This document shows, in pieces, positions 1 through 62,338 of a DNA stretch of 62,338 nt. Numbering within the stretch: the first letter of the stretch is position 1; the number at the start of each line of letters is the position of its first letter. Both the position numbers and the translations under genes were made by a program. Where the stretch lies: positions 1-62,338 of the forward strand of contig CAYMUI010000056.1 of the NCBI GenBank assembly GCA_964393645.1, given 5' to 3'. The notes beneath the pieces are model-generated. The model was not told the DNA's origin. It saw only the letters and a list, made by a program, of their open reading frames with translations, and searched no databases. Origin of the DNA: an uncultured Desulfobacterales bacterium (GTDB lineage Bacteria > Desulfobacterota > DSM-4660 > Desulfatiglandales > JALVZP01).

Positions 1-383
1 CGGACATTTAACATGCGGTCATAAGGATGCCAAATAGGTTCGGTTTGATCATCAATAACTTCCAGTCGAATCCGCCTTTTCCATCCTGTTGTTCCAAAAA
101 TTTTGCACGCATCACATATACCAACTTCATCAAGTGCCGTCCACCAATCCTTTCCTTTCTTTCGAGCTTCTTTAAAGCTCTCAAATTTTTTTCCGCTTAA
201 TTCACACTTTTCACCACTTGGCCCTTCACATGCCCATCCTCCCAGAGCTCTTACAATTGCCTCATACCACCAGCGTAAACTCCCGATTATTCCCGTTTCA
301 CGAATACGATCCATGGTGCCGTCAATACTACCTGTCCATAAAGGCGTAAGAGTCTTCACCCGAATTAATAATTCCCTCACCAT
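1..383 (-). CDS. cmr1: Type III-B CRISPR RAMP protein Cmr1 (5' part only, runs off the left edge)
   Basis: Not in the ORF track. Manual translation from ATG at 383 (RBS AAGGAGG upstream): MVRELLIRVKTLTPLWTGSIDGTMDRIRETGIIGSLRWWYEAIVRALGGWAC...ICDACKIFGTTGWKRRIRLEV. The TLTPLWTG...ETGIIGSLRWWYE...FGxTGW pattern is typical of Cmr1 N-termini. Open to base 1. Confidence 0.85.
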   Translation of the reverse strand, partial: MVRELLIRVKTLTPLWTGSIDGTMDRIRETGIIGSLRWWYEAIVRALGGWACEGPSGEKCELSGKKFESFKEARKKGKDWWTALDEVGICDACKIFGTTGWKRRIRLEVIDDQTEPIWHPYDRMLNV

Positions 384-633
384 CTTCCTCCTTAATATTT
401 ATCCCTTAGTTTTTCATGATTTCTCACATTCTAAAGTTGTTGACAATCAAAATTCAAAAATTGATAAAAACTTATTTTTTAGGTGAAAGTTTAGTTAAAA
501 TTTTTTGCAAAAACAAGACAATTTCTTTTGGTAGAAGAACAGCCTTTGCTTGGCACTTGGCACTTTTTATTGACTTTTCTTGCATATTTTTCTAAAAATA
601 AACACTCCCAACTTAGGATGAGGAGAATGCAAG

Positions 634-1062
634 ATGAAGACATTTATGGCTAAAAAAGATGAAGTAGAAAGAAAGTGGTATGTGGTAGATGCCACTGACA
701 AGGTATTGGGAAGAATGGCTTCTCAAATTGCCAAAAAACTTCGTGGCAAAGATAAACCTGTTTTTACTCCTCATGTAGATACAGGAGATTTTGTCATTGT
801 AGTAAATGCAGAAAAAGTGAAACTTACGGGGAAAAAGTGGGAGAAAAAAATATATTATCATCACAGTGGCTACATGGGAGGTATAAAGCAGATAACCGCA
901 AAAGAGCTGCTCAGAAAAAAACCTGAAGAACTGATAAGACATGCAGTAAAAGGGATGCTTCCAAAAAATAGGCTTGGTAGAAAGCTTTTAAAAAAGTTAA
1001 AAATTTATGTAGGACCAAATCATCCTCACGAAGCTCAAAAACCTGAAAAATGGGAGATTTAA
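634..1062 (+). CDS. rplM: 50S ribosomal protein L13
   Basis: [56 protein letters not shown]. Confidence 0.99.
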
Positions 1063-1064
1063 AC

Positions 1065-1457
1065 ATGGCTGAAAGAATATTCTATGCAACTGGAAGAAGA
1101 AAAAGGGCAGTTGCAAGGGTTTGGATAAAAAAGGGAAGAGGGAAAATAACGGTAAATGATAAACCTATGGAAGAATATTTTTTAGAAGAGGCTCATAGAA
1201 TTCACGCTTTAGAACCTCTGGATATATGTCATATGACGAATAAGGTAGATGTGAAAGCTACTGTAAAAGGAGGCGGACTTTCTGGACAGGCTGGTGCTTT
1301 AAGACACGGTATAAGCAGAGCTCTCGTGCTTATGAATTCTGAATTTAGACCTATACTAAAAAAAGCTGGTATGCTTACAAGAGATCCGAGAGAAAAAGAG
1401 AGGAAAAAGTACGGACAGAGAGGAGCAAGAGCGAAATTCCAGTACTCAAAGAGATAA
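1065..1457 (+). CDS. rpsI: 30S ribosomal protein S9
   Basis: ATGRRKRAVARV, GGGLSGQAGALRHGI, LTRDPREKERKKYG, C-terminal QYSKR; start moved to the ATG 2 nt after the rplM stop. Confidence 0.99.
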   Translation: MAERIFYATGRRKRAVARVWIKKGRGKITVNDKPMEEYFLEEAHRIHALEPLDICHMTNKVDVKATVKGGGLSGQAGALRHGISRALVLMNSEFRPILKKAGMLTRDPREKERKKYGQRGARAKFQYSKR

Positions 1458-3167
1458 AAAATCGCACACTCCACATCTTTTACATCCGGGCAAACCGGTG
1501 CATATGTCTGACTCTTCGGAGAAAAGAGCTCTGTTATATTCAGAAAATAGGTATTTTTTGCTTATACCAGAGCTTATAAAATCCCACGGTAGTATTTCGG
1601 AAATGTCCTTTTGTCTGTATACAAAAAAGTCTGGATTTACATCCGAAAACTTGAATGCTTTCTTCCAGTTTCCGTTAAATTTGTGAACAAGCAAAAGTAT
1701 ATTAGCCACTCTCCTATCACCCAATGAAAGCAAAGTTTGAACATATGCCCACTTGGGAACATCAAAGCTGATCCTTATTCCTCCTTCTTTTCCTATCTTC
1801 TTTGACAGCCATTTTTGTTTCTTCTTTAGTTCGTCCACTTCTTCCATACCTGTCCACTGAAATGGAGTAAAAGGTTTTGGCACAAAGCAACTTACATTTA
1901 CTCTTATATTTATCACTCTGCCTTTTGCTGCTCCTTGCTTTACCGCATGATGTTTTATAAGTTTGATAAGTCTCAATATTTGTTCCACATCTTCCCATTC
2001 CTCCGTTGGAAGGCCTATGATAAAGTAAAGTTTAAGAGAAAGTTCTGCCTGTGCAATCAACTGAACTGCTTCTATTATTTTTTCTTCACTTAAATGTTTG
2101 TTTACTACTTTTCTAAGTCTTTCAGATCCAGCCTCTGGGGCTATAGTGACCTGTCTCTGACCCGCCTTTTTCATGTACTGTAAAAACTGAGGATCAATAG
2201 CATCTGCTCTTATGGAAGAGATAGAAAATTTTCCTTTTTTTTCACAAACAAAAGATAAAACCTTGTCTATAGAAGGCACATCAGCTATAGATGTGCCCAG
2301 CAATCCAACATATCCGGTTTTATCCAGTGCCTTCTGAACGGTTTCAATAAGAACCTCGGTATCATGATATCTGGGAGGCCTGTATATGTAACCAGCAGCA
2401 CAAAACCTGCACGATCTTCCACACCCTCTTGCTACTTCAATCAAGATTCGTTCAGAAAATTCGGTTTCTTCAGAAATAATCTTTGAATGCGCCACATCAT
2501 CCAAAGGAACCTTCTTTGCAATCAAAACCTTTTCGCTTATTCCAGCTTGAGTAGGAGAAAAAGAAGAAATGGTGCCGTCTTTGTTGTATTCTACCTTGTA
2601 AAAAGAAGGCACATAAACGCTTGGCTCATTGGTTGCTATAAAAAAGAGAAGATCTTTTTTATTTGAAAATCTTTTATAAGAGTCTAAAAGAAGATCTATT
2701 ACATTGTTTAGGCTCTGTTCAGCCTCACCTAACAAAAAAAGGTCAAAAAACAGAGATAAAGGCTCAGGATTTAGAAAGGTTGCCACTCCACCTGCCATTA
2801 CTAATGGATATAAACTCTGCCTTTCTTCTGCCAGCAAAGGCACTCCACCAAGCTCAAGTATTTTTAAGACATTTGGGTAGTCGTTTTCAAACGAGATAGA
2901 AAAGGCTATCAGATCAAAACTACTTAAACGGGATTGAGATTCAACAGAGCGCAACTGTTCATTTTCAGACGGAAGAAAAAATCTTTCTGCAACCACCTCA
3001 TCTCTTTTATTGAGTAAATCGTATACAACCTGAAAACCCAGGTTAGACATTCCAACATGATATAGGTTGGGATAAACAAGCGCTACTGAAAATCTTCCTC
3101 TTTTTTTCTTTTGTAAAACTCCTTTTTCTTTTCTCTTGAAGATCCTCCTGTAAGAGCCTTTTTCCAT
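1446..3167 (-). CDS. Radical SAM protein with N-terminal B12-binding-like region (uncharacterised YgiQ/TIGR03960-like family)
   Basis: YPNLYHVGMSNLGFQ N-terminus, RGCGRSCRFCAAG (CX3CX2C), TIAPEAGSERLR, FVPKPFTPFQW, LPWDFI; starts immediately after the ftsZ stop. Confidence 0.85.
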   Translation of the reverse strand: MEKGSYRRIFKRKEKGVLQKKKRGRFSVALVYPNLYHVGMSNLGFQVVYDLLNKRDEVVAERFFLPSENEQLRSVESQSRLSSFDLIAFSISFENDYPNVLKILELGGVPLLAEERQSLYPLVMAGGVATFLNPEPLSLFFDLFLLGEAEQSLNNVIDLLLDSYKRFSNKKDLLFFIATNEPSVYVPSFYKVEYNKDGTISSFSPTQAGISEKVLIAKKVPLDDVAHSKIISEETEFSERILIEVARGCGRSCRFCAAGYIYRPPRYHDTEVLIETVQKALDKTGYVGLLGTSIADVPSIDKVLSFVCEKKGKFSISSIRADAIDPQFLQYMKKAGQRQVTIAPEAGSERLRKVVNKHLSEEKIIEAVQLIAQAELSLKLYFIIGLPTEEWEDVEQILRLIKLIKHHAVKQGAAKGRVINIRVNVSCFVPKPFTPFQWTGMEEVDELKKKQKWLSKKIGKEGGIRISFDVPKWAYVQTLLSLGDRRVANILLLVHKFNGNWKKAFKFSDVNPDFFVYRQKDISEILPWDFISSGISKKYLFSEYNRALFSEESDICTGLPGCKRCGVCDFLSL

Positions 3168-4424
3168 CTACTTTTTCTCTTTTATCTTTGAATCAGAATT
3201 TCTCAAGAAAGCCGGGTAATCCAAGTTTTTGATTTTATTTATGAGCCCTCTTTTTTTTCCCTTTTCATTCTCGTGACTGTTTTCAAGTTCTTCTTTTACT
3301 GACTGAGCTGTATAATCGCCAACTCTCCTTACAGTCCAGGGTTCTCTTATCTCTTCCGGTGTGGCGTCTCTGATTTTGCTTTTTATGTCCACCACATTTC
3401 CTCTCTGCTTCGGGTGAGCCCCCTCTTTCTCTTCTTCTCTTTCTTCTTCAACACTGTCTATCCCGGTAGCTATTACGGTAACCTGAATCTCGTCCTCTAT
3501 CCTGTCATCTATAACTACTCCCCAGTAAATGTCTACATCATCTTCATTTACTTGATTTCTCAAAAAGTTACACGCCGCATCTATCTCTTCCATACTTATG
3601 GTAGAAGGTCCTGTAATGTTTATCAAAAGACCTTTTGCACTACTGATAGAAATATCTTCAAGCAACGGGCTTTTAATAGCCATTTCGGCTGCTTCTATCG
3701 CTCTCTTATCACCGCTTGCTACTCCTCTTCCCATAAGAGCAGTGCCTCTTTTTTCCATCACTTTTTTTACATCAGCAAAATCTAAGTTAATAAATCCCTG
3801 ACTCGTTATAAGATCAGAGATGCCTTTTACTGCGTCTAAAAGAACATTATCTGCTTTTGCCAGAAGTTCTACAAAACTCATAGACTTTGTTCCTATGGAT
3901 TTTAGCTTTTCGTTATTTATGAGTATCAAGCTGTCCACTTCTCTTCTAAGCATTTCTATACCTTGAAGAGCCCTTTGCATCCTCTTTTCGCCTTCAAACA
4001 AAAACGGCTTGGTTACCACTGCCACTGTAAGAGCACCTGTTGCTTTGCATTCCCTTGCAATAACCGGAGACGCTCCTGTACCAGTACCACCTCCCATACC
4101 GGCAGTTATAAAGACCATGTCGGGATTTCCGAGATACTCTCTTATTTGATCCAGACTTTCCTCTGCTGCCTTCATCCCTATTTCTGGATCTCCACCAGCT
4201 CCGAGTCCCATAGTAAGGTTAGGCCCTAACTGAATCTTTGATTCTGTAAGCGCCCTGTCTAAATCTTGAGCATCCGTGTTTGCAACTATAAAGTCCACTC
4301 CTTGTAATTTTGCGTTGATCATGTTGTTGATAGCGTTGCACCCGGCTCCGCCTACTCCTATGACTTTTATCTTTGTCAGATTATATACCTTTCTTTCTTC
4401 TACTATGTTAAATTTTGCTGCCAT
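3168..4424 (-). CDS. ftsZ: Cell division protein FtsZ
   Basis: [23 protein letters not shown] tubulin signature, INLDFADV, C-terminal LDYPAFLR. Confidence 0.99.
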
Positions 4425-4444
4425 ACTTAAACCTCCTATATTTT

Positions 4445-5671
4445 TTAAAAGACTTCGCTAAACCATCTTTTCATGGTATTCATTATTTTCAAAAATATGT
4501 TGGAATCTCTTATTCTAAACTTCCTCTTCTTTTTTCTTTCTCTTGCCCCGTACATAAGAAGTCCCAATGCCGTGGCATACATTGGCTCTTTTGCTATTTC
4601 AGATCTTCCTCCCACATCCTTTGGATAGCCTATTCTTGCAGGAACACGAAATACCCTTTCTGCTACTTCCACTATGCCATTCAATAGCGCTGAACCTCCC
4701 GTTATGATAACACCGCAGTTGAGATCTACATCTACCTCGGCTCTTATAAGGTCTTCGTACAACAGTGAAAATATCTCCTCCACTCTCGGTTCCAATATTT
4801 CGGCAATCCTTTTTTTTGATACCTTTCGAGTACCGTTTTCATTAAAGCCTTTTATCTCTACAAATTCATCTTCAGATACCAAAGAAACAGAACCGCAACC
4901 GTACTTTTTCTTTATCTCTTCCGCTTCTTTCTGAGATGTCTTCAGCCCTACAGACAGGTCATAGGTAAGATTATTACCTCCTAAGGGTAACACAGAGGTA
5001 TGTCTTATTGCACCCTTTGAAAAGACCGCCATATCCGTAGTTCCACCGCCCAAGTCAATAAGTATAACATTTCCTTTTTTTTCATCCTCTTTGAGAACGG
5101 CATCACTTGAGGCTATAGCTTGGAGAATTATGTCACAAACATCTAAGCCGGCGTTGTTCACGCACTTTATAATATTCTGGGCAGCTGTGACAGCAGCGGT
5201 TATTATGTGAAGTCTTACACCAAGTCTCACACCAGACATGCCTATTGGATTTTGGATTCCTTCTTCATCATCTACTTTGTACTCTTGCACTATAGTCTGA
5301 ATTATTTCTCTATCCATGGGTATAGCCACAGCACTTGCCACATCGATTACCCTTTCCAGATCTTTTTTGGTTATCTCTTTGTGTTTAATAGGGATGGAAC
5401 CATCGCTATTAAAGCTTTTTATATGACCACCAGCAATTCCCACATAGACTGCGTCTATTTCACAACCTGAGTCCTTTTCCGCTTTTTCTACAGCTTTTTC
5501 TATAGAACGAACAGTCTCATCTATATCTACAACCACACCCTTCCTTAAACCGTTAGACGGATGAGTTCCCATTCCGACGATTTCTAAGCTATCGTCCTCC
5601 CCCACTTTTCCTACTAATGCACAGATCTTTGTAGTTCCCACATCAAGACCTACAACAATATCTTTATCCAT
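4445..5671 (-). CDS. ftsA: Cell division protein FtsA
   Basis: GLDVGTTK, GLRKGVVVDI, IDLGGGTTD, ITGGSALL; start set to the ATG at 5671 behind GGAG. Confidence 0.98.
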   Translation of the reverse strand: MDKDIVVGLDVGTTKICALVGKVGEDDSLEIVGMGTHPSNGLRKGVVVDIDETVRSIEKAVEKAEKDSGCEIDAVYVGIAGGHIKSFNSDGSIPIKHKEITKKDLERVIDVASAVAIPMDREIIQTIVQEYKVDDEEGIQNPIGMSGVRLGVRLHIITAAVTAAQNIIKCVNNAGLDVCDIILQAIASSDAVLKEDEKKGNVILIDLGGGTTDMAVFSKGAIRHTSVLPLGGNNLTYDLSVGLKTSQKEAEEIKKKYGCGSVSLVSEDEFVEIKGFNENGTRKVSKKRIAEILEPRVEEIFSLLYEDLIRAEVDVDLNCGVIITGGSALLNGIVEVAERVFRVPARIGYPKDVGGRSEIAKEPMYATALGLLMYGARERKKKRKFRIRDSNIFLKIMNTMKRWFSEVF

Positions 5672-6476
5672 TTGCACTCCCTAATCTGACCACTGCTCCA
5701 TTTTTTATACAGTCCAGATCTATGGATGTTATCTTTATTTGGGCATAATTTGTGAAATAATTCAATACTTTTTTTAGTTCTTTAATCTTTTTTGTAATTC
5801 TATTCTGATCCAAGTATTCGATCTGATGGGTAAAAATCACCTCAACTCTTGGGCTGGTAAAATAAATGTGTGCACTTCCGTACTCGGTTACATGAAGCTC
5901 TGAAATCCTGTTGATACCTTTTTTAACAAGCGCGTGAATTACATTTATCGCTTTTTGCAAACGGACATTAAAATCGGGATCGTCAGGTTCAAGACCTGTT
6001 ATTATGGGAAGATCTACGGATTCGCCTCTTTTTTTGATCCTAAAAATCTTTCCTTTTAGATCTAAGTAAAAAAGATCGTCTCCGATTAAGATCAATGCAA
6101 ACGGAATCTCTTTCTTTATATCTATAATCAATGTGTCAGGAAACTTTTTCCTTATCTTCACAGCTCTTATATCTGGATTCATCTCTATCTTCTTTTCTAA
6201 CTCATCTTTATCAAACAAGATTATATTTTGATTTTCTTTCTTTAACCTAAGAATCCTCATTACATATCTTTTCTCTTCTTTGTCTCCGCCATTTATTATT
6301 ATTCTCTTTATTCTGAACCGAGGAGATTCTGTTATAAGATTGTACAGCTTTAAAAGTCCCAAACTAACCAAAGATGTAACGAGCATTCCTGCAAATAGAA
6401 AAAAAAGCCACGGTCTTATCGCGCTTTTTTTCGTTTTGCTTTTTTGATTCTTTCTATTTTTTTTCTTTTTTCTCAT
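5664..6476 (-). CDS. ftsQ: Cell division protein FtsQ/DivIB
   Basis: Basic N-tail, single TM segment, POTRA-like region (IRKKFPDTLIIDIKKE), position between murB and ftsA. Confidence 0.88.
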   Translation of the reverse strand: MRKKKKNRKNQKSKTKKSAIRPWLFFLFAGMLVTSLVSLGLLKLYNLITESPRFRIKRIIINGGDKEEKRYVMRILRLKKENQNIILFDKDELEKKIEMNPDIRAVKIRKKFPDTLIIDIKKEIPFALILIGDDLFYLDLKGKIFRIKKRGESVDLPIITGLEPDDPDFNVRLQKAINVIHALVKKGINRISELHVTEYGSAHIYFTSPRVEVIFTHQIEYLDQNRITKKIKELKKVLNYFTNYAQIKITSIDLDCIKNGAVVRLGSANG

Positions 6477-7372
6477 TAATCGAAACCAACAAATTTTATT
6501 TCAGGATTAAGCCTTATACCATACTTGGTTTCTACTTTATCTCTTACCATTTTTATAAGAGCCATTACATCGGAGGCAGTGCTATTGCCTTTATTTATAA
6601 TGAAGTTGGCGTGAAGTTCAGAAATCATGGCATCTCCGATACTTTTACCTTTTAAGCCCGCTTTTTCAATAAGACTGCCCGCATAATCTCCCGCAGGATT
6701 TTTGAATATACAGCCTGCACTATAATGGTTAATAGGTTGGGTTTTCATTTTGCGTTTCAGGTAAAAAGAAATTCTTTCCCTGACCTTCTCTCTGCTATCC
6801 ACATCCATTCTAAACCATACATGTGTTATGATACTACAGTTGCTTAGATGCATTTTTCTATAGGAAAACCGCAGCTCTTGTTTTTCCTTCAGTAGTACTC
6901 CTCCAGAAGGACTTACAAGTTTTACCTTCTCCACCCTATCTGACACTTCTCCTCCAAAAGCCCCTGCATTCATAAAAACCGCTCCTCCTACAGTTCCGGG
7001 AATTCCTGCCAAAAATTCTAATCCACTGAATCCGTTTTTTACACAACAACTTAACAAACGAGATATAGGCACGCCTGCTCCTGCCATGATAAGCGTGTTT
7101 TCGTTGCTCAGTCTTTCAAATTCTCCCTTAAGTCTTATGACGACTCCTTTAAAACCAGAATCATTTACAAGAATGTTACTTCCATTTCCTAAAACAAAGT
7201 AGGGAATCTGTTCATGATTTAAATAACTCACAAGCTTTTTTAACTCTTCAAGGTCGGCTACATCACAGAGTGCCCAAGCCTTTCCCCCGATCTTAAATGT
7301 GGTGTATGGAGCAAGCACGACATCAAAGCGGGTATTAGGACATATACACTTGATGAATTTAAGCTTTTTCAT
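6476..7372 (-). CDS. murB: UDP-N-acetylenolpyruvoylglucosamine reductase
   Basis: YTTFKIGG, LGNGSNILV, GIPGTVGGAVFMNAGAFG, SAGCIFKNP, ISELHANFIIN. Confidence 0.98.
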   Translation of the reverse strand: MKKLKFIKCICPNTRFDVVLAPYTTFKIGGKAWALCDVADLEELKKLVSYLNHEQIPYFVLGNGSNILVNDSGFKGVVIRLKGEFERLSNENTLIMAGAGVPISRLLSCCVKNGFSGLEFLAGIPGTVGGAVFMNAGAFGGEVSDRVEKVKLVSPSGGVLLKEKQELRFSYRKMHLSNCSIITHVWFRMDVDSREKVRERISFYLKRKMKTQPINHYSAGCIFKNPAGDYAGSLIEKAGLKGKSIGDAMISELHANFIINKGNSTASDVMALIKMVRDKVETKYGIRLNPEIKFVGFD

Positions 7373-8741
7373 TTTGTAAAAATCTTTCTCCTACAAGGTA
7401 TATATTTCCGGCTCCGAGGGTAAGGATCATATCGCCTGGTTTTGCTACAGACATAAGTATAGAAAGGGTTTCGTCTAATCCTTTGCTATATATCACATTT
7501 TTGTGACCATACTCTTTTATAGCGCGTGCAAGTCTTTCTGAAGTAACGCCTTCGATGGGAGGCTCTGAAGCAGGATAAATAGGATTCACGATAAGCACAT
7601 CTGCGTAATCAAAAGAGGTGACAAACTTGTCAAAAAGCGCTTTTGTTCTGGAATATCTGTGAGGTTGAAAAGCCACTATAAGCCTTTTATCTGGCCACCA
7701 TTGTTTTATGGTCTTAAGAGTGGCTACAATTTCTGTAGGATGGTGTCAATAATCATCCATAACAAGTATTTTTCTTACTTCTCCTTTTATCTGAAATCTC
7801 CTTTCAAGACCGCCTATATTTCTGAGACCCTTAGTTATGGAATTTATGTCTATTTCCAGCTCCATGGCAACTGCAATAGCAGCAAGAGCATTCAATACAT
7901 TGTGAACCCCGGGCATTCCAACAAATATCTCGCCCAAACTTTTTCCTTTATATACAAGCTCAAACTTGGTGCCAAAGCCCTCTTTTCTCAAAAAATGCCC
8001 TTTTATGTCTGCATCTGTTTCTAAACCATATGTAACATACCTTCTCTTCACATAAGGAATAATCCTTCTTATCTGCTCGTCATCTAAACACAGAACAGCC
8101 AATCCATAGAAAGGAAGCTTGTTTACGAATTCAACAAAGGAATTTCTAAGGTTTTCCATACTCTTGTAGTAGTCCATATGTTCGTAGTCTATGTTTGTTA
8201 CCACAGATATAACCGAAGAAAGTCTTAAAAATGTCCCGTCACTTTCGTCTGCCTCTGCTATGAGAATGTCTCCTTGGCCAAGTCTTGCGTTTGACCCGTT
8301 CCATATACTCAATCTCCCACCTATGATAACCGTAGGATCCATCTCTGCTGCATTAAGTATAGATGCGATCATGCAGGTGGTAGTGGTCTTTCCGTGAGCA
8401 CCTGACACAGCTATCCCGTATTTAAAGCGCATGAGTTCCGCTAACATTTCAGCTCTTGGAATAACAGGAATAGCCTTTTTTCTTGCCTCAACTAACTCTG
8501 GATTTTCATCCGAAACAGCCGAAGAATAAACCACTACATCTACTCCATCTATGTGATTAGTGCTGTGGAAATATTCTATCTTTGCACCTAAGGACTCTAA
8601 CCTTTCTGTTGTGGGGCTTTTCTTTAAATCGCATCCACTGACTTCATATCCCAGATTTATAAGAAGCTCTGCGATCCCGCTCATTCCTATTCCACCTATT
8701 CCAACAAAGTGCAGTTTTTTTACCTTCTTAAGAAGTTTCAT
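7359..8741 (-). CDS. murC: UDP-N-acetylmuramate--L-alanine ligase, interrupted by an in-frame TGA at 7746-7748
   Basis: [28 protein letters not shown]; reading through the TGA gives DDY*HHPTEI...[10 protein letters not shown] in one frame (460 aa). The two ORF-track pieces (7746-8741, 7359-7676) are in the same frame. Confidence 0.93.
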
Positions 8742-9828
8742 TTCTCTTTAACCTCATCTGTGACATGTAGTTTACAATATGCTCAGCGATCATCCTTGCA
8801 GATTCGGGATTTGCCAGTTTTCGGGCGTTATGCCCTAAGATGTGTAAAAGTTCTGGTCTGTGCACAAAAGCCTCTATAAACATGGCAAGCTTTTCTGGAG
8901 TAAGCTGAGACTGTAAAATAACCACTCCTCCTCCTATTCTCTCCAGCATAAGAGCATTCTTCTCTTGGTGATTATCAGTAGCAAAAGGATAAGGTATAAG
9001 AATAGAAGGTTTTCCTGCAGCAGCCAATTCAAAAATACTCGATGCTCCTGCTCGGCTTATTACCAGATCTGCTTTGCTTAACAATTCCGGCATGTTATAC
9101 GAAAAGCCAAAGACATCAGCACTTACTCCGATTTTTTCGTATTCTTTTTTTACTCTTTCAAAGTCAACCTCTCCTGTTTGGTGTATCACGCAAGGATTAA
9201 TCCCCTTATTCAGAAGCAACTTAAGTGCTTGTAAAAATATGCTGTTTATAGTAACAGATCCCTGACTGCCGCCAATTACAAGTATAGTAAACCTTGATTT
9301 TTTTTCTTTTTCAACACGAAAAAACTCTTTTCTTACGGGATTTCCGCTGTAAAAACACCTATCTCCTTTAAGCAATTTTTTTGTTTCCTTGAAAGAGACA
9401 AAAAGCCTGTCCAAAATAAAGAGCCTATACAAAGTACGATTTGCACGACCAGGGATAAGATTCTGTTCATGAGCAAATACAGGAATCCCCATAAACTTAC
9501 CTACTACGCATATCACCGCACTTAAAAAACCGCCAAGCCCTAATATCACATCAGGCGGACTTTTTCTTAACAGATTAAACGCCTTAAAAACTAACAGAGG
9601 TTGTTTTAAAGGAGCTTCTGCTTCGACAAAAACGGTCCGATAGTTGTATTTTTTTACTATAGCAGGTGCAGGACCTTTTTTGTTGGTAACGAATGTAACA
9701 TTTAATTCCTGCACACACTCTTTAAGAGCCTCTAAAATGCATATCCCAGGATATATGTGTCCGCCTGTCCATGCAGATACCACAAGAATATCCAATTTTT
9801 TTAATAACTTACCTTTTTGAAGAAACAT
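8728..9828 (-). CDS. murG: Undecaprenyl-PP-MurNAc-pentapeptide GlcNAc transferase
   Basis: [43 protein letters not shown]; start uncertain (9828 ATG or 9795 TTG). Confidence 0.95.
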
Positions 9829-10912
9829 TTAAAAGTATTCCTATCTCCAGCATACTGAAAAGCAGAGAAGATCCTCCGTAACTTAAAAGAGGAAGAGTTA
9901 TACCTTTTGATGGCATAAGGTTCATTACAACCCCCATATTTATCAGGATCTGGATTCCAAGCATACAGCTTATCCCAAATGCCAAGTACTTATTGAAAAG
10001 ATTTTTGGTGTCTATGGCAATCTTTATTCCTTTAGCAATCACGATCATATAAAGCAGAATAATAACAAAGACTCCTACAAAACCTACTTCCTCTGCAATA
10101 ACAGAAAGTATAAAGTCTGTATGAGGCTCTGGCAAATAAAACAGCTTTTGTTTCCCGGCTCCAAGTCCAACTCCGAATATCCCGCCTACGCCAAAGGCAT
10201 AAAGAGAGTGGATCGTTTGAAACCCATAGGTGTCAGCATATTTCCAAGGATTTCTGAATGCTTCCCATCTGTGAACAACATATGAGGAATGAGAAAAAAG
10301 ATACACTCCAACAGGAACGATAACAGCTAACACCAAAAAAAGTTGAAAAGGATTTGCACCGCCCACAAAGAGCATTATAAAAAGCCAAGCACCTATCATT
10401 ACCACAGAACCGTGGTCAGGCTGCTTCAATATCAACGCCATCACCAAACCAGCTACAATCAGATGGTGGAGAATACCTCTTTTAAAAGATCTCATTTCCA
10501 GACACTTATCAGCCATAGAATATGCCATATAAACGCAAAGAGAAAATTTTGCCATCTCAGTAGGTTGAAAAGAAAAACCAAATGCCCTGATCCACCTTCT
10601 TGCACCGTTTACAGTGTGTCCTATAAAAAAAAGAGAAATCAAAGCACAGAGGCTTAAAAAAAACAGTCCTAAAACCACTTTTCTGTTAGAGAGTAAGTCC
10701 AACGGAAGCAACATTCCGGTTATCATAACGATGAGGCCTAAAAGACAAAATAAAGACTGTCTCTTCAAATACATATATGGATCACCAAATCTGTATAGAG
10801 CCAGGTTTGAACTGGCACTGTACACAAAAATAAGACCTGTACATATGAGTAGAAAAACGCAGATAAGTAATATGTAGTCGTATTGAGGAGCTTTATCGTT
10901 GATCCCTGTCAT
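9809..10912 (-). CDS. ftsW: SEDS family peptidoglycan polymerase FtsW
   Basis: GARRWI, FQPTEMAK, LKQPDHG, LPEPHTDFI, GITLPLLSYGGSS; dcw position. Confidence 0.96.
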   Translation of the reverse strand: MTGINDKAPQYDYILLICVFLLICTGLIFVYSASSNLALYRFGDPYMYLKRQSLFCLLGLIVMITGMLLPLDLLSNRKVVLGLFFLSLCALISLFFIGHTVNGARRWIRAFGFSFQPTEMAKFSLCVYMAYSMADKCLEMRSFKRGILHHLIVAGLVMALILKQPDHGSVVMIGAWLFIMLFVGGANPFQLFLVLAVIVPVGVYLFSHSSYVVHRWEAFRNPWKYADTYGFQTIHSLYAFGVGGIFGVGLGAGKQKLFYLPEPHTDFILSVIAEEVGFVGVFVIILLYMIVIAKGIKIAIDTKNLFNKYLAFGISCMLGIQILINMGVVMNLMPSKGITLPLLSYGGSSLLFSMLEIGILLNVSSKR

Positions 10913-12276
10913 TTCAAAATTCCTGTGCTAAAAGCTCTTTTTACGGCTTCTTTAAACACCTCTCCTCTGTGAGAGTAATCTTTAAACATATCAAAACTGG
11001 CACATGCAGGGGAAAGTAAAACAACATCTCCTTTTTTTGCTTTGGAAATAGCTTTAAGTACTGCGTCTTGCATATCAGATGCTATCTCAGTGCTTATTCC
11101 TCTATTTTCAAACTCCACAGACATGTGGCAGGCACTTTCACCAATAAATACCGCGTGTTTTACTCTATGTCTTACTTTTTCTGCCAATTGGGAAAAATCG
11201 AGTCCTTTATCTTTTCCGCCCGCAATAAGAATTACAGGCCTTTTAATGCCTTCTACAGCTTTTACAGTGGAATCTATGTTGGTTGCCTTTGAGTCGTCTA
11301 CAAACATGATCCCGTCTTTTTGAAAAATTAGCTCCAATCTGTGAGGAAGAGGTTTGAAGCTTCTGATCGCACTCTGGATTACTTCCTTTTTTATCTTAAA
11401 GATACAAGCAACAAGAAGCACGGGCATAGTGTTTACTACATTGTGCTCTCCTAAAAGAGGTATATCTGTTATAGGAAAATCTTCTTTCACACCGTTAAAG
11501 CGAATCTTTATAAACTCCCTTTCCAAAAAAGCGGCTCTGCTCTGTCTTTCTTCTACTCCAAATCTGAGGGATTTTACCCTTTTGTTTTTTATTTGAGAAA
11601 GTACAGGATCATCATCGTTTAGGATCAGAAAACTGTTTTCCCTCTGATTCTGAAATATCTTGAGTTTACTGTTTACATAGTGCTGAAAGCTCTTGTGCCT
11701 GTCTAAGTGGTCAGGACTTATATTCAAAATTATTGATATAAAAGGGCAAAAATCTCTCACGCTTTCCAACTGAAAACTGCTTACCTCCAAAACCACTAAC
11801 TCCCATTTATGATCTTCAAGAAGACTCGAGATAAAAGGTTTGCCCAGATTTCCTCCTACAAACACCTTTTTTCCTGATCGCTGAAGCACATGTGCTATCA
11901 TACTCGTAACAGTAGATTTTCCATTTGTTCCTGTAACAGCTATTATAGGCCAAGGACAGAATCTGTAGGCAAGTTCTATCTCTCCTATTACCTCCACCCC
12001 GTAGGCTCTGGCTTTTTTGATAACATCTAAGTCTAAGGGCACACCAGGACTTAATATCAGAAGGTCTGAATTAAAGATTGTCCTTTCGTCATATCCTCCC
12101 GTCCTTATGTGGCACCCTGACCGCTGTAATTCATGTAGGTACTCTTTTTTGAGCTCTCTTTCTTCTCTTATGTCGTTTATATAAACATCTGCCCCTTCTT
12201 TTTTTAAAAAAAGCCCTGTGTAGAATCCTGTAATTCCCAACCCTATTACAGAAACCTTCTTGCCCGAAAGCCTCAT
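10909..12276 (-). CDS. murD: UDP-MurNAc-Ala--D-glutamate ligase
   Basis: SPGVP, TGTNGKSTVT, GGNLG, LEVSSFQLE, DDSKATN, LSPACASFDMF. Confidence 0.98.
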   Translation of the reverse strand: MRLSGKKVSVIGLGITGFYTGLFLKKEGADVYINDIREERELKKEYLHELQRSGCHIRTGGYDERTIFNSDLLILSPGVPLDLDVIKKARAYGVEVIGEIELAYRFCPWPIIAVTGTNGKSTVTSMIAHVLQRSGKKVFVGGNLGKPFISSLLEDHKWELVVLEVSSFQLESVRDFCPFISIILNISPDHLDRHKSFQHYVNSKLKIFQNQRENSFLILNDDDPVLSQIKNKRVKSLRFGVEERQSRAAFLEREFIKIRFNGVKEDFPITDIPLLGEHNVVNTMPVLLVACIFKIKKEVIQSAIRSFKPLPHRLELIFQKDGIMFVDDSKATNIDSTVKAVEGIKRPVILIAGGKDKGLDFSQLAEKVRHRVKHAVFIGESACHMSVEFENRGISTEIASDMQDAVLKAISKAKKGDVVLLSPACASFDMFKDYSHRGEVFKEAVKRAFSTGILK

Positions 12277-12278
12277 CT

Positions 12279-13358
12279 TTACCTGAGCTTTAGCGTGCTA
12301 AGTCCTAAGAGGGCTAAGATAATGGATATTATCCAAAACCTAACTATTACCTTGGGCTCTGGCCATCCTTTTAATTCAAAGTGGTGATGTATGGGAGCCA
12401 TACGAAATATTCTTTTTCCACCCGTAATCTTAAAATAAAGAACCTGGAATATAACCGAAACGGTTTCGATTACAAAGATTCCGCCTATTATGATAAAAAT
12501 TATCTCCTGTTTTGTTATAACCGCCACAGTACCCAAAGCTGCACCTAAGGAAAGGGAACCCACATCTCCCATGAATACTTCAGCAGGATAAGCATTATAC
12601 CAAAGGAATCCCAATCCCGCACCTATAATCGCTCCGCAAAACACACTCAACTCACCAGCTCCTGCAATATAAGGAATGTGAAGATAAGAAGCGATTATTT
12701 TGTGACCAGCTACATAAGAGAAGATCAAATAACAACCAAAAGCCACTATAAGAGGACTTATAGCCAGACCGTCCAGTCCATCTGTAAGATTTACTGCGTT
12801 AGAGCTTGCCACTATAACAAACCCCATAAACAGGATGTAAAAAGTACCAAGATCAGGATGAACAGTCTTAAAAAAAGGGACATACAGATGATGATCAAAT
12901 CCTTTTACACGGAAAATAAGATAAGAGATCAAAAGAGAAAAAATACACTGTCCCACAAATTTAGCCTTTGCACTAAGCCCTTTGTTATTTTTTCTTTTTA
13001 TTTTTAAATAGTCGTCAATAAACCCTATTATTCCAAAAAGCACGAGCACAGACGAGCATAACAGTATATAAGGATTTTTGAAGTCTGCCCAAAGAAGTGT
13101 AGAAAACAACACCACCAGTATAATTAAAATACCCCCCATAGTAGGGGTTCCTTGCTTTGAGATGTGATTAGGAGGTCCGTCCTCCTGAATATACTGACCC
13201 ACTTGCATTCGTTTTAAAAGCTCTATCACTCTTTTGCCCAGAAGCAGAAACAAGATAAGTGCGGTAAGGGTGGCAAGAATGGTTCTAAAAGTTATGTATC
13301 TGAACACATTAAGCCACGAAATCTCACCGTGAAACATGTATATGAGTTTGTAAAGCAT
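12279..13358 (-). CDS. mraY: Phospho-N-acetylmuramoyl-pentapeptide transferase
   Basis: [41 protein letters not shown]. Confidence 0.99.
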
Positions 13359-14774
13359 TTATGTCTTCCTTCCAAACTTGTTCAGCAGGTATTCTGATAC
13401 CTTATCCAAGGAAACCGCTCTGGATGCCTTTAAAAAAACCAAAATGCGCTTGTCTTGACTTAGCCTTTTCTCTATTTCATAGCACATCTGTTCCGGGCTA
13501 CTACTTATAACGAGCTTTTCTTTTGGCATTCCAGCATCCTGAGCACCTTTTATCATTTGTTCAGAAAAGTTTCCGGTTACTATAAAAAAATCTGGTTTAA
13601 GCTCAGCAACCATCTTCCCAGCTTCCCGATGTGCCTGTTCGCTGTAGTCCCCAAGCTCCAGCATATCGCCTAAGCCGACAAACAGCTTCCTTCCTTCTCT
13701 TATATAAGAGATGGACTTAAGTGCTGCCTTTAAAGAAACTGGATTGGCATTATAAGTGTCGTCAATTAGTATACTCTCATCTACAAGACTTATCACCTGA
13801 AATCTGCCTTTCACACCTTTATAGTCAAGGAGACCTTTTTTTATCTCTTCTTCGCTCATGCCCATATAAAGAGAAACAGCAGAGGCTATTAAGGCATTCA
13901 TGGTATTGTGTAATCCTGCAATGTTCAGTTTTAGAGCCAACCTTTTGTCTCCCCAGACCATACTGAAATCTACACCCAAGTTTTCATTAACATGTGCATT
14001 TTCAAGTATGATGTCATTCTTTTTGTCTTTTCCAAACCTTATTGTCTTTTTAGAAAACCTGAGCACCTCTTTCATTAGCAAGGCATTGTCTCCATTTACA
14101 AATAATACCCCTCTTTCTGGAAGCATCTTGGCCAGCTCCGCCTTGGCTTGGGCTACTCCTTTTATATCCTTTACACCTTCAAGGTGAACCGGGCCTATAT
14201 TTGTTATTATTCCAATGTCTGGATTTGCTATCTGAGTAAGTCTTGCTATTTCACCGGCTCTGTTCATTCCCATCTCTAACACCGCTATTGAATGCAGTTT
14301 GTCGAGCTTCAGTAGAGATATGGGCAATCCTATCAAGTTATTGTAATTACCAGGATTTTTTAATACATTGTATCTTTGGGATAATATACTAAAGAGCATT
14401 TCCTTAGTAGTGGTCTTGCCACTGCTTCCGGTAACAACAATTACTTTTACCTTATGTTTATCCCTCCAATACCTTGCCAAGTCCCCAAGTGCTTTCAGGC
14501 TGTCTTTTACTGATATAACCACTTTGTCCCTGCCCTCTGTTTTTTTGAGAATCTCATCTACATAACGATCTTCCACAATTGCTCCAAAAGCACCTTTATT
14601 CAGAGCTGAGAGCACAAAATCGTGTCCGTCAAATCTGTGCCCTTTTATCGCCCAGAACAAATCTCCTTTTTTGATTCTTCTGGAATCTATACATACATCT
14701 TTAAACACAAGCTCTTCGTTGCCTTTTCTTATCACTCCTGATACTGCTTGCTCAACTTCCTTAGCACTTAGCAT
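13359..14774 (-). CDS. murF: UDP-MurNAc-tripeptide--D-Ala-D-Ala ligase
   Basis: IDSRRI, TGSSGKTTTKE, LEMGMN, IDDTYNANP, GDMLELG, KASR. Confidence 0.98.
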   Translation of the reverse strand: MLSAKEVEQAVSGVIRKGNEELVFKDVCIDSRRIKKGDLFWAIKGHRFDGHDFVLSALNKGAFGAIVEDRYVDEILKKTEGRDKVVISVKDSLKALGDLARYWRDKHKVKVIVVTGSSGKTTTKEMLFSILSQRYNVLKNPGNYNNLIGLPISLLKLDKLHSIAVLEMGMNRAGEIARLTQIANPDIGIITNIGPVHLEGVKDIKGVAQAKAELAKMLPERGVLFVNGDNALLMKEVLRFSKKTIRFGKDKKNDIILENAHVNENLGVDFSMVWGDKRLALKLNIAGLHNTMNALIASAVSLYMGMSEEEIKKGLLDYKGVKGRFQVISLVDESILIDDTYNANPVSLKAALKSISYIREGRKLFVGLGDMLELGDYSEQAHREAGKMVAELKPDFFIVTGNFSEQMIKGAQDAGMPKEKLVISSSPEQMCYEIEKRLSQDKRILVFLKASRAVSLDKVSEYLLNKFGRKT

Positions 14775-16233
14775 ACGAGTTTTTAAGACTTAACATATGT
14801 TTTACTACAGCTTTATCATCAAAAGGAATCTTTTTGTCGCCAATAATCTGATACTTCTCATGCCCTTTTCCTGCCACAAGGATCACATCTTCATCCTTAG
14901 CTATATCTATGGCTTTTTTTATTGCATCCTCTCTTTTTACTTCCAACAGATAATGAGAGTCCTTTATTTGCCTTACCCCTTTTTCTATCTGCTTCATGAT
15001 AGAGAACGGATCTTCAGATCTGGGATTATCAGATGTGATAATTACAAAATCGCTGTACATAGCGGCTACTTTTCCCATTTCTTCTCTTTTTCCTTTGTCT
15101 CTGTCCCCACCACATCCAAACACGGTAATTATCCTTTTATCGAACAAAGACCTTAAGGTGTCTAAAACCTTAAAAAGGGCGTCTGGAGTATGAGCATAAT
15201 CAATAACGACAAAAGGAGAACCTGGATTTTTTATCAACTCCATTCTTCCCGGCACCCTATTAAGACTGTTTATTCCTTCCCGAATATACGATGGCTCTAT
15301 ACCCAAACAGTAACTTACTCCTGCTGAGGCAAGAATGTTGTAAAGGTTAAATCTTCCTAAAAGCGGAGAACAAATTCTTACGCTTTCATTAGGCAGTAAT
15401 ATCTCAGCCTTAATTCCCTGTCTGTTTATGTGAACATTTTTAGCTCTAATATCTCCGTCTTTCAGACCATAGCTTATTACAACACTGTCTTTTATTTCCT
15501 TTATTAAAAGCCGTCCAAAAGGATCGTCCAAGTTTATTACACAAAAAGATGGATTATACTCTAAGAAAAGCTTCTTTTTTGCATTAAAGTATTCCTGAAT
15601 AGAACCGTGATAGTCCAGATGATCTCTGGTTATGTTTGTAAAAACAGCCACTTTAAATGGACAGTCAATCACTCTTTCCTGCACGAGACTGTGAGAAGAG
15701 ACTTCCATGACCACATATTCTACACTGTTATCTGACATATCTCTAAGTATATTCATAAGCTCCAAAGATTCGGGAGTGGTCATATCTGCTTTAAATTCCT
15801 TTCCGCAGAATCTGTAACTTACAGTTCCTATGACCCCGACTTCTTTATGAGAACTCTTCAGTATGGACTCTATAAGATAGCTTGTAGTTGTTTTGCCATT
15901 TGTTCCTGTAATGCCGATTATATTCATTCTTTTTAAGCAAGGATTGAAAAAGTTCACAGCTAAATGTGAGAGCGCCCTTTTTGTGTTCTTCACTCTTATC
16001 ACCGGAACAGACAAATTTAAATCAGGTATGGTTTCCACTACCAAAGCTGATGCCCCTTTTACTAAAGCCTCTTCTATGAAGCTGTGTCCGTCTAAATGAT
16101 TGCCTCTGAGGGCTACAAAGAGCTCTCCCTTTCTAAGCTTTCTGGTATCGTAAGATATACCTTTGACTTCTCTTTCGAGACTGCCTCGAGATTCTAATAC
16201 TTCTAATCCCTGGATCAAATCTTTTATCTTCAT
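14761..16233 (-). CDS. murE: UDP-MurNAc-dipeptide--meso-DAP ligase
   Basis: GITGTNGKTTT, MEVSSH, DYAHTPDA, FGCGGDRD, DNPR (DAP-specific motif), AGKGHE. Confidence 0.98.
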   Translation of the reverse strand: MKIKDLIQGLEVLESRGSLEREVKGISYDTRKLRKGELFVALRGNHLDGHSFIEEALVKGASALVVETIPDLNLSVPVIRVKNTKRALSHLAVNFFNPCLKRMNIIGITGTNGKTTTSYLIESILKSSHKEVGVIGTVSYRFCGKEFKADMTTPESLELMNILRDMSDNSVEYVVMEVSSHSLVQERVIDCPFKVAVFTNITRDHLDYHGSIQEYFNAKKKLFLEYNPSFCVINLDDPFGRLLIKEIKDSVVISYGLKDGDIRAKNVHINRQGIKAEILLPNESVRICSPLLGRFNLYNILASAGVSYCLGIEPSYIREGINSLNRVPGRMELIKNPGSPFVVIDYAHTPDALFKVLDTLRSLFDKRIITVFGCGGDRDKGKREEMGKVAAMYSDFVIITSDNPRSEDPFSIMKQIEKGVRQIKDSHYLLEVKREDAIKKAIDIAKDEDVILVAGKGHEKYQIIGDKKIPFDDKAVVKHMLSLKNSYAKC

Positions 16234-16237
16234 AACT

Positions 16238-18172
16238 TTAATAAACAGGTCTAAAATATATGATCAGCTTCTTTATCTTTTTTAGAGGAACGCCAGCTTT
16301 TGGATACTGTTTAAAAGCATATCCGTGCCCTTTGATGATGACTTTTATGTTGTAGTGTGAGATAGTTTTTACAACTTCTCTCATGCTCATTCCTGAAAAA
16401 TCGGGCAAAATCCCATCCATTACGATGTCTTTTTTTTCTACCCGAAGTCTTTTTTCGTTTTTAACAAAGACAAAAGGACTCTGTTTGTTTTTGGGCAGTA
16501 CACCTAAGTAAACAAGAGTCCACTTAGCAATCTCTCTAAACACCGGCGCCGCTACGATCCCTGCGTAGTGAGACTTTTTTGGTTCATCTATCATAACCAG
16601 CACCAAAATCTTAGGTTTGTCTGCTGGAACAAAACCTACAAATGTGGCTATGTATTTTTTATTGGAATACTTTCCTGTAACAGGATCTACTTTTTGGGCA
16701 GTTCCTGTCTTTCCAGCCACTTCAAATCCTTCTATCCTTGCCTCTGGTGCAGTACCACGCTGGCTTACTACCAGTTTCATCATCTCTATTAACTGCTGTG
16801 AGGTCTTTTTAGAGATCACCCTTCTTCTCACTTTTGGAGAGAATCTCTTTATTATGTTTCCGTTTTTATCCCTTATCTCTTTTACAATGTAAGGTCTTAA
16901 CAAAAGTCCACCATTTGCAATAGCACACATAGCGGTGGCAAGCTGAATGGAGGTCACACTTATCCCTTGACCGAAAAACAGAGTTGCCTGATCAACAGGT
17001 CTGTTATCACCCACTTCCCTTATCCAACCGGTTCTCTCTCCCAAAAGATCTACCCCGGTTTTTTCACCAAAGCCAAACTTTCTCAAGTACTCACAAAACT
17101 TATGATAACCAAGTTTCTCCCCTATTTTTATTGCACCAATGTTGCTGGAAACCATTATTATCTCTGATACCGAAAGTCTTTTATACTTGTGGGTATCATG
17201 AATAACATGCGTGCCTATCCTGTAGGCACCATTTTCACAAAAAAATACCGACCTCGGACTAACAACTCCTTCTTCTATAGCTGCTGCTACCAAAAACGGC
17301 TTTATTACAGAACCAGGTTCGTAGCAATCAGTAACTGTCCTGTTTCTCCAAAAAGACGGACTGTACTTGGTAAACATGTTGGGATTAAATTCAGGTATAA
17401 CCGCCATTGCCAATATCTGACCGGTATACGGATCCATAACTATGCATTGCGCAGATTTAGCCCCACTTTTTTTAACAGCTTTTCTTAACACCTCTTGCAC
17501 CTTAAACTGGATTTCTCTGTCTATGGTAAGAAAAATGTCCTTTGGGCATCCATTAGAAAACTCTTTTATCAGTATAGGTCTTTTGAGTGCATCCTTTATC
17601 TCAACAAGCTTTGTCTTTGGGACAGACAGAATGCTATCGTATTTCCTCTCTATCCCCTCCAATCCATTATTATCAACACCAACGAATCCTATTACATGCG
17701 AGGCAAGTTCTCTTGCAGGGTAATATCTTCTTATCTCTCTTTTAATCCCCACCCCTTTTATTCTGCTCTTAAGCACTTCTGCTGCCAATTCATCCGGAAC
17801 TTTTCTTTTTATCCAGACAAACGGGCTTTTTTTACAAAGATCTCTGTATATAGATCTCCAGCTTTGTCCTGTAATCCGGGCTAATACACGAGCTGTTTTT
17901 TTCTTGTCCTCAATCAGAGACGGCCTCGCGTATATAGAGCTTACACGAACACTTATAGCTAACGGGTTACCGTTTCTGTCAAATATTGTTCCTCTTTTGG
18001 ATAAAGAAACTTTCGTCTTTGCAAAATCTCTTTGAGCTTTCTTTTTTAAAAATTCAGAGTCTATAACCTGAAGTTGATAAGCTCTAAGAATTACCCTTAA
18101 AAATGCAAGCAGAAATATCACCATAATAAAATACATTTTGTATCCTACAGCGTCTTTGTTAAAAAGCTTCAT
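16238..18172 (-). CDS. ftsI: Penicillin-binding protein 3 with C-terminal PASTA domain
   Basis: RGTIFDRNG, YEPGSVIKP (SxxK), SSN, KTGTAQ, C-terminal PDFSGMSMRE. Confidence 0.96.
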   Translation of the reverse strand: MKLFNKDAVGYKMYFIMVIFLLAFLRVILRAYQLQVIDSEFLKKKAQRDFAKTKVSLSKRGTIFDRNGNPLAISVRVSSIYARPSLIEDKKKTARVLARITGQSWRSIYRDLCKKSPFVWIKRKVPDELAAEVLKSRIKGVGIKREIRRYYPARELASHVIGFVGVDNNGLEGIERKYDSILSVPKTKLVEIKDALKRPILIKEFSNGCPKDIFLTIDREIQFKVQEVLRKAVKKSGAKSAQCIVMDPYTGQILAMAVIPEFNPNMFTKYSPSFWRNRTVTDCYEPGSVIKPFLVAAAIEEGVVSPRSVFFCENGAYRIGTHVIHDTHKYKRLSVSEIIMVSSNIGAIKIGEKLGYHKFCEYLRKFGFGEKTGVDLLGERTGWIREVGDNRPVDQATLFFGQGISVTSIQLATAMCAIANGGLLLRPYIVKEIRDKNGNIIKRFSPKVRRRVISKKTSQQLIEMMKLVVSQRGTAPEARIEGFEVAGKTGTAQKVDPVTGKYSNKKYIATFVGFVPADKPKILVLVMIDEPKKSHYAGIVAAPVFREIAKWTLVYLGVLPKNKQSPFVFVKNEKRLRVEKKDIVMDGILPDFSGMSMREVVKTISHYNIKVIIKGHGYAFKQYPKAGVPLKKIKKLIIYFRPVY

Positions 18173-18516
18173 TTCAGCCTTATAATCTGATCAGGGTCTG
18201 GATGTTTGAGACCAAACCTTTCCCGTGCTATTTTCTCAAGCCTTTGAGGAGACTTTAACACGGAAATCTCAAGCCTAAGCTTTTTATTCAGCTCTTGAAG
18301 TCTTAACTCTTCCTTTTTCAATCTGATTATCCTGTACTTAAGCTGGATCTGTTTGTTACTCAGATAAAGGTATGTCAGACCGCAAACAGCAATCAGAATA
18401 ACAGCAACAAATACCTGAAGCTTATGTCTCCACAAAAAAGAGCTTTTTCTTGTTCTTGGTTTGGCTTTTATTACTATATTTCTCGCATTATTTAATCTGC
18501 GTTTTTTCTTGTTCAT
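18169..18516 (-). CDS. ftsL: Cell division protein FtsL
   Basis: One TM segment, coiled coil, LKSPQRLEKIARERFGL; between rsmH and ftsI. Confidence 0.88.
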   Translation of the reverse strand: MNKKKRRLNNARNIVIKAKPRTRKSSFLWRHKLQVFVAVILIAVCGLTYLYLSNKQIQLKYRIIRLKKEELRLQELNKKLRLEISVLKSPQRLEKIARERFGLKHPDPDQIIRLK

Positions 18517-19436
18517 AACTTTTCTATTACCCGTAATATGGCACTTCTCGATCTTGGATTTTGCTGAACTTCTGATTCATCTGGCTTTATTCCTTTCTTA
18601 ACCGTCCTCCTCATCAAGGGCTTCTTTCCACATACACAATACGGAATCCAGCGAGGGCAGGTACACGGATTTTCCCACTTTTTTATATATTCCTTAACAA
18701 GCCTGTCTTCTAAGGAATGATAAGATATGATTAAAAGCCTTCCCCCTTTCTTTAACAAATCAGGAGCCTTTTCCAAGAAGGCTTTGAGATTTTCCAGCTC
18801 TCTATTTACTGCTATCCTCAGCGCCTGAAAAGTCTTCGTGGCAGGATGTCTCCTTCTTTCTTTGTCCTGAACAGCTGAAGAGATTATGTTTGCCAGTCTG
18901 AGAGAACTTTCAATCGGACTTTTTTTTCTTTCTCTTATTATTGCTCTGGCTATCAAACGGGCTTTTCTTTCTTCTCCATATTCTTTAATTATTCTTGAAA
19001 GTTCAAATTCGGAAAGATTGTTTACTAAATCCTTTGCCTTAACAGGCTGTTGCGGATCCATCCTCATGTCCAAAGGCTCATCTTTCATAAAGCTAAAACC
19101 CCTTCCAGAATCCTCAAGTTGCATAGAAGACATTCCCAGATCTAATAAAATTCCATCCACTTCTTCTATTCCCTCATTTTTTAAAACAACATCCATGTCT
19201 TTGTAGTTTGCCTTTATAACCTTGACGCACTTATAAGGAGAAAGTCTTCTCTTACTAAAAGCTACTGCTTCTGGATCCTGATCAATACATATAAGCTTTC
19301 CGCCTCTTTGACAAACGAGCTGAGCAATAGCCTCTGAATGACCACCACTGCCTACAGTCCCGTCCACATATATCCCTTGTTCATCCCTTACGAGAAATTC
19401 TATGACCTTTTCAAGTAATACTGGTGTATGAATCAT
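18513..19436 (-). CDS. rsmH: 16S rRNA m4C1402 methyltransferase
   Basis: HTPVLL, DGTVGSGGHS, DLGMSSMQ, PLDMRMD, HPATKTFQALRIAVN, SYHSLEDR, NPRSRSA. Confidence 0.98.
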   Translation of the reverse strand: MIHTPVLLEKVIEFLVRDEQGIYVDGTVGSGGHSEAIAQLVCQRGGKLICIDQDPEAVAFSKRRLSPYKCVKVIKANYKDMDVVLKNEGIEEVDGILLDLGMSSMQLEDSGRGFSFMKDEPLDMRMDPQQPVKAKDLVNNLSEFELSRIIKEYGEERKARLIARAIIRERKKSPIESSLRLANIISSAVQDKERRRHPATKTFQALRIAVNRELENLKAFLEKAPDLLKKGGRLLIISYHSLEDRLVKEYIKKWENPCTCPRWIPYCVCGKKPLMRRTVKKGIKPDESEVQQNPRSRSAILRVIEKL

Positions 19437-20341
19437 ATAAACCCATTCGCATAAAAACTAAAATAATCCTGTTTATTTTTTCCGATTATGATATGATCCA
19501 GCAGTCTTATTCCTACAATCTCACATGCCTTCTTTATCCTGTTCGTAATGTCTATGTCTTGGCTGGACGGGTAAGGATCGCCAGAAGGATGATTGTGAAC
19601 CAAAATTATCCCGGAAGCAGATCTTATACTTGCTTCCTTTATTATCTCTTTTGGTTCAACAATACTTGTATTTGTACCCCCTTTACTTATTTCTAAGTTA
19701 CACAAAGGGTGATTCTTGGTGTCTACAAGAACCACATAAAAAAATTCCTTTTTTGCGTCTCTAAGGTATGGAAAATACCAGCGAATCACATAATCTATCA
19801 CCTCTTTCGGACTCTTTACACTTGCTTTCCTTTCTGCCTCCTCTCTTAAAAGCCTCTTTCCCAGTTCAAAAGCAGCTTTTATCTGAACAGCCTTTACTAT
19901 ACCCACACCCTCTATTTTACAAAGATCGGTTATAGGGGCTGAGTCAAGTTCTCTCAGGGTCTTGAACTTGTTTAATATCCTTTTGGAAAGCTCCTCGGCA
20001 CTGACACCTTCCTTTCCTGTTCTAAGTATTATTGCCAACAGTTTTGATATCGGGAGTCTCTCTGCTCCGTACTTTAGAAGCATTTCTCTGGGTCTTTCTT
20101 CCTCTATCCATTCCTTAATAGGCACATTTTTGTCACATCTTTCACCCATCCTTTTTACTTGCTCTCTTATACGCAGACAATCTGTCCTGTCTTTAATGTC
20201 AAGCAGTTTTATTATATGTTCTTGTTCCTCTTTACTTAACTTTACTTTTGAAGATCTGAGAAATACATTCCCTTTTTTGCTTATCATGGGATATATCTTA
20301 TTTTGAGCCATATACTTTATAAGTTCTCTTTTGTCATTCAT
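19433..20341 (-). CDS. radC: RadC (JAB/MPN domain) protein with an extra ~70-aa N-terminal segment
   Basis: ERPRE, LLAIILRTG, KAVQIKAAFELGKR, HNHPSGDPYPSSQD, LLDHIIIG. Confidence 0.93.
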   Translation of the reverse strand: MNDKRELIKYMAQNKIYPMISKKGNVFLRSSKVKLSKEEQEHIIKLLDIKDRTDCLRIREQVKRMGERCDKNVPIKEWIEEERPREMLLKYGAERLPISKLLAIILRTGKEGVSAEELSKRILNKFKTLRELDSAPITDLCKIEGVGIVKAVQIKAAFELGKRLLREEAERKASVKSPKEVIDYVIRWYFPYLRDAKKEFFYVVLVDTKNHPLCNLEISKGGTNTSIVEPKEIIKEASIRSASGIILVHNHPSGDPYPSSQDIDITNRIKKACEIVGIRLLDHIIIGKNKQDYFSFYANGFI

Positions 20342-22130
20342 CTTTTAAGAACCTTTTGATCGTTTTTGCCAATTTTAATCCTATACCACCGATCTTTGCT
20401 ATGTCCTGTTCATCTGCTTCGGCGATTTCTTTTACATCTTTAAAGTGTGTCAGAAGAGCCTCTACTCTTTTCCTGCCCAGTCCAGGGATCTGTAAAAGTG
20501 TCGAATCGAGCTGTTCTTTACCCCTTAGTTTTCTGTGATATGAAATCGCTCTTCTATGAACCTCATCTCTTATCCTCATAAGAAAAAGAAGAACAGGGTG
20601 ACCAGATGGAAGTTGTAGAGGTTCTGACTTGGTTTCAAGATATATCTTATCTGGGTGCTGCGTATCCTTTGCTTTTGCAATAGCAATTACATCTGGCGGA
20701 TCATCTACACCTGCTTCTTTTATTACCTGGACTGCCGAGGAAAGATGTGCCTTTCCTCCATCTATTAGAAACATATCCGGAAGATCCCCCTTTTTTATTC
20801 TTCTTTCTATGACTTCTCTTATCATGGAATAGTCGTCGTGGTAGTCGCCCTTTATCTTAAAGTTTCTGTATCTTGCTTTATCTGGTTTACCGTCTTTAAA
20901 AGCAACTATAGAGCCAACTTTTTGAGCGCCTTTGAGCTGAGATATATCCACTGCCTCTATTCTGACCGGCACCTTTTTTAAACCAAGCAGTGTTTTCATT
21001 TCACTTAGTATGTCAGATCTTAATTCCGCATCTCTTAAAAGCTCTTGAGCATTTTTGTAAGCCATGTTTACAAGTTCTTCTTTTCTTGGCTCACAAGCAA
21101 GCTCTATTTTCACCTCTTTGCCGTGTTTATCTGAAATAAAAGAAGAAACGAGATCCCTTTCTTCTAAGTCAAACGGGATGACAATACTGTCAGGCACATC
21201 CCCGCAATCCAGATAATATTGTTTTATAAACGCATCTAATACCTGCGCAGGGGTTTCTTCTTTTTCTTTAAACAAAAAGTTCTTTGAGCCAATAAGGAAT
21301 CCGTCTCTTATCATGAGTAAAACAACTTGAAAAAGATCATCTTTGTTGTATATGCCGATTACATCCATATTCTCTGGCACCGGTGAAACCATTTGCTGTT
21401 TTTCTAAGACCTTTTTTATAGCGTTTATCTGATCTCTTATACGGGCTGCTTTTTCGAATTCGAGTTTGTCTGCTGCACTGAACATCTCTTCGGTAAGCTT
21501 TTCCACAAGTTCCTTACCTTTTCCTTCTAAAAAGAGGATCGCATTTTGAACACTATCCATGTATTCTTCTCTGGAAACATCCCCTTTACAAGGAGCAAGG
21601 CACCTGCCTATCTGGTAATTAAGACACGGTCTGCCGTCCTTAGGGAGATTTTTACATGTTCTCAGTTTAAAAAGCTTGTTTATAAGTCTTAAGGTACTTC
21701 TGAGAGAACTTGCAGAGTGAAACGGACCAAAGTATAACGCACCGTCCTTTTGAATCTTTCTACCAATACTTAATCTGGGATATTCCTCCCTTAAATCAAG
21801 CCTTAGAACCGGGTATCGTTTATCATCCCTCAATACCACATTATACCGTGGAGAGTGTGTCTTTATGAGATTGCTTTCCAGCAGAAGAGCCTCCTTTTCA
21901 TTAGATGTAATGATAAACTCCAAAAATCTTGCTTTGCTCAGCATATTCGATATCTTACTGCTTAAAGGTGACCTTGAAAAATAAGAAGAAACCCTCTTTC
22001 TCAGATTTTTTGCCTTTCCAACATACAGAAGGTTGCCCGATTCATCCTTAAACATGTAAACTCCGGGTTTTTCGGGAAGTTGAGGACGCCCGCTTTTTAG
22101 ATCTATTTGCACACTATTTTCGCTTTTCAT
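20334..22130 (-). CDS. uvrC: Excinuclease ABC subunit C
   Basis: PGVYMFKD, YVGKAKNLRKRVSSYF (GIY-YIG), FEKAARIRD (UVR), RIEAVDIS, DGGK, RDEVHRRAI, HhH tail. Confidence 0.98.
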   Translation of the reverse strand: MKSENSVQIDLKSGRPQLPEKPGVYMFKDESGNLLYVGKAKNLRKRVSSYFSRSPLSSKISNMLSKARFLEFIITSNEKEALLLESNLIKTHSPRYNVVLRDDKRYPVLRLDLREEYPRLSIGRKIQKDGALYFGPFHSASSLRSTLRLINKLFKLRTCKNLPKDGRPCLNYQIGRCLAPCKGDVSREEYMDSVQNAILFLEGKGKELVEKLTEEMFSAADKLEFEKAARIRDQINAIKKVLEKQQMVSPVPENMDVIGIYNKDDLFQVVLLMIRDGFLIGSKNFLFKEKEETPAQVLDAFIKQYYLDCGDVPDSIVIPFDLEERDLVSSFISDKHGKEVKIELACEPRKEELVNMAYKNAQELLRDAELRSDILSEMKTLLGLKKVPVRIEAVDISQLKGAQKVGSIVAFKDGKPDKARYRNFKIKGDYHDDYSMIREVIERRIKKGDLPDMFLIDGGKAHLSSAVQVIKEAGVDDPPDVIAIAKAKDTQHPDKIYLETKSEPLQLPSGHPVLLFLMRIRDEVHRRAISYHRKLRGKEQLDSTLLQIPGLGRKRVEALLTHFKDVKEIAEADEQDIAKIGGIGLKLAKTIKRFLKDE

Positions 22131-22141
22131 AAAAACAGTAA

Positions 22142-24256
22142 TTAAAAACCCAATGATCTTAATTTGTTGGATAGCTCGCTTAAGGTGTATGGTTTAATTA
22201 TAACATCTTTAAATCCATATTCCCAATACTTGGATACTATGGGATCGTTAGAGTATCCGGTTGAAATGATAGCCTTTACATTTGGATCTATTCGAATCAG
22301 CTCTTTGATCGTATCCTGTCCTCCCATTCCAGATGAAACAGTAAGGTCTAATATGACGAGATCGAAAGGCTTTCCTGTATCCATTGCTTCTTTATAGAGT
22401 TTTATTGCTTCTCTCCCTTCTTTTGCTACACGAACCTCGTATCCCATCAGCTTTAACATCTCTCTGACCACTTCAAGTACTGCCTCCTCATCGTCCATTA
22501 CGAGTATCGTTCCTTTTCTTTTGTTGATCCCGTTTTCTTTGTCTTTGTTCTTTCTTCCAGCAACTGAGTCCCTAATTGCAGGAATGTAAATATCAAATTT
22601 AGTGCCTTTTCCCAGTTCTGATTCTACATGTATGTATCCATCATGGTTTTTTATTATAGAATAAGCCACGCTTAAACCTAAACCGCTTCCTTTTTGTTTG
22701 GTGGTAAAAAACGGGTCAAATATCTTGTTTAAGTGCTCTTCTGGTATTCCGATCCCGTGATCTTGAATACTTATCTTTACATAGTCTCCTTCAGCTATGG
22801 GAAGCTGTTTCTCCTTAACAAAAACATTTTCTGCTTTAATCTTTATAACTCCTCCGGTAGGCATTGCCTGTTGAGCGTTAATAACTATGTTGGTTATAAC
22901 TTGGGCTATTTGATTAGAGTCCACTTCTGCTGGCCAGAGATCTTCCGGGATATCAAACTCACACTTTATATTAGATCCTACAAGACAAAATCTTGCTGTC
23001 TCTTCTATAAGATTATTCAAAGAACTTAACTCTTTTACAGGAGCACCACCTTTTGAGAAAGTCAACAGCTGATTTGTAAGAGCTTTTGCTCTTAATAAAG
23101 ATTTTTCTGTCTCTTCAAGCCTCTTATACAGTCTTCCTTCTGCCTCTATTTTTGCAAGAGAGATGTTTCCTATTGCGCCCATAAGAATGTTATTAAAATC
23201 ATGAGCGATTCCACCTGCCAGCACTCCAATAGACTCTAACTTTTCCATCTTTTGCATCTCTCTTTGAAGTCTTCTCTCTTCAGTTACATCCCTAAACACG
23301 AGTACTACCCCATATATGTTGCCTTCTTTATCTTTGATAGGTGCTCCGCTATCAGCCAAAAGTCTTTCCTTGCCATCTTTGGAGATAAGAACCGTGTGAT
23401 TGGCAAGTCCTACTATCTTTCCCGTTCTTATTACTTTCTCTACTGGATCTTCACATCTCTGTCTCGTCTTTTCATTAACTATGTAAAACACCTCTTTTAC
23501 ATCTTTCCCTTTTGCCTCCTCCTCTTTCCAACCTGTAAGTTCCTGTGCAACATTGTTCATAAGAGTAACCCTGCCGTATCTGTCAGTGCATATGACCCCA
23601 TCTCCTATAGATCTAAGGGTAATATCTAACAGCTGTCTCTCCTCTGCGAGCCTTTTTTCGAGCTCTTTTATCTTAGATATGTTCATTATTGCGGCAATAA
23701 CACCCCTTTCTGGGGCACTTGGATCAAAGGTGCTCATTCTTATAATTCCCCAAAAGGTAGTGCCGTCTTTTCTTTTAAATTTCGCCTCAGTACTTATAGG
23801 TCTTCCTTTTCTCAGTGCGCTATACAGGATGTTTCCCACTCTTTCGTATTCTTCTTCGGTTGCATATATGTAAAGAGCAGGAAGATCGCGAAATTCCTCC
23901 CTTTCATAACCGAACAACCTGGTCATCTCTTCATTTGCCCACTTTATTATTCTGTGTTCGCCTCTGACTATGCCCACAGGGGAGGCAGAAAGTATGTGTT
24001 CCAGCTCTATCTTCGTGTCTAAGAGCTCTGCCTCAAGTCTTTTTTGCTCGGTAATGTCCATAAAATTCCCCAAGTACGCAAATCTTCCTTCAAATTGGAC
24101 AGGGACAAGTCTGACCATAATCCATTTTATTTTTCCGTCTTTCGTCCTCACTCTAAACTGAGCTGACTCTTGCACTCGCTCTTCCATAACCCTTCTCATC
24201 TTCTCTTCTACCATTGGCTTGTCTGGAGGAATCATCTGATTTATTATATCTTCCAT
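22142..24256 (-). CDS. Hybrid sensor histidine kinase (PAS/PAC x3, HisKA, HATPase, receiver)
   Basis: GGIAHDFNN H-box, NAQQAM N-box, DHGIG, DPFFTTK, GSGLGL, C-terminal VMDDE...LDLT...KP receiver; cytoplasmic, no TM seen. Confidence 0.95.
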   Translation of the reverse strand: MEDIINQMIPPDKPMVEEKMRRVMEERVQESAQFRVRTKDGKIKWIMVRLVPVQFEGRFAYLGNFMDITEQKRLEAELLDTKIELEHILSASPVGIVRGEHRIIKWANEEMTRLFGYEREEFRDLPALYIYATEEEYERVGNILYSALRKGRPISTEAKFKRKDGTTFWGIIRMSTFDPSAPERGVIAAIMNISKIKELEKRLAEERQLLDITLRSIGDGVICTDRYGRVTLMNNVAQELTGWKEEEAKGKDVKEVFYIVNEKTRQRCEDPVEKVIRTGKIVGLANHTVLISKDGKERLLADSGAPIKDKEGNIYGVVLVFRDVTEERRLQREMQKMEKLESIGVLAGGIAHDFNNILMGAIGNISLAKIEAEGRLYKRLEETEKSLLRAKALTNQLLTFSKGGAPVKELSSLNNLIEETARFCLVGSNIKCEFDIPEDLWPAEVDSNQIAQVITNIVINAQQAMPTGGVIKIKAENVFVKEKQLPIAEGDYVKISIQDHGIGIPEEHLNKIFDPFFTTKQKGSGLGLSVAYSIIKNHDGYIHVESELGKGTKFDIYIPAIRDSVAGRKNKDKENGINKRKGTILVMDDEEAVLEVVREMLKLMGYEVRVAKEGREAIKLYKEAMDTGKPFDLVILDLTVSSGMGGQDTIKELIRIDPNVKAIISTGYSNDPIVSKYWEYGFKDVIIKPYTLSELSNKLRSLGF

Positions 24257-24457
24257 ATCTTTCTTCCTTTAAAATTGTATCGTATTTCTGATGACATAAC
24301 GATAACATAACCCAGATTAAAAATACAACAAGACATTTACAGAACCGTTTAGGCTGATTGTTCAGAATTTTTCAAACAAACTTGAACTGTTTTGTTGACA
24401 AAAGAAGGATTCTAATTAAGAATACTTTAAAAATTAAAGCCTAAAAGGAGGTCTTAC

Positions 24458-24961
24458 ATGTATGTACCAATGAACATTTCTACAGTAACAGTTGACCCTA
24501 TCAGTAACAGTCCTATTGTTATTTTAAAAGAAATAAACGGGGACAAGATACTTCCAATATGGATTGGAATAATGGAAGCCACCGCTATAGCAAGCGAGCT
24601 GGAAAATATAAAGTTTTCTCGTCCTATGACTCACGATCTCCTGAAGAATATAATAGAAACACTTGATGTAAAGGTAACAAAGGTAGAAGTATGCGATTTA
24701 AGAGATAATACCTACTACGCTCTTATTCATCTTCTAACAAGTGACGGTAAAGAATATGCGATAGACGCCAGGCCGAGCGATGCGTTGGCTCTTTCTTTAA
24801 GAACCAATGCCCCTATCTTCGTAAAAGAAGAGGTGATACTGAAATCCGCAAAGCTTACAGAAGATGAATCTGAAGCAATGGATGAATCTGAAAAAGGGAA
24901 AAAATGGAAAAAAGTGCTGGAATCTCTCAAACCGGAAGACTTTGGAAAATACAAGATGTAG
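24458..24961 (+). CDS. Bifunctional nuclease family protein (DUF151)
   Basis: ILPIWIG...EATAI, RPMTHDLL, IDARPSDALALSLR; RBS AAGGAGG. Confidence 0.93.
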   Translation: MYVPMNISTVTVDPISNSPIVILKEINGDKILPIWIGIMEATAIASELENIKFSRPMTHDLLKNIIETLDVKVTKVEVCDLRDNTYYALIHLLTSDGKEYAIDARPSDALALSLRTNAPIFVKEEVILKSAKLTEDESEAMDESEKGKKWKKVLESLKPEDFGKYKM

Positions 24962-24968
24962 CTCCCAA

Positions 24969-25616
24969 ATGATAGACCTGCATACGCACACCACTTTTAG
25001 TGATGGAGAACTCATCCCTGCGGAACTGGTGCGGAGATTAGAAGTCTTGGGCTATGAAGCAGTGTGTATCACGGATCATGCAGATTCTTCATGTCTGGAT
25101 TTCATAGTCCCCAGAATAGTAAAAGTCTGTGAAGACCTAAACTCGGTGAAAAAGATAAAAGTCATCCCTGGAATAGAACTTACTCATGTCCCGCCAGCTA
25201 TGATTCCCAAGTTAGTAAACAGCGCAAGAAGACTGGGAGCAAAAATCGTGGTAGTGCACGGGGAAACCATAGTTGAACCTGTCTCAAGCGGTACTAACAG
25301 AGCAGCAATTGAAGCAGGAGCAGATATACTTGCTCATCCTGGTCTTATAAGTAAAGAAGACGCCCTTCTTGCAGCAGAAAAAGGGGTATACTTAGAGATA
25401 TCGAGCAGAAAAGGGCATTGTTTAACAAACGGGCATGTAGTAAAGATGGGAAATGAAACGGGAGCCAAACTTCTTTTAAATTCAGATGCCCACTGTCCAG
25501 AAGACCTTTTAAGCAGAGACCTTGCCGAAAAGATCGTTCAAGGAGCCGGACTTCCTGAGCGCCATTTAGAATTGCTTCTGGAAAATGCGAGGCTCTTAAT
25601 AAGACGCGCTATATGA
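24969..25616 (+). CDS. PHP-family phosphoesterase
   Basis: IDLHTHT..SDG, ITDHAD, GIELTH, VHGET, LAHPG, NSDAH; start moved to ATG at 24969. Confidence 0.9.
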   Translation: MIDLHTHTTFSDGELIPAELVRRLEVLGYEAVCITDHADSSCLDFIVPRIVKVCEDLNSVKKIKVIPGIELTHVPPAMIPKLVNSARRLGAKIVVVHGETIVEPVSSGTNRAAIEAGADILAHPGLISKEDALLAAEKGVYLEISSRKGHCLTNGHVVKMGNETGAKLLLNSDAHCPEDLLSRDLAEKIVQGAGLPERHLELLLENARLLIRRAI

Positions 25617-27211
25617 GATGTGTTTTCTTATTTCCTCCTTCTTTTGATCCAACAGCTCCTCCTCTTTCTCTATCCAGAATAAAGGGCTGCATAGAAACTA
25701 CTTTAAGAGAAATAGACGCACAGTTTTTAGACGAAAATTATGGCTTTGTAAGGTATGTGCTTTCCCTTCCTCTTTCTGAGAAAGAAGATCCCATAAAAGA
25801 CGACCTTATGAAAAGCCTTGCTGTATTAAAAATAAGAGAACTTTTCTTAAATATAAGAAATTACTCTTTTGCTTACGAAACACTTCTTAAAGTTTTTCAT
25901 AAGTTCTCTCAGCCTTTTTATCCCTCTTTAGTAGGATATGCAACTCAAAGATTTGCTCATAACATAAGAGACACCAAGCAGGTCAGTTTGTTACTAAGGT
26001 CAGAGCGATTTAATCCTTATTTAACCTATTTTAATCTTAGACTTGAGCACATCTTGGGCTCAGACCCAGAGGTCCTCGGCATAAGTGTAATATATTCTTC
26101 ACAACTTGTGCCGGCTCTTACTCTTTCAAGGCTTGCAAAACAAAGAAAAAAAGACCTGCTTATTATCTTGGGAGGCCCTTATGTCTCATCCTTGAGAAAA
26201 GCTATATTGAAAAACTTTTCTTTCATAGATCAAGTAATTCCGGGAGATGCGGAAGCCTTCTTTGAAGAGGTAAAAGACATAAAACTTACCAAAAATCGGT
26301 TGATAGAACTGATAGAAGAATACTGCAAAAAAAGGGCCTACTTTTCACCTTTAAAATACCCTCTCGATCTTTCCTGGACAAATCCGCTCGAATATCCATT
26401 ACCGGAGCCGGTACTGCTCTTAGACATCACTCGGGGTTGTTACTACAAAAAATGCGTTTTTTGTTCCTATGGACACCAAGGCTCCAGTTACAGAAGAATG
26501 CGCATAACAGACATAATTAAAACAATCAAAGAAAGTAAGCTGAAAAGAGTATTCTTTTCGGTAGATGTGGTGGACCCCTCTTTTTTAGAAGAGCTTGCAA
26601 GAGCTCTTATTAAAGCCGGAGTTGAAATAACCTACTGTCTGGATGCAAGGCTTGAAACGACTTTTACAGACGAGCTTTTTGTAAAGCTCATTTACGAATC
26701 GGGCTGCAGGGCAATAAGCTTTGGTATGGAGTCTGCCAGCCAAAACACTCTTGATAAGATGAAAAAAGGGACAAATTGCCAAAACTTTTCGCGCATTCTA
26801 AAAAACCTGAATAAAATCGGAATACATGTCCAGTTACACTTGATTCATGGTTTTCCTACGGAAACAAAAGAGGATCTCCAAAAAACCATAGAGTTTTTAA
26901 AGACTCACAGAGAAGAAATAGTCACTGTAGGGATTTCAGAATTTACCCTTTTAAAAGGCTCTGCTATGGAAAAAAGACCTCAGGACTACGATATATCCTG
27001 TATAGAACCTGCCGGCGATTTGGCACTGGATTACGAGTATTACACTGATCAAAACAAGGACTATCCAAACTTTGAAAAGATCAGAAATCACTTGTTTATG
27101 TGCTTTCCTGCTGTTGGAAGACTTACAGGTTCTACCACAGACTACCTTATATACGCTTCCTACTATAGTCCGGATGAAATGAGAGCGATGTTAAGATCTA
27201 CTTTTCAATAA
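25613..27211 (+). CDS. B12-binding-domain radical SAM protein
   Basis: FPPSF..PPLSL N-terminus, LGGPYV, RGCYYKKCVFCSY (CX3CX2C), GMESAS, GFPTET; ATGA-coupled to the PHP gene. Confidence 0.85.
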   Translation: MRCVFLFPPSFDPTAPPLSLSRIKGCIETTLREIDAQFLDENYGFVRYVLSLPLSEKEDPIKDDLMKSLAVLKIRELFLNIRNYSFAYETLLKVFHKFSQPFYPSLVGYATQRFAHNIRDTKQVSLLLRSERFNPYLTYFNLRLEHILGSDPEVLGISVIYSSQLVPALTLSRLAKQRKKDLLIILGGPYVSSLRKAILKNFSFIDQVIPGDAEAFFEEVKDIKLTKNRLIELIEEYCKKRAYFSPLKYPLDLSWTNPLEYPLPEPVLLLDITRGCYYKKCVFCSYGHQGSSYRRMRITDIIKTIKESKLKRVFFSVDVVDPSFLEELARALIKAGVEITYCLDARLETTFTDELFVKLIYESGCRAISFGMESASQNTLDKMKKGTNCQNFSRILKNLNKIGIHVQLHLIHGFPTETKEDLQKTIEFLKTHREEIVTVGISEFTLLKGSAMEKRPQDYDISCIEPAGDLALDYEYYTDQNKDYPNFEKIRNHLFMCFPAVGRLTGSTTDYLIYASYYSPDEMRAMLRSTFQ

Positions 27212-28190
27212 TCGTTTCTTTTATCTTGTGTCCAAAGTGTCTTCCTGCCTCCTCCACATAACCTAAGACTTTATCACCTTTCTTGAGCTTAACTACAGAA
27301 AGTGCCTCTCCTTCCCTTCCAACTAAGCGTATAGTTTCCGCATTTTGTAGTATTATGCTTACAGGTCCCATAGGGCCTTGAGCTTCTACTAAAAGAAGAG
27401 GTCTTTTTTCTACCTTTACCCTTCCTACAATCACGGGAAATAGCTCTCCTTTCCAATTTACGCATGTAACGGTATCGCCTGACTTTAGTTCAGACAAATA
27501 CTTTGTCTTGCCTCCAGGCACCATTATGTAAGCGTGTACAGGTCCGGCATTTACCCTGAAAGGTCTCGGTTCAACATACGGGTTTTCTATGCTTTCTGAA
27601 TGTACTAAAAAAAGAGCTTGGCTGCTGTTACCCACCAGCATTCCTTCTCCTGGATTCATATTGGTACATGTGTCCACACATACTCTGTCTCCCATTCCTA
27701 ATGGTGTAACTGACTGTACCTCAAACTCAACTAATGGAATGACATCTTTTTCTGATTTGATCTTACTTATAATTTCCTTCACTTTTATCGGATCCCTTTC
27801 CACTATTACTATTCCGTCCACGCCTTTTTCTAATATGCCGAATGCGGTTGTTGCTTCATCTACATCTTTTACTTCAACAAATATGTTCTTCGCTCTCGCT
27901 ACAAGATTTTCAAGAGGGATTATTTTCCAGTCTTTTGTTCTCACGATCACTTTTTTTGTTAATGAGGTCTCAACTATCTTGTCTTCATCTTCTGCAGATC
28001 TTATTTCCATGATCACGACATCTTCTCCCCACTTTATGTCCCCTTTTTCTGACACAGTCTTAATAATACCTAACTGCCTTACCTCATCCACCTTGTCAGC
28101 AGAAACAATAACAGCATCTGCTCCACCTTCAAGGGCTGTGGTAACAAGTTTTTTATTCCAAGGTTCAACCTTAACCCATATCTCCTTCAT
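27198..28190 (-). CDS. aroB': 3-dehydroquinate synthase II (archaeal type)
   Basis: WKIIPLENLVA, GDRVCVDTC, GEGMLVG, RPFRVNAG, YLSEL, LQNAETIRL, GRHFG. Confidence 0.95.
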   Translation of the reverse strand: MKEIWVKVEPWNKKLVTTALEGGADAVIVSADKVDEVRQLGIIKTVSEKGDIKWGEDVVIMEIRSAEDEDKIVETSLTKKVIVRTKDWKIIPLENLVARAKNIFVEVKDVDEATTAFGILEKGVDGIVIVERDPIKVKEIISKIKSEKDVIPLVEFEVQSVTPLGMGDRVCVDTCTNMNPGEGMLVGNSSQALFLVHSESIENPYVEPRPFRVNAGPVHAYIMVPGGKTKYLSELKSGDTVTCVNWKGELFPVIVGRVKVEKRPLLLVEAQGPMGPVSIILQNAETIRLVGREGEALSVVKLKKGDKVLGYVEEAGRHFGHKIKETIIEK

Positions 28191-28992
28191 CTTGAATCCC
28201 CCTTTTTATAAACCGTTTTATAGAATAGAACATCTTTTCAAAGCCACCCTTATCTTTTCTGTTCAAGATGTCAAATAAGCTCATGGCGTCCTTGATATAA
28301 AGGTCTATGTGTTTTAAAGACCACTCGTTTTCCATCAGCAGAGAAGCAAAAAGCTCTGGTTCCTGAGAAAACATCTTCTTTATCCTTGCAAGTCTTTTCA
28401 TAAAAGTTTGGGTGGAAGACTTTTCTATTTCTTCCCAGCTTATACCAGAAGATTTTATCCTAAAAGCAAGACACATGGTTTGAAAGTGATTTACTCCCTG
28501 AACTATACCCATGATCTTGTCGTGTTCTTCTGGGTCTAAAAAAATGGTTTCAAATCCTGTTTTATTGAGAAGTTCGGAAACCCATCTTTTGCCAAATTCT
28601 CCCCTTCCTCCACAAATAGCCACTTTTTTTGGTTGCCCGTGATCTATATCCACACCAAAAAGAGGATGCAAGCCCACCACCTCTGCATCTGAGTATTTGA
28701 GCATTGCCTTTATCGGCATCTTTTTTACAGAAGTAAGATCCATCAAGAGTGAATCCTTGGACACAAGAGGACCCACTTTTTTGATAATCTCATAGGTAAC
28801 AGAAATGGGCACCGAGATTACCACTACATCGCACTGTTTTGCTGCCTGTTCCACAGTTACTTCTGTTTTCCTTCCCACCCTGAGCACTTTATAACCCTGA
28901 CTCTCACATATGTCAGCAAACCAAGAACCCATCATGCCAGTGCCACCTATAATTCCGATTAAAGGATTTTCGAGCCTTTCCTTTATTCCCAT
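28171..28992 (-). CDS. tyrA: Prephenate/arogenate dehydrogenase
   Basis: GIIGGTGMMG Rossmann motif, DLTSVK, HPLFG, EHDKIMG; start set to ATG at 28992. Confidence 0.88.
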   Translation of the reverse strand: MGIKERLENPLIGIIGGTGMMGSWFADICESQGYKVLRVGRKTEVTVEQAAKQCDVVVISVPISVTYEIIKKVGPLVSKDSLLMDLTSVKKMPIKAMLKYSDAEVVGLHPLFGVDIDHGQPKKVAICGGRGEFGKRWVSELLNKTGFETIFLDPEEHDKIMGIVQGVNHFQTMCLAFRIKSSGISWEEIEKSSTQTFMKRLARIKKMFSQEPELFASLLMENEWSLKHIDLYIKDAMSLFDILNRKDKGGFEKMFYSIKRFIKRGIQDEGDMG

Positions 28993-30086
28993 GGCTTGTC
29001 TGCAGCAGGATAAGAACCGAGTCTTTTTAAGAGAACACATGACTCTTCCATCTCTGTGAGCGCCTCATTTACATTCGGATCCCTCTCATGGCCTTCCATA
29101 TCCACATAAAACAAGTATTCCCATTTCTTAGTCTTCATAGGCCTTGACTCTATCCTGGTCATATTAATCTTCTTTTTAGCCAAAGCCTCCAAAGCCTTAA
29201 ACAAAGCACCCGGTTTATCCCTTAAGAAAAACAAAATGGAAGTCTTATCCTTACTTGTGGGACTTCTCACAGCGTCCTTCCCCAATGCCAAGAATCTGGT
29301 CACATTATCCGGAGTATCTTCTATGCCTTCTCTTAATATATTTAGCCCATATATCTCGGCCAAAAGCCTGTTGCCTATCACTGCTGCCTCTCTTTTTTCA
29401 GAAGCTATTTTTGCTCCAACAGCAGTACTCTGAGTCTCGTGGATGGATACATTTCCCATGTTTGCTTTTATCCAAGCCTTACACTGAGCAATTGCCATTG
29501 GATGAGAATATATATCCTTTATCTCGCTTATGTCCTCAGCTTTCGACATAAGACAGTGCCTTATCCTCAAAAGGACCTCCCCATTGATCTTCAAATCGTA
29601 CTTATACAACATGTCAAGAGTAGTGTTTACAGAGCCTTCGTAAGAATTCTCTATCGGCACAACACCCTGATGACATAACCCTTTTTCCACACTCGAAAAC
29701 ACATCCTCGATGCTATCTAAGGGATAAAAGGATACAGAACGACCAAACATGCAAAGGGCAGCCTGATGAGAAAAGGTGCCTTCTGGCCCGAGAAATCCTA
29801 CTCTTAAAGGAAGCTGGACAGAACGAGACGCAGAAATGATCTCGTTAAAGACCGCTCTGAGGATTTGATAGTCAAGCCTTCCTTCTGCCTTACGCGACAG
29901 TCTTTCTATGACCTTCTTCTCCCTGGCAGGATCAAATACTTCAAGGCCTAAGCTCTTTTTTATCTTTCCTATCTTTTCTGCTATGTCCTGTCTTTTTAGT
30001 AAAAGTTCGAGTATCTGCTCATCTATCCTGTCTATCTCTTCTCTGTATCTTCTTAAAAGCTGCCAGTCACTGTCGCTTCCTTTCAC
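28983..30086 (-). CDS. pheA: Bifunctional chorismate mutase/prephenate dehydratase
   Basis: REEIDRID (CM), LGPEGTFSH, PIENSYEG, DNVTRF, ACT domain NMTRIESRP. Confidence 0.97.
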   Translation of the reverse strand: MKGSDSDWQLLRRYREEIDRIDEQILELLLKRQDIAEKIGKIKKSLGLEVFDPAREKKVIERLSRKAEGRLDYQILRAVFNEIISASRSVQLPLRVGFLGPEGTFSHQAALCMFGRSVSFYPLDSIEDVFSSVEKGLCHQGVVPIENSYEGSVNTTLDMLYKYDLKINGEVLLRIRHCLMSKAEDISEIKDIYSHPMAIAQCKAWIKANMGNVSIHETQSTAVGAKIASEKREAAVIGNRLLAEIYGLNILREGIEDTPDNVTRFLALGKDAVRSPTSKDKTSILFFLRDKPGALFKALEALAKKKINMTRIESRPMKTKKWEYLFYVDMEGHERDPNVNEALTEMEESCVLLKRLGSYPAADKPWE

Positions 30087-30091
30087 ACCTT

Positions 30092-30889
30092 TTACTCCTT
30101 GCTTAAAAACTCCAGTGCCTCTTCAACACTGGCGTTTTTGTGAACTATCATGGACAGCGCCTTTACCATCTTAGCAGGATTTCTGTGTTGAAACACATTT
30201 CTTCCTATGGATATGCCAGATGCTCCTGCCTCTATTGCACCTTTCACCATCTCAAAAACCGCTTTGTCAGAATCCATCTTAGGTCCACCAGCTATCACAA
30301 CAGGGACATGACAACCTTCCACTACTTCTCTAAAAGAATCTGGGCTTCCGGTATAGGACACCTTTACCACATCTGCACCAAGTTCGGCTCCGACCCTTGC
30401 GGCGTGTTTTACGACTTCGACAGCATATTCGTCTTCTATCTTTCTACCCCTTGGATACATCATCGCCAAAAGTGGCATTCCCCACTCATCTGCTATCTTT
30501 GCCACCATTCCTAAGTCTTTGAGCATCTCTCTCTCATTATCGTCGCCTATGTTTATATGAACAGAAACTCCGTCAGCACCAAGCCTGATTGCCTCCTCTA
30601 CTGTGCACACTAAGGTTTTGGAATTGGGTTCTGGTGAAAGAGAGGTGCTGGCTGACAGATGAACAATAAGACCCAGATCAGGGCCGCTTCCTCTGTGCCC
30701 TTTTACAACCATCCCTTTATGAAGCACAACAGCATTAGCACCTCCTTCTGCCACCTGGGCAACCGCTTTTTTCATGTTAGTAATCCCGTATATCGGCCCC
30801 ATACTCACTCCGTGATCCATGGGAACAATCACGGTCTTCTTCGTGTCTCTATTAAAGATCCTTTCAAGTCTTATTTCTTTACCTATCAT
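30092..30889 (-). CDS. aroA': 2-amino-3,7-dideoxy-D-threo-hept-6-ulosonate synthase (class I aldolase, archaeal shikimate entry)
   Basis: [42 protein letters not shown]; same operon as aroB'; start at MIGKE behind GGAGG. Confidence 0.9.
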
Positions 30890-31946
30890 CTTTGCCTCCA
30901 TAAAGCTTTTGTCTTAGATAATGATCCGCTATGGTTATCTTCACCATTGCTTCCAACACGGGCACTATTCTTGGAATAGCTGACACATCAAACCTTCCCT
31001 TTAATTTAAGTTTCACAGGATTTCCATTTTTATCAATCGTATTTTGTTCCTTAGATATAGAAGGGATAGGCTTAACCGCTACTCTAAGGACTATATCTTC
31101 ACCATTAGAAATTCCTCCAAGGATACCACCTGCATTGTTAGAAGTAAATCCTTCCGGAGTAATGGGGTCGTTGTTTTCTGAACCCCTCATTCTTGCTGAT
31201 CTGAATCCTGCACCAATTTCTACTCCCTTCACCGCCCCTACACTCATAACCGCTTTTGCAAGATCTGCGTCAAGTTTATCAAACACTGGCTCCCCAAGTC
31301 CAGCAGGACATCCTTTTACTAATATCTCCACGATCCCACCTATGGAATCTCCTGCTCTTCTCACATCTTCTACAAGTCTTTCCATTCTTTTGGATGCCTC
31401 TAAGTCAGGACACAAAAACGGACTTTTATCTAACAGGTCCAATTCTACCTTCTCTGCTTTTATTCCTCCAAGCTCCAAGGTATAACCTATTACCTTTATC
31501 CCTGCCTTAGCTATTATCTTATCTGCAACCACTCCAGCAGCAACCCTGGCAGCAGTCTCTCTGGCAGAAGATCTTCCCCCACCTCTATAGTCCCTGTGAC
31601 CGTATTTTTTAAAGTATGTATAATCTGCGTGTCCTGGTCTAAATATGTCTTTAATTTCTTCATAAGGGGTGCTGTCCACATCTTGATTTTTTATCAGCAC
31701 GGTTATAGGAGAACCTGTGGTAAGCCCTTGAAACACCCCTGATATTATCTCGACCTGATCTTTTTCTTTTCTGGATGTGTCCGAAGGAGAACGGCCAGGT
31801 CTTCTTTTTGCCATTGCTTCGTCGAAATCTTTCTCAGAAAGTGGGATCTTAGAAGGGCATCCATCAATAACAACGCCTATTCCCCATCCATGGGATTCTC
31901 CAAAAGTGGTGATTCTAAACACCTGACCGAAAGAATTACCCGGCAT
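30879..31946 (-). CDS. aroC: Chorismate synthase
   Basis: [46 protein letters not shown]. Confidence 0.99.
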
Positions 31947-32460
31947 CTGTTACTCTCTGAAATTGCTTTATTATAACGCTACACAGCTCTTCTACAGAAC
32001 AGTTATCAGTGTCTAAGGAGATATCCGAATTTTTTCTGTACAGAGGGGATCTTTCTGCGAGAACCTCTCCGATTTCGTTAACAGGATCTTTTCCTTTGAG
32101 AGATGGCCTTGTACTTGCTTTGTCTTTGAGCATCCTCTGTTTTATAGTTTCTGGTTTTGCCTTGAGCCAGACTATCCATCCGTTCTTTTTTAAGGCCTTC
32201 ATGTTTTCTTCATTCAACACAACTCCGCCGCCGGTTGCAATGACAGAATTATCCGACTTAGACACATCCTTTACCACTTCCTTTTCCAGTTTTCTAAATT
32301 CATCCCAGCCTTTTTTTAAAACAAACTCTGATATACTCATTCCTATCTTGTCTTCTAAGATCTTATCTGTATCCAGAAACTTCCATCCTAATATATTAGC
32401 CAGCCGCTTTCCAATACTGCTTTTGCCAGTACATCTGTAACCTATGAGAACGATGTTCAT
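31936..32460 (-). CDS. aroK: Shikimate kinase
   Basis: GYRCTGKS, FLDTD, FRKLE, ATGGGVV, RPSL. Confidence 0.96.
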   Translation of the reverse strand: MNIVLIGYRCTGKSSIGKRLANILGWKFLDTDKILEDKIGMSISEFVLKKGWDEFRKLEKEVVKDVSKSDNSVIATGGGVVLNEENMKALKKNGWIVWLKAKPETIKQRMLKDKASTRPSLKGKDPVNEIGEVLAERSPLYRKNSDISLDTDNCSVEELCSVIIKQFQRVTDAG

Positions 32461-33143
32461 AACATCTCTAACTTATTGAGAAGCTGTTTTGTCACCTCTT
32501 CTACAGGAGGTCTTCCGTCTATCTCTATGATCTTTGGGATGCCATTGTTCTTTTTTGAAAGTTCTTTAAAGAAGTTAATGGCAGCCATTGTGCCGTTTTT
32601 CTCATCATAGTAGATGTCATGTCTCTTATCAATTGCTTCCTCATCCTGATCATCTGACCTGGTTATAAGCTTACCTCCACATATCCTGCATCTGTCTCCG
32701 TTGGGTTTTATGGCATCTATGTATATGTTGTTTGGATGGTTGTTATCGTTTACGCAAAGTCTTCTTCCCATAATTCTTTTTTTTGCGGTCTCTCTATCTA
32801 AAACGATCTCTATTACCGCATCGATCTGCATCCCCTCTTTTTCTAATGCCTCCCAAAGGGCTTTTGCTTGAGCAGGATTTCTGGGAAATCCATCTAAAAG
32901 CCATCCATTTTTGCAGTCTTCTTGTTTTAGTCTGTTTAGTATCATGGGTATTGTGATCTCATCTGGAACAAGCTCTCCCCGGTCTATGTATTCCTTTGCT
33001 TTTTTTCCCAGATCCGTGCCCTTAGCTATGTTCTCCCTGAATATCGCGCCCGATTCTATGTGTGGAATCCCCAGCTTCTCTTTTACAATTGCTCCCTGTG
33101 TCCCTTTTCCACTTCCATTTGGCCCAAATATAAGAATGTTCAT
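32457..33143 (-). CDS. adk: Adenylate kinase with C-X5-H-X15-C-X2-C metal-binding LID
   Basis: GPNGSGKGTQ, GELVPD, LDGFPR; LID C-VNDNN-H...C-RI-C spacing matches the Co/Zn-binding adenylate kinases described in sulfate reducers. Confidence 0.96.
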   Translation of the reverse strand: MNILIFGPNGSGKGTQGAIVKEKLGIPHIESGAIFRENIAKGTDLGKKAKEYIDRGELVPDEITIPMILNRLKQEDCKNGWLLDGFPRNPAQAKALWEALEKEGMQIDAVIEIVLDRETAKKRIMGRRLCVNDNNHPNNIYIDAIKPNGDRCRICGGKLITRSDDQDEEAIDKRHDIYYDEKNGTMAAINFFKELSKKNNGIPKIIEIDGRPPVEEVTKQLLNKLEML

Positions 33144-33172
33144 TTTTACACCTCCCTAACAAGGTTTTAAGA

Positions 33173-33201
33173 AACCTATTTGAAAAAATCTTGTGTGTCA
33201 A
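33173..33201 (-). promoter_or_regulatory. Sigma70-type promoter for the adk-aro operon
   Basis: TTGACA (33201-33196), 17-nt spacer, TAGGTT (33178-33173), upstream of RBS GGGAGGT and the adk ATG. Confidence 0.55.
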
Positions 33202-34412
33202 GAGCATTTCAGGAAGGTGGAAATAAGCTCATCCCCTTTATAGGTAATACCAGACAAAGTGGCTTCTTTTTCGCAAAACTTTACTCTATTGTTAGACTTT
33301 CTTAGAATCTGACTCTTTTCTGCACAGGCAAAAGGGGTTGGTTCAGCAGTATGGGTTCTTTTGCTTATAGGAGTGTAGTGATCACTTATCACTAACAAGG
33401 CATAGTCCTCAAAAGAAGACAGGCCTTTTATTATTGTTCCGACCACATCCTGATCCACCCTTTCTATAGCATAGATCTTTCCTTCTATGTCAGCATTGTG
33501 TCCGGCTTCATCCGGAGCCTCTACGTGTATGAAAACGAAATCATGCTTTTCTAAAAATTCCAACGCCTTCTGAGCCTTTCCCGAGTAGTTAGTATCTATG
33601 TAACCGGTAGCTCCTTCTACATGAATAGGAACAAGACCAACCAGCATTCCTAAGCCTTTTATAAGATCCACGGCAGAGATGATTCCTCCTGAAATTCCGA
33701 ACCTTTCTTTAAAAGAAGGAAGCTTTGGAGCCTTTCCTTGTCCCCACAGCCATATAGAATTTGCCTCATACAAACCCTTTCTCTTTCTTTCTTTATTTAC
33801 AGGATGATCTTTCAAAAGCTTCCAAGAGCTTTTAATAAGAGAAACAACCGGGTCGTTGTTTCTGGAAAGATACCAACACAAGTCCTTTTCTAAGTGGTCA
33901 TGAGGAGGAATGGTTGTAACAGACGGCCCATTTTTCCAAACAAGGATGTGCCTGTAAGCTACTCCGGGATAAATCCTTATTTCATCCGGCAGACTCATGC
34001 AATCTTTTAAGAAATTTACCAGCTCATTTGCTTCCTCGGTACTTATTTCGCCAGCACTGTGGCTTTTCATTATTATAGAGTCAGCTTTAAATTCCAGACA
34101 TACAAGATTCATTCTAAAAGCCACATCATCAGGATCAAGAGCTACTCCCATGCTTACTGCTTCTATGGGTGCTCTTCCTGTATGGTATATTTTTGGATCA
34201 TAGCCAAGTATAGACATGTTAGCTATGTCACTGCCTGGTTCCATACCATCAGGGATTGACAAAAACCTCCCTATTTTTCCTTTGGATGCAAGCATATCCA
34301 TGTTAGGAGTATTTGCTACTTCAAGAGGGGTCCTATAGCCGAGTTTGGGAATGGGATAATCTGCCATCCCATCCCCAACAATGAGCACATATTTTTTTCT
34401 TTTACTATTCAT
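33198..34412 (-). CDS. apgM: Cofactor-independent phosphoglycerate mutase (ApgM type)
   Basis: GDGMAD, TPLEVANTPNMD, GSDIANMS, HVEAPDEAGH, SDHYTP. Confidence 0.93.
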   Translation of the reverse strand: MNSKRKKYVLIVGDGMADYPIPKLGYRTPLEVANTPNMDMLASKGKIGRFLSIPDGMEPGSDIANMSILGYDPKIYHTGRAPIEAVSMGVALDPDDVAFRMNLVCLEFKADSIIMKSHSAGEISTEEANELVNFLKDCMSLPDEIRIYPGVAYRHILVWKNGPSVTTIPPHDHLEKDLCWYLSRNNDPVVSLIKSSWKLLKDHPVNKERKRKGLYEANSIWLWGQGKAPKLPSFKERFGISGGIISAVDLIKGLGMLVGLVPIHVEGATGYIDTNYSGKAQKALEFLEKHDFVFIHVEAPDEAGHNADIEGKIYAIERVDQDVVGTIIKGLSSFEDYALLVISDHYTPISKRTHTAEPTPFACAEKSQILRKSNNRVKFCEKEATLSGITYKGDELISTFLKCS

Positions 34413-35712
34413 TTACAACCCTTATAACTACCGTCTTATCTTTAACTACACTAAGTTTGTTTATCTCAGAAATAGCTTTTCTTACATCTCTTTCTACTGC
34501 TTCGTGAGTAAGCATGACTATAGGGACTGAATCATTTTCTTTTTTTCTTCTCCCCTTTTGTATCACCGATTCTATACTGATTCCGTATTTTCCAAGAATC
34601 CCAGATATTGAAGAAAGTACGCCCGGTCTATCAACAGCAGATACCCTAAAATAATACCTGCTTCTAAGATCCTCTATGGGCTGAATCCTTGGTTCATCAT
34701 CCGGGGCACAACTGAATCCTAAAGGAGGAATTATGTGGTTTTGGCCAGTTATTATGTGCCTTGCTAAAGAAATTATGTCAGAGGCTACAGCACTGCCTGT
34801 TGGCTTTCTTCCAGCGCCAAGACCATAGTAAAGATTTGGACCGACAAAGTCTCCCTCTACATAAATGGCATTAAACACTCCGTCTACATTTGCGAGCATA
34901 CTTTCCTTGGGTATCATGGCAGGATGCACTCTTGCCTCCACACAACTTCCATGATGTCTTGCTATAGCGAGCAGTTTTATAGTGTAGCCAAATTCGTCTG
35001 AAAATCTTATATCGTCTGGTGTAATCTCTGTTATCCCTTCTTTGTATATGTCCTTATAGTTTATAGGACAGCCCACCACAAGCGCCACCATTATAGCAAG
35101 CTTGTGTGCAGCATCAGTTCCGTCTACATCCAGCGTAGGTGGATCCTCTGCGATTCCAAGTTGAACTGCCTCGCTAACTACCTCCTTATACGTAAGCCCT
35201 TCTTTTTTCATCCTGGTCAAAATGTAATTGGAAGTGCCGTTTAAGATTCCTAATATGGAAGTAATCCTGTTTGCAGAAAGACCGTTTTTTAACACCCCTA
35301 TTATCGGGATACCACCGGCAACACTTGCCTCAAAGCCAAGGCAGACTCCGTATCTTCTTGCAGATTCATAAATCTGTTTTCCGTATTCTGCTAAAAGCGC
35401 CTTATTTGCTGTAACCACATGCTTGCCTCTTTGCATAGCAGATATAATGAGATCTTTTGCTGTAGTGGTACCGCCAATAAGTTCAACGACTATATGAATG
35501 TCCGGGTCTTCTATTACTTCCATAGCATCCTTGGTGAGGATGCTTTTATCTATTGGGACTCCTCTGTCCCTTTCCAAATCCAAGTCTGCGATCTTTTTTA
35601 TCCTTATTTCCTCACCAAGTCTTTTTTTTATGAGTTCCTTGTTTTTAACAAGCACTTCTACTGTTCCAGCACCTACAGTTCCAAAGCCAATTATTCCTAC
35701 ACTGATTGCCAC
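34405..35712 (-). CDS. hom: Homoserine dehydrogenase with C-terminal ACT domain
   Basis: GFGTVG, VVTANKAL, FEASVAGGIPII, NGTSNYIL, DVDGTDAAHK, GAGRKPTGSAV, DRPGVL. Confidence 0.98.
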   Translation of the reverse strand: MAISVGIIGFGTVGAGTVEVLVKNKELIKKRLGEEIRIKKIADLDLERDRGVPIDKSILTKDAMEVIEDPDIHIVVELIGGTTTAKDLIISAMQRGKHVVTANKALLAEYGKQIYESARRYGVCLGFEASVAGGIPIIGVLKNGLSANRITSILGILNGTSNYILTRMKKEGLTYKEVVSEAVQLGIAEDPPTLDVDGTDAAHKLAIMVALVVGCPINYKDIYKEGITEITPDDIRFSDEFGYTIKLLAIARHHGSCVEARVHPAMIPKESMLANVDGVFNAIYVEGDFVGPNLYYGLGAGRKPTGSAVASDIISLARHIITGQNHIIPPLGFSCAPDDEPRIQPIEDLRSRYYFRVSAVDRPGVLSSISGILGKYGISIESVIQKGRRKKENDSVPIVMLTHEAVERDVRKAISEINKLSVVKDKTVVIRVVNE

Positions 35713-35733
35713 TTTTATCCTCTCTTTATCGAA

Positions 35734-36915
35734 TTAGTAATATCTGTAAAACATGCGTCTGATACCGCGTATTGCTTGTTTTATACGGTGAGGATTTTCC
35801 ACAAGAGCAAAACGCACATACTCATCCCCATAATGCCCAAATCCTATTCCAGGAGAAACAGCCACCTTTGCTTCTCTTAAGAGAAGTTCCGAAAACTTGA
35901 GAGATCCCATCTCTCTGAACTTAGCAGGTATTTTTGCCCACACAAACATAGTGGCCTTTGGCTTGTCAGTCTTCCAACCCAGCCTATTCAGACCATCCAC
36001 CAATGCATCTCTCCTTTGTCTGTATGTTTCTACTATCTCCTTCACGCATTCATCAGGGCCATTCAATGCAATAATAGAGGCAATCTGAATGGGCTGAAAC
36101 ACACCGTAGTCTAAATAACTTTTTATTTTCTTCAGCACTTCTATTAATTCTCTATTGCCTACACAGAACCCAACCCTCCATCCAGGCATGGAGTAGCTCT
36201 TGGACATGCTGAAAAATTCCACACCTATGTCCTTTGCGCCAGGCACCTGGAGAAAGCTGGGCGGAACATAGCCGTCAAAGGCAAGGTCTGCATAGGCGAA
36301 GTCGTGCAGTACAATTATGTTGTTATCCTTACAAAAAGCTACCACTTTTTTAAAAAAGTCGAGGTCTACGACAGCAGTGGTAGGATTGTGAGGATAAGAT
36401 ATAATCAATGCCTTTGGGCGAGGCCAAGTTTCTCTGGTGGCATTTAACAGATCTTCAAAAAAATCTCTATCAGGACCAATAGGGATGCTTCTGACATCTC
36501 CACCAGCGATAATCACAGAGTACGGATGAATTGGATAAGTCGGATTAGGAACAAATACCACATCCCCGGGTTCTATAATAGCCAGAACAAGATGAGACAG
36601 ACCTTCCTTTGCCCCAATAGTTACCACTGCCTCTTGCTCTGGATCTAAATCCACATCGTATCTTTTTTTGTACCAGTTACATATTGCCTCTCTCAGTTTC
36701 CTTATCCCCATGGATGCGGAATATCTGTGATTATGAGGCTTTTGAGCTGCCTCTATAAGCTTGTCCACTATATGCTTAGGAGTAGGGATGTCGGGATTTC
36801 CCATCCCAAGATCAATGATGTCTTCTCCCTTTCTTCTAAGTTCTGTTTTAAGTTTGTTTACCACACTGAACACATAAGGAGGCAACCTTTTCATTCTGCC
36901 AAATTCATGATTCAT
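35734..36915 (-). CDS. Class I PLP aminotransferase (AlaC/YfdZ-like)
   Basis: [36 protein letters not shown]; the hom-adjacent position is typical of this subfamily. Confidence 0.9.
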
Positions 36916-37268
36916 ACTCCATCTCCCTAAGGCCTTATAGTTTCCTTTATTTTTTTTGCATTATAAGAAATAAATTAGTAAAAATAAAGAGACGCCCTTT
37001 CTACATCGGCAACTTAGAACTTGTTGAAGTCACCCCGGCACTTACAGAAAGATAACAAAACTTTTTATCCAAAAATGCAAACATAACGACAGGCAAAAGA
37101 TACGCTTTGTAAAATTCTTCATCTTATCTAAGGCAAGCGGTCTGTCTTGTCTTTTTACAAGCTTTTTGTTAGTTTTACAACAAAATTAAAACTAAAAAAG
37201 AAAAAAGTTTAAAAAAGTTAAACCATATCACAAGCCTTCAAACAAAGGCTGTAAAGGGAGAAAATAGT

Positions 37269-38273
37269 ATGGCAATATTAGAGCATGCAAAAGAGGTGTT
37301 AAAGATAGAGTCAGAAGCTATATCAGCTCTTATAAAAAAAATAGGGCCAGAGTTTGAAAAGGCTGTTGACTTGATACTCAACTCTAAGGGAAGAGTAATA
37401 CTTACTGGTATGGGAAAATCTGGTCTTATAGGAAGAAAGATTTCTGCCACTTTAAACAGTACGGGAACACCATCCATATTTCTTCATCCTGCCGAGGCAA
37501 TACATGGGGACTTAGGTATGGTCACGAAAGACGACATAGTAGTTGCAATTTCTAACGGGGGCAGGACAGTGGAGATAAACAGACTACTTCCCATCTTAAA
37601 AAACATAGGAGTTAAAATAATAGCGTTTACAGGTGATCCCAGCTCTCCAATGGCGAAGATGAGCGATGTAGTAATAGATGTAGGGGTAGAAAGAGAAGCC
37701 TGTCCGATGAATCTTGCTCCAACCGCAAGCACAACTGCCGCCTTGGCAATGGGAGACGCCCTTGCTGTAGCGCTCATACATTGCAGAAGGTTTACAAAAG
37801 AAGACTTCAAAAAATTCCATCCAGGTGGAAGTCTTGGAGAAAGACTTGCCAGCAGAGTAAAAGAGATAATGAGAGAAGGCAGTAAGATCCCGATGGTCCC
37901 GGAAGATGCCTCTCTGTCAGAAGTGCTCAATGAAATAAATCAAAAAAATCTTGGGGCAACACTGGTGATCGACTCAGAAAGAAGACTGCAGGGGATTATA
38001 TGTGATGGAGACATTAGAAGAGCTTTGGTAAAATACGGAAACATAAGTCACATGAAAGCAAAAGATCTTATGACCCCTTCTCCCAAGGTTGTTGACGAAA
38101 ATCAAAGTGCAGGCGAAGCTCTTTCATTAATGGAATTCTATGGGATTACTCATCTGGTAATAATAGATGAGCTGAGAAGGGTAAAAGGAATAATCCATCT
38201 TCATGACATACTCGGTAGAGAGGAGTTTAGAATAAATGCAGGTATACTTCCCACCAAAGGGTCTGATAGTTGA
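37269..38273 (+). CDS. kdsD: Arabinose-5-phosphate isomerase (KpsF/GutQ family, SIS + 2 CBS)
   Basis: TGMGKSG, HPAEAIHGDLG, LAPTASTT, GDALA, FHPGGSLG, CBS tail. Confidence 0.96.
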   Translation: MAILEHAKEVLKIESEAISALIKKIGPEFEKAVDLILNSKGRVILTGMGKSGLIGRKISATLNSTGTPSIFLHPAEAIHGDLGMVTKDDIVVAISNGGRTVEINRLLPILKNIGVKIIAFTGDPSSPMAKMSDVVIDVGVEREACPMNLAPTASTTAALAMGDALAVALIHCRRFTKEDFKKFHPGGSLGERLASRVKEIMREGSKIPMVPEDASLSEVLNEINQKNLGATLVIDSERRLQGIICDGDIRRALVKYGNISHMKAKDLMTPSPKVVDENQSAGEALSLMEFYGITHLVIIDELRRVKGIIHLHDILGREEFRINAGILPTKGSDS

Positions 38274-39105
38274 ACTGGTGAATCTTGAAGAAAAGCTCTT
38301 CTTGGAGCATCTAAAGGCCATAAAAAAAATGGCCGATGCTGTTATGCTGCTGAGCCCTGAAGTAGGGGATGGCTTAAACCTGACGGTAGATCAGAAAAAA
38401 GAACTAATAAGCCTATGCGCAGAAGCAATAAATGGAGAATTGCCCTTGATGATATTTATTACCGGCGACACGGAAGAAGAAACGGTAGAGAATATGTTGG
38501 AATTTGAATCTCTGCTAAAAGAGATTTCCTATCCTGGAAATGTCTTCTGGGTAGATGCGCCTCTTTACTACCATAGTAATAGAGGACTGCCCGATATGTA
38601 CAGCAGGTTTTCTTCCATAACAAGTTATCCTTTTATACTTTATAACAACGCAAAGCTTGTAGAAAAAGTCAAAGGACCGTTCAACAGGAGAAACATAAGA
38701 ACCTCTATCTTAAAAGAGCTGTCTTTTGAAGATAGAATAAAAGGATTGATATTTTTTGGAGATCTGAGAAGAGCATTGAATTATCAGAAAGCGGTGATGG
38801 AAAGACCTTCTTTTAGGATATACGACGGAGACGAAAAACTCTTCTTGAACTTTCCTAATAAAAACGGACTCGTATCTGTAAGTGCAAATGTAATTCCCCA
38901 AGTTTGGAAAAACATGTTGCACAGAGAACCTGAAGAAGGAAAGGGAGGCGGACTGTATCTTTTGCTGGAATTTCTGGATCTCCTTAAAGAAGGAGGAACC
39001 GAACTTATAAAAGCGCTTATAAAAGGCTCAAATTTGACTTCTGAGCCACCATTAGTACAAAGAGCAAAAGAGCTCGTAAGAAAACTGCAGGAAGAGGGGA
39101 TGTAA
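38236..39105 (+). CDS. Divergent DapA/DHDPS-family TIM-barrel protein
   Basis: VGDGLNLTVDQKKEL (cf. GTTGE..L..EE), APLYY, ILYNN, VSVSANVIP retained; catalytic motifs degenerate. Confidence 0.7.
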   Translation: MQVYFPPKGLIVELVNLEEKLFLEHLKAIKKMADAVMLLSPEVGDGLNLTVDQKKELISLCAEAINGELPLMIFITGDTEEETVENMLEFESLLKEISYPGNVFWVDAPLYYHSNRGLPDMYSRFSSITSYPFILYNNAKLVEKVKGPFNRRNIRTSILKELSFEDRIKGLIFFGDLRRALNYQKAVMERPSFRIYDGDEKLFLNFPNKNGLVSVSANVIPQVWKNMLHREPEEGKGGGLYLLLEFLDLLKEGGTELIKALIKGSNLTSEPPLVQRAKELVRKLQEEGM

Positions 39106-39527
39106 TGACAGGTAAAAAATTTTTTGTTCATCCTGTTGGAATCATAAAAAAAATTGAAAACGAAATCTTTATAGAAATCTTTCCAGAATACAAGGATGCA
39201 CTCCTTAATCTGGAGTATTACTCCCACATAATAGTAATCTTTTGGTTTGATAAAAATGATACCCCAGAAAAAAGAAATATCCTGCAGGTACATCCTAAAA
39301 GACACAAAGGAGCTCCTATTTCAGGCGTATTTGCTACATGTTCACCTGTAAGACCAAACCTTATAGGACTTACAATATGTAAGGTGAAACATATAGACAA
39401 AAATCTCATTAAGATCAAAGAAATAGACGCCTTTGATAATACTCCTGTCTTAGACATAAAACCTTACATACCTAAGAAACACATGCTCTGTGAGGAAGAA
39501 ATAAAGGTTCCAGAATGGATGAAGTAG
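39105..39527 (+). CDS. tsaA: tRNA (N6-threonylcarbamoyladenosine) methyltransferase TrmO/TsaA family
   Basis: HPVGII, YSHIIVIFWF, GVFATCSPVRPNLIG, IDAFDNTPVLDIKPY. Confidence 0.92.
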   Translation: MTGKKFFVHPVGIIKKIENEIFIEIFPEYKDALLNLEYYSHIIVIFWFDKNDTPEKRNILQVHPKRHKGAPISGVFATCSPVRPNLIGLTICKVKHIDKNLIKIKEIDAFDNTPVLDIKPYIPKKHMLCEEEIKVPEWMK

Positions 39528-41683
39528 AAAAGAACACGGAACAAATCGAAGGCCGGATAGAGAGAATTACATTCTTTAATGAAGAAAACGGATATACAAT
39601 AGCAAAGATAAAAATATCCGGAAAAAAGGAACCCATTACTGCTGTAGGGTACTTACTGTCTCCGAGCCCTGGAGAGATTATAGAGATGAAAGGAAAATGG
39701 GTAAAGCATCCCAAGTATGGGAATCAGTTTAAGATAACGAGTTATAAAACTCGTGTTCCCGCAACTGTATATGGAATAGAAAGGTACCTGAGCTCAGGTC
39801 TCGTAAAAGGAATAGGACCGATTATGGCTAAAAGGATTGTAAAGAGATTCGGAAAAGAAACGCTAAATGTTATAGAAGAAAACATAGAAAAGCTCAAACA
39901 GGTGGAAGGAATAGGAGAAAAAAGAATTGATATGATAAAAAAGGCATGGAACGAACAAAGAGAGATCAGAGATCTCATGATATTTTTGCAAGAACACGGA
40001 ATAAGCCCGTCCTATGCCCCAAAGATATACAAAAAGTACAAAGAGGAATCCATTCAGGTGATAAAAGAAAATCCCTACAGATTGGCAATGGACATATATG
40101 GAATCGGCTTTATTACAGCAGACAGGATTGCTGAAAAGCTGGGTTTTTCAAAAGATTCAGAGCTGAGAGCAATGTCTGGGATAATATATGTGCTTCAGCA
40201 AGTAGCTGACGAAGGGCATGTTTACTGTCCATATGATGAGCTGCTGGAAAGGTGTAAAAAAGTGCTGGATACAAGTCGGGACACAATAGAAAACGCTTTA
40301 AGCAGACTACAAGCCGAAGGAAAGGTAGTGAAAGATGAAGAAGCCGTTTATTTGTCTCAATTCTATGTCTGCGAAACAGGTGTAGCAAAGAAGCTTATAA
40401 AACTTATGGAAATGCCCAAGTCTATAAGAAGGATAAATACTGAAAAGGCAATAGAGTGGGTTGAAAGAAGGCTCGGAATAAAGCTTGCTGAAAGACAAAA
40501 GGATGCAATAAGAGCTGTGTCTGAAAACAAGGTATTGATTATTACCGGCGGTCCCGGAACAGGAAAGACCACCGTTATAAATGCCATAATAAAGATATTC
40601 TCCCAAATAGGAGCAAAGATACTACTTGCAGCTCCCACAGGAAGGGCATCTAAAAGGATGACAGAAACAAGTGGATACGAAGCAAAAACAATACACAGAC
40701 TTTTAGAATACAGTCCAGAAAAAGCAGAGTTCAAGAAAAATGAAAGATCCCCTTTAAACTGTGACATCTTAATAATAGATGAAGCATCTATGATAGACAT
40801 TGTCTTAATGTATCACCTCACAAAAGCCATACCTTTAAATGCTACCGTTATTATTGTCGGGGATGTAAATCAGCTTCCGTCTGTTGGTCCCGGAAATGTC
40901 TTAAAAGATATGATTTCATCTGGAATGTTTCCCGTTGTAGAGTTAAACGAGATATTCAGACAGGCAAGAGAAAGCCTTATAGTGATAAATGCCCACAGAA
41001 TAAATGCGGGCGAATTTCCCATATTTAGGTCTGAAAAAAAGAATCCTGATTTCTATTTTATAGAAGAAGAAGATCCGGAAAAAGGGCTTTCCATCATAAT
41101 AGACCTTGTAAAAAACAGAATCCCAAAAAGATTCGGTTTCAATCCTTACGAGGACATCCAGGTCATAAGTCCTATGAACAAGGGTATAATAGGTGCGGAA
41201 AATCTGAACGAAAAACTTCAAGAAGCACTCAATCTCTCTTCTTTTGGGATAACGAGAGGAACGAAGAAGATCAAACTAAGAGATAAGGTAATGCAACTTA
41301 GAAACAATTATGAAAAAGGTGTCTTTAACGGTGACATAGGCACGGTAGTAAAAATAGACCAGGAGAATCAAGAGGTTTTTGTGGCATTTGACACAGGTAT
41401 CGTTACTTATGATTATTCAGAGCTGGACGAAATAAGTCTTGCCTATGCTATATCAGTTCATAAATCTCAGGGTTCAGAATATCCTGCAGTGGTGATTCCT
41501 ATTTTTATCCAGCACTATGTTCTTCTTCAAAGAAATCTAATATATACCGCAATTACAAGAGGAAAGAAGTTGGTGGTCGTTGTTGGCACAAAAAAGGCCT
41601 TTCTGATCGGAATAAAAAACAATAAGATCCAAAGAAGATACAGTAAATTAGACAAGAGGCTTTCAGAAAGCGAATTGATTTGA
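39515..41683 (+). CDS. recD2: RecD2-like ATP-dependent helicase
   Basis: GIGPIMA HhH, GIGFITAD, GGPGTGKT, APTGRA, DEASM, GDVNQLPSVG, YAISVHKSQGSE, YTAITRGK. Confidence 0.96.
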   Translation: MDEVEKNTEQIEGRIERITFFNEENGYTIAKIKISGKKEPITAVGYLLSPSPGEIIEMKGKWVKHPKYGNQFKITSYKTRVPATVYGIERYLSSGLVKGIGPIMAKRIVKRFGKETLNVIEENIEKLKQVEGIGEKRIDMIKKAWNEQREIRDLMIFLQEHGISPSYAPKIYKKYKEESIQVIKENPYRLAMDIYGIGFITADRIAEKLGFSKDSELRAMSGIIYVLQQVADEGHVYCPYDELLERCKKVLDTSRDTIENALSRLQAEGKVVKDEEAVYLSQFYVCETGVAKKLIKLMEMPKSIRRINTEKAIEWVERRLGIKLAERQKDAIRAVSENKVLIITGGPGTGKTTVINAIIKIFSQIGAKILLAAPTGRASKRMTETSGYEAKTIHRLLEYSPEKAEFKKNERSPLNCDILIIDEASMIDIVLMYHLTKAIPLNATVIIVGDVNQLPSVGPGNVLKDMISSGMFPVVELNEIFRQARESLIVINAHRINAGEFPIFRSEKKNPDFYFIEEEDPEKGLSIIIDLVKNRIPKRFGFNPYEDIQVISPMNKGIIGAENLNEKLQEALNLSSFGITRGTKKIKLRDKVMQLRNNYEKGVFNGDIGTVVKIDQENQEVFVAFDTGIVTYDYSELDEISLAYAISVHKSQGSEYPAVVIPIFIQHYVLLQRNLIYTAITRGKKLVVVVGTKKAFLIGIKNNKIQRRYSKLDKRLSESELI

Positions 41684-41739
41684 AATAAGAATTTTTTTTT
41701 GTTAGATAAGCAGTGCAAATTTGAGTAAGGGGTGCTGCC

Positions 41740-44496
41740 ATGAGCAAAGAAAACATAATAACAATAAACGGGCAAGAGTTTAGCTTTGAGCCAGGTGAAA
41801 CCATCTTAGATGTTGCCACAAGAAACGGGATATACATACCAACCTTATGCTACCTAAAAAGAGCTACTCCAACAGGTGCGTGCAGAATATGTGTGGTGGA
41901 AGTAGAGGGAGCCAGAAACTTGGTTGCTTCTTGTTCTACACCTGCCTCTGCTGGAATGAAAATAAAAACAGACAGCCCGCGAGTAATTGAAGCAAGAAGG
42001 CTTAATTTGGAATTGCTTATCTCTTCAGGCAATCATAACTGTCTGGTTCAGGACCTGGATCAACAGGAATGGACAGATTTTCAGCTTAAGAGCATGAAAA
42101 CAGAACCCGAACAAATATGTCCCGCATACGGAGAGTGCAGACTTCAAGACCTTGCAATACGCTACAGGGTAAAACCCAGATTTATTCCAAAGGAGAGCAA
42201 ATACCCAACAGAGGAGAATCCATTTTTCATTAGAGACTTTTCCAGATGCATACTGTGTGGCCGCTGTGTTCAGGCGTGTAACGAAATTCAGGTAAACAAT
42301 GCTATAAGTCTTGGCTACAGAGGAGCTGAATCAAAAGTTGTAGCAAAAGGAGATTATCCACTTACCAAATCAGACTGCGTGTTCTGTGGAGAATGTGTTC
42401 AGGTATGTCCGGTAGGAGCACTTGTTCCAAAAAGTGTTATTGTAAACAAGGTGCTTCCAAATGAAGTAAAAAAGATTAGAACCACCTGTTCTTACTGTGG
42501 AGTGGGATGTCAGATATATCTGCATGTAAAGGACAACAAGGTAGTAAAAGTAACAGGTGTTGAAGAGGCTGCTCCAAATTATGGAAGCCTGTGTGTAAAG
42601 GGAAGGTTTGGATATGACTTTATAAATCATCCTGACAGACTCAAAAAGCCTCTTATAAAGAAAAACGGTGAATTCAAAGAAGCGACATGGGATGAAGCCC
42701 TCGATCTTGTAGCCAACAAGCTAAAAGAAATAAAAGAAAAATTTGGCCCAGATTCCATAGGATTTCTTACCAGCGCAAGAGCAACAAACGAAGAAAATTA
42801 CATCGCTCAAAAATTTACCAGAGCGACTCTGGGAACCAATAACATAGACCACTGCGCTCGTCTCTGACACTCCTCTACCGTGGCAGGTCTTGCCGCGGCA
42901 TTTGGCAGTGGCGCAATGACCAACACTATTGCTGACTTAGAAAAAGCAGAGGTTATCTTAGTAACCGGATCAAACACTACTGAAAACCATCCTGTTATAT
43001 CCTCCTATATAAAGAGAGCAGTTACTCAAAAGGGAGCAAAACTGATAGTAGTTGATCCGAGAAAAATTCCTCTTACTAAATTTGCAACCATATGGATGAG
43101 ACAAAGACTTGGTACAGATGTAGCGTGGATAAACGGAATGATGCATGTAATCATAAAAGAAAACCTCCATGACGAAGAATACATCAAAGAAAGGACCGTT
43201 GGATTTGAAGAAATGAAAAAGGTGGTAGAAAAATATACGCCAGAGTATGTGGAACAGATCACGGGCATCCCTAAGGAAAAGATAATAGAAGCAGCAAGAC
43301 TTTACGGAAAGGCAAGCCGTGCTTCTATCGTATATGCAATGGGAATAACACAGCATATAACAGGCACTGACAATGTTAAATCTCTTGCTAATCTCGCTAT
43401 GCTTTGTGGAAATGTGGGCATTGAGGGGGGCGGAGTAAATCCTCTAAGAGGTCAGAACAATGTACAAGGTGCTTGTGATATGGGAGGACTTCCCAATGTT
43501 TACTCTGGATATCAAAGAGTGGATGATCCTCAGGTGAGAGAAAAGATGGAAAAGGCATGGGGCGTAAGTGCTCTTCCTGACAAGGTTGGTCTTACTGTTA
43601 CAGAAATGATGGAGATGGCGTATAAAGGAGAATTAAAAGCGCTTTATATAATGGGAGAAAACCCGATGGTTTCAGATCCTGACCTCAACCATGTAAAAGA
43701 GGCTCTTCAAAGATTAGACTTTCTCGTGGTTCAGGACATATTCTTGACAGAAACTGCTCAACTTGCTGATGTTGTGCTTCCTTCTGTTTCTTTTGCTGAA
43801 AAAGAAGGGACCTTCACCAATACAGAAAGAAGGGTGCAAAGAGTAAGAAAAGCAGTATCTCCGCCAGGGGAAGCAAAGGAAGACTGGAAGATACTTTGCG
43901 AAATCTCTATGCGTATGGGTTATCCCATGAACTATGGAAGCGCAAAAGACATCATGAGGGAAATAGCCAGTGTGACTCCGTCTTACTCTGGGATAAGCTA
44001 CGAAAGGATAGAAAAAGAGGGAATTCATTGGCCATGCCCGTCTTCTGAACATCCAGGAACACCTATTCTTCATGTAGGAAAATTTGCTTCAGGAAAAGGG
44101 GTATTTCACGCAATTGATTACATACCACCTGCAGAACTACCAGATGAGGAATATCCCTTCTTCCTGACCACAGGAAGAATCCTTTATCAATACCACACAA
44201 GGACGATGACCATGAGAACGCCTTTGAACGAGATAAGTCCAGATTGTTTTGTAGAAATTTCCAGAGATGACGCACGCAAACTTGGGATAAAAACGGATGA
44301 TCTTATAAAGGTGGCATCCAGAAGAGGAGAAATAACAGCAAAGGCAGTTGTTACCGACAGAGTAGACAAAGGCACAATTTTTATCCCGTTCCACTATGCC
44401 AATGCAGCAGCAAATATTCTAACCAACAAGGCTCTTGACCCAGTAGCAAAAATTCCAGAGTACAAAGTATGTGCAGTGAAGATAGAAAAGGCATAG
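41740..44496 (+). CDS. fdhA: Formate dehydrogenase alpha subunit, selenocysteine at TGA 42865-42867 (918 aa)
   Basis: N-terminal Fe-S domains (CRICVVE; CILCGRC; CVFCGEC), CSYCGVGC, then [14 protein letters not shown]; the two ORF-track pieces are in frame; LRGQNNVQG and molybdopterin-binding tail. Confidence 0.96.
42878..42898 (+). promoter_or_regulatory. Bacterial SECIS element of fdhA
   Basis: CCGTGGCA-GGTCT-TGCCGCGG hairpin beginning 11 nt after the TGA; GCAGGUCU core as in the E. coli fdhF SECIS. Confidence 0.88.
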
Positions 44497-44506
44497 GAGG
44501 CTTAAA

Positions 44507-45004
44507 ATGACACATGAAGAACTTTACCAACTTAATCCTGATTTGACTCCAGAAGTGATGCAGGAGATAGACAAAGTTATAGAAGAAAACATTCACAGAC
44601 CAGGTTGCCTTATTCCTGTGCTTACTAAGTGTCAGGAAATACTCGGTTACATTCCTGTAGAACTGCAGGAATACTTAAGTGAAAGGCTAAACATACCAGG
44701 AAGCAACATCTACGGGGTTGTAAGCTTTTACTCTTTTTTTTCTATGATTCCTAAGGGAAGACACACGATAAAAATATGCGAAGGAACTGCTTGTTATGTG
44801 CAAGGAAGCTACAGAATACGGGATTTTATATGTAACGAATATGGACTTGAACCAGGAGGTACCACTAAGGATAGAAGATTCTCGCTGCAAGTAGTTAGGT
44901 GTCTTGGTGCGTGTGGTCTTGCACCAGTTATGATGGTGGATAATGACACATATGGAAAATTAACTATCGATAGTGTGAAAGAGATACTGGACAGATATGA
45001 GTGA
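44507..45004 (+). CDS. NuoE/HydC-like [2Fe-2S] subunit
   Basis: GVVSFYSFF, ICEGTACYVQG, VRCLGACGLAPVM. Confidence 0.95.
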   Translation: MTHEELYQLNPDLTPEVMQEIDKVIEENIHRPGCLIPVLTKCQEILGYIPVELQEYLSERLNIPGSNIYGVVSFYSFFSMIPKGRHTIKICEGTACYVQGSYRIRDFICNEYGLEPGGTTKDRRFSLQVVRCLGACGLAPVMMVDNDTYGKLTIDSVKEILDRYE

Positions 45005-45031
45005 GAAAAAGAGCTACGGAGGAGTTTAGTC

Positions 45032-46906
45032 ATGTCAAAGCTTACAGTACAAGATCTCGACAAGATAAAAGAGAATATGCAAAAGGAAATGTTGCTTAGA
45101 GAAGGGAAAAAAACGCCTGCTGCAAAGCATAGATTACACCTCATGCTTTGTAGTGGTACAGGATGTCAAGCCTCTGGCAGTAAAGAAGTAAAAAAAGCCT
45201 TAGAAGAAGAACTAAAAAAAGCAGGACTTGATAAGGAAGTACTCATTGTGGAGACAGGTTGTAACGGCTTTTGCGCTCAAGGGCCCGTTATGGTGGTTCA
45301 TCCTGACAACATATTTTACCAAAAGTTGAAACCAGAACATGCCCCTCTGCTTGTCGAAGAACACTTTCTTAAAGGAAAACCAGTAGAAAAGCTCATGTAC
45401 AAAGATGCTGCCACCAAAAAGGTGATCCCACTGTTGGATCAAATTCCGTTCTTTTCAAATCAAATGGCCATTGTGTTAAAAAACAGAGGGCTTATAGATC
45501 CGGAAAACATAGATGAATACATAGCAAGAGATGGATACAAAGCCGTTGCAAAAGCTCTCTTAGATATGAGCCCTGAAGAGATAATAGAAGAGATAAAAAG
45601 ATCAGGGTTGAGAGGAAGAGGAGGAGCTGGATTTCCAACCGGACTTAAGTGGGAGTTTGCAAGAAAGGCCCCAGGTGATGTGAAGTATATAATCTGCAAT
45701 GCAGATGAAGGAGATCCTGGAGCATTTATGGACAGAAGTGTATTGGAAGGAGATCCTCATGCGGTGCTGGAAGGGATGATTATAGGAGCAAAAGCGATTG
45801 GTGCTATTAGGGGGTTCATATACTGCAGAGCAGAATATCCTTTGGCACTAAGAAGACTCGAAATAGCTATATCACAAGCAAAAGAATATGGTCTGTTGGG
45901 AGAAGATATACTTGGAAGCGGATTCAACTTCGACATTGAGATATATCAAGGAGCGGGTGCATTCGTATGTGGTGAAGAAACCGCACTTATGGCCTCCATA
46001 GAAGGAAGAAGGGGAAATCCAAGGCCAAGACCTCCTTACCCTGCTCAAAAAGGGCTTTGGGGAAAACCAACAGTGATAAATAATGTGGAAACCTTTGCAA
46101 ATGTTCCAAAGATTATACTTAACGGTGGAGATTGGTTCGCGGGTATAGGCACGGAGAAAAGCAAAGGAACAAAAGTATTTGCGCTTACGGGCGATGTAAA
46201 CAACATAGGGCTTGTGGAAGTGCCCATGGGAACTACACTCAGAACCATAATATTTGATATTGGAGGAGGAATACCTAAAAAAAGAAAATTCAAAGCTGTC
46301 CAACTTGGTGGGCCTTCTGGTGGATGTATTCCTGAAAAGTATCTGGATACACCGGTAGATTACGAATCTATCACGGAGTTGGGGGCAATAATGGGCTCAG
46401 GCGGAATGATTGTTATGGATGAAAAAACATGTATGGTAGATATGGCAAGATTTTTCTTGAGATTTATCCAAGATGAGTCTTGTGGAAAATGTCCCCCATG
46501 TCGTGAAGGAACGGGAAGAATGCTGGAGATCTTGGACAGGATAGTGGAAGGAAAAGGAGAACCCGGAGATATAGAGCTTCTGGAAGAATTGAGTTACATG
46601 ATAAGGGATACAGCCCTGTGTGGACTTGGGCAGACAGGACCAAACCCGGTTCTTTCAACCCTGAGACACTTCAGAGAGGAATACGAAGCGCACATATACG
46701 AAAAGAGATGCCCTGCAAAGGTTTGCAAGGCATTACTAAAATTTGAAGTAGATGAAGACAAGTGCAAAAGATGTGGAATATGTTACAAAAATTGTCCAGC
46801 AGGAGCTATTGAATGGGAGAAGAAGAAAACAGCACGCATAATAAAGGACAAGTGTATAAAGTGTATGACATGTATAATGAACTGCCCAGCAGATGCCATC
46901 TTTTAA
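45032..46906 (+). CDS. NuoF/HydB-like NADH/FMN-binding subunit with extra N- and C-terminal Fe-S domains
   Basis: CSGTGC...GCNGFC, GLRGRGGAGF, NADEGDPGAFMDR, GAGAFVCGEET, GGPSGG, CGKCPPCREG, two C-terminal CxxCxxCxxxCP. Confidence 0.96.
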   Translation: MSKLTVQDLDKIKENMQKEMLLREGKKTPAAKHRLHLMLCSGTGCQASGSKEVKKALEEELKKAGLDKEVLIVETGCNGFCAQGPVMVVHPDNIFYQKLKPEHAPLLVEEHFLKGKPVEKLMYKDAATKKVIPLLDQIPFFSNQMAIVLKNRGLIDPENIDEYIARDGYKAVAKALLDMSPEEIIEEIKRSGLRGRGGAGFPTGLKWEFARKAPGDVKYIICNADEGDPGAFMDRSVLEGDPHAVLEGMIIGAKAIGAIRGFIYCRAEYPLALRRLEIAISQAKEYGLLGEDILGSGFNFDIEIYQGAGAFVCGEETALMASIEGRRGNPRPRPPYPAQKGLWGKPTVINNVETFANVPKIILNGGDWFAGIGTEKSKGTKVFALTGDVNNIGLVEVPMGTTLRTIIFDIGGGIPKKRKFKAVQLGGPSGGCIPEKYLDTPVDYESITELGAIMGSGGMIVMDEKTCMVDMARFFLRFIQDESCGKCPPCREGTGRMLEILDRIVEGKGEPGDIELLEELSYMIRDTALCGLGQTGPNPVLSTLRHFREEYEAHIYEKRCPAKVCKALLKFEVDEDKCKRCGICYKNCPAGAIEWEKKKTARIIKDKCIKCMTCIMNCPADAIF

Positions 46907-48215
46907 ACAGAGTACTTTGAGAAAGGAGCTGGGGTTTTGGGACTCTATAGCTATATCAGTAGGTATTGCTATAGGAGTGGGGATATTCAGGGTTCCATCA
47001 GAAATAGCGGCTATAATGCCGTATCCCCAGCTCATTATAACAGCTTGGCTTGTAGGTGGACTGCTATGCCTATTTGGTGCTCTATGTTATGCTGAACTTT
47101 CTTCTACCTTTCCAGAAACAGGTGGAGACTATGTCTACATAAGGGAAAACTATGGGCTTCTTCCTGCATTTCTCTACGGGTGGGCCTCTATATTTATCAT
47201 CAGAACAGGAATAATAGCAGCGGTTGCTTTTGTATTTTCAGAATACCTGTGTTCGCTCACTTGTCTGTGTAAAGGGTTTATCAAACCCGTTGCCATAAGC
47301 ACTATTGTATCTCTGTCGCTGATAAATGGAATAGGTGTAAGAATTGGAAAAAATCTATTAAATTTGTCGGTAATGACCAAAGTCATTGCCCTTGTTGTGC
47401 TTATTATATGTGCTCTTTCTTCATCTAAAGGAAGCACAGAAAATCTTCATGTAGGATTGGATAAAAGCGCTTTCGAAATAGTCAATATGTTTGCCCTTGC
47501 ACTTGTGCCCGTGCTTTGGACTTATGGGGGATGGCATGAAAGCACATTTATGACAGGTGAAACAAAAGATGCTCAAAAAGTTCTTCCCATAGCACTTATT
47601 ACAGCCACTTTAATCATAACGGGAATATATGTTCTTCTTAATGTAAGCTATCTGTATCTCATCCCTGTCCAGTCAGTCAAAGAACTTCCCCTTATAGCAG
47701 GAGAAGTAATGAAACTTATATTTGGAAAGTGGGCAAAAAAAGGCATAGAATTTTTAATAGTCATTTCATCCTTTGGAACGCTCAATGCTACCATAATGAC
47801 ATCCAGCAGGATCACCTATGCTATGAGTAAAGACAATCCATTTTTTAAATATCTATCTCGTATAAGTACCAGATTCGGTACCCCTTTTAGAGCGCTCGTA
47901 CTGAATGCCGTCTTGGCTTCAATTCTCGTGGCATGGGGAACATTTAACAAACTGCTCTTTTTTACAGGTCTTCTGGTATGGCTGTTTTTTGGTGTGATTG
48001 TGTCAGCTGTGATTGTGTCAAGGATAAAGTACCCTGAACTAAAAAGACCGTTTAAAGCGTGGGGCTATCCTTTTACCCCCGTGGTATTTGCTTGTGTGTG
48101 TTTCTGGATGTGTGTTGATATATTTTTTAGATATAAGTTGCAGTCCATATGTGGTTTAGGAATCATGATAAGTGGAATAGTGGTTTATAAGATAAGCATG
48201 AGTTTAAAAATTTGA
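46893..48215 (+). CDS. APC-superfamily amino acid permease
   Basis: GIAIGVGIF, YAELSSTFPETGGDYVY, YGGWHE, RITYAMS, RPFKAWGYP; multiple TM segments. Confidence 0.93.
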   Translation: MPSFKQSTLRKELGFWDSIAISVGIAIGVGIFRVPSEIAAIMPYPQLIITAWLVGGLLCLFGALCYAELSSTFPETGGDYVYIRENYGLLPAFLYGWASIFIIRTGIIAAVAFVFSEYLCSLTCLCKGFIKPVAISTIVSLSLINGIGVRIGKNLLNLSVMTKVIALVVLIICALSSSKGSTENLHVGLDKSAFEIVNMFALALVPVLWTYGGWHESTFMTGETKDAQKVLPIALITATLIITGIYVLLNVSYLYLIPVQSVKELPLIAGEVMKLIFGKWAKKGIEFLIVISSFGTLNATIMTSSRITYAMSKDNPFFKYLSRISTRFGTPFRALVLNAVLASILVAWGTFNKLLFFTGLLVWLFFGVIVSAVIVSRIKYPELKRPFKAWGYPFTPVVFACVCFWMCVDIFFRYKLQSICGLGIMISGIVVYKISMSLKI

Positions 48216-48240
48216 CAAATCAAGTACCCAGCATTAGAGT
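48212..48240 (+). promoter_or_regulatory. Sigma70-type promoter for the homocysteine biosynthesis gene
   Basis: TTGACA (48212-48217), 17-nt spacer, TAGAGT (48235-48240); RBS GGAGG follows. Confidence 0.6.
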
Positions 48241-48267
48241 ATTCTCATCCCTATTGGAGGAAAAGGG

Positions 48268-49446
48268 ATGGCAGAGAAAATAAAAACCATAAGGGAGATT
48301 AATGAAAAGATAAAAAAAGGCAATGTCGTGGTGGTAACTGCCGAGGAAATGGTACAAATCGTAAAAAAGTACGGGGCAAAAAAGGCAGCAAAAGAAGTAG
48401 ATGTAGTAACGACCGGCACCTTCTCTCCCATGTGCTCTTCAGGAGCTTTTCTGAACTTTGGTCACTCAAAACCTCCTATAAAAGCTTATAAGGTCTGGCT
48501 CAACGGCGTTCCAGCCTATGCAGGACTTGCTGCAGTGGATATATACATAGGTGCTACCGAACCAGCAGAAGACGATCCTTTAAATAAGGTGCATCCAGGT
48601 CAATTCAGATACGGTGGAGGACATGTTATTCAAGACCTTGTGGCAGGAAAAAAGATAGAACTAAGAGCTATAGCTTATGGAACCGACTGTTATCCAAAGA
48701 AAGAGCTTAGAAAAAAGATCTCTATAAAAGATGTCCCAAATGTCATAATGGTAAATCCCAGAAATTCGTATCAAAACTACAACTGTGCCATAAACCTATC
48801 AAATAAAACAAAATATACATACATGGGAGTTCTCAAGCCTAACGGGACAAATATAAATTATGCAACTGCTGGCCAGTTAAGCCCTTTATTTAATGATCCC
48901 TACTTCCTTACTATCGGAATCGGCACGAGAATATTCTTAGGAGGTGCTCAGGGATACATAATAGGACCTGGGACTCAGTACAAATACGAGGTTGAAAGAA
49001 CAGAAAAAGGCATCCCCATAGAGCCTGCTGGAACGCTTATGGTAACGGGAAATCTAAAAGAGATGAGCCCGAAGTGGGTTGTAGGGGTGAGCATACTCGG
49101 ATACGGCTGTTCACTGGCGGTAGGAATAGGCATCCCCATTCCTGTAATAAATGAAGAAGTAGCAAAGTATACTGGTATTTCTGATGAAGAAATACTTACA
49201 AGGATAATAGACTATGGAAACGATTACCCAAAAGGGGAAGCTAAACCGCTCGGAATTGTAAGTTACGCAGAATTAAAGACAGGGAGTATAAAATTCAGAG
49301 GACAGGAAGTACAAACAGTTCCGGTATCTTCATACAAAAAGGCAAAAGAGATAGCAGAGCTTTTAAAAGAACAGATAAAAAAAGGAGACTTTTTCTTGAC
49401 AGAACCAGTTGCTCCTCTTCCTGGAGCAAGACTGGCATGGACATAA
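48268..49446 (+). CDS. Homocysteine biosynthesis protein (aspartate-semialdehyde sulfurtransferase, COG1900/MA1821-like, no CBS domains)
   Basis: KTIREINEKIKKG, VVTAEEM, DVVTTGTFSPMCSSG, LAAVDIYIGAT, QLSPLFNDP, IGIPIP. Confidence 0.9.
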   Translation: MAEKIKTIREINEKIKKGNVVVVTAEEMVQIVKKYGAKKAAKEVDVVTTGTFSPMCSSGAFLNFGHSKPPIKAYKVWLNGVPAYAGLAAVDIYIGATEPAEDDPLNKVHPGQFRYGGGHVIQDLVAGKKIELRAIAYGTDCYPKKELRKKISIKDVPNVIMVNPRNSYQNYNCAINLSNKTKYTYMGVLKPNGTNINYATAGQLSPLFNDPYFLTIGIGTRIFLGGAQGYIIGPGTQYKYEVERTEKGIPIEPAGTLMVTGNLKEMSPKWVVGVSILGYGCSLAVGIGIPIPVINEEVAKYTGISDEEILTRIIDYGNDYPKGEAKPLGIVSYAELKTGSIKFRGQEVQTVPVSSYKKAKEIAELLKEQIKKGDFFLTEPVAPLPGARLAWT

Positions 49447-49540
49447 AAGGAAAATATTTAGATGGAGTGCTATTGGATTTACGGACAGCTATCAGTGATT
49501 TTTGAAGAAAGGTTAGCATGTGTTTTTGATAGGACCAACT

Positions 49541-49564
49541 GGCAGAAGGGGATTTTTTGCCTTT
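49541..49564 (+). terminator. Possible intrinsic terminator hairpin
   Basis: GGCAGAA-GGGGATT-TTTTGCC followed by TTT, ~95 nt after the preceding stop. Confidence 0.3.
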
Positions 49565-49573
49565 AAATAGATA

Positions 49574-50014
49574 ATGAAAATATATTTGGATAATTGTTGT
49601 CTTAATCGCCCTTTTGATAATCAACTTGACATAAAAATTCGATTAGAAACTGAAGCCAAACTATACATTCAGTATCTTATACAAAAGAAAAAACTTCAAA
49701 TAGTTTGGTCTTACATATTGGATTTTGAAAATAGTAAGAATCCTTTTGAAGAAAGAAAACAACAGATAGAAAGATGGAAAATATTTGCTGTTGAAGATAT
49801 TGAAGAAAATGATACTATTTTAACAATAGGCCAAAAATTAGAAAAAATCGGATTAAAAAAGATTGACGCTTTACATATAGCTTGTGCCATTTATGCTAAA
49901 TGTAATTATTTCATTACTACTGATAAAGGCATTCTAAAAAAGGCTAAAAGAATAAAAGAACTTATTGTGATTGATCCTATTAATTTTATTAGCGAGGTTT
50001 TAGATGCTTACTGA
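49574..50014 (+). CDS. PIN-domain ribonuclease (VapC-like toxin)
   Basis: KIYLDNCCLNRPFD, DALHIACA, FITTDK; visibly more AT-rich than the flanks. Confidence 0.88.
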   Translation: MKIYLDNCCLNRPFDNQLDIKIRLETEAKLYIQYLIQKKKLQIVWSYILDFENSKNPFEERKQQIERWKIFAVEDIEENDTILTIGQKLEKIGLKKIDALHIACAIYAKCNYFITTDKGILKKAKRIKELIVIDPINFISEVLDAY

Positions 50015-50210
50015 TACAGAAATAAAAATAAAAGGATATGAGATATTAACCAAATATTTAGGGGAAGTAGAGGCAGAGAGATTTATTGCGTTAATTCAAA
50101 GAGAGCCTTTTGATTATACTAAATGGCGGCAGAAGAACTTACCAGAGGCAGAAACAATAGAAGAGTTAAGTAAGATGGCAATGGAATACAGAAAAAGAAA
50201 AAAATCCTAA
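50004..50210 (+). CDS. Small protein, probable cognate antitoxin
   Basis: 68 aa, overlaps the PIN gene by 11 nt; LGEVEAERFIALI...DYTKWRQ pattern of PIN partner proteins. Confidence 0.7.
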   Translation: MLTDTEIKIKGYEILTKYLGEVEAERFIALIQREPFDYTKWRQKNLPEAETIEELSKMAMEYRKRKKS

Positions 50211-50266
50211 TAACTCGCTTCAGCGGACCCGGCTTAGCGCCGAGCAGCTGAGTTTTGGAATTAGAT
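50205..50266 (+). mobile_element. Degenerate integron attC recombination site
   Basis: TCCTAAT-AACTC-GCTTCAGC-GGACCCGGCTTAGCGCCGAGCA-GCTGAGT-TTTGGA-ATTAGAT: R''/L''/variable stem/L'/R' layout, 62 nt, with the upstream gene stop codon inside R''. Confidence 0.7.
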
Positions 50267-50287
50267 TGTTTAATGCGGGAGGAAAGC

Positions 50288-51553
50288 ATGTTTGAAAAAG
50301 CGTTAGAACTCGGAAGACCCCCTAACATAAGAAAACTTTTTCCAAATTCTAAGGCCCTTATAGTAAGCGGAAAGGTAATAGACAGGGCTCTTCTCAAAAA
50401 AGGAAATGCCATGACTATTGCTGCAAATGCCAGAAATCACATCATTATTAGAGGTGTCTTAAAAGCAGCTCAAAGGGCAAACGCGTGTATAATAATAGAA
50501 ATAGCAAAATCAGAAGGCGGGGTAGACGGATATTGTGCTGTAAGCTACTGGAACTTGGCAAGACAAGTGGATGCGGTTATGAATGAACTCGGAATCACGG
50601 TACCTGTGGCGGTTCATGCAGATCACTACAAGATAAAAGACGCGCAGGACTTGGAAATTGCTAAGATTGAGATTCCCTCTCTTTTTGATGCGGGCATAAC
50701 TTCTATTGCTATAGATGCCTCCAGCATGCCAGATGATGAAAATCTTTTGGCAAATATAACATTGAGTAAATATATTCCAAAGTGGGCAGGATACGAAACA
50801 GAAGTAGGGGAAATAAAAGGAGAAGAAGGGCTTTCCACACCAGAGGAAGCATTATTTCTTATAAGAGGGCTAAATGCTCACGGAATATTTCCTGATTGGA
50901 TAGCCATAAACAACGGAACTACTCACGGAATAGAAAAAACAGGCAGAGGAATCGATGTGGAGCTTACAGCAAGAATACACCAAGTATTAGAACCATACAG
51001 GGTATCTGGGGCACAACATGGAACCTCTGGAAACAGTTTTGAGCTTTTAAAAGAGATAGCAGAAAAGACCAACACTACGAAAGCAAATGTCTCTACAGCC
51101 CTTCAAATGATCTCGTGGGGTGTTAAAGTAAATGAGTATGGAAATGCAGAACTGGACAGCGATGGAAATCCCATAAAAGTGCTAAACAGAGGGGTCTCGG
51201 AACAACTATGGGAAGAAATGAAAGAATATGCCAAAAAACACCATTTAAAAGGAGGAGACTACAAAAAACTGAATCTTCCTTTTGAAAACAGAATATTAAG
51301 ACAGCCTCGTGAAATAAGAGAAAGAATGGCAAAAGATGTTGAAGACTTTGTTTATCACCTGTTGGTAAATGTATTCAACGCAAAAGATACTGCTCCTTTA
51401 GCAATAGAAGAGCTCCTGAAAGCAGGCTCTTACGATCTTGGCCCAAAGGCAAAGAGAATAGAAGATCCATCAGAGTGGACAGAAGAGAAGATCAGAGAAA
51501 AAGCAAAGCCGTTTTATAAAGATAAAAGCAGCGGAAAAGATTATGACGACTAA
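50288..51553 (+). CDS. fba: Class II fructose-bisphosphate aldolase family protein
   Basis: EIAKSE, VHADH, IAIDAS, ETEVGEI, NNGTTHG, AQHGTSG, KANVST; start at ATG 50288 behind GGAGG. Confidence 0.88.
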   Translation: MFEKALELGRPPNIRKLFPNSKALIVSGKVIDRALLKKGNAMTIAANARNHIIIRGVLKAAQRANACIIIEIAKSEGGVDGYCAVSYWNLARQVDAVMNELGITVPVAVHADHYKIKDAQDLEIAKIEIPSLFDAGITSIAIDASSMPDDENLLANITLSKYIPKWAGYETEVGEIKGEEGLSTPEEALFLIRGLNAHGIFPDWIAINNGTTHGIEKTGRGIDVELTARIHQVLEPYRVSGAQHGTSGNSFELLKEIAEKTNTTKANVSTALQMISWGVKVNEYGNAELDSDGNPIKVLNRGVSEQLWEEMKEYAKKHHLKGGDYKKLNLPFENRILRQPREIRERMAKDVEDFVYHLLVNVFNAKDTAPLAIEELLKAGSYDLGPKAKRIEDPSEWTEEKIREKAKPFYKDKSSGKDYDD

Positions 51554-54500
51554 CCAAAAAGGCTAAGCTGAGCAGGTTCTTTTTTGGATTTTGGACTCTT
51601 CTTTTTTCTGACACTTTCTACTAAATGAGCCGGGATCTTTTCAAGAAAAGAGGAAGGTCTTAAGTTTAACACTCTTGAACCTAATCTTCTTCTCTTTACA
51701 TGTGACAAGAAGAGCAGCTTTTTTGCTCTTGTAATCCCAACATAAAAAAGCCTTTTCTCTTCATCGATGTCTGGATTGCCAAATAGGGTGCACGGAATTA
51801 CGCCTTCCTCACAACCAGCTATAAACACCGCTTTCCATTCTAAACCTTTTGCTGAATGTAGAGACATAAGACTTATCCTGTCTCCCACAAGCTCAATATT
51901 GTCTATTCCTCTTTCTGTAGAGAGAAAATCCAGAAAAGACATAAGGTCTTTTTTACGATCAGAGGCTATGTCCAAAATTTTATTTACTGCTTTTAAAGAC
52001 ACCTCGTCTTTCTCAAACCCAAATTCATGAGTATGGAGTATGGCCTTTACTGTATTGTAAGCGTCTGACAGGGGTATCTGACTTACATCTTTACAAGGTA
52101 ACAATCCTTTATCTGACACAAGCTTTATATATCTTTCCCAATAAAACCTCCTTTTGTGTACAAGATAAAGAAGCAAACTGTAAATTACATTCACGGGGTA
52201 TATTTCCCTTAAGGGAACCTCCCCTGCTCTTATTACAGGTATCCCGGCTTTTTTAAAAGCAGCTTCAATCTCATCTCCGATAGAATTTATCCTGTAAAGT
52301 ACAGCAATATCTCCGAAGCTAAAGCCCTCTCCTTCATGAGACTGAACTGTCTGGCTGTCTAAGGAAAAATAAGATGTTCCTCCTATCAGTTTTTCTATGC
52401 TTTTTACTATGTACTCGGCTTCCTGTTTTTCTGTAGAACAAGAAGCAATAACTATTCTGCCTTTTTCATCTGAAACAGCCTGCATAGGCTCTTTGTCTAA
52501 GATGGCCGCTCCTGCTTTAAGTATTTCAGGTGCGGATCTGTAGTTTTTATCAAGGCTTATCTGAACAGCATCTTCAAATTCTTCGCAAAACCTAAGGAAT
52601 GCACTTCTGTCGGCACCTCTAAAACCATATATGGCCTGATCCGGATCTCCAATGGCAAACACAAAAGAGTCTCCTGCTTTAGAAATAGCCTTTAATATGC
52701 CCACCTGATTGGGATTTGTATCTTGGTATTCATCTACAAATATATATGGTCTCATTCGGGATATCTCAGCAGCTATCTCAGGATAAGTTCTCAAAAGCTC
52801 AAAAGCCATTCGTTCTAAGTCATCTATGTCAAGCATATTCATGGCTTTTAACTTTTTACTGTATTCTTCGTAACACCTGCTTACTTCAGAATCATCGAGC
52901 TCTTTTAAAACGCCGCTTTTTACAAAAGGAAGAAGTTTCAAAAGCTTATCTGCGACTCTTTTTTTACCACATACTTGTCTTATTATTTCTTCAGATTCCC
53001 AACTGCTACATATAGAAAAATCTTTGCCGATACCTATAAGATCCCCTTTTTCTCTCAAGATCCACAGACAAAATGAATGAAAAGTAGAAATCCAAATCCC
53101 ATCGCTTGAGTGTCTCAAAAGCTTTTCAATCCTGTCTCTCATTTCGTCTGCTGCCTTGTTAGTAAAAGTAATTGCGAGTATCTGATCAGGCTTTGCTTTA
53201 CCAGATCTAACCAAATAAGCTATTCTGTGAGTAAGAGTTAATGTCTTTCCAGAACCAGGACCTGCAACTACAATGACATTTTTTCCACTGTGAAACACAG
53301 CCTCTCTTTGAGCCGGATTTAGCACATCTAAGATAGGATCAAACTGTTGGGACTTTTTAGAAAGATTTTCAGATCTAATGCTCTTCTTTTTGTTAAGCTT
53401 AGGAAGGTCTCTTTTGTAATGAAGATTCTTTTTTGAGGAAATCTTAAAAAGAAGCGATTGACCAGAAAAAATGGCTTTCTCTCCGTCTTCAAACAATCTT
53501 ATCTTTCCGTATTCTCCATCATATCCCGGTTTTTTAATAACCTTTTGCTCTCTCATTCTCTTTATCGCTTCTGCAAGCAACTCTCCTCCGGCTTCTTTTA
53601 TATCTTCTAAGGATACATCCATAAGGATACTTAACTCTGAACCAAGCTCTGAGGTGAGTCTTTCGTATTCTTGCCTTACTTTTTTTGTCTCCACCCCACA
53701 ATCCATTATTTCAGAGATTATTTCTGTCAGAGGGATAAGAGAATAAAAGGGTTTCTTTAAAACCGGCTCCTCTCTATCAGCAAGCTCGTATACCCTGTGT
53801 AGTACCCCTATGGTTAAAGGGTTTCCGCACACAGGACATATATTGTTTAAAGCCATGCTTTCCTTTGGATTAAGACATACATTACATCTTCTGTGTCCAT
53901 CCAGATGGTATTTTCCTTCCTCTGGAAAAAACTCAACAGTACCCAAGAATCCTTTTCCACTCTTCATAGCGTCTACTAAGGAATAGTAATTGAGATCTGT
54001 ATCGAATATATTTGCCTCTCTTCCGAGCCTTGTAAGAGAGTGGGCATCCGAATTAGATACCAGCACATAAGAGTCTAAGTCAGACAAAAGCCTATTCATC
54101 GGCGGATCGGAAGAAAGACCGGTTTCAAGTGCATGTATATACTTTGTAAGATCCTCAAAACACTCCTCTATGTGATCAAATCCGGACTTAGAGCCAAAAA
54201 GAGAAAACCACGGAGTCCATATATGAGCAGGAATAAAAAAGGCATCAGCAGATACTTCCAATACTATCTCTAAAAGAAGTTTTGCATCTAAACCAAGAAC
54301 GGGTCTTCCGTCTGCACTCAAGTCTCCAATTTTCGAAAGTCTTTTATTAAGTTTTTTTGCAGACTCTATATCAGGAAGTAGTATAAGGTTGTGAATCTTT
54401 CTGAGCTTTCCGGCTTTCTTATATATACAGCTTATCTCACCGGAGATGACGAATCTCGGCTCTATTGCTTCTGTAGATAAGGGAATAGGATCTTTTAGTT

Positions 54501-54693
54501 TATACAATCCATCTTCTGCTTCCTTTAACTCGTCTTCTATTTCAGATAACCACTTGGGATGAGTAAAGTCTCCTGTTCCTATTACTGCGATCCCTTTTTT
54601 TGCTGACCAAATGGCTATGTTTCTCAAAGTTAACAGGGGAGAAGTTGCTCTTGAATAAGGAGAATGGATGTGAAGGTCTGCAAAGAACCTCAT
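51550..54693 (-). CDS. Endonuclease Q-like PHP domain fused to a UvrD/PcrA-family helicase
   Basis: N: ADLHIHSPYSRATS, GTGDFTHP, AHIWTPWFS, ETGLSSDP, NSDAHS, GKYHLDGHRRC..C...CPVC; C: AGPGSGKT, DEYQD, GDPDQAIYGFRGA, NYRS, SLHSAKGLEW, EEKRLFYVGITRAK. Confidence 0.93.
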   Translation of the reverse strand: MRFFADLHIHSPYSRATSPLLTLRNIAIWSAKKGIAVIGTGDFTHPKWLSEIEDELKEAEDGLYKLKDPIPLSTEAIEPRFVISGEISCIYKKAGKLRKIHNLILLPDIESAKKLNKRLSKIGDLSADGRPVLGLDAKLLLEIVLEVSADAFFIPAHIWTPWFSLFGSKSGFDHIEECFEDLTKYIHALETGLSSDPPMNRLLSDLDSYVLVSNSDAHSLTRLGREANIFDTDLNYYSLVDAMKSGKGFLGTVEFFPEEGKYHLDGHRRCNVCLNPKESMALNNICPVCGNPLTIGVLHRVYELADREEPVLKKPFYSLIPLTEIISEIMDCGVETKKVRQEYERLTSELGSELSILMDVSLEDIKEAGGELLAEAIKRMREQKVIKKPGYDGEYGKIRLFEDGEKAIFSGQSLLFKISSKKNLHYKRDLPKLNKKKSIRSENLSKKSQQFDPILDVLNPAQREAVFHSGKNVIVVAGPGSGKTLTLTHRIAYLVRSGKAKPDQILAITFTNKAADEMRDRIEKLLRHSSDGIWISTFHSFCLWILREKGDLIGIGKDFSICSSWESEEIIRQVCGKKRVADKLLKLLPFVKSGVLKELDDSEVSRCYEEYSKKLKAMNMLDIDDLERMAFELLRTYPEIAAEISRMRPYIFVDEYQDTNPNQVGILKAISKAGDSFVFAIGDPDQAIYGFRGADRSAFLRFCEEFEDAVQISLDKNYRSAPEILKAGAAILDKEPMQAVSDEKGRIVIASCSTEKQEAEYIVKSIEKLIGGTSYFSLDSQTVQSHEGEGFSFGDIAVLYRINSIGDEIEAAFKKAGIPVIRAGEVPLREIYPVNVIYSLLLYLVHKRRFYWERYIKLVSDKGLLPCKDVSQIPLSDAYNTVKAILHTHEFGFEKDEVSLKAVNKILDIASDRKKDLMSFLDFLSTERGIDNIELVGDRISLMSLHSAKGLEWKAVFIAGCEEGVIPCTLFGNPDIDEEKRLFYVGITRAKKLLFLSHVKRRRLGSRVLNLRPSSFLEKIPAHLVESVRKKKSPKSKKEPAQLSLFG

Positions 54694-55130
54694 TTTTTTT
54701 CTTCGTCTTCTTCAAATTCTATTTCTAAGTTTTCAAGCTCGATAGGTTCTAATTCTATCTCTTCTTTCTCCTCTTTTTGAACGGCTTCTTCTTTTCTTTT
54801 TTGGATCTGCTCTTCCAAAGATTTGAGATCTACAGGTTCAATTTCTATCTCTTCGTCTTCGCTCAAAGTTTCTTCTGTTTCTACTGCACTCTTTGGCTTT
54901 TCTGTGTCCATCTGTTCGCCAGCAAGAGAGTCCAAACTGATCTTTTCCAGTTCTATTTCTTCCTCAGTAAATTCTTTGGATGCCGCTTCTTCTTCAGTTA
55001 ACCAATCTACAGGAGATGTCTTAAAAGAGAAAAGCGAAAGTTTTTCCCTTACTTCTTTAAGCTCCCTGTTACAGTTGGGACACTTTTCATTAAAATCAAA
55101 GCTTATGTAACCACACTTTGGACATTTCAT
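54690..55130 (-). CDS. Zinc-ribbon protein with acidic repeated tail
   Basis: MKCPKCGY...CPNCN, then Glu-rich low-complexity region; ATGA-coupled on both sides. Confidence 0.8.
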
Positions 55131-55777
55131 AACAAACCTTTTACCTTATCCCAATCTTTGAGAAACCTCTCAATACCTATATCAGTTAAAGGATGTTTTA
55201 TAAGCTGAACAAGTACCTTAAACGGTATTGTAGCTATATCAGCTCCCATGAGAGCTGCTTCTAAGACATGAAGTGGATTCCTTATACTTGCTACAATTAT
55301 TTCTGTTTCAAAGCCATAGTTATCGTATATGGTAATTATCTGTTCCACAAGTGACATGCCTGTATGACTTATGTCATCCAGTCTGCCTACAAACGGACTT
55401 ATGTAATTAGCTCCTGCTTTTGCAGCAAGAAGCGCCTGAATAGGAGAAAAGCACAAGGTAACATTTGTCTTTATTCCCTCCCCAGACAACACCTTTACTG
55501 CCTTTAGCCCTTCTTCAGTAAGCGGTATCTTGATCACAATATTGGGTGCTATTTTGGACAGCTCTCTTGCCTCTTTTACCATTCCATCTTTATCCAGACT
55601 TACCGCTTCAACACTAACGGGCCCATCCACGATGTTACATATCTGCTCTATGAGTTCTCTGGGATTGCGCTTTTCCTTAGACAGAAGTGTAGGATTTGTT
55701 GTCACCCCATCTACAAGACCTAACTCTACCCCTTTTTTAATTTCATCTAAGTTCGCAGTATCTATAAAGAACTTCAT
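55127..55777 (-). CDS. fsa: Transaldolase/fructose-6-phosphate aldolase (TalC/Fsa family)
   Basis: [40 protein letters not shown]. Confidence 0.93.
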
Positions 55778-56028
55778 ACACCCCTTCCCTCCCTTAATTT
55801 CTTTTCAAACAGCTCAGCACATTCTTCTGAACAGAAATAATATCTTTTGCCATTTATGACCCTTATGTGAGCTTGATCTACTGGAATGTATGTCTTGCAC
55901 TCAGGATCCTGAACCATCTCTCCAACTTCTAAGTTTGGACTCTGATTTTCTCTGTGATAGCCTTTTTCCTTTTTTATAAAAAATTTGTACAAAAGATAAA
56001 TCAAAATCGCAGTAATTATTAATCTCAT
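55774..56028 (-). CDS. Small membrane-anchored YHS/TRASH-domain protein
   Basis: Hydrophobic N-terminus, [20 protein letters not shown]. Confidence 0.8.
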
Positions 56029-56517
56029 TTATCTCTTCACCAAAATCACAGATTGTCCGTCTTCAGATATATCTCTTAAGATGTCTGTAACAGACCTGTT
56101 CAAAACAGGATGAATCAAATCTGGCTCAAGTTCGCTTACCGGGACAAGCACAAATCTTCTCTTATGCATTAAAGGATGCGGAATTGTCAGTCTCTTACCG
56201 TTTATTACCATATCTTCGTACAGAAGAAGATCCAAATCGATCACCCTTGGTCCCCACTTAAAGCTTTTTTTTCTTCCCATAAGAACTTCAATCTCTTGAA
56301 GCCTGTCTAAAAGCTCGTAAGGATTCAGCTCGGTTTCTATCAAAACAGCACAGTTTATAAACCAGTCTTGTTCTTTGTATCCTACTGGCTCAGTTTTGTA
56401 AAAAGAAGATTTTTTCAGGACCCTACAGCCTTTCACACTGTCCAGCAGACGAATGGCTTTTAAACAGTTTTGAAGTTTTTCTCCGATGTTAGAACCTATG
56501 GCCACAAAAGCTCTCAA
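56029..56517 (-). CDS. folK: 2-amino-4-hydroxy-6-hydroxymethyldihydropteridine diphosphokinase
   Basis: [37 protein letters not shown]. Confidence 0.97.
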
Positions 56518-57677
56518 ATCTTTATCCTTTTTATTCTTGTTACCGCTTCTTTTAATCTTTCATCCCTTTGGGTAAGGGAAATTCTTATGTATCCTTCCCC
56601 TGGCTCTCCAAATCCATTTCCCGGGGTAACCACAACCCCGGCCTCTTCTAAAAGCTTGGAAGCAAATCCTTCCGAATCATAACCCTCAGGCACTTTTATC
56701 CACAGGTAAAAAGTAGCCTTCGGGGGCTTCACTTTAAGACCTATGTTATTTAATGCATCTACAAGGAGATCCCTTCTTTTTCGATATATCTCTACCGTTT
56801 TTTTTAGCCAAGATTCATCTAACTGCAACGCTCTAATCGCAGCCACTTGAACCGCTTGGAAAACACCAGAGTCTACATTACTCTTTATTGCCCCCAATGC
56901 TGAAACGAGTTCAGAATTTCCCACAGCAAACCCTATTCTCCAACCTGTCATGTTGTATGTTTTGGAAAGAGAGTGAAATTCTATTGCCACATCTTTTGCC
57001 CCGTCCACTTCTAAAAAACTCGGAGGAACATATCCGTCGAAACTAATTTCAGTGTATGCTGCATCGTGACACACGATAATCTCGTATCTTTTTGCAAACC
57101 TTACCACTTCTTTAAAAAATGTCCTATCTGCTATTGCAGAAGTAGGATTATTGGGATAATTTATGAACATAATCTTTGCCTTCTCTGCGATCTGCTGCGG
57201 AATTGAAGAAAGGTCTGGCAAAAAAAGGTTTTTTTCCAAAAGGGGCATAAAAAAAGAGGTTCCCCCAGCAAATATGGTTGCTATGTTGTAGACTGGATAC
57301 GCAGGGCTTGGCACAAGAACAATGTCCCCTGGGTTTACAAAAGCCAATGGAAAGTGGGCTATCCCTTCTTTGCTTCCTATGAGAGACAAAACTTCATGTT
57401 CAGGATCAAGTGAGACCCCAAATCTATCTTTATACCATTTTGCTACCGCTTTTCTAAACTCGATCATTCCGGAATAAGAAGGATACCTGTGATTGTCTGG
57501 ATCCTGAACAGCCTTTTTCATCTCTTCTACTACCGGCTCTGGTGTGGGAAGATCGGGATCACCTACTCCAAGATCGATAACATCTACCCCCTTAGATATA
57601 GCTTCATCCCTTTTTCTGTCCAACTCCTTAAATAAATAAGGTGGAAGTTTTGTAAGCCTCTCTGCTCTTTCAAACAT
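56514..57677 (-). CDS. dapL: LL-diaminopimelate aminotransferase
   Basis: [38 protein letters not shown]; located in the dapF-dapA-dapB operon (specific function rests on context). Confidence 0.85.
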
Positions 57678-57695
57678 GTTCTTAAACTCCCGCTT

Positions 57696-58499
57696 TTATT
57701 TCAGACCGAGTACATCCTGCATGTCATAAAGACCAGGAGGTTGATCAACTACCCACATAGCCGCCCTAACAGCTCCTCTTGCAAAGCAATCTCTACTGTG
57801 GGCTTTATGAACGAACTCTATCCTTTCACCCATACCACCAAATATTACTATATGCTCTCCTGTTATATCACCTGCTCTTACAGCATGGATACCGAGTTCG
57901 CTTCTACTTCTCTCGCCAACAATACCTCTTCTTCCATAAACGCCTGTCTGCTCCAAATTGAGTCCTCTTGCCTTAGCAATGATCTGGGCAATCTTTAAAG
58001 CTGTTCCACTTGGGGCATCCTTTTTAAAACGATGGTGCAGTTCTACTATCTCTATGTCGTATTCTTCCCCGAGTATTTTACTAAGCTCTTCTACTACCTT
58101 AAACATAACATTTACGCCTATGCTCATATTCGGTGACAACACACATCTGACCTTTTTAGCATGTTCTCTTATCTCGTTTAACAACTCATCAGAAAATCCG
58201 GTGGTTCCAATTACTATGGAAAGCCCTTTTTCAGCTACTAATTTCACATGCTTATAGGTTGCTTCAGGCACGGTAAAATCTATCAAAACATCGCCTTTGT
58301 CTAAGAGATCCGAAACAGAATCCTTTATCTCAACTCCCAGCCTTCCTACACCAGCCACGATCCCCGCATCTTTTCCTACATCGGGATGATCGCCTCTTTC
58401 AAATGCACCTACAAGCTGAATGCCTTCGGTATTATTTATTGCTTCAATTATCCTTTTACCCATCCTGCCAGCAGCGCCTGCCACGATTGCTCTTATCAT
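57696..58499 (-). CDS. dapB: 4-hydroxy-tetrahydrodipicolinate reductase
   Basis: GAAGRMG, IDFT, IGTTG, PNMSIG, ELHHRFKKDAPSGTA, RAGDITGEH. Confidence 0.99.
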   Translation of the reverse strand: MIRAIVAGAAGRMGKRIIEAINNTEGIQLVGAFERGDHPDVGKDAGIVAGVGRLGVEIKDSVSDLLDKGDVLIDFTVPEATYKHVKLVAEKGLSIVIGTTGFSDELLNEIREHAKKVRCVLSPNMSIGVNVMFKVVEELSKILGEEYDIEIVELHHRFKKDAPSGTALKIAQIIAKARGLNLEQTGVYGRRGIVGERSRSELGIHAVRAGDITGEHIVIFGGMGERIEFVHKAHSRDCFARGAVRAAMWVVDQPPGLYDMQDVLGLK

Positions 58500-58509
58500 G
58501 ACCTTTCTC

Positions 58510-59382
58510 CTATATCAAATTATACTGTTTCAATACAGTCTTTAGCTTCTCCAGATTTGCCTTGCTCATCGGACAAAGTGGAAGCCTAAGCTCTCCTTTT
58601 ATCTTTCCCATAAGTGAAAGAGCAGTTTTTACGGGAATCGGGTTCGTTTCGTAAAACATCGCTTGGCATAAAGGCAGCAGTTTAAGATACATGTTCTTTG
58701 CACCTTCTACATCTCCCTTTTCCCACAGCTTTATCATTTCTGCAGTTTCCTTGGGCACAATGTTTGCTATTACCGAGATAACCCCTTTCCCTCCGATAGA
58801 AAGTACGGGCAGGGTAAGAGTATCATCTCCTGAAAGGAGAGTAATTTTATCTCCTGCGAGATTTAAGATCTCTGCCATCTGAACAAGATTGCCAGATGCC
58901 TCCTTTATAGCAACAATCTCTTTTAGCTCTGCAAGTCTTGCCACAGTTTGAGGAAGCATATTTACCCCTGTTCTTCCTGGAATGTTGTAAAGAACCTGAG
59001 GCAAAGGCACTTCCTTTGCAATAGTGGAAAAATGCAGGTAAAGACCTTCTTGCGTTGGTTTGTTATAATAGGGAACTACCTGAAGCGTCGCGTCTGCTCC
59101 TGCCTCCTTTGCAAAAGCGGTAAGCTCGATGGCTTCCTTTGTGTTATTTGCTCCTGCACCAGCAATTACAGGAACCCTCTTGTTCACTGCCTCTACACAT
59201 ATTTTTATTACCCTTTTGTGTTCCTCAAAATCCAAGGTAGCTGACTCTCCTGTTGTTCCACAGGGCACAATCGCACTTGTGCCATTTTCTATTTGAAACT
59301 CTATAAGTTCTCTAAATGCCTCTTCATCCACCTTGCCATCTTTAAAAGGAGTAACTATTGCAACTATGGACCCTTTAAACAT
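58510..59382 (-). CDS. dapA: 4-hydroxy-tetrahydrodipicolinate synthase
   Basis: AIVTPF, GTTGES, PYYNKP, YNIPGRTG, IKEASG, SGDD, NPIPVK. Confidence 0.99.
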   Translation of the reverse strand: MFKGSIVAIVTPFKDGKVDEEAFRELIEFQIENGTSAIVPCGTTGESATLDFEEHKRVIKICVEAVNKRVPVIAGAGANNTKEAIELTAFAKEAGADATLQVVPYYNKPTQEGLYLHFSTIAKEVPLPQVLYNIPGRTGVNMLPQTVARLAELKEIVAIKEASGNLVQMAEILNLAGDKITLLSGDDTLTLPVLSIGGKGVISVIANIVPKETAEMIKLWEKGDVEGAKNMYLKLLPLCQAMFYETNPIPVKTALSLMGKIKGELRLPLCPMSKANLEKLKTVLKQYNLI

Positions 59383-59402
59383 ACACCCCTCCTTTCTTAA
59401 AT

Positions 59403-60230
59403 TTACAGTAATGCTTCCTCGTGAAGTGTTCCTTTATATACAATATTCGTGTCTCCCTCAAGCCATATGTCAAAAAACCTATCTTTTTCTCTCCTAAAAT
59501 ATACTCTCAGCACCTCTCCTCCTTTTGTCCTTACATCTACTGGAGAATGATTCCCGTCTCTTAAAGAAGAAATCAAAGCAGATGCAATACTTCCTGTACC
59601 ACATGCCAAAGTTTCATCTTCTACTCCTCTTTCGTATGTTCTTACCTCTATAAGATTTTCTCCCACTTTTCTCATAAAATTTACATTCGTGCCTTCAGGA
59701 GAAAATATGCTGTGGAATCTGATCTTTCTGCCTACTTCCCGAACAGGAACATCTTCCAGATCTTTCACTCTGATTACTACATGTGGAACGCCCGTGTTTA
59801 TAAAGTCGATGCTCTCCCAATCTAATAGCTTTTCCATTTGGATATCTTTTTTTAAGTCCTTAGGATCAGTAAGCATAACCTTAACCCTTCTTCCTAATAC
59901 CTCTGCTGCCACAGGTCCTATTGTTGTTTCAAATTTCATCTTTCTGGGCGCTATCTTATTCAAGTACGCAAATCTTGCAGCACAACGACTTCCATTTCCG
60001 CACATCTCTGCTTCGCTTCCGTCGGAATTGAAGAATCTCCAAGCAAAATCGCAAGTCTCAGATTTTGTTATAAATATCACCCCGTCTGCTCCCACAGAAA
60101 TCCTTCTTCTACACACAAGCTTAGAAAAAGAACTCATCTGTTCTTCTTTTATATCCTCATTTCTGTTGTCTATAATGACAAAATCGTTTCCGCTGCCGTT
60201 CATCTTCCAAAAGGTTATACTTTTCATCAC
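59403..60230 (-). CDS. dapF: Diaminopimelate epimerase
   Basis: KMNGSGNDF, GADG, NSDGSEAEMCGNG, TGVPH, RTYERGVEDETLACGTG. Confidence 0.98.
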   Translation of the reverse strand: MMKSITFWKMNGSGNDFVIIDNRNEDIKEEQMSSFSKLVCRRRISVGADGVIFITKSETCDFAWRFFNSDGSEAEMCGNGSRCAARFAYLNKIAPRKMKFETTIGPVAAEVLGRRVKVMLTDPKDLKKDIQMEKLLDWESIDFINTGVPHVVIRVKDLEDVPVREVGRKIRFHSIFSPEGTNVNFMRKVGENLIEVRTYERGVEDETLACGTGSIASALISSLRDGNHSPVDVRTKGGEVLRVYFRREKDRFFDIWLEGDTNIVYKGTLHEEALL

Positions 60231-60379
60231 TCTTTCGAAAAAATTTTTTTAATTTTTTAAACATATATTTTCCTTCTGTTCAACCGAAAAGCGAATTTAT
60301 TATCCATAAAACATCGCTTAGCATTGACTTTATAACACAAAGAATATAAAAGAAAAAAAAATTCACAAGGAGGTTTTAA

Positions 60380-61681
60380 ATGGAACCTATCGTCATAAAA
60401 AACAGACAACAAAGTAAATTACGCATCTCTCCAGAATTTGCTGATATTTGCTTTACATGTGGCACATGTGCCAGTGGCTGCCCTGTTTCAGGTGTAGACG
60501 GAATGGATCCAAGAAAGGTGGTAAGGATGGCAGCCCTTGGATTAGACGATGAACTTATAGAATCTCGTTTTCCATGGATTTGTACCATGTGTGGCAGATG
60601 TGAGTATGCTTGTCCTCAAGGAGTAGAGATTACAGCCTTAATAAGGCGCATAAGAGGTTTAAGGGACAGGGATAAAGTGCCAGGCCCTATACACAAAGGT
60701 GTTGTAATGTGTCTTGAGAAGGGGAATAACCTCGGTATTCCAAAAGATGACTTTCTGTTTCTGTTAGCAGATGTGGGGAAAGAGTTGGAAGAAGAAGGTT
60801 TTCCAGGTTTTTATGTGCCCGTGGATAAAAAAGGAGCAAATATACTTGTTACTATCAACTCAAAAGAGCCTTTTGGCGAGCCAGACGACATGAAGTTTTG
60901 GTGGAAGATATTTTATTGTGCAAAAGAAGACTGGACAGTGCCTTCTGAAAACTGGGAAGGAGTAAACTGGGGTCTTTTTTCAGGCGATGATGAAGCAATG
61001 AAACAGATTGTAGGAAGGATAGTGGAAAACTTAGAAAAACTGGAATGCAAAACATTGCTCTTGCCAGAGTGAGGCCACGCCTATTATGCGACCAGGCTTG
61101 GTCTGCAGAAATGGTTTCCAGAAGTATTTAAGAAATACAGAGTCCTGTCAGTTCATGACCTTCTCAAGGAATATATTGAAACCGGAAGAATAAAAATAGA
61201 TAAATCCGTACACAAAGATCATAAGGTCACTCTTCATGATCCTTGTAACTATGGCCGTAGAAGCTATAAGGCATTTGGACACGGATATTTTGAAGAACCT
61301 CGCTGGATAGTCCAACAGTGCTGTGAAAACTTTGTGGAAATGCAGCCTAACAGAATGAATAACTTCTGCTGCGGTGGAGGTGGGGGTGCATGGGCAATGC
61401 CTTATGTGGCAGAAAGGGTATTTTACGGAAGAGTAAAAGCAAAACAAATAATGGATACAGGTGCAGATCTTGTGATTGCCCCGTGTCATAACTGTAGAGA
61501 TCAAATTATGAAATCTCTGGTAAAAGAATACAACTTAGGAGTAGAAGTAAAATATTTATGGGAACTTGTGGCTGATTCTCTTGTAGTAGAGCCATGGAGT
61601 GAAGAGGAAGTGAAAAAAGCCCATGAAATGAGGGATGCACAGTTTGAAAGAGACGGGATAGTGTTAGACGAAGAATTCTAA
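60380..61681 (+). CDS. HdrD/DsrK-like Fe-S oxidoreductase (4Fe-4S dicluster + CCG domain) with selenocysteine at TGA 61070-61072 (433 aa)
   Basis: CFTCGTCASGCP, CTMCGRCEYACP, then LLLPE-U-GHAYY; no other stop before HDPC, CCGGGGG, CHNC; ORF-track pieces 60380-61072 and 61334-61681 are in frame. Confidence 0.92.
61088..61106 (+). promoter_or_regulatory. Bacterial SECIS-like hairpin
   Basis: GC-GACCA-GGCT-TGGTC-T-GC; G-led apical loop starts 22 nt after the TGA; bulged U. Confidence 0.75.
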
Positions 61682-61687
61682 GCAATA

Positions 61688-61720
61688 GCGGATGTCCGCA
61701 CGGGCATCCGCCCGTCTTTT
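61688..61720 (+). terminator. Intrinsic terminator between convergent genes
   Basis: GCGGATGTCC-GCAC-GGGCATCCGC GC-rich hairpin followed by CCGTCTTTT. Confidence 0.7.
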
Positions 61721-61883
61721 AATTTAAAGAAATAATAAGAGGAAAACAGGACTCAAGCAAGGAAAGACTGTAAGCGTTCTTTTTAAGCCAGCGTTTATAT
61801 TCCCTCGCCAAGCAAGGATCATTAAATATGACAGATTCTCCTAAGAATTTAAGCTCTTCTATAACTCTCCAGTAAAAGTGCAT
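61719..61883 (-). CDS. Candidate small protein, 54 aa
   Basis: ATG at 61883 behind GGAGAAAGGAAG; MHFYWRVIEELKFLGESVIFNDPCLAREYKRWLKKNAYSLSLLESCFPLIISLN; no recognised family. Confidence 0.4.
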   Translation of the reverse strand: MHFYWRVIEELKFLGESVIFNDPCLAREYKRWLKKNAYSLSLLESCFPLIISLN

Positions 61884-61900
61884 CTTCCTTTCTCCCAATA

Positions 61901-61927
61901 AAAAAATAAGGACCTTTACAGGTCCTT
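61901..61927 (-). terminator. Intrinsic terminator after tRNA-Ala
   Basis: AAGGACCT-GTAA-AGGTCCTT followed by ATTTTTT on the minus strand. Confidence 0.8.
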
Positions 61928-61929
61928 TA

Positions 61930-62002
61930 TGGAGCTGAGCGGACTTGAACCGCCGACCTCGTGACTGCCAGTCACGCGCTCTCCCAACTGAGCTACAGCC
62001 CC
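61930..62002 (-). tRNA. tRNA-Ala (GGC), 3' CCA not encoded
   Basis: GGGGCTGTAGCTCAGTTGGGAGAGCG-CGTGA-CTGGCAG-TCACG-AGGTCGGCGGTTCAAGTCCGCTCAGCTCCA; G3:U70 pair, anticodon GGC. Confidence 0.97.
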
Positions 62003-62013
62003 ATTTTTTATTT

Positions 62014-62042
62014 ACCATACCAGTATGACCGTCTTATGTCAA
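62014..62042 (-). promoter_or_regulatory. Sigma70 promoter of tRNA-Ala
   Basis: TTGACA (62042-62037), 17-nt spacer ending in TGG (extended -10), TATGGT (62019-62014), 11 nt before the mature 5' end. Confidence 0.8.
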
Positions 62043-62134
62043 TACCCTCTATGTAGTCGGATGTTTTCTACCTATGATGGCAATGGTATACTTTCTTTGA
62101 GAGACACCTTAATTAAGAATTAAAGGGGGGTATT

Positions 62135-62338
62135 ATGGCAAAAGCGAGAGTATACCGACACGATATTCGTTGTCCCCACTGTGGTTCTAACTGGTGTATT
62201 AAATATGGTCATGCCAATGGCAAACAAACCTACCGATGCAATGACTGTTTACACCGGTTTACTCCTCAGGCAACCCGACATGCTTATCCGAATCACATTA
62301 AACAGGAGGCGATACGGATGTATTGTGAAGGGATGAGT
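62135..62338 (+). mobile_element. IS1-family transposase N-terminus (InsA-like), truncated by the window edge
   Basis: Not in the ORF track. MAKARVYRHDIRCPHCGSNWCIKYGHANGKQTYRCNDCLHRFT...AIRMYCEGMS: CPxC...G..GKQ.YRC..C zinc ribbon followed by HTH start; purine-rich RBS GGGGGG. Confidence 0.85.

Follow-up and report, generated by a model that had tools for sequence, protein, structure and literature searches.

A predicted HdrD/DsrK-like selenoprotein with selenocysteine in the E-C-G-H motif, encoded by an uncultured Desulfobacterales bacterium

Gene structure and the in-frame UGA codon

The analysed window, a stretch of 62,338 nucleotides of contig CAYMUI010000056.1, contains on its plus strand a selenoprotein gene at positions 60380-61681, with the start codon ATG at 60380, an in-frame TGA at 61070-61072 and the stop codon TAA at 61679-61681. 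These positions, given in the original prediction for a gene split in two, were re-read in the sequence and proved exact. The open reading frame 60380-61072 alone encodes 230 amino acids and stops at the TGA, while translation through this codon yields a protein of 433 amino acids (48 kDa at full length) with the sequence LLLPE-U-GHAYYATR at the readthrough site. The following features were annotated at the locus:

60324-60350, plus strand: candidate sigma-70-type promoter, weak and read by eye; TTGACT at 60324-60329, 15-nt spacer, TATAAA at 60345-60350
60368-60373, plus strand: Shine-Dalgarno sequence AGGAGG, 6 nt before the ATG, read directly in the sequence
60380-61681, plus strand: complete coding sequence of the HdrD/DsrK-like selenoprotein with UGA read as Sec; translation, profile matches and alignment
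60443-60625, plus strand: HdrC-like ferredoxin domain, residues 22-82; Pfam Fer4_8/Fer4_17, PDB and Foldseek matches to HdrC
60767-61225, plus strand: degenerate N-terminal CCG-type lobe, approximately residues 130-282; AF2 model, HdrB and EtfD alignment
61070-61072, plus strand: predicted Sec codon UGA (U231) in the motif P-E-U-G-H-A; translation, homologue alignment, 80 loci and sequencing runs
61088-61106, plus strand: bacterial SECIS hairpin GCGACCA [GGCU] UGGUC(U)GC, with the apical loop at 61095-61098 and a bulged U at 61104; folding and covariation
61226-61507, plus strand: intact CCG domain, residues 283-376; Pfam PF02754, 41.5 bits, a single stretch
61589-61678, plus strand: C-terminal extension, residues 404-433, with a predicted helix at 408-425; alignment and AF2 secondary structure
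61688-61721, plus strand: hairpin of 10 bp (7 GC) with a T-run behind it, resembling an intrinsic terminator, 7 nt past the stop codon

The TTGACT/TATAAA pair was not reported by the consensus promoter scan upstream of the gene, because its spacer is 15 nt. The C-terminal extension is present in forms of the protein without an HTH domain and is absent from the HTH-fused forms.

Codon TGA 61070-61072 aligns with the Cys in LLLPECGHAYYATR of full-length homologues. Cys was found at position 231 in 13 of the 15 aligned homologues (12 forms of the PECGH/PQCGH/PDCGG type plus distant forms). In a set of 118 full-length homologues the Sec position is occupied by Cys in about 92 and by Ser, Leu, Gly or further residues in the remainder; the original prediction, which named Cys at this position as a check, is thus borne out. 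Ser, Leu, Gly or another residue is present in about a fifth of the full-length homologues of the HTH type, so some branches of the family can apparently do without a redox-active residue at position 231.

The search for best loci in species-representative genomes (64-95% identity) placed the nearest relatives of the gene in the Desulfobacteraceae lineage, and in 80 of 80 such loci TGA is present at exactly the same codon and the reading frame is open before and after it. Variability at codon position 3 in these loci is far above that at positions 1 and 2, both before and after the TGA. No variant at 61070-61072, including the TGC or TGT that would have spoken against the original prediction, was found in contigs of three independent metagenome sequencing runs. 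The same cross-run comparison exposed a false TGA in the murC gene of the same window and accordingly has discriminating power; with murC as the positive control, the three runs rule out a sequencing error at the TGA. General recoding of UGA, as in genetic codes 4 or 25, is also ruled out, since TGA is the ordinary stop codon of 15 of the 47 long open reading frames of the window. A second predicted Sec gene of the window, encoding FdhA, contains a TGA at 42865 with its own hairpin, which indicates that the organism decodes Sec.

Gene callers split this gene everywhere, and hundreds of clusters of 230-aa proteins ending in LLPE have resulted. Together with the demonstrably false TGA in murC, this is what speaks for a true stop (a split gene, a pseudogene or an assembly error) leaving only a 230-aa ferredoxin-like fragment and perhaps a separate C-terminal CCG protein. 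Such a reading is highly improbable in view of the TGA shared by all 80 related species and all three runs, the Cys of homologues and the covarying hairpin described below. Moreover, the next in-frame start, GTG 61334, is located 88 codons further on, the codons between are clearly coding with conserved amino acids, and a restart there would cost the CCG domain its first ligand, C289. Taken together, these comparisons, made on sequences, show 60380-61681 to be one selenoprotein gene, as originally proposed, with UGA 61070 as the predicted Sec codon, aided by the SECIS hairpin at 61088-61106.

Predicted SECIS hairpin downstream of the UGA codon

Bacterial SECIS elements are stem-loops shortly 3' of the UGA whose first loop positions hold G, and a bSECISearch-type rule places the apical loop 16-37 nt from the UGA. 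The 19-nt hairpin at 61088-61106 begins after a 15-nt spacer 3' of the UGA and has a folding energy of -9.3 with a z-score of -2.7; its loop, GGCU, begins 25 nt after the U of the UGA, with G26 invariant and G27 nearly invariant. Thus, the hairpin has two features of a SECIS, the loop position with its G, and a structure that is kept by compensatory changes and relaxed in Cys homologues.

Over 73 distinct sequences the hairpin is 93% paired, with compensatory double changes at three pairs, and its covariation score is 0.212 versus 0.09 in shuffles (0/500) and at most 0.08 in slid controls. In 19 distinct sequences a C-G pair of the hairpin is replaced by U-A, even though this converts a Gly of the protein to Ser. 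The hairpin folds at -6.4 kcal/mol or below in each of the 81 Sec forms, and 64 of them have the loop GGCU; an HTH-fused Sec form has a hairpin sequence identical to that of the window gene. Four of the five Cys forms are without the hairpin, folding only at 0 to -2.6 kcal/mol, and the fifth retains a fossil hairpin. Synonymous variability is lowered in codons 6-11 past the UGA.

In the fold of minimum free energy, a long helix pairs the UGA itself with sequence further on; this helix was rejected, with no compensatory changes and covariation equal to that of shuffles. The SECIS-like hairpin originally noted is consequently the compact element 61088-61106 and not this long helix. At gathering thresholds Rfam detected only tRNA, and no curated family matches this SECIS.

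Domain architecture, gene neighbourhood and proposed function

Profile, alignment and model comparisons show the predicted 433-aa protein to be of the cytoplasmic HdrD/DsrK type, in effect an HdrC-HdrB fusion. The ferredoxin domain contains two CxxCxxCxxxC motifs, C24/27/30/34 and C68/71/74/78 (two-[4Fe-4S]), all eight Cys of which are invariant in the 15 aligned homologues, and matches HdrC chains of the PDB at E of about 1e-15, HdrC being recovered by Foldseek as well. The five Cys of the CCG domain (C289, C330-C331, C369 and C372), likewise invariant in the 15 homologues, are predicted to ligate one non-cubane [4Fe-4S] cluster; the domain (residues 283-376) has its aligned counterparts in the C-terminal CCG domain of HdrB and in residues 637-712 of EtfD. 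Also invariant in this alignment are P229 and G232. The top NCBIfam profiles are HmcF, TmcB and DsrK, all collinear and far under their equivalog cut-offs, in agreement with the original description of the protein as HdrD/DsrK/HmcF/TmcB-like.

No Pfam CCG match was found in the degenerate lobe (approximately residues 130-282), the whole protein containing one CCG stretch, and residue 231 is the sole survivor of a five-Cys motif in this N-terminal lobe. In comparisons by hhalign of the degenerate lobe with HdrB-like proteins and with the protein's own C-terminal CCG domain, probabilities were below 1%. The lobe is confidently modelled by AF2 (pLDDT 86.5 for the model), and Foldseek with this model retrieved EtfD, LutA, HdrB and HdrC, two-lobed HdrB chains being aligned whole over about 300 columns. 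A phmmer comparison with EtfD (E 9e-9) pairs residues 211-282 with its first CCG domain and, with a posterior of about 0.8 over the motif, places U231 on Cys581, H233 on His583 and A234 on Cys584. Accordingly, U-G-H-A is a degenerate CxxC of the first CCG motif; the reading of E-U-G as a remnant of a 'C-C-G' pair is ruled out by this alignment, and the 58-residue spacing to C289 fits CxxC but does not fit CCG. In EtfD, Cys581 is a ligand of cluster D1 and His583 contacts or ligates the non-cubane cluster of the other lobe (PMC13083937).

The proteins DsrK, HmcF and TmcB have a single CCG motif, and the missing one is represented by just one Cys, in T/GECGH; this Cys of the E-C-G-H motif is strictly conserved, and in GECGH of DsrK it is Cys329 (PMC10861901). 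The placement of the Sec in the E-C-G-H motif, as first suggested, thus puts it at this conserved Cys. From the identity of the motif, the collinear HMM matches and the literature, via EtfD, we infer that U231 is the equivalent of DsrK Cys329, and the EtfD alignment together with the DsrK literature indicates that the Sec is at the single surviving Cys position of a lost second non-cubane cluster. No paralogue with ECGH was found in the window or in the 80 loci. In the cryo-EM structure of DsrK, Cys329 is a non-ligating residue located between substrate and cluster, carries a persulfide in the models of all three states and acts as a sulfur relay; the extra ligand of the special iron is a small molecule, and protons are probably relayed by His331 (bioRxiv 10.64898/2026.08.25.746951). 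Ligation of the cluster by selenium is less likely because the equivalent Cys329 relays sulfur without ligating; of the two placements first envisaged for the Sec, ligating the cluster or sitting beside it, the latter is favoured and the former disfavoured.

The gene is monocistronic, as originally described, flanked by dapF on the opposite strand on one side and by the terminator and a tRNA-Ala gene on the other, and neither a membrane partner nor a gene for an electron donor or substrate adjoins it. Genes hdrA, flpD, dsrC, dsrM and sel are absent from the 40 open reading frames scanned in the window; dsrM, encoding a membrane diheme cytochrome b, was not found next to the gene within the surrounding 25 kb, nor were hmc/tmc, cytochrome or membrane-subunit genes found as its neighbours. 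The operon context hdrA, frhD/mvhD, frhG, frhA, which is typical of the family and not obligatory, is absent at this gene. HTH-fused relatives (61-67% identical) are located in hycI-X-hdrA-flpD-mvhG-mvhA or hdrA-flpD-fdhA operons. In Desulfarculales-type genomes, the genes of relatives without HTH come after flpD, a pair of FeS genes and a FAD/NAD/[2Fe-2S] gene, all on one strand. These associations suggest soluble electron donors, and the donor, judged from the relatives, would probably be a soluble flavo-iron-sulfur module of the HdrA/MvhD type or of the FlpD/FeS/FNR type and not a membrane cytochrome b. The question of the electron donor, initially left open, is therefore not entirely so, given that close relatives adjoin HdrA/MvhD/hydrogenase or FlpD/FeS/FNR-like modules.

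The best explanation as a whole, with a probability of about 0.6, is a selenoprotein in which a non-ligating catalytic U231 beside the non-cubane cluster reduces sulfur-sulfur bonds. By homology to DsrK Cys329/His331 and EtfD Cys581/His583, the U-G-H loop would be located at the interface of the two lobes, beside the substrate-binding 'special' iron of the non-cubane cluster, and the selenolate of U231 would not be a cluster ligand. This selenolate would attack the sulfur-sulfur bond of a substrate (disulfide, persulfide or trisulfide), which may be presented by a carrier protein such as DsrC, and carry the sulfur as a Se-S adduct; reduction of the adduct would then take place at the cluster, one electron at a time, with the two cubane clusters supplying the electrons and His233 relaying protons. 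With its lower pKa, Sec is a better nucleophile and a better leaving group than Cys and may accelerate the exchange steps in this way.

That Sec ligates metal in both FdhA and [NiFeSe] hydrogenases favours a different role, that of a swinging Se-Fe ligand of the cluster, displaced on substrate binding, instead of a free relay residue. In line with this, the residue goes back to a Cys that served as a cluster ligand in the ancestral second CCG motif, aligned with EtfD Cys581, and EtfD His583, which corresponds to H233, ligates a non-cubane cluster (PMC13083937); DsrK and TmcB show an 'open' S=1/2 EPR signal without substrate, and binding of the conserved Cys to the resting-state cluster was put forward as a possibility (PMC10861901). 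We nevertheless regard such a ligand as unlikely, considering the non-ligating persulfide of DsrK Cys329 in all three states and the Ser, Leu and Gly tolerated in some homologues, which are hard to square with a structural ligand. The same non-redox residues are consistent with a protein that is not a catalytic reductase, being instead an electron-transfer or redox-sensing module, for example a thiol or persulfide sensor, whose HTH_17-fused relatives would control transcription. An HTH_17/MerR-like DNA-binding domain is present at the N-terminus of many close homologues, genes for response regulators and histidine kinases are common among the neighbours, and in EtfD, a homologue of solved structure, this fold serves electron transfer alone (PMC13083937). 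However, the window protein is without the HTH domain, and the HTH-fused forms are located inside structural hycI-hdrA-flpD-mvhGA operons, at the place expected for HdrBC; the supernumerary Cys372 is kept here, while in EtfD a blocking ligand replaces it, and a Sec retained with its SECIS in 80 species points to a catalytic residue under high kinetic demand, so that a sensor or transfer module appears improbable.

Within the preferred reading of a catalytic, non-ligating U231, a more specific role can be proposed tentatively, and is itself rather doubtful: the clade without HTH and operon may represent a free-standing soluble Se-dependent persulfide/trisulfide reductase (acting, for example, on DsrC-trisulfide or other protein-bound sulfane sulfur), which would have HdrA/MvhD- or FNR-type modules as its docking partners in trans, with the Sec forming a catalytic Se-S (selenenyl-persulfide) intermediate at the DsrK Cys329 position. 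If this is true, the natural series from Sec via Cys to Ser/Leu would represent a ready in-vivo mutagenesis of the least understood step in the chemistry of single non-cubane clusters.

The find is mostly ordinary, confirmatory and not surprising: the Sec gene is real, but the family was predicted about twenty years ago, having been known from bioinformatics since about 2004-2006. Understanding of sulfur-sulfur bond reduction by one non-cubane [4Fe-4S] cluster and a lone conserved Cys has just begun, with the DsrMKJOP biochemistry of 2024 and the cryo-EM preprint of 2026, and in this family many bacteria of the sulfate-reducer type place selenium at exactly that Cys position. The family offers a small, soluble, single-subunit model, in which 77Se/EXAFS probes could reveal directly whether residue and cluster are in contact and for which Sec, Cys and Ser variants at the residue are already present in nature. 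As regards annotation, hundreds of database entries of the family are mis-called as 230-aa 'ferredoxins' and orphan CCG fragments.

Comparison with known systems

By its sequence, the gene is a member of the known Fe-S oxidoreductase (GlpC)/HdrD-like selenoprotein family. Fe-S oxidoreductase (GlpC)-like selenoproteins were described for Deltaproteobacteria by Zhang et al. in 2006, with a five-gene operon in Syntrophobacter and Desulfotalea (PMC1794560), and the Sec motif of the family is 'UGH' (PMC13188914); the statement of the original prediction that Sec-containing COG0247 proteins had been predicted before is correct. The window protein has in common with this family U-G-H, the Fer4 and CCG (COG0247-type) architecture and Cys homologues, and is 61-67% identical to the first-encoded proteins of hycI-glpC-hdrA-flpD(frhD)-mvhG(frhG)-mvhA(frhA) operons, which correspond to the five-gene operon of Syntrophobacter and Desulfotalea; it differs in the absence of the N-terminal HTH_17 domain, in an extra C-terminal helix and in its location outside an hdrA/flpD/hydrogenase operon. 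By description it may be likened to HdrD4 of Desulfobacterium autotrophicum HRM2, a soluble Sec-containing protein of the HdrCB-fusion type from the Desulfobacteraceae (PMC2702500).

Among the NCBIfam profiles, the best match is HmcF, the cytoplasmic subunit of the Hmc transmembrane complex, with 234.5 bits over residues 8-403 against a cut-off of 750; TmcB, the cytoplasmic subunit of the Tmc transmembrane complex, matches collinearly over nearly the full length with 195.5 bits against a cut-off of 735. Unlike the genes of these two proteins, the window gene is without hmc or tmc neighbours. DsrK, the catalytic subunit of DsrMK(JOP), scores 172 bits against a cut-off of 400 and has, as is predicted for the window protein, two cubane clusters, one CCG motif for one non-cubane cluster and a lone Cys or Sec followed by Gly-His, in GECGH of DsrK and PEUGH here (PMC10861901; bioRxiv 10.64898/2026.08.25.746951). 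The differences from DsrK are Sec in place of Cys, the last CCG ligand, which is Cys372 here and Asp in many DsrK, and the absence of an adjacent dsrM or other membrane partner.

Methanogen HdrB/HdrC and HdrD (PDB 5ODC and others) have the same fold, HdrC being 27-32% identical and HdrB aligned over both lobes, but HdrB/HdrD have the CX(n)CCGX(n)CXXC motif twice in complete form, with two non-cubane clusters, whereas one complete motif is present here. The closest solved structure is mycobacterial EtfD (PDB 9OJN; PMC13083937), the best match in both sequence and fold over the ferredoxin and the two CCG lobes, whose first-lobe C-x-H motif aligns with U-G-H. EtfD is distinguished from the window protein by its membrane anchor with a heme b domain, the linear [3Fe-4S] cluster of its first lobe and shielded, non-catalytic clusters.

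Gene layout and the selenocysteine codon

The original prediction treated two adjacent ORFs as one monocistronic gene interrupted by TGA, and both parts of this claim were confirmed. The gene has the following layout:

60368-60373, forward strand: strong Shine-Dalgarno sequence AGGAGG, 5' of the ATG at 60380
60380 to TGA 61070-61072, forward strand: first ORF, the same frame being stop-free on to TAA 61679-61681
7 nt past the stop codon: intrinsic-terminator-like hairpin with a T-run

Read-through yields a 433-aa product that reads LLLPE-U-GHAYYATRLGLQ around the TGA. The upstream neighbour, dapF (Pfam DAP_epimerase), and the downstream neighbour, tRNA-Ala(GGC), both lie on the opposite strand, and the terminator hairpin stands behind the stop codon; therefore, the gene is a single transcription unit in this genome. 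Its surroundings are represented by housekeeping genes: dapF/dapA/dapB, genes of aromatic amino-acid synthesis and the dcw cluster. Also annotated in the window were:

27198-28190, minus strand: type II 3-dehydroquinate synthase (PF01959), in the aromatic amino-acid cluster
30092-30901, minus strand: DeoC/LacD-family aldolase, in the same cluster
62137-62338, forward strand: ORF clipped at the window edge, beginning MAKARVYRHDIRCPHCGSNWCIKYGHANGKQTYRCNDC

The first two genes suggest an archaeal-type (ADH/DKFP) entry into the shikimate pathway, and the clipped ORF is presumably the N-terminus of a zinc-finger InsA/IS1-type transposase.

Six independent lines of sequence evidence identify TGA 61070-61072 as a selenocysteine codon. 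In the alignment with full-length homologues, the TGA column corresponds to Cys within the conserved block LLLPECGHAYYATR, the neighbouring residues P229 and G232 are invariant, and Cys occupies the position of U231 in about 92 of the 118 homologues retrieved. The 230-aa N-terminal fragment, used as a query, retrieved more than 100 protein clusters of 229-231 aa (about 308 aa with an N-terminal HTH domain), 116 of 120 such short clusters ending in ...LLPE, which is the signature of gene callers halting at a conserved UGA. When one genome was scanned for each GTDB species, 593 loci encoding relatives were recovered; all of the best 80 (64-95% identity) carry TGA at exactly the U231 codon, and the frame is open up- and downstream of it. 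These 80 loci originate from MAGs of Desulfobacterales, Desulfatiglandales and Desulfarculales and from strain NaphS2 and Desulfogranum marinum, and their third-position entropy on both sides of TGA is 0.9-1.4 versus 0.26-0.77 at positions 1 and 2, a coding pattern. The nearest possible restart codon in the window gene lies 88 codons downstream of TGA, and TGA is the normal stop for 15 of the 47 long ORFs of the window.

A sequencing error, TGC or TGT in place of TGA, was checked with contigs from three independent runs of hydrothermal-vent metagenomes, whose sequences depart from that of the window at numerous synonymous positions, none of them within 61070-61072. Two further in-frame TGA codons of the window, the second with the genes that follow it, are:

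7746-7748, minus strand: TGA (VMDDY*HHPTEI) inside the murC-like ORF 7746-8741
41740-44496, forward strand: molybdopterin formate dehydrogenase alpha subunit, split by in-frame TGA 42865-42867; second selenoprotein gene
44507-45004: NuoE-like gene
45032-46906: NuoF-like gene

Position 7748 is C, not A, in contigs of all three runs, giving GGA (Gly). The murC codon was therefore rejected as a Sec codon and is explained by an error in the assembly or consensus, or by a rare variant, and the three-run test is thus able to detect false stops. The formate dehydrogenase gene, whose TGA is directly followed by the hairpin CCGUGGCA[GGUCU]UGCCGCGG, is a classical selenoprotein gene and counts as evidence that the organism decodes Sec; the NuoE-like and NuoF-like genes behind it suggest an NAD-linked or bifurcating enzyme.

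SECIS element

A long helix pairing the UGA itself, predicted at minimum free energy for the first 77 nt, was rejected as the SECIS because 73 distinct sequences show no compensatory change in it and its covariation equals that of shuffles. The SECIS-like hairpin originally predicted was recovered as a compact structure supported by covariation:

61088-61106: GCGACCA[GGCU]UGGUC(U)GC, starting 15 nt after UGA

On comparative sequence evidence this hairpin is the probable functional SECIS element. Folded alone, it reaches -9.3 kcal/mol (z = -2.7); across the family it is 93% paired, with double (compensatory) changes at three of seven pairs (33 cells). Its covariation score is 0.212 versus 0.090 +/- 0.010 in shuffles, of which 0 of 500 reach 0.212, and sliding the 3' partners as a control gives at most 0.081. 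In 19 distinct sequences a stem pair has switched from C-G to U-A, the commonest such change (columns 24/31 of alignment A2, window 61093/61100). The switch puts Ser in place of Gly in the protein (RLGL to RLSL); thus, RNA pairing is kept at the expense of the protein. Synonymous variability is lowered in exactly the stem-forming codons.

The region folds at -6.4 kcal/mol or below (mean -8.7) in all 81 Sec forms, with the loop GGCU in 64 of them, and at 0 to -2.6 kcal/mol in four of the five Cys forms (L081, L083, L084 and L085). The fifth, L082 (TGT), retains a hairpin GCAACCCGGUUCGGGUUC (L082 4724-4771, -7.5 kcal/mol) near-identical to that of Sec form L080, which appears to be a fossil SECIS left by a recent Sec-to-Cys conversion. 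The hairpin sequence of the window is found unchanged in the HTH-fused Sec form L086, in a different operon context.

Protein architecture and proposed role of the Sec residue

The predicted HdrD/DsrK-like identity was upheld. In Pfam, residues 22-82 match a two-[4Fe-4S] ferredoxin domain and residues 283-376 the only CCG domain, and the top NCBIfam ranks are HmcF (234.5 bits), TmcB (195.5) and DsrK (172), collinear over most of the length, with equivalog cut-offs (750, 735 and 400, respectively) far above these scores. Eight ferredoxin Cys and five CCG Cys (C289, C330, C331, C369, C372) are invariant. AlphaFold2, run with the alignment, gave a confident model (pLDDT 86.5, pTM 0.87); Foldseek returned mycobacterial EtfD (9OJN), then LutA, whole HdrB chains and HdrC, the HdrB alignment of about 300 columns covering both lobes. 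Taken together, domain matches, conserved ligands and the model indicate an HdrC-HdrB fusion of the HdrD type whose first CCG lobe is retained as a structure but no longer has its cluster-binding motif. The cofactor-binding residues, the fold, and the Sec codon with its SECIS are counted as established for this protein.

The motif around U231 was initially taken for the 'CCG' pair, a guess dropped on alignment with EtfD (phmmer, E 9e-9; posterior about 0.8 at the motif), where U231, G232, H233 and A234 match Cys581, Pro582, His583 and Cys584; this makes U-G-H-A a degenerate form of the CxxC in the first CCG motif (HdrB Cys78..Cys81). A profile-profile comparison gave no significant match between the degenerate lobe and HdrB. 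Cys581 of EtfD is a ligand of the first-lobe cluster, and His583 crosses over to complete the coordination of the second-lobe non-cubane cluster (PMC13083937), which would place the U-G-H loop at the lobe interface, adjoining the remaining non-cubane cluster. DsrK, HmcF and TmcB likewise have one CCG motif and a single strictly conserved Cys of the missing one, in T/GECGH (PMC10861901). In the 2026 cryo-EM preprint on DsrMKJOP, Cys329 of DsrK is non-ligating and persulfidated, lies between the DsrC arm and the cluster, and is proposed to relay sulfur, His331 being the proposed proton relay (bioRxiv 10.64898/2026.08.25.746951). We infer that U231 corresponds to Cys329 on the basis of motif identity, collinearity of the HMM matches and the mapping onto EtfD. 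The residue had been expected to ligate the cluster or sit beside it; the mapping favours a non-ligating relay beside the cluster, and the ligand role is disfavoured.

In such a relay, the two cubane clusters would take in electrons and pass them to the non-cubane cluster; the U231 selenolate would attack an S-S bond, keeping the sulfur as an Se-S adduct, which would be reduced at the special iron with protons from His233, and Sec would make the exchange steps faster. Given the relatives and lineage, a protein-bound trisulfide or persulfide, e.g., DsrC-trisulfide, is the obvious candidate substrate. The possibility that some family members only transfer electrons is kept alive by about 22% of full-length HTH-type homologues, which have Ser (about 17), Leu, Gly, Ile, Val, Thr, Ala or Tyr at this position (proteins P0008, P0013, P0017, P0020, P0027, P0037 and others); thus, a redox-active residue is dispensable in some branches. 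Three HTH-type loci checked in DNA (L087 5922, L088 5925 and L089 5925; codons TCC, TTA and TCG) keep hairpin-like stems downstream, which suggests derivation from Sec forms.

Gene contexts of relatives and comparison with known families

No donor gene is encoded next to the window gene. HTH_17-fused relatives (61-67% identical; Cys and Sec forms) always directly follow hycI and are followed by genes of an HdrA-like flavoprotein of about 1020 aa, FlpD/MvhD, and then the small and large [NiFe(Se)] hydrogenase subunits or formate dehydrogenase. The order hycI-[HTH-HdrD-like]-hdrA(~1020 aa)-flpD-mvhG-mvhA occurs in:

L081 5495-13473
L084 5471-13288
L086 5326-13161
L089 4504-11497

Zhang et al. 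2006 (PMC1794560) described this arrangement as the glpC-hdrA-frhD-frhG-frhA operon. HTH_17 is an excisionase/MerR-like domain of DNA-binding type, here at the N-terminus of a presumed enzyme subunit. Gene callers split each of the HdrD-like, HdrA and FlpD genes of L086, which suggests three consecutive selenoproteins.

HTH-less Sec genes have other contexts. In about 16-20 Desulfarculales-type loci the gene is last in a same-strand cluster of flpD, a Fer4 protein, a Fer4_22 protein and an FAD/NAD/[2Fe-2S] FNR-like protein (L063 4610-9305; also L013, L015, L051-L053, L058-L061, L068, L069, L073, L074), which may represent a donor module linked to NAD(P)H or ferredoxin. Five loci (L017 2991-4435; L011, L016, L018, L019) have hdrC-like (192 aa) and hdrB-like (289 aa, two CCG domains) genes directly upstream on the same strand, and in 22-27 loci the HTH-less gene is divergent to acyl-CoA dehydrogenase and carboxyltransferase genes. 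By analogy with these contexts, a soluble flavo-iron-sulfur donor is more likely for the window protein than a membrane cytochrome.

The 'Fe-S oxidoreductase (GlpC)' selenoprotein family has been listed in comparative studies since 2006 (PMC1794560, PMC1976440), its Sec motif is given as 'UGH' in a 2026 review (PMC13188914), and in 2009 a soluble HdrD4 containing Sec was annotated in Desulfobacterium autotrophicum (PMC2702500). Bioinformatics is the sole source of knowledge on nearly all such families (PMC13188914), and no Fe-S oxidoreductase (GlpC)/HdrD4 selenoprotein is known to have been characterized biochemically; the claim that Sec-containing COG0247 proteins had been predicted and not characterized thus agrees with the literature (PMC1794560, PMC1976440, PMC13188914). 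The annotation of the gene is correct, and a specialist would find no surprise in it. Added here are a covariation-supported SECIS, the assignment of Sec to what remains of the CxxC and to the position of DsrK Cys329, gene contexts hinting at possible donors, and a natural Sec/Cys/Ser series at the U231 position; the protein is a convenient model for the chemistry of a single non-cubane cluster. The window gene belongs to the Fe-S oxidoreductase (GlpC) selenoprotein family and differs by its stand-alone context.
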